From: a virus
Taxonomy: Duplodnaviria > Heunggongvirae > Uroviricota > Caudoviricetes
DNA: 44,584 nucleotides
Virus record (IMG/VR): IMGVR_UViG_2529292883_000001
Coordinates: 1-44,584 of that record
Reading direction: 5' to 3' (one strand)
Shown: one piece after another, positions 1-44,584 of the stretch
Layout: every line of letters starts with the position of its first letter
Position numbering within the stretch: the first letter of the stretch is position 1
Program-made: the position numbers and the translations under genes
The notes under the pieces: model-generated
What the model saw: the letters and a program-made list of their open reading frames with translations, nothing else
Database searches by the model: none
What the model was told of the DNA's origin: nothing

Positions 1-1452
1 ATCATCACAGATTTCAATAACATCGCCCGGTACATGGCGAAGCCCTTCAGCACCCACGCTGAAATCCACGGTCTGCGTCTCCAGCAGTTCCGTTTTAATC
101 AGCCACAGCCCGGCGCGGTGTGCCTGCCCCCGGCTGGTACAGCCAAAGGCATCCATCTTCGTGACATTACGACCGTAACGGGCAATGGCCTGCGTATCTT
201 CAACAAGCTCTGTCGCCGTCTCCCAGCCGTTGTTCGGGTCAATCCAGTTCACCTCAACGGCATTATGGCGGTCCTTCAGGGCGCTGAAGCTGTAGCGGAA
301 CGGCGCGCCATCATCCGGCATCACCACATTACTGCGGTTATAGGTCCACACCTTATCTGATGGTCGGTCCTGCACGAACGTCAGCGTCTGCCCGTTCCAT
401 ACCGGCATACAGCGCATCGCCGAGCAGAAATCACTGAGCACATCCCACGCCTTACGCTGCGTGGTCAGGTAGGCATTACAGGTGATGCGCGGCTCCGTGC
501 CGCCAAAACCGTCCGGCACTGACTGGTCGCAGTACTGGCCGATGACATACAGCGCCCATTTGTCCACATCCGCCGCACCAAGACGTTTCCCCATGCCGTA
601 GCGCGGGTGGGTCAGCATATCCCACAGACACCAGGCCGGGTTGTTGCTGTATGCCGGCTTAAACGTTCCGTCCCAGATACCGCTGTATTGCCGCGTCTGC
701 GGGTTATAATTCGACGGCACCTGCAGAATACGCCCGCGCAGATGATAATTACGGCTCACCTGCTGGCTGCCGAACTGCTCCGAGTCCACCTGCACGCCGA
801 CCAGTGCCGTGTTCGGGTAGCACTGTTTCACATCGATAATTTCGGTGTATGACGACCAGAGCGTTTTGTTCTGCAGCTGGTCTGTGGTGCTGTCCGGCGT
901 CATCCTGCGCATCCGGATACTGAACGGGCGCGGCGGCAGGTTATCCACCACCACCGAGGCCAGATACTGCGAGGTGGTTTTGCCCTTAATGGTGATGTCT
1001 TTTTCCGTCACCCAGCCACCGTTACGCTGTATCTGAACCAGCAGGCGAACTTCCGACGGATTCCGGTCCCCCTTTGAGGTGGTTTCCACCAGTGCCTGCA
1101 CACCGAAGGTAAAGCGCAGACGGTCGATGTTTGCCGACGTGATGGTCCGGGTAATCGGCGTGTCGTACTTCACTTCCGTACCCAACACCGTCTCGGAGCC
1201 GGAGGATTCAAATCCCTCCGGCGGTGTCTGCTCCTGCTCACCGGCCCGGAACACCACCGTGACACCGGATATGTTGGTATTCCCCTCAGTGTCCAGCACC
1301 GGCGTACTGTTCAGCAGCACGCTTTTTAAGCCATCCACCGGACCTTCAACCGGCCCTTCGCTGATGGCATCGATCACACTCAGCAACTGCGTGGACTTCA
1401 GGTTGTCCTTCGCTTCGCGCGGGGTATGCCCCTTACTGCTGCCTTTACCCAT
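1..1452 (-). CDS. J: Tail tip / host-specificity protein J, N-terminal ~484 codons (gene runs off the window start)
   Basis: Reverse translation from ATG at 1452..1450 gives MGKGSSKGHTPREAKDNLKSTQLLSVIDAISEGP..., recognised as lambda gpJ N-terminus; GAGGA RBS just upstream; no stop before window edge so absent from ORF track. Confidence 0.9.
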   Translation of the reverse strand, partial: MGKGSSKGHTPREAKDNLKSTQLLSVIDAISEGPVEGPVDGLKSVLLNSTPVLDTEGNTNISGVTVVFRAGEQEQTPPEGFESSGSETVLGTEVKYDTPITRTITSANIDRLRFTFGVQALVETTSKGDRNPSEVRLLVQIQRNGGWVTEKDITIKGKTTSQYLASVVVDNLPPRPFSIRMRRMTPDSTTDQLQNKTLWSSYTEIIDVKQCYPNTALVGVQVDSEQFGSQQVSRNYHLRGRILQVPSNYNPQTRQYSGIWDGTFKPAYSNNPAWCLWDMLTHPRYGMGKRLGAADVDKWALYVIGQYCDQSVPDGFGGTEPRITCNAYLTTQRKAWDVLSDFCSAMRCMPVWNGQTLTFVQDRPSDKVWTYNRSNVVMPDDGAPFRYSFSALKDRHNAVEVNWIDPNNGWETATELVEDTQAIARYGRNVTKMDAFGCTSRGQAHRAGLWLIKTELLETQTVDFSVGAEGLRHVPGDVIEICDD

Positions 1453-1471
1453 TCCTCACGCTCCATAAACG

Positions 1472-1497
1472 ACAAAACCGCCCGCAGGCGGTTTCAC
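1472..1497 (-). terminator. A-run / GC hairpin (CCGCC-4nt-GGCGG) / U-run element between I and J
   Basis: Minus strand reads CCGCCtgcgGGCGG followed by TTTTGTCGTTT; A-run on the other side. Confidence 0.35.
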
Positions 1498-1511
1498 ATA
1501 AACATTTTGCA

Positions 1512-2159
1512 TCAGCGACCAATCACCACAACCTGACCACCGTCCCCTTCGTCTGCCGTGCTGATCTCCTGAGAAACCACACGTGACCCCACGCGCATTT
1601 CACCGTACAGAACGGGCAGAACATTGCCCTGGGCAACCATGTTATCCAGTGAGGAGAAATAGGTGTTTTGTTTGCCGTTATCTGTACTTGCTGCCGTGGG
1701 CGTCCTGGCTTTCGGTGCCAGCATCTGCGCCACTCCGCCCAGGATCATACTGGCCCCTGCCGCATACATGCCCGATACAGCCGCGGCACCCAGCCAGCCC
1801 ACAGGGCTCCACCATGCCACCGCAATCAGCGCCGCACCCAGCACTGCCTGAAAAACACCGCCACTTTTAGCTCCCGCCAGACGCGGCACAATGTGGATCA
1901 CGGCACCATTTGCCAGCGGCTCATTAAGACGGGCAGATAATTCATTTTCGCCTGCATCACGCCCGGCAATGCGCACCTGATACCAGCCCTCATTCAGTTT
2001 CTGGCGAAACGACGGAAGCTGCGTAGCCAGCGCCCGGATGGCTTCGGCCCCCGTTTTCACACGAAGGTCGATGCGGCGGCCAAATCGTTGTAAATCCCCG
2101 TAAAGGCAGATGCGTGCCATGCCCGGTGACGCCAGAGGGAGTGTGTGCGTCGCTGCCAT
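1512..2159 (-). CDS. I: Tail assembly protein I
   Basis: 215-aa ORF MAATHTLPLASPGMARICLYGDLQRF... ending ...GDGGQVVVIGR, recognised as lambda gpI. Confidence 0.9.
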   Translation of the reverse strand: MAATHTLPLASPGMARICLYGDLQRFGRRIDLRVKTGAEAIRALATQLPSFRQKLNEGWYQVRIAGRDAGENELSARLNEPLANGAVIHIVPRLAGAKSGGVFQAVLGAALIAVAWWSPVGWLGAAAVSGMYAAGASMILGGVAQMLAPKARTPTAASTDNGKQNTYFSSLDNMVAQGNVLPVLYGEMRVGSRVVSQEISTADEGDGGQVVVIGR

Positions 2160-2800
2160 TTGTCGGTATACCTCTCTCGTTTGCTCAGTTGTTCAGGAAT
2201 ATGGTGCAACAGCTCGCCGTCGCCGCAGTAAATGGCGGCATGATTCGGCACCGATGAACCAAAACAGCACAGCAGCACATCGCCCGGCTGCGCCTCTGTC
2301 AGTGCGACACGGTAAAAACCAGTCGCCTCCATATTGTCAAGATAGAGATTCTGGCCGTTACGCCACCAGTCATCCCCGCGATAAAAATCCGGCATCTCAA
2401 TTTCCGCCAGATGGTATGCATCCCGGAACAGCGTGTAACAGTCCGTCACCCCGTGCTCAAAGCGCCGCCCGGTAAGATGTGGCACACAGCGGAACTTGTG
2501 AATCGCCCCCCGGCAGACCAGCCACCACGGCAAATCACTCTGCACCTGCAGCCGCCTGTCGACCTCACTCAGCCAGGGCAGACCACCGGGGTGGCTGTGG
2601 ACCAGTGCCACAACCTCCCCCTGCATTTGTGCACGCAGCCAGTCCTCCGGCGACATCCGGAAATACGCCTCCGGCTCACCGGAGATATTCACGCAGGGAA
2701 AATATCTGTCCCCCTCCGGCGTTCTCACCACGAAGCCGCACGACTCCGCTGGCGCACATCGCCGGGCGTGCGCCAGAATCGCTGATTCTGTCTCTGTCAT
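2057..2800 (-). CDS. K: Tail assembly protein K (MPN/JAB plus NlpC/P60-type)
   Basis: ORF 2057..2875 trimmed to internal ATG at 2800 (MTETESAILAHARRCAPAESCGFV...), which abuts the L stop; HSHP motif; lambda gpK-like. Confidence 0.85.
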   Translation of the reverse strand: MTETESAILAHARRCAPAESCGFVVRTPEGDRYFPCVNISGEPEAYFRMSPEDWLRAQMQGEVVALVHSHPGGLPWLSEVDRRLQVQSDLPWWLVCRGAIHKFRCVPHLTGRRFEHGVTDCYTLFRDAYHLAEIEMPDFYRGDDWWRNGQNLYLDNMEATGFYRVALTEAQPGDVLLCCFGSSVPNHAAIYCGDGELLHHIPEQLSKRERYTDKWQRRTHSLWRHRAWHASAFTGIYNDLAAASTFV

Positions 2801-2804
2801 GGGT

Positions 2805-3503
2805 TTACTGCGAAAGTTTGTTAATGGAAAGGTAGCCGCCAAAATTGCCGACGTTATTGCGGAACTTGCAACCACTCAGGCATTTGCTGCATTTATCCTT
2901 CGTGATATCGGACGTTGGCTGGTCATATTCATCCGCGACCGCCGGGCCATCATAACCGCACTCATCGCCGCGGTAGATCCAGGTGCAGGTGTTGGCCAGC
3001 ATGATGCGCCCCGGAAAAACAGCACCATCCGTTTCCGTCGGTGTGGACAGCACAAAAGAGGCACTGACCGCGCTCAGTTCGCTGCACTGTTCGATGCGCC
3101 AGCGGCTGATCACCTCCTGCTCCGGATCGGCGTCACTGTTTCCGTTGACGAAGTTCACCGCATCCAGAAAACGGGCGTAAACCTTACGCCGGACCACCGT
3201 TCCGCCGACCAGACTCTGCAGATCTTCCGCCATCCCGGTGACCATGCCGTACAGATTAGAGACTTTAAGCGTTGGCCTTGCACTGGCCCCTTTGCCGTTC
3301 ATCTCAAAGCCGCTTCCCTGAATGGGATAAGCCTGATACTGCCGCCCCTGCCAGGTGACTGGTTCACCTTTTTCGTTCTGCTCATTACAGAAGAAATAAC
3401 GATCTCCGCCGACCTCTGTCAGATCAATTTCCCAGAGCACGACCAGCGCGGATTGCTCCGTTTTAGTGCACTCATTGAGTGTTTCCTGCTGTATATCCTG
3501 CAT
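2805..3503 (-). CDS. L: Minor tail protein L
   Basis: 232-aa ORF MQDIQQETLNECTKTEQSALVVLWEIDLTEVGGDRYFFCNE..., lambda gpL-like. Confidence 0.9.
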   Translation of the reverse strand: MQDIQQETLNECTKTEQSALVVLWEIDLTEVGGDRYFFCNEQNEKGEPVTWQGRQYQAYPIQGSGFEMNGKGASARPTLKVSNLYGMVTGMAEDLQSLVGGTVVRRKVYARFLDAVNFVNGNSDADPEQEVISRWRIEQCSELSAVSASFVLSTPTETDGAVFPGRIMLANTCTWIYRGDECGYDGPAVADEYDQPTSDITKDKCSKCLSGCKFRNNVGNFGGYLSINKLSQ

Positions 3504-3802
3504 CAGTGAGTGACCTCTTCAAAGGTACAGTTAAAATCGGTATACATGGTATTATCCGAAATGCTCCACTCCCTGCAGACAACCCGGACAGTCCTGTTGT
3601 GTTTTGGCGGACGCCACAAAAAAGCACGAATCCCGGCATGACGGGATAAAAAACTGTCCAGCGCGGCACGGGAATATTCATCCGTGACACGAAATACCGG
3701 TTTAAACGTTTTCAGATCTGCATTCAGACCACCAGCCCGTCGCTGTTCATATCCGTCACCGAACTTTACCGTAATAACAGATGGCTTTCGTGTCGTCTCC
3801 AT
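3503..3802 (-). CDS. M: Minor tail protein M
   Basis: ORF 3503..3889 trimmed to internal METTRKPSVITVKFGDGYEQR..., matching lambda gpM motif FGDGY.QR and its position between H and L. Confidence 0.8.
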   Translation of the reverse strand: METTRKPSVITVKFGDGYEQRRAGGLNADLKTFKPVFRVTDEYSRAALDSFLSRHAGIRAFLWRPPKHNRTVRVVCREWSISDNTMYTDFNCTFEEVTH

Positions 3803-3836
3803 CCCCTCGCGGGGGATCCAGTTAAAAACTTCAGAC

Positions 3837-6800
3837 TCAGGCACTGCATAATCCTCCGTCCCGACGTGATGACTGCATAATTGACACAACCCTGCTGTCG
3901 ATCAGATCCACCAGCCCCCTGGCTGACTGCGTATCTATCTCGCCATTGCTCCCTTTATTCTGAATACTGATGTGATACACGGGAGAATAAACAAATCCAC
4001 CGCCACCATTCACATTGCCAATGGCTCTGACTCCAAGAGAGCCGTCCGCTGCCCGAGTCAGTGGCATGATAGCTTCAGGCCCGGCCTCGCCCATCAGCCC
4101 GGCACCTTTCGCAAAAGCAAAATACGTCGGTGTATCCACAATGGTGTTACTGTAAGCACTCAGATTTGCCGATGTATAAACACCACCTTTTGCGTTTGCC
4201 ACTGCACCGGACAGCCAGTCGCCGACTGTACCAAGCCATCCTCCGGCACCGGACATGCTTTTGGAAAGTGACTTCAGCCCGTTAACGATGGCAGCGTTCA
4301 TCAGAATTTTTGAAACTTCCTGGAGAATTGAACTCCCCCAGTTTCTCCAGTCCACAACATTTCCGGCCAGTGCATCGGAAATATTTGATACCAGCCCGTC
4401 CATAGTGGAAACGACAGCATCTGCCGCCTGCGAAGCATAATCAGTGGCACTGTCTGCCCAGTTCGTCAGCCCCTCCTGGAGTCCGGCATTCCAGTTACTG
4501 CGTAAAGCATCAGCCTTTGCATAATAATCCTGCTGATCGCTGAGACGCTCTTCCAGATATTTTTTATTCAGTTCTTTCTCCTGTTTCCACAGGGCTTCTT
4601 CAATTTCTCCGGCCTGATACTGTCTCAGCAGCTCGTTATTTTTCTGCTCAAACGCCTGCCGGATACTCCACATTTCCTGGAGTCGTTCACGCATCCGTGA
4701 GCCTTCACCATATCCCAGCAACTGCGCTTCGTCAGATGCCCGGGCACTGGTATTACTGTCCGCCAGACTGCTCTCATACGCGGCAAGCTGCTCACGAATC
4801 TTTTTCTGGTCGATGAGTGCTGCATTCTGCAAAAGCGTTTTTTTCTGCGCTTCTGACAGGGTTGATAATTCGCCCTGACTGACCTGATATTTCATCTTAG
4901 CCAGTTCAGTATTCTGACCTGCCAGTGCTATTTGTTCTTTTTGCTGTTTAATCAGCCGTTTATAAATATCTTCTGTTTTTTCCGCTTCGGTCTTTTTATG
5001 CGCTTTGGGTTTATTTGCCTGGTTATTTCGCCAGGCATCCAGTGAGTTATTGATATAATTCTGTCTGGCTGTCTGATACGCCTCTCCCACAAAGCCGAGA
5101 TCATCCGCAGCATAACCCAGTCGGGCACGCTCACGGGCTTCCCCCTTCAGGCGGGACAGAGCCAGTTCGCGCTCGCTGTTATTCAGTGCGGTCTGCTGTT
5201 TATCATCCAGGGTGGCCTGTGGCAGCCGTAACGGTACATTCACCAGCCCCTGTCGCTGCTGAAGTAATTCATTACCAAGCCCGAGAAGGCGATTAAACTC
5301 GGTATGCTGCCCATTCATGATCAACAGGGACTGATACGCTTTGTTTTGTTCCGCGGCCTGTTGACGGATCAACGCCACCCGTCGCTCCTCCAGCCCGGCA
5401 AGCACATCCTGAATGGATTGCGCTTTGCCCTGCATTTGTGTGAGACGGGACTGTTCAACTGCCAGTTGATTTGTTGCTTCTGCAAGCCCTTCTGTGACAG
5501 TTTTTACCGACGTCATGTGGTTAATCATAAAACCGTTATCGGTTGTCCAGCCCGGGTTTGCCAGCACATACTGATAGCCAGCAATTTTTTCCTGTAAGGA
5601 TTTAATCTTACTTTTCTGCTCGTCAATTAACCTGTTTTGCTCATCAAGTGCCTGCCGCGTCTTTTCCTCATTATCTGACGCTTCAGGAAGCGACATTGCC
5701 GACGTTTTCTGGCGAATTTCGTCGATTGTTGCGGCATACTGGCGTGCAGATTCTCTGGCCTGCTCCTGATTCTGATACATCGTGTACCAGGCCGTCGCCC
5801 CCAGCATGACGAGTCCCGGCACACCACCAACCAACCCCAGCGCACCACTTAACAGACGACTCCCCACTGACGTGACAGTATTCAGCGTTGTCTGTGCCGC
5901 TGTTCTGGCCGCAATATTACGGGTAAGTGACGCTTGGGCAGCTGTCAGCTTCGCTTCTGCTGCGGCCTGCCTTTCGGTACCGCGAGCAGCAACAACCGCC
6001 TGTTGCGCACGATAAACCGCCCCACGCGCCCTGGCGGTTGCTATCTGTGTCCCCCGAAGTTGCGCTTCAGCAAGAGCCACTTCGTTTCTGGCTGCAGTAA
6101 TTAATCCGGCAGTTGCAGATCCAGCAGACGACGCCATATTGCCAAAATATCGGGCTACCCCGACGGCAACCAGTGCGCCAGCTGCAGCAGCCACGGTATC
6201 AATATTGTCTGCAACACCATTCAACACCCCGGTGAGTGTCTTTGTCACTCCGCTTGCCTCGTTCGCACCACCAACCCAGGCCATAAAGGCGTTTTCAACT
6301 TTGGTTGCAGAGGATGAAACAGTATCAGGCATTGCTGCATATTCATCACGCAACGCCCCAAGCTGACTAATCAGTGCAGGAACAACCTTATCGGCGGTCA
6401 GTTTTCCGTTATCCGCCATGGCCTTCAGATCCTTACGGGCAACACCCATTCCCGCAGCCAGCGCACGAATAACACGATCGCCGTTCTCATTCACAGAGTT
6501 AAATTCTTCACCGCGCAGCACTCCCTGCGCCAGTGCCTGACTGAACTGCGTGATCACCGAACTGGCTTCTGCTGTACTGGCACCGGATAATTTCAGGCCC
6601 GTGGAGATCGCCTCGGTGACTTTCAGTACCTCCTCAGAACTGTAGCCATACTCCCGCATGGAAGCTGCAGAGCGGGCAAAAAGGCTGGCGTTATCAGAAA
6701 ACGCCGTTCCCGTTCTCTGGCTGATTGCCATTAATTCACGTTGTGATACCTGAAAATCATCACTGGACTGTGAAGCCTGCTTCAGACGGGCATTTACTGA

Positions 6801-7082
6801 ATTCCACTCATCGGCGAGAGAAATAAGATGACCGGTAGCAAAAGCTCCGGCAAATGCCCCCGCCATATTCAGTGCCGAAGATTTAGCTGTATTTATCTGA
6901 TCCGTCACTTCTGCCAGTGCACGCCGCATTTCACGGGATGCAGCAGCGGACTGCCGGCCTCCGTTCTGCATGGTACGGTAGTAATCCTGCCCCATACGCG
7001 AAGCCCGGGAGATCTCTGACTGGAATGACCGGGAATTTGCCGAGATTTTAATAATCAGTTCACGTAATGTCGCCACACTCAT
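3837..7082 (-). CDS. H: Tail tape-measure protein
   Basis: 1081-aa ORF, Ala/Gln-rich coiled-coil-like composition, sits between G/T and M as in lambda. Confidence 0.9.
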   Translation of the reverse strand: MSVATLRELIIKISANSRSFQSEISRASRMGQDYYRTMQNGGRQSAAASREMRRALAEVTDQINTAKSSALNMAGAFAGAFATGHLISLADEWNSVNARLKQASQSSDDFQVSQRELMAISQRTGTAFSDNASLFARSAASMREYGYSSEEVLKVTEAISTGLKLSGASTAEASSVITQFSQALAQGVLRGEEFNSVNENGDRVIRALAAGMGVARKDLKAMADNGKLTADKVVPALISQLGALRDEYAAMPDTVSSSATKVENAFMAWVGGANEASGVTKTLTGVLNGVADNIDTVAAAAGALVAVGVARYFGNMASSAGSATAGLITAARNEVALAEAQLRGTQIATARARGAVYRAQQAVVAARGTERQAAAEAKLTAAQASLTRNIAARTAAQTTLNTVTSVGSRLLSGALGLVGGVPGLVMLGATAWYTMYQNQEQARESARQYAATIDEIRQKTSAMSLPEASDNEEKTRQALDEQNRLIDEQKSKIKSLQEKIAGYQYVLANPGWTTDNGFMINHMTSVKTVTEGLAEATNQLAVEQSRLTQMQGKAQSIQDVLAGLEERRVALIRQQAAEQNKAYQSLLIMNGQHTEFNRLLGLGNELLQQRQGLVNVPLRLPQATLDDKQQTALNNSERELALSRLKGEARERARLGYAADDLGFVGEAYQTARQNYINNSLDAWRNNQANKPKAHKKTEAEKTEDIYKRLIKQQKEQIALAGQNTELAKMKYQVSQGELSTLSEAQKKTLLQNAALIDQKKIREQLAAYESSLADSNTSARASDEAQLLGYGEGSRMRERLQEMWSIRQAFEQKNNELLRQYQAGEIEEALWKQEKELNKKYLEERLSDQQDYYAKADALRSNWNAGLQEGLTNWADSATDYASQAADAVVSTMDGLVSNISDALAGNVVDWRNWGSSILQEVSKILMNAAIVNGLKSLSKSMSGAGGWLGTVGDWLSGAVANAKGGVYTSANLSAYSNTIVDTPTYFAFAKGAGLMGEAGPEAIMPLTRAADGSLGVRAIGNVNGGGGFVYSPVYHISIQNKGSNGEIDTQSARGLVDLIDSRVVSIMQSSRRDGGLCSA

Positions 7083-7092
7083 TCTCCGGACG

Positions 7093-7113
7093 AAAAAAAC
7101 CGCCGAAGCGGTT
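7093..7113 (-). terminator. A-run / hairpin (CCGC-TTCG-GCGG) / U7 element between T and H
   Basis: Minus strand AACCGCTTCGGCGGTTTTTTT directly upstream of the H start codon. Confidence 0.35.
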
Positions 7114-7121
7114 ATGTTGAC

Positions 7122-7433
7122 TCACTGAGACACTATTAAAAGCGCGTTTTCCAGTCCGGCAAATGGATCTGAGACGCCTTCTGTCTGCTCTTGTTCCCAC
7201 TGAAGAAGCGCATCATTCAGTGGGACTTTGACACCCTGCGCACCGTAAACCGCAGAAACTATCTGGGCAGCCCGGATATCAGCCCGCTCGTCACCCAGCG
7301 GGCTGAACCTGTCAAATTCTGCCCACATCATGATTTCTGATGCGGACATTTCCCGGCGTAACTCTGACAATGTGCGCCCCATCCTGAGCGCCAGCATCAT
7401 CAGAAAACGCATCCCCGGAAGCGCTACTTTTTT
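7122..7433 (-). CDS. T: Tail assembly chaperone G-T, -1 frame extension (T segment)
   Basis: ORF 7122..7412 lies in the -1 frame relative to G; the -1 frame is open from the slip site (reads KKVALPGMRFLMM...); conserved lambdoid G-T arrangement. Confidence 0.7.
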   Translation of the reverse strand, partial: KKVALPGMRFLMMLALRMGRTLSELRREMSASEIMMWAEFDRFSPLGDERADIRAAQIVSAVYGAQGVKVPLNDALLQWEQEQTEGVSDPFAGLENALLIVSQ

Positions 7434-7810
7434 TTAACCTCGCCGGCATCACTGATCAGTTCCAGAGACTGCCGAAGAAGCCGCGCATGCACCGGGCCAT
7501 ACACGGCAATCACCTGTTCACGATCATCCTCTGAAAATACAGGTTGCAGTCCGGTATCACACAGAACATCAATGAACAGTTCAACATCTGCCTCCAGATT
7601 TCGGCGGGCGCGCTCCGCAACGGATAACGGTGTCTCATCATCTTTTGCTTTAACGATCTCCTGCCAGCGCAACCAGGCTTCTGCAGAAGGTTCCCGTAAT
7701 ACAACCGTTGCCCCTTCCCATTCAGGCACATCAACAGTTTTATGGCGAAACCCCGACATCGTTGCCAGTGCCAGATTGCGGATATTTTTAGTCATCACAT
7801 CTATCCTCAT
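7424..7810 (-). CDS. G: Tail assembly chaperone G
   Basis: 128-aa ORF between V and T/H, acidic, ends ...GEVKKK at the slippery run; position-based call. Confidence 0.7.
   Translation of the reverse strand: MRIDVMTKNIRNLALATMSGFRHKTVDVPEWEGATVVLREPSAEAWLRWQEIVKAKDDETPLSVAERARRNLEADVELFIDVLCDTGLQPVFSEDDREQVIAVYGPVHARLLRQSLELISDAGEVKKK
7427..7435 (-). other. Programmed -1 ribosomal frameshift slippery site (A AAA AAG) at the end of G
   Basis: G ends GTT AAA AAA AAG TAG on the minus strand; run of 8 A immediately before the stop. Confidence 0.6.
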
Positions 7811-8514
7811 TAACTGACGGTAACAGTGCAGGAAGTGGAGGTCACCTTGTTAACAGGGCTTGCTGAATCAGAAATCTCGCAGGTATACGCACCGGCATCA
7901 CCGGATGCTGCTGATGCCTTACTGAACGTTGCCGCCGTCTGTCCGGAAACAGGAGAACTACCTTTCTTCCAGACATAAGAATAAGGCGGCACACCACCGG
8001 CAGCCTCAACCACCATTTCGAGTTTCGCTCCGGCAGAAACCTGCAGCGTGCTGTTTAAATCGACCTTCACTTTCAGCGGCTCTGTCGTCAGCACAGGTTT
8101 ACCTTTCAGGCGCAGGGAAAACGTTGCAGCCACAACACCATTAGTTCCTGCAGACCAGGTATGCTGACGCACCTCTGCCATAAAGGTAAATCCGTTGCCT
8201 GACGGAAAAATAACTTTAAAGCCATACGTGGTGTCATTGTCATAGGCACTGCGCAACGCGTTCTGGGCAGCATTGAGGTAAAAGTTGCCTGACATGGAAA
8301 TCTCTGACGCGGCACCAAGGCCGTTAATATTTTCCTGCTCAACAGAACACAGCGTGGTGACATCAATATCCTGCTTTTGTCCTGCGGTAAACTGCACCTC
8401 TTTGATTGTACAGCTCAGGCCAAGATAGCTGGCAGAATCCAGGGTTTCTGCTGTTACCGGTGCAGACGAAATCATAATTTTCGTCAGTTGCGAACGCTCA
8501 AAATTAGAGGACAT
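7810..8514 (-). CDS. V: Major tail protein V with C-terminal Ig-like domain
   Basis: ORF 7810..8565 trimmed to ATG at 8514 (MSSNFERSQL...) preceded by AGGAG; C-terminal Ig-like segment ...GGVPPYSYVWKKGSSPVSG...YTCEISD... Confidence 0.8.
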   Translation of the reverse strand: MSSNFERSQLTKIMISSAPVTAETLDSASYLGLSCTIKEVQFTAGQKQDIDVTTLCSVEQENINGLGAASEISMSGNFYLNAAQNALRSAYDNDTTYGFKVIFPSGNGFTFMAEVRQHTWSAGTNGVVAATFSLRLKGKPVLTTEPLKVKVDLNSTLQVSAGAKLEMVVEAAGGVPPYSYVWKKGSSPVSGQTAATFSKASAASGDAGAYTCEISDSASPVNKVTSTSCTVTVS

Positions 8515-8526
8515 ACTCGTCTCCTG

Positions 8527-8552
8527 AAAATAAAAAACCCGCCAGCGGCGGG
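8527..8552 (-). terminator. A-run / hairpin (CCCGCC-GCT-GGCGGG) / U-run element just upstream of V
   Basis: Minus strand CCCGCCGCTGGCGGG followed by TTTTTTATTTTC, between the 8574 gene stop and the V RBS. Confidence 0.35.
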
Positions 8553-8573
8553 TGGGTAAAATCATTAACGACC

Positions 8574-8918
8574 TCAGGCTATTACCTGAAATTCAAGCGT
8601 GGCTCTGCTCAGACGGGAATCAGGATCATAACCCTGAGTTTTAGAAATAACGGAGGGTGCAAGTTGCCTTACCGCATCAAGCGCCTGCTCACGGATATCA
8701 TCTGCGTCATCAGGTACTGTTGCCCAGACATCGATCTGCACGGTAATTCTGGATTCAGCCTGACCATCAAGCACATCAGACGCAGTGTCAGACACCACAG
8801 AAAATACCAGCCATGGCGGAGATACCGCAGGCTTTCCCTCCGTCAGCGGGACCACATAAGGATAAACCTGTTCTCCGGCCAGTTGAGACAGCAGGGAATA
8901 CAGTGTGGTCTCTCTCAT
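8574..8918 (-). CDS. Tail completion / tail terminator-position protein
   Basis: 114-aa ORF immediately upstream of V; assigned by position, no confident family. Confidence 0.45.
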   Translation of the reverse strand: MRETTLYSLLSQLAGEQVYPYVVPLTEGKPAVSPPWLVFSVVSDTASDVLDGQAESRITVQIDVWATVPDDADDIREQALDAVRQLAPSVISKTQGYDPDSRLSRATLEFQVIA

Positions 8919-9364
8919 TTACTTAAGACCTCATCAATAGCCTGATTCATTCGCTGTATGGCAATCTGTGCTGCCAGTTCCTCTGTCGTATCGAAAGCCG
9001 GGCGAATGAACGGATGCGCGGGCATGTTTATCGTTCCCAGCTCCACAAAGCGCCAGTAAAACGCATTTCGGGGATCACTGGCTTTCATGCTGTTATCACT
9101 GTTTCCGGTTCGCAGGTTCCGTCCACGAATGTGGACACCCGAGATAATTTCCCCCCGACGCTTTGAACGCTGAGTGAGAACAACCACATTTTTCTTCAGT
9201 TTCCCGGTTCGCTCCGGCGCACGTTCAACAACTGCATCCCGCATAACTTCAGCACCGGCACGGGTGGCATCGCGCAGTACCTTATTGTTTTCTGCCCTGC
9301 TGAGCGTCTCCAGATCCCGTGCAATATCCGCCAGACCTGAAAAATCAAGACTGAAATCCATCAC
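8915..9364 (-). CDS. HK97 gp10-family tail component protein
   Basis: 149-aa ORF MMDFSLDFSGLADIARDLETLSR...; position and composition typical of the HK97 gp10 family. Confidence 0.55.
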   Translation of the reverse strand: MMDFSLDFSGLADIARDLETLSRAENNKVLRDATRAGAEVMRDAVVERAPERTGKLKKNVVVLTQRSKRRGEIISGVHIRGRNLRTGNSDNSMKASDPRNAFYWRFVELGTINMPAHPFIRPAFDTTEELAAQIAIQRMNQAIDEVLSK

Positions 9365-19483: not shown

Positions 19484-19508
19484 ATAAAAAACCCGCGCGA
19501 TGGCGGAC
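19484..19508 (-). terminator. Candidate tR'-like hairpin plus U-run downstream of the predicted late promoter
   Basis: Minus strand CCGCcatcgcGCGG followed by GTTTTTTAT, about 50 nt after the putative -10. Confidence 0.35.
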
Positions 19509-19556
19509 TGTAAAGATTCTTCTAACGTCAGGCATAAAACGCCAATCGTTAGGGCG

Positions 19557-19584
19557 AGCTTACCACAGATTCGGGAAAAATCAA
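19557..19584 (-). promoter_or_regulatory. Candidate late promoter pR' (TTGATT, 16-bp spacer, TAAGCT) just after Q
   Basis: Minus strand TTGATTtttcccgaatctgtggTAAGCT starting 6 bp downstream of the Q stop. Confidence 0.35.
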
Positions 19585-19589
19585 CAACA

Positions 19590-20411
19590 CTATCGCGTTA
19601 CCCTCTTTAACTGCCGCTCCGCCCATGCCTCTTCAATGTCAAACCGAACCACCAACGTATCGTAAAAGCGTTTCACTGATTTTTTCCACGTATCAAGCGT
19701 GATAGCACTCGTCACTTTGCATATGGCATTAAATGCCTCCGTTGATGGCAGCCTTTCATAGCCCCGACCGCTACAACGCTGGCAGTTCCTGATTACAGGC
19801 ATCCCCCGTTTTTCCGACTCTTCTCGATGAATGGCAACACCACGCCCACGGCAGTCTTTACAGGCAGTCGAAATCTCTCCCTTCCCTTTACATTCAGGAC
19901 AGGAAACCTTCACCACCTCCCGGATTTTTTTCCATTCTTCCCAGTAAGACGGATACACGCCTTTTGTACACTTTGCCCATACTGGCGGCTTACCATCCGG
20001 ATACTGAACCTTGTTTGTAAAAACTTCGCTTTCAATAAATTTTTCCCCACGGCAACAAGGACACTGCTTTTTGCTCGCTGCACTACGGGCATAATCCTCA
20101 AAAGCATACGAAGCCATAATGCGCATCACTGCCGGTTTTATTTCTGCCGGGAGTTTCCTTAACGCCGCGACGCGATCGCACCGACTTAATGCATAATCTG
20201 CCAGTAATTCTGTTGCCCGCATCCTGTCATTCATACTAATGCCCATTTTTCCCAGGAACGCGGAAAATCCCATCTCAGCCCGGTTCTGTGTCATACCCTG
20301 CGCAGCCATTACATCAGTGATACTCAGCGCATCTTTTGACGTCGAGATGGGCGCATCAGTCAGGCCTGGCGATTTTGGAGAATAGTATTTCGGTAAATCT
20401 TCCAGTTTCAT
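19590..20411 (-). CDS. Q: Lambda-type antitermination protein Q with expanded CxxCxGxG zinc-finger repeats
   Basis: 273-aa ORF; N-terminus YYSPKSPGLTDAPISTSKDALSITDVMAAQGM and C-terminus TWKKSVKRFYDTLVV...VTR parallel lambda Q; three CxxCxGxG units. Confidence 0.8.
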   Translation of the reverse strand: MKLEDLPKYYSPKSPGLTDAPISTSKDALSITDVMAAQGMTQNRAEMGFSAFLGKMGISMNDRMRATELLADYALSRCDRVAALRKLPAEIKPAVMRIMASYAFEDYARSAASKKQCPCCRGEKFIESEVFTNKVQYPDGKPPVWAKCTKGVYPSYWEEWKKIREVVKVSCPECKGKGEISTACKDCRGRGVAIHREESEKRGMPVIRNCQRCSGRGYERLPSTEAFNAICKVTSAITLDTWKKSVKRFYDTLVVRFDIEEAWAERQLKRVTR

Positions 20412-20788
20412 TTTTGGACCTGCCCGTCATGCATTATTTCGTAAATCTTCACGCCCAGCCGCCCACCTGGAACGAGCTGACCGCGCACAATATTAATTTC
20501 ATCAAACTGCTCGTCGTCTATGAGTAATCCCGCATGCGTCAGTGCATCCAGTGGAGCTTTCAGAATATTGTCCAGGTCACGACGGCGCTTATCCGGTGGC
20601 TCTGCAATAATCTTTATCGCCAGCCTTCCGGACAGGTTTAATTTCAGTCGCTGCTGGCGAACAATAAGTGCCACATCCCGGCGATAACGCTCACCGGCTT
20701 TTGATACAAAATATGTGCTGCCACGACGTCGCCAGTAGGTGTTCACCGTCGGCGGGTAAGGCAAAACAAATTCTATGCGTTCAGTCAT
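20408..20788 (-). CDS. rusA: RusA-family Holliday junction resolvase
   Basis: 126-aa ORF with PDKRRRDLDN...KAPLDALTHAGLLIDDEQ...GGRL motifs. Confidence 0.85.
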   Translation of the reverse strand: MTERIEFVLPYPPTVNTYWRRRGSTYFVSKAGERYRRDVALIVRQQRLKLNLSGRLAIKIIAEPPDKRRRDLDNILKAPLDALTHAGLLIDDEQFDEINIVRGQLVPGGRLGVKIYEIMHDGQVQK

Positions 20789-21625
20789 TCATGCTTTCCA
20801 CTTCAGGACACCCGAATTTCTCGCGTGCATTAAAAAACGAATCAGCAACAACAGCTGGCTGCCGTGTTTTTCTTCAAAATCTTTTACCCCGGCGTGCAGT
20901 TCGTTATGACATTTACGGCACAGCGGAATAACAAGCAAATCATCAGCCTTTGTTCCCATCCCTCCCAGTCCATGACCAATGATGTGATGCGGATCATCTG
21001 CCTGATTACCGCACGTCATGCATTTCTGCGTTTTTACCCAGCGCGTGTATACAGGCATCTCTTCCCGTTGTGGTTTCTGGCGCTGGAGATACTGAGCCGG
21101 AGATTCCGGATCAACGGCAATGCTGACCACCGTCTTTTCCTGTGGTGGGTTCTGTTGCTGGTGGACGTGAGGTGGTAGCGCAATATTTTTTGTGCGCTGC
21201 TTCAGTATGCTGGTGGCTGTCTGCTCTCCCGATTCGGATGTCTGGTCACGCAACTGGTTGTCGCAGTGCCAGCACAACACCATCGCGCCGGTACCATAAC
21301 GATGTATGACGATTTCACTGTGATGATAGTCACCATGAGGCCACTGGCAGGATTTGACATGAAGCAACAGCCAGTCAGACAGTGCACTAGCGCCGCCAGC
21401 AGCACGAATCACACGCTCATTGCTGAAAAATGGCAGTAATGATTTATCCTCCACCAGCGGCTGGCGGACGGCAGGGACGACTCCGGATGGCAGGCCGCGC
21501 ATGCTTTTCGGTTCCGGCTCCACCAGTACCCGGGGATTATGAAATACCTGCATGGATTCACGGCCCGGCTTAAGGACCACCAGCCCGAGTTCCGGCACCG
21601 GAACAGGTCGAAGTAATACCCGCAC
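20789..21625 (-). CDS. Prophage protein with two Cys/His clusters (DUF968/YdfU-like; nuclease-like C-terminus)
   Basis: 278-aa ORF; clusters CQWPHGDYHH...CWHCDNQ and CMTCGNQADDPHHIIGHG...CRKCHNELH. Confidence 0.4.
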   Translation of the reverse strand: MRVLLRPVPVPELGLVVLKPGRESMQVFHNPRVLVEPEPKSMRGLPSGVVPAVRQPLVEDKSLLPFFSNERVIRAAGGASALSDWLLLHVKSCQWPHGDYHHSEIVIHRYGTGAMVLCWHCDNQLRDQTSESGEQTATSILKQRTKNIALPPHVHQQQNPPQEKTVVSIAVDPESPAQYLQRQKPQREEMPVYTRWVKTQKCMTCGNQADDPHHIIGHGLGGMGTKADDLLVIPLCRKCHNELHAGVKDFEEKHGSQLLLLIRFLMHARNSGVLKWKA

Positions 21626-21626
21626 G

Positions 21627-21899
21627 TTACCTCCAGATCCGTTGCTGGTATGTGCGGGATGAACGCGGTGGGCGTTCGGAGTAAGGGAGTCTGACTGAGA
21701 TTATCCAGTGACGGTAGTCGAGGCTAAGGGCTTTCTTAAACTCATACCCACGTCTGCGGTAGTTATGAATCAGCCATTCGGCCTGTTCTTCAGTGCAGGG
21801 ATCGTGCTGATACCAGTCATATTTGAATGCGTGAGAACGCAGCCCGTGCCTGCTGGCAAGGTCGGTATCAGAATTGTGATGTTTGGTATTGTGCGCCAT
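21627..21899 (-). CDS. Hypothetical prophage protein
   Basis: ORF 21627..21980 trimmed to internal ATG at 21899 (MAHNTKHHNSD...), which abuts the upstream terminator. Confidence 0.35.
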   Translation of the reverse strand: MAHNTKHHNSDTDLASRHGLRSHAFKYDWYQHDPCTEEQAEWLIHNYRRRGYEFKKALSLDYRHWIISVRLPYSERPPRSSRTYQQRIWR

Positions 21900-21970
21900 C
21901 GGTTGTCTCTGCTGGCGCAGCAGGTGCCAGTTGTTCAGGCTGGCGTGCGTATTGTAAACCAGAATGCCAG

Positions 21971-21996
21971 AAAAAAACAAAACCCGCCGAAGCGGG
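21971..21996 (-). terminator. Rho-independent terminator downstream of the lipoprotein moron
   Basis: Minus strand CCCGCTTCGGCGGG followed by TTTTGTTTTTTTC. Confidence 0.55.
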
Positions 21997-22126
21997 TATG
22001 CTAAAACAAACTGAAGGTAATATGCCGGACTTGTAAAGGAACGATAGAATAATTATCGGATTAAATCCTGACTCAATCCATAGGGTTTACAGCGTTTTCA
22101 CTAATAATTTACCGTCCCGCTATACA

Positions 22127-22519
22127 TTACTGCCCAGTTTTAACGAAGTTTTTAAAGGAAACAATTGCCTGATAGGGGTTTGGTTGACAGCCAAACATAT
22201 TATCGCAAAAAGGCTTGATGAAAATTCTTGCGGATCCATCTTCATTTGGCATTTTACTCACTTGATAAGCGAGGAATGGGCTATTTGGTGAAGGGTTATA
22301 AGTGGAAATTAGCGTGTCTGTCGCCGTTTGAATTTTCCATGAGGAATTATTAGCCAACCAGAATTGCGCTCGTTTCCAATAAAAGTCACATTGCTTTTCA
22401 TCATTACATGTTAGTGGCTTCATTGCTTCTGCTTTCAACGCTGGATCGACCTTTGCTGCACACCCTCCCAACATTACTGTTGCAATCATTACACCTGCGA
22501 CTAAAACAAGTTTCTTCAT
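22127..22519 (-). CDS. Lipoprotein moron (signal peptide plus lipobox LGGC), Cys-rich mature part
   Basis: 130-aa ORF MKKLVLVAGVMIATVMLGGCAAK...; AT-rich by eye; own terminator. Confidence 0.7.
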   Translation of the reverse strand: MKKLVLVAGVMIATVMLGGCAAKVDPALKAEAMKPLTCNDEKQCDFYWKRAQFWLANNSSWKIQTATDTLISTYNPSPNSPFLAYQVSKMPNEDGSARIFIKPFCDNMFGCQPNPYQAIVSFKNFVKTGQ

Positions 22520-22572
22520 CTCCCTGCCCCATCAATAAAAGTTCGGTTCTCTAATAACTAGAGTTAATCAAC

Positions 22573-22592
22573 GGAAAAAACGCCGAAGCGGG
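22573..22592 (-). terminator. Weak hairpin plus U6 downstream of hok
   Basis: Minus strand ACCCGCTTCGGCGTTTTTTCC; stem only 3-4 bp. Confidence 0.3.
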
Positions 22593-22662
22593 TTAAGTGC
22601 GGGTGCGTTGAGGATGCCTGACACATCAGAGGTGGCGAGGGATTTCTCCCCCGCCTGGTCTC

Positions 22663-22818
22663 TTACTCCTCAGGTTCGTAAGCTGTGAAGACAGTGACCT
22701 CCGTCTGGCCGGTTCGGATTCGTACCTCGCAGAGGTCTTTCCTCGTTACCAGTGCCGTCACAATGACGGTAATACAGATGACGATCAGGGCGACTAACAT
22801 CGCCTTTTGCTGCTTCAT
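22663..22818 (-). CDS. hok: Hok/Gef-family type I toxin
   Basis: ORF 22663..22875 trimmed to internal ATG at 22818 preceded by AAGGAG; product MKQQKAMLVALIVICITVIVTALVTRKDLCEVRIRTGQTEVTVFTAYEPEE matches the Hok family. Confidence 0.85.
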   Translation of the reverse strand: MKQQKAMLVALIVICITVIVTALVTRKDLCEVRIRTGQTEVTVFTAYEPEE

Positions 22819-23109
22819 AGCCTGCTTCTCCTTGCCTTTCGGCGCGTAAGAGGCTAACCTAGATTTGCCGTTCATAGATTGAGCCTCAGATTAATGTTAA
22901 GCGTCTTGCCGGACGCGTAATGTTAACTGGGGCTTTTCTCTATCTGCCTTTTGGTGTTCATGCCTGAGACAGATAGCCTCAAGCACCCGCTGCAATTCTA
23001 CTTAACTCTCCTTTTCCCGCAAACCGTTTTTATCCCCAGCGGCAAATCGAATACACCACCAGCGCCACCGCCATCGCAATTCCTACCGTTGTTAATGCTT
23101 CAGGCCAGG

Positions 23110-23454
23110 TCATCGTAAAATATCCTCCACGCTTATCAGTCCGTTCCGCTCCAGATAACTCATCGCCTTATCCGGTAATTTGCAGTCTGGCTTCGCTTTC
23201 CTCAGTTGCCAGGTTAACTGCTTTACCAGCATGGTTAACTCATCGACCAGACGCTGATATCCCACTGGTTTGTATTCATGCAATTTACCGGCTGGCTCTG
23301 CTGCCAGCGATACCAGTGCGATTTCCAGAACAGCAATATCCATCTTATATGTGCGGATGATGTCATGGTCGATTGTGCCCGGTATGCACAGTCTCTGTGC
23401 TTCAATAGTCTCCTCTGCGTGAGCTATTAACTGCTCTCTGGTAAAAGTCGTCAT
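23110..23454 (-). CDS. Hypothetical prophage protein (shares N-terminal T(R/K)EQLI motif with the 24038..24445 product)
   Basis: 114-aa [24 protein letters not shown]...[10 protein letters not shown]... Confidence 0.4.
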
Positions 23455-23816
23455 GCCGTAGCCCCTTCTTGATATTTTTCAAACCAGAACACAACCGGGT
23501 CAGATTTCATTTCAACCAATCCCATACGAACCAGCGCTTTGCCTTTCCCGGACGCAAGGAATTCACGACGACCATCACTGATAATTCGCCGATAATCTTC
23601 CAGACTACTGCAATGCTTGTGCAGATTGCATGGGTGGCATGCCGGAACCATGTTGGATATATCGTCACGTTCCTGGTGAAGCATATTTCCAGCAAAACGA
23701 ATGACCGGTTTTACATGGTCTGCATGCCACTTTTCGCCAAGTTCGCAGCCGCAATAAGCACAGCGACCGCCGAACTTCATGCGCAGCTCTGCACGTTGTT
23801 TTTTCGTCAGTGCCAT
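23451..23816 (-). CDS. HNH endonuclease
   Basis: ORF 23451..23906 trimmed to internal Met ([26 protein letters not shown]...HADHVKP...[10 protein letters not shown]). Confidence 0.7.
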
Positions 23817-23817
23817 T

Positions 23818-24057
23818 TCAGTTTTCCTTATATGGATTAATTTTATTGTGCAGTGTATTGAACGACGCCCATACCACGTCGTTATACAATTCAATAACTG
23901 GCTCAATTATTTTCCCGATTGCCCAGACAAAAATTAGCGGGGATATCGGTGTCATCAACACGATAAACAGAATGAGAAACAAAAATTCTGTCGCTCTACT
24001 TTTTCGCGGATATTCTTTTCTGAATAATGTAGGCACATCACTCTCCTTTGTTGCCAA
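23818..24057 (-). CDS. Possible small membrane protein (start uncertain)
   Basis: 79-aa ORF in an AT-rich 220-bp gap; non-ATG start at ORF head, internal Met would give 45 aa. Confidence 0.2.
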   Translation of the reverse strand: MATKESDVPTLFRKEYPRKSRATEFLFLILFIVLMTPISPLIFVWAIGKIIEPVIELYNDVVWASFNTLHNKINPYKEN

Positions 24058-24445
24058 TGTTTACAGCCTGGCAGGCCTCCTTGAGTACCCAGTCAACAGC
24101 GTCTTTCCATGCTCCGGTTTCAGCTGGCGGATTCTCACACTTTACCTGTTCATAAAAGCGTACCGCTTTAACAAGCCCTTCAGGCACTACCGGTGCTGGC
24201 GGGGCGGTGTAAAGGTCGTGGCTTCCATCAGGCAGTGAGTGACCTACATACTCACCGAATCCATCAACACACATGCCCCCATCTTCAATAATGCATGACG
24301 CCACCGGCTCTGATTCCAGCGATGCCAGTGCAATTTTGAATAACTCACCCTCTATCCGTGCCATCCCTGAATGGGGGTAACATTTCGTAATCGCTATTTT
24401 TAATTTGGCCTCTTCGATTAATTGCTCTTTGGTTAATTCAGCCAT
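24038..24445 (-). CDS. Hypothetical prophage protein (Ead/Ea22-like region)
   Basis: 135-aa ORF MAELTKEQLIEEAKLKIAITK...IALASLESEP... Confidence 0.4.
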   Translation of the reverse strand: MAELTKEQLIEEAKLKIAITKCYPHSGMARIEGELFKIALASLESEPVASCIIEDGGMCVDGFGEYVGHSLPDGSHDLYTAPPAPVVPEGLVKAVRFYEQVKCENPPAETGAWKDAVDWVLKEACQAVNIGNKGE

Positions 24446-24541
24446 TTTTCATTACCGCCCTTTCGGGCGGCCTCCTGATGTTCTGAGGGTGCAGAAATCC
24501 CTCCGGTTAAGGATTAAAATTATTTACAGTGCTAAATTTAA

Positions 24542-24898
24542 TTATTCAGTTCTGTTTTTTTTCGCCCTGCGTATCCGCGCTTTCGCGTTACGCTCAATCT
24601 GAATTAACTTTTCTATATTTTTCCGCCTTTCCTGTTCCTCCTGGCGCAATAGCCTTACATCATCTGCCAGTCTGGTTTCTCTTTTCGCCACAGAGAGCAT
24701 CCAGTCAAACGGCTCCACAACTGCACCGCAGATTTTACAGCGGACCTGACGCTCTTTTTCGTCAACCCGAACAGAGGCGTGATGACAATATGGTCTTTCC
24801 GATGACTCATAAAGAAAATTAACCTGATTACGTGGGTCATCCTCTTTTACCGGAAATAAAACAATATTACTTAACTCATCTTCTGGTTTTATTTCCAC
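24542..24898 (-). CDS. Hypothetical zinc-ribbon protein with basic C-terminal tail
   Basis: ORF 24542..24979 trimmed to GTG at 24898 preceded by AAGGAGAG; motif C..HH...CKIC. Confidence 0.4.
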   Translation of the reverse strand: MEIKPEDELSNIVLFPVKEDDPRNQVNFLYESSERPYCHHASVRVDEKERQVRCKICGAVVEPFDWMLSVAKRETRLADDVRLLRQEEQERRKNIEKLIQIERNAKARIRRAKKNRTE

Positions 24899-24899
24899 G

Positions 24900-25430
24900 T
24901 CACTCTCCTTTGATGCGAATGCCAGCGACGCGTGGCACATTAACTTCCACGATGCGCACATTTGGTTTGTACATCTCAATCGCTGTCAGCCAGTCAGCGC
25001 CGGTCATACGCTTTTCTGCATCGCCATTAGTCCATTGAACCGGCACACCAATAGCTTTCATCGCAATTTCTATTTCCCCGGCAATGGCGCTTTTCCCGCA
25101 ACCAGTAAAACCAGATACAACGACAAGAACTTCACCTTTGGCTGGTTTTATTTCCCGTGCTTCCAGTTCTGCAATGCGCTTTTTGGCTGCTTCCAGTTCA
25201 TCCAGTAGTGCCTGCACTACTGCTGGGTTGAAAGCTGCGATATAACGAGCGTTGTTCTCTGCGTTTTTCTGTCCGTCAAAGCCGGGCCATTTGATAACGT
25301 CTTCACATCGTTTATCACCGGGCGTATGCACCGCATACGTACCAGTACCCGACGAAATAAATGCGCACCATTCGCCCTGCGTGGCCTGTTTTGCTATCTT
25401 ACGCAGTACCTTATATTCAATTTTGCCCAC
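24900..25430 (-). CDS. Ead/Ea22-like prophage protein
   Basis: 176-aa ORF containing NARYIAAFNPAVVQALLDELEAAKKRIAELEA; GTG start. Confidence 0.45.
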   Translation of the reverse strand: MGKIEYKVLRKIAKQATQGEWCAFISSGTGTYAVHTPGDKRCEDVIKWPGFDGQKNAENNARYIAAFNPAVVQALLDELEAAKKRIAELEAREIKPAKGEVLVVVSGFTGCGKSAIAGEIEIAMKAIGVPVQWTNGDAEKRMTGADWLTAIEMYKPNVRIVEVNVPRVAGIRIKGE

Positions 25431-25683
25431 TGGTCGCCTCCGCTTCCCACGTTTTCAGACTTTCACCACAGAACGGGCAAAATGAAACCCGAACTGGTGA
25501 TTTAGAAAATTCACCGGAACGCAACATCACCAAATCAGGGCCGCGAGTTAAACTCTCATTCCAGATTTTGTATATCAGCAGACCTTTTCGCGTCGTGTAT
25601 TCAGCATCATGCTCAAGGGATTTTGCCAGTGCCGCACATGGTTCTATCTGATTGCCATTAACCCTGCATTTTGATTCACTCAC
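25417..25683 (-). CDS. Hypothetical zinc-ribbon protein
   Basis: ORF 25417..25752 trimmed to GTG at 25683 preceded by AGGAGG and overlapping the upstream stop; CPFCGES motif. Confidence 0.35.
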   Translation of the reverse strand: MSESKCRVNGNQIEPCAALAKSLEHDAEYTTRKGLLIYKIWNESLTRGPDLVMLRSGEFSKSPVRVSFCPFCGESLKTWEAEATSGQN

Positions 25684-26105
25684 CGCACCACCTCCTGAAA
25701 ATTCCCCTGATAAAACGCCAGCACGCGCTGCATAACTTCGCTCTTCCGGCACTCGCGACAGATTATGTTTAGGCGACTGTCGTAGCGACGTATTTCTCCG
25801 TCAGGTAATGACCAGATAAGGTCCGGATCAACCACAGGTGTTTTTTTCTTCAGCTTTGCCCTTGAGAGTTTTTTGCGGGCGTTTTGCCAGTCCTTACGAT
25901 CCTGTTCAGACGGGAATAACCCGTAGCCAGAATTGTATACATCGCCACTGGCAACCAGCTCTCTGGCGAGAACACTCATCAGATATCTTGTCGCACCTGT
26001 TTTCGCTTCCAGTTGTCGTAACGTCTCGCGCCCGCTCTGGCGCACGAGTTCAACAACCTGCCTCTTAATTTTTTCCCGCTCTTCTTGTGTAAATACTTTT
26101 GCCAC
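25680..26105 (-). CDS. Hypothetical early-region protein downstream of the replication gene
   Basis: 141-aa ORF MAKVFTQEEREKIKRQVVELVRQSGRETLRQLEAKTG... Confidence 0.35.
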   Translation of the reverse strand: MAKVFTQEEREKIKRQVVELVRQSGRETLRQLEAKTGATRYLMSVLARELVASGDVYNSGYGLFPSEQDRKDWQNARKKLSRAKLKKKTPVVDPDLIWSLPDGEIRRYDSRLNIICRECRKSEVMQRVLAFYQGNFQEVVR

Positions 26106-26145
26106 AAGTCCTCCTGAAAATTACCTCATGACCTGAAATAAACAC

Positions 26146-27222
26146 TTACCCCCTGAAGCCCGGTGGAATTTCGGTATCCGGTTCAGAAATATGATTCACA
26201 CAACGCTGGTTGTTCGTGCCGCTTACCGGGAGCAGCCAGGGGTTTTCAAAATTCCGGTCCGGTCCAAAAAACGTCGTCGCTCGCTGAACAAATTCCGTTC
26301 CCGTTTTCCCGGTAGCCGCCAGGTATCTTGCGTAACGCCTCACGCCATCCAGCATGGCCTCTGGTGACACCCCCTCGCGTAATCTGGCCTTCCAAGCACT
26401 GAAAGCGGATTTCTTCGGGTTTGCCCCAGCACGCAACGGGTATTCCCGCCAGACCTGTTCGAACACATCCGGATAATCCACTCGTCCCACAGGCTGCCCG
26501 GTGTTTTCCGGGACTACCCGATCGGCTTCCCGCTGAATGGCGGAATCGACTTCAGGCTGCTGCAGTTGGTGTGATTGCTCCGGCCTTGCAGTCATCACCT
26601 GCTGCACAGCGCCCGAATCGGCTTTCAGCGCATACGCTGAATCGGCTTCCGGTCTCGTGCCTGCTGGCTGACCAGGATTGACGGTCTGAACATCCCCTGC
26701 CTGGTTCGTGGCGTTTTTTACGCCATGGACCATAGTGTTTTGATCTTCTTGATCTGTATCTTTATCTGTATCTTTATCTGTCGTGACTCGTCGTGACATG
26801 TGCGTGACATTTCGTGACGCGCCGTGACAATCGCCATTTTGTTCCCGCTTTCTTTCCCTCTCTCGCTGCGCCCTCTTGCGCTCTGCAGGAGATTTTGCGG
26901 TTTGCGAAATATTGCCGTTGTCCTCTTTCAGCACCTGGCGTTTTTCCCATCCAGTGATTAAATCACCATCAAGTACCCGCCCCTGCATCGTCAGCAAAAT
27001 TGAATCAATTACCTCTTCTGTCACGTCGAGCGCACTTGCCAAATCTTCTGTCGTGACATCAATGTGACCTCGCGTGACATTTCGTGACGCGCTTACCAAT
27101 AGGTGGATATACACTGCCATCACTGTTGCAATTGGCTGCCCTGACACCCTGGCAATTGTTCGCCACTTAGGGTCATTTGGCATGTCATGCCATAATCTGA
27201 GCCAGGCGTTAGCCATACTCAC
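26146..27222 (-). CDS. Replication initiation protein (O-like / replisome organiser) with internal iteron arrays
   Basis: 358-aa ORF immediately downstream of cro/ydaT-like genes; contains two phased repeat arrays. Confidence 0.55.
   Translation of the reverse strand: MSMANAWLRLWHDMPNDPKWRTIARVSGQPIATVMAVYIHLLVSASRNVTRGHIDVTTEDLASALDVTEEVIDSILLTMQGRVLDGDLITGWEKRQVLKEDNGNISQTAKSPAERKRAQRERERKREQNGDCHGASRNVTHMSRRVTTDKDTDKDTDQEDQNTMVHGVKNATNQAGDVQTVNPGQPAGTRPEADSAYALKADSGAVQQVMTARPEQSHQLQQPEVDSAIQREADRVVPENTGQPVGRVDYPDVFEQVWREYPLRAGANPKKSAFSAWKARLREGVSPEAMLDGVRRYARYLAATGKTGTEFVQRATTFFGPDRNFENPWLLPVSGTNNQRCVNHISEPDTEIPPGFRG
26755..26828. repeat. Iteron-like array 1: 2x tgtatctttatc then 5x CGTGAC at 10-11 bp phasing
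   Basis: CGTGAC at 26782, 26792, 26803, 26813, 26823. Confidence 0.65.
27052..27092. repeat. Iteron-like array 2: 4x (C/T)GTGAC at ~10 bp phasing, shares cgtgacatttcgtgacgcgc with array 1
   Basis: CGTGAC at 27052, 27073, 27083 plus TGTGAC at 27064; 20-bp exact repeat of 26803-26822. Confidence 0.65.
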
Positions 27223-27287
27223 CTCTTTTGATACCGAATCTTTTTACTCACAAATTGCCGGAAATGATCCGGTATGAATATTGCGAG

Positions 27288-27713
27288 TCAATGCACAGCC
27301 ACAATATTTCCTGCAGGGCCACCACGATTCATCTGGTTGAAACCAGCGATCGCCACTGCGACAAAATCATCAGCGTCTCTCACCAGTCGTGCCCGCGTCT
27401 CCACTAGTTCCCGAAAATAGGCTGAGCTATGGCTGCGCATTCGGGCCACCAGCAGAGGTGGCATTGCTTTTTCGATAGCTGGTAACAACGCCTGAATTTT
27501 TTTAACCGCATCAGGGGTGTCTTTCTCCACCCAGCGGAAAATTTTCTGAGTATTGCGAGCCAGGGCTTCCGGATGGCTGTCGTCATACAGTTCCGGGAAT
27601 GTCATACCCAGCTCAAAATAAGCCCGGGTTATTTCAGCTGCCGGAACTTTTTCACCGTCCGGATGCGCCCAGGCATTCATCGCCATGCGGATGTGTTCAT
27701 GCTTGATTTTCAT
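27288..27713 (-). CDS. YdaT-like (cII-position) protein
   Basis: 141-aa ORF MKIKHEHIRMAMNAWAHPDGEKVPAAEITRAYFELGMTFPELYDD..., recognised as Rac YdaT-like. Confidence 0.6.
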   Translation of the reverse strand: MKIKHEHIRMAMNAWAHPDGEKVPAAEITRAYFELGMTFPELYDDSHPEALARNTQKIFRWVEKDTPDAVKKIQALLPAIEKAMPPLLVARMRSHSSAYFRELVETRARLVRDADDFVAVAIAGFNQMNRGGPAGNIVAVH

Positions 27714-27975
27714 GAATCAACTCCGGTGCATTTGGTGTGTTAGTCTTACATCCAACAGGTAAACCGTCGGTAGGGTTAGGGTATATGTCTGGTCGGAGTT
27801 CATGGGGAGTAATCGTCCACTCCATAATCTCACATAGTTGCAAAACCCTTGATGCAGGAACCTGATGCCCATTAGCCCATCGGGACACAACCTGCTGCGG
27901 CAATCCAATCAAACGAGCAATACCTGCTTGGGATAACCCTTTTTGATGAATTTTATTTTTTAAACATTCACGCAT
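27697..27975 (-). CDS. Cro-like HTH regulator (YdaS-like)
   Basis: ORF 27697..28011 trimmed to ATG at 27975 with GGAG RBS; HTH KGLSQAGIARLIGLPQQVVSRWANG. Confidence 0.65.
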   Translation of the reverse strand: MRECLKNKIHQKGLSQAGIARLIGLPQQVVSRWANGHQVPASRVLQLCEIMEWTITPHELRPDIYPNPTDGLPVGCKTNTPNAPELIHENQA

Positions 27976-28082
27976 ATCGTTAACTCCAATGAATTGCCAT
28001 GAGTTATACACTTTTAAAGTTAGACAATCAACACCTTTAAGCTGTTTATGCTAATTACACTTTTTTTATGTAAAATGAATGC
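27976..28082. promoter_or_regulatory. Divergent immunity-region promoters and operators
   Basis: 107-bp AT-rich gap between divergent HTH genes with repeated acactttt / cacctttaag motifs and TTACA..TGTAA inverted repeat. Confidence 0.5.

Positions 28083-44584: not shown

Follow-up and report, generated by a model that had tools for sequence, protein, structure and literature searches.

Why late operons with a single promoter keep terminators that antiterminated polymerase ignores is a wider puzzle, and the tail operon of the lambda/HK97-like prophage record analyzed here (44,584 nt in full, referred to as the window) raises it at three places. The original prediction had described hairpin elements at the I/J junction, at the T/H junction and upstream of V. 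All three, designated E1–E3, are present there on the minus strand. Their description as terminator-shaped elements inside a late operon also held, as they lie on the coding strand of a Q-dependent operon of co-oriented, tightly packed genes.

Anatomy and position of the three hairpins

E1 (1467..1494, minus strand) lies in the 59-nt gap between the stop of I at 1512 and the start of J at 1452. It is composed of the stem-loop AAACCGCC-TGCG-GGCGGTTT followed by TGTCGTTT, with a hairpin dG of −13.1. E2 (7093..7113, minus strand) occupies the 45 nt that separate T (stop 7122) from the tape-measure gene H (start about 7076) and reads AACCGC-TTCG-GCGGTT, then TTTTTCG (dG −8.0). E3 (8527..8553, minus strand) separates the gene of the tail-completion protein gp17 (stop 8574) from the major tail gene V (start 8514, SD AGGAG) in a further gap of 59 nt, as ACCCGCC-GCT-GGCGGGT followed by TTTTTATTTT (dG −12.0). 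The stems of 8, 6 and 7 bp in E1, E2 and E3, with loops of 3–4 nt, have the form of intrinsic terminator stem-loops, and each element sits immediately 5′ of an SD. The U-tract of intrinsic terminators is found as well, abutting the stem on the minus, i.e., coding, strand as T7 in E2 and T6AT4 in E3; in E2, five T follow the hairpin and seven consecutive T are counted in all. The T-tract of E1 is weaker (T4 then GTCGTTT); E1 passes the strict terminator motif defined below. The A-run of the original description is merely the T-run as read on the plus strand, while the design of a hairpin plus a T-run was borne out. On the plus strand, a T-run after the hairpin is absent in E2 and E3 and amounts only to TTTCACAT in E1, so the elements are unidirectional. 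A bidirectional terminator was rejected on the plus-strand sequences that follow the hairpins: TGGGTAAAA (E3), ATGTTGAC (E2) and TCACATAA (E1).

The major tail protein gene V (7810..8514, minus strand) has its true start at 8514, where the aligned sequences all have M1 and S2 and a GGAG SD is conserved. The mechanical ORF, like some database annotations, runs through E3 as far as 8565; in practice, gene callers carry the major tail gene across the hairpin in several database records, and the gap is thereby hidden. The gene of a Q-type late antiterminator (19590..20411, minus strand; Pfam PF03589 Antiterm, E 3e-50) is located upstream of the late operon. The late genes all share the minus strand, and V, H and J are downstream of the elements, as expected for terminators overridden by Q. 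None of the E1–E3 gaps (45–59 nt) holds an ORF or a promoter-like site, and an extra gene with its own promoter, i.e., a moron, does not occur there in the window. A scan of the whole window at Rfam gathering thresholds gave no match at any of E1, E2 and E3; the I/J spacer of Stx phages, 250 nt long, likewise had no Rfam match.

With a probability of roughly 0.5, we read E1–E3 from their sequence features as genuine intrinsic terminators: they would let Q-modified polymerase through, stop unmodified polymerase and bound insertion slots. Placed at the few late-operon junctions where genes neither overlap nor closely abut, they would make polymerase not modified by Q form a GC hairpin on a U-tract and fall off. 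Such polymerase could come from weak internal promoters, moron promoters or read-in, and its termination would prevent tail-gene expression in the lysogen and until Q becomes active. Once the prophage is induced, polymerase modified by Q would ignore the hairpins and produce the full late transcript. Extra genes could insert harmlessly at these sites, as a terminator would already separate an insert from the tail gene that follows. We thus infer actual termination, its override by Q, and insulation as the selected function of E1–E3. In the literature, no 3′-end or termination data or direct experiments were found for these sites. The termination efficiency may be low, with the U-tract of E1 interrupted (TTTTGTCGTTT) and the stem of E2 short. 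Internal promoters restarting transcription after each element were considered and rejected, as promoter-like sites numbered 10 against 15 expected and none fits the gaps.

Gap placement and conservation

The terminator pattern is found in the window more often than by chance. A strict motif (an all-G/C stem of 4 bp or more without mismatches, a loop of 3–6 nt, then TTT and no fewer than 5 T among 8 positions) matched five times in 44.6 kb with both strands scanned, each time on the minus strand; the expectation from 200 dinucleotide shuffles was 0.79 ± 0.81, with a maximum of 3. A generic terminator scan, in which E3 was the top-ranked match, showed no overall enrichment (26 matches vs. 19.9 ± 4.7 expected). 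Among the approximately 22 junctions from TerS to J, only four gaps are at least 40 nt long, the rest being at most 14 nt or overlapping. All four contain a GC hairpin (MCP/next gene, gp17/V, T/H and I/J), and three of the five strict matches occupy three of them. The hairpin after the major capsid gene, GGGGCGCAGAAGTGCGCCCC (10236..10255, minus strand; dG −16.7), begins 8 nt past the stop and has no T-run, the next bases being TGTTCTGAC. This suggests that gap hairpins can persist for reasons unrelated to termination.

Conservation was most extensive at the pre-V junction. A positional equivalent of E3 was detected in 60/60 unique relatives from more than 20 genera, in the form of 45 distinct hairpin sequences and with V identities of 44–79% across the 60. 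The T-run abuts the stem in all of these diverged copies. Of shuffles, 0.17% passed the same test, as did 1.7% of windows taken at random from these loci, and RNAalifold revealed compensatory double changes at all 6 consensus pairs of the hairpin. IMG/VR relatives of V are 97–100% identical and therefore uninformative on covariation. The universality of this predicted element among the relatives, despite so many stem variants, is new here, and the comparison shows real selection on the putative hairpin and U-tract.

These observations bear on the main rival explanation, a possible but clearly less probable one, in which the hairpins are mRNA stabilizers or processing sites. Q-modified polymerase would read through, and the hairpins would act only in RNA, blocking 3′-to-5′ exonucleases once the adjacent AU-rich tract has been cleaved or protecting a new 5′ end, with the 20-kb transcript split into head, neck, V-G-T, H-I and J segments of differing half-life. 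Consistent with this, the four gap hairpins divide the operon exactly at assembly-module borders, the post-capsid hairpin does without a T-run, and hairpins bracket both the capsid gene and V in many relatives, just as terminator-like hairpins in the D/E and E/FI gaps surround the major capsid gene E of lambda. A hairpin resembling E1 also occurs in virulent phages (see below), and a U-rich tract adjoining a stem is a plausible RNase E site. However, stabilizers need no U-tract abutting the stem, which is nevertheless kept in every pre-V copy, and E3 would stabilize the low-copy neck genes instead of V. Termination is favored over a plain stability hairpin because the former needs the conserved stem-adjacent U-tract and the latter does not.

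The distance of the pre-V hairpin to the ATG is constant at 18–27 nt (median 21). Its 5′ flank contains little G (3.3%) and shows less pairing with the RBS region than shuffled sequences; the G-depleted, C-rich 18-nt leader may mark a second function at the head/tail border of the transcript. Sequestration of the SD of V by this C-rich flank, which would couple the genes at a distance, was rejected, as the duplex energies were weaker than those of composition-matched shuffles (−4.0 vs. −4.8 kcal/mol; 10/39; Wilcoxon p 2e-4, in the wrong direction). Also rejected was an alternative fold of E2 with the SD of H. In the 46-nt MFE structure (−11.0), the SD region of H is base-paired with the loop and 3′ arm of E2. 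The z-score of this fold is just −0.83, and YYZ-2008 does not share the pairing.

The constant distance to the ATG, the conserved GGAG, the G-poor flank with its low pairing to the RBS region and the location of E1–E3 directly before an SD would all agree with translation-initiation insulators, in which the hairpin sequesters the sole G-rich stretch and the U-rich tract serves as an open S1/standby site, letting the strong RBS of the next gene fire independently of the upstream gene. We regard this as improbable, given that a GC hairpin is not required for an open RBS, that a booster is not expected before the low-copy H and J, and that the same hairpin type ends morons with no closely following gene.

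Equivalents in lambda, HK106 and other phages

E1–E3 are already known in the sense that the same intra-operon terminators are annotated in related phages, and as such they are ordinary: orthologues of annotated HK97-like terminators, one of them identical to a lambda sequence. In HK106 (GenBank JQ086369), a “rho-independent terminator” is annotated at the equivalents of the pre-V (gp11 tail completion/major tail) and pre-tape-measure junctions. The site after the major head gene, which corresponds to the post-capsid hairpin of the window, is an annotated terminator as well. The order of hairpin, T-run, SD and ATG is the same, and the flanking genes are homologous (V 72% identical), making the terminators positional orthologues. 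The pre-V stems differ, being AACCCGCC-TGAT-GGCGGGTT in HK106 and ACCCGCC-GCT-GGCGGGT in the window.

In lambda (NC_001416, about 15463–15482), the I/J hairpin is base-for-base identical to E1 with nearly identical flanks, at a site where the record has no annotated feature. Equivalents of E2 and E3 are missing in lambda and have no room there, as the U/V gap is 7 nt and T and H overlap. The comparison of these junctions with lambda and HK97 thus gave a mixed outcome, with E1 alone found in lambda and counterparts of E2 and E3 in the HK97-like HK106. The T/H element is absent in Morganella, Proteus and Providencia relatives, the I/J element is absent in a Mannheimia relative, and about half of the V-family relatives miss the pre-tape-measure element. 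Given this and its absence in lambda, at least E2 is dispensable.

A hairpin similar to E1 was found at I/J in the virulent T1-like phages Rtp and Salmonella phage 36, for which, to our knowledge, there is neither lysogeny nor a known Q. Insulation of a prophage is therefore not the general reason for such elements. The presence in virulent phages would be accounted for by partial terminators (attenuators), which would lower distal transcription even for Q-modified polymerase and so set the stoichiometry. Elements located behind the capsid gene and ahead of both J and the low-copy tape-measure gene H would suit a stepwise decrease. On the other hand, E3, the most conserved element, is located upstream of the gene of the most abundant tail protein, V. 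Q-modified polymerase is, moreover, highly terminator-resistant, and the relative expression of the lambda late genes is reportedly controlled by translation initiation, going by the title of Sampson et al. (1988, PNAS 85:5439). Attenuation is thus rather unlikely as an explanation. In phage T7, T-phi, located after the major structural gene 10 inside a long late transcription unit, is a true partial terminator that acts on T7 RNA polymerase, with no antiterminator involved. It resembles the elements of the window in its placement at a major structural gene of a long late unit.

Predicted terminators at module borders of a single-promoter late operon have been described for phage L and P22-like phages and for SPP1 (PMC8022706; PMC6316719). 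These belong to other lineages and genes and are analogous, not homologous, to those of the window. For phage L, intra-operon terminators were called common, with roles that “are not known”, and the authors offer the same candidate roles as were raised for the window elements, including attenuation and the stopping of non-antiterminated transcription (PMC8022706). The three roles in the original prediction (restriction of tail genes to Q-modified polymerase, tuning of stoichiometry and mRNA stabilization) cannot be separated by sequence alone. Restriction by Q is favored here because of the T-run that abuts the stem in the 60 pre-V copies and because an unchanged E2 ends an inserted gene in relatives, and stoichiometry is a poor fit at E3.

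The T/H slot and related hairpins

The E2 hairpin is invariant in 73/80 close relatives, with T-runs of 7 to 9 and varying flanks. In 7/80, which are near-identical prophages, the unchanged E2 is preceded by an AT-rich insert of 430 bp that encodes a membrane/Zn-ribbon protein of 113 aa. The insert stops precisely at the 5′ edge of E2, which forms its right-hand breakpoint. The same slot, between the tail chaperone and the tape-measure gene, is occupied in HK97 by gene 15, the first-named moron, and morons in general bring their own promoter and terminator (PMC3594210). The hairpin type is shared with this HK97 paradigm. A YebO-like gene followed by a terminator fills the T/H slot in HK106 and a Klebsiella phage, and in another relative (L107), a KilA-N gene is inserted before V with terminators on both flanks. 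The moron arrangement, in which an extra gene with its own promoter adjoins the terminator, was seen in relatives alone (L024-type, HK106, the Klebsiella phage and L107): E1 and E3 adjoin no insert, and E2, unlike the HK106 terminator that follows a gene-15-type moron, is preceded in the window by no extra gene or promoter. Because the AT-rich extra gene ends at the 5′ edge of the unchanged hairpin in seven prophages, E2 so appears to be the terminator of a moron slot at the HK97 gene 15 position, which is new here. A hairpin doubling as a slot terminator would connect operon insulation, in a concrete and testable manner, to the acquisition sites of extra, often host-affecting, prophage genes.

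That the hairpin does not differ between the empty T/H site of the window and the occupied site of the seven relatives, and that E2 is missing in many others, would also suit neutral leftovers, now without a function, which either mark where a moron was lost or arose when modules were exchanged. This is the least probable of the readings considered. The pre-V hairpin has been maintained through 45 variants with compensatory changes in over 20 genera, and E2 is invariant among close relatives although its flanks vary.

Terminators downstream of other accessory genes resemble E2. On the minus strand, ACCCGC-TTCG-GCGGGT then TTTGTTTTTTT (21982..21997), a strict-motif match, is located downstream of the lipoprotein moron ORF (22519–22127), and a degenerate copy, AACCCGC-TTCG-GCG then TTTTTT (22575..22593), downstream of hok (22818–22666), where Rfam matched sok at 22813–22988. 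The hairpins that had been noted by these two morons are thus present, as a hairpin with a T-run and a degenerate copy, respectively. The 12-mer CCGCTTCGGCGG is common to E2 and the hok and lipoprotein terminator sites (3 matches vs. 0.2 expected) and may represent convergence on the C(UUCG)G tetraloop. Assignment of all these hairpins to the same family therefore stands for the shared design and for this 12-mer, while common descent of E1–E3 was not demonstrated: a repeat family by descent was rejected, as nothing beyond the T-run and the generic CCGC/GCGG core is shared in the alignment.

Two observations, the breakpoint that coincides with the 5′ edge of the unchanged E2 and the CCGC-TTCG-GCGG core that recurs in the hok and lipoprotein terminators, lead us to hypothesize, tentatively, that terminators at uncoupled junctions are pre-existing “sockets”, or recombination joints, for moron gain and loss. 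If so, promoter-bearing cargo would plug in upstream of a standing terminator, and intra-operon terminators would shape where lysogenic-conversion genes enter tail operons. The remaining strict-motif match in the window, CCGC-TTTT-GCGG then TTTTTTCTTTTC (17984..17995, minus strand), is weak (dG only −6.6) and lies between the tRNA cluster and the holin gene.

Terminator-shaped hairpins in the gaps of the late operon

The window is a lambdoid prophage that combines an HK97-type head and neck and an HK97-type tail tube module with a lambda-type tail tip. Among phage records PhiR49_2 comes closest (96% identity), and near-identical prophages are present in many E. coli chromosomes. Mapping the PGAP proteins of one E. 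coli genome with such a prophage gave the order of the late genes, which run on the minus strand, as holin, lysis genes, HNH, TerS, TerL, portal, protease, major capsid gene (MCP), four neck genes, tail-completion gp17, V, G, T, H, M, L, K, I, J, with a Q-type antiterminator gene upstream (19590–20411; PF03589, E 3e-50). Only four of the junctions from TerS to J are longer than 40 nt: MCP/next gene (50 nt), gp17/V (59 nt), T/H (45 nt) and I/J (59 nt); the others overlap or measure at most 14 nt. A GC hairpin is found in all four large gaps and a T-run in three of them. The MCP hairpin, GGGGCGCAGAAGTGCGCCCC (10236–10255, minus strand), is a strong GC hairpin (dG −16.7) without a T-run, 8 nt past the capsid gene stop.

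The three hairpins with T-runs, E1 to E3, lie on the coding (minus) strand of the tail operon, where they had been predicted. E1, in the I/J gap (1494–1467), reads AAACCGCC-TGCG-GGCGGTTT followed by TGTCGTTT (hairpin −13.1 kcal/mol); E2, in the T/H gap (7113–7093), reads AACCGC-TTCG-GCGGTT followed by TTTTTCG (−8.0 kcal/mol); and E3, in the gp17/V gap (8553–8527), reads ACCCGCC-GCT-GGCGGGT followed by TTTTTATTTT (−12.0 kcal/mol). All three are unidirectional. The original prediction also listed an A-run; this is the T-run seen on the opposite strand. A generic terminator scan ranked E3 first and also found E2, missing E1 only because extension of its stem through G-U pairs uses up the T-run. 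A strict motif (a perfect all-G/C stem, 4 bp or longer; a loop of 3–6 nt; next TTT, with five or more T in 8) matched five times in the whole window, each time on the minus strand; 200 dinucleotide shuffles gave 0.79 ± 0.81 matches (maximum 3). The initial observation is correct and statistically solid, and placement in the gaps is a stronger argument than these motif counts.

The element before the major tail gene

The mechanical ORF of the major tail gene V (7810–8565, minus strand) begins upstream of the E3 hairpin and passes through it, as do the deposited V annotations of PhiR49_2 (L001 9812–10567) and YYZ-2008 (L085 1932–2717). A conserved M-S start and a GGAG Shine–Dalgarno (SD) sequence put the real V start at 8514, so that the latter two records conceal the intergenic gap.

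Alignment of five V homologues yielded 59 loci from species-representative genomes, spanning more than 20 Enterobacterales genera and Salinicola at V identities of 44–79%; adding the window and four phage records brought the set to 60 unique upstream sequences. All 60 contain a perfect hairpin, a T-run directly after it, then 18–27 nt (median 21) with a GGAG SD, then ATG. Hairpin dG has a median of −10.7 (range −7.1 to −16.1), and 45 distinct hairpin sequences occur, e.g., GACCCGCC..., GCCGCC..., GCCACC..., AAGCTGC..., GACCGTC... and AGACCGC.... The same detector responded to 0.17% of shuffles and 1.7% of 65-nt windows drawn at random from these loci, and RNAalifold on 31 of the sequences returned a consensus hairpin with compensatory double changes at all six pairs.

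The leader from the upstream stop codon to the hairpin (8554–8573 in the window, with equivalents in L084–L151) is 18 nt long in the median, very poor in G and rich in C (A 0.30, C 0.41, G 0.033, T 0.26; 1009 nt in 60 leaders). No sequence conservation was found among the 60 leaders. The leader neither pairs with the SD region nor sequesters the SD.

These data bear on the main rival explanation, in which the hairpins stabilize or process mRNA at module borders. A U-tract that always abuts the stem is a terminator requirement; a plain stability hairpin needs none, yet the adjacency is constant before V, and we regard this explanation as unlikely.

Junctions as places of insertion

The E2 hairpin does not vary across 80 near-identical IMG/VR prophages, in which its T-run is 7–9 long, and seven of these differ upstream of it (L024, L028, L040, L043, L057, L058 and L075). 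The seven carry a 430-bp AT-rich insert between T and the tape-measure gene (~2890–3320 in L024) that encodes a 113-aa membrane and zinc-ribbon protein (PF13248, phrog_8436); the right breakpoint of the insert coincides with the 5' edge of E2, whose hairpin is unchanged. Pairwise alignment of one of the seven loci with the window showed an insert of ~430 bp (GC 0.39 vs 0.505 in flanking genes) with its left breakpoint within the last ~35 nt of T. A TTGACT box with an imperfect −10 lies upstream of the ORF; a generic scan called no promoter.

HK97 gene 15, the founding moron (an extra gene inserted in a phage operon), occupies the same T/H slot (PMC3594210). There, the HK97-like phage HK106 carries a gene-15-type insert (L084 3471–3659) and a Klebsiella phage another (L086 3522–3755), both YebO-like (PF13974) and each followed by its own terminator. 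In an Enterobacter intestinihominis prophage (L107 1690–2477), a 176-aa KilA-N gene flanked on both sides by terminator-like hairpins separates the tail-completion gene from V. Stx-type phages (PhiR12_2_star, YYZ-2008 and an Stx2d phage; L088–L090, ~140–400) have a ~250-nt I/J spacer in which a sense terminator precedes J and an antisense-facing one adjoins the I stop; this spacer, which has no Rfam match, may represent an sRNA or a small antisense gene. The relatives' inserts mark all three junctions as insertion places bounded by terminators. The hok and lipoprotein morons of the window, beside which same-family hairpins had been noted, do both end in this hairpin type, and the 12-mer CCGCTTCGGCGG is common to E2 and their terminators (three matches vs 0.2 expected).

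The terminators may thus serve as sockets for morons, judging from sequence comparison. That they are neutral scars is the least probable of the explanations considered. We give a probability of roughly 0.5 to E1–E3 being true intrinsic terminators through which Q-modified polymerase reads: unmodified polymerase would be stopped at the hairpin and U-tract, which would be the selected effect and would insulate the tail genes, also from promoters of inserted genes, while Q-modified polymerase would pass. This reading draws on the full anatomy, the correct strand, the conserved stem-adjacent U-tract and the reuse of E2 as an insert terminator.

Known systems and neighboring features

The feature is already known from annotation and discussion of related phages. 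The lambda I/J hairpin is identical to E1; lambda also has a hairpin after E, analogous to the post-capsid hairpin of the window, and its D/E gap holds another that resembles a terminator and carries T7. The HK106 GenBank record annotates a "rho-independent terminator" at the junctions of the MCP hairpin, E3 and E2: behind the major head gene, between the major tail gene and the tail-completion counterpart gp11 (upstream of it), and immediately ahead of the tape-measure gene. YYZ-2008-like prophages of E. coli O157:H7 Sakai carry CCCGC-CGCGT-GCGGG T6 at gp11/V, AACCGC-TGAG-GCGGTT T7 at T/H and ACAGGCACCC-TCCG-GGGTGCCTGT at I/J. Across the V-homologue loci, terminator-like elements recur downstream of the capsid gene, behind V in the short-V subgroup, and immediately ahead of the tape-measure gene H in roughly half (combined estimate ~28/53). 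At I/J, the distant phage mEp234 shows another hairpin with T6 behind it, the T-run after the hairpin of a Serratia phage is weak, and Mannheimia has no such element. The virulent T1-like phages Rtp (L153 175–235) and Salmonella phage 36 (L154 175–275) show a clear hairpin and T-run between the I and J homologues, so the feature is not confined to temperate, Q-regulated phages.

Counted against Q-overridden terminators are the weakness of E1 and E2, their dispensability in some relatives, the similar hairpins of virulent phages and the capsid-gene hairpin without a T-run. Attenuation at the hairpins would fit the junction behind MCP and those ahead of H and J; it misfits a universally conserved element upstream of V, the most abundant tail protein, and seems improbable. 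For lambda, a 1988 paper by Sampson et al. reportedly attributes, in its title, relative late-gene expression to translation initiation. A further explanation, insulation of translation initiation by the hairpins, appears slightly less probable than attenuation.

An analysis of phage L, which describes intra-operon terminators as common, has proposed for them partial termination, or halting of transcription begun without antitermination (PMC8022706), and late gene clusters of SPP1 are also delimited by predicted terminators (PMC6316719). With such roles already raised, the functions first suggested for E1–E3 restate an acknowledged open question. The remaining interest lies in what the terminators do and in their possible use as moron sockets, on which public O157 prophage Term-seq could bear: for strain Sakai, Term-seq and dRNA-seq were generated, and Hfq and RNase E cross-linking sets reused (PRJNA197291, PRJNA310426; PMC7547250).

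Between Q and a five-tRNA cluster lies an AT-rich, moron-like ORF for a 239-aa multi-pass membrane protein (18631–19350, minus strand), without a Pfam match and assigned to phrog_1521 (function unknown); a terminator-like match (19011–18988) falls within it. A weak terminator-like CCGC-TTTT-GCGG with a T-run (17984–17995, minus strand) separates the tRNA cluster (18208–18510, minus strand) from the holin gene. Elsewhere in the window, Rfam matches at the gathering threshold are DicF (30157–30208, plus), STnc490 (44145–44268, plus), sok (22813–22988, minus) and two further tRNAs (34634–34720, minus; 35712–35784, plus).
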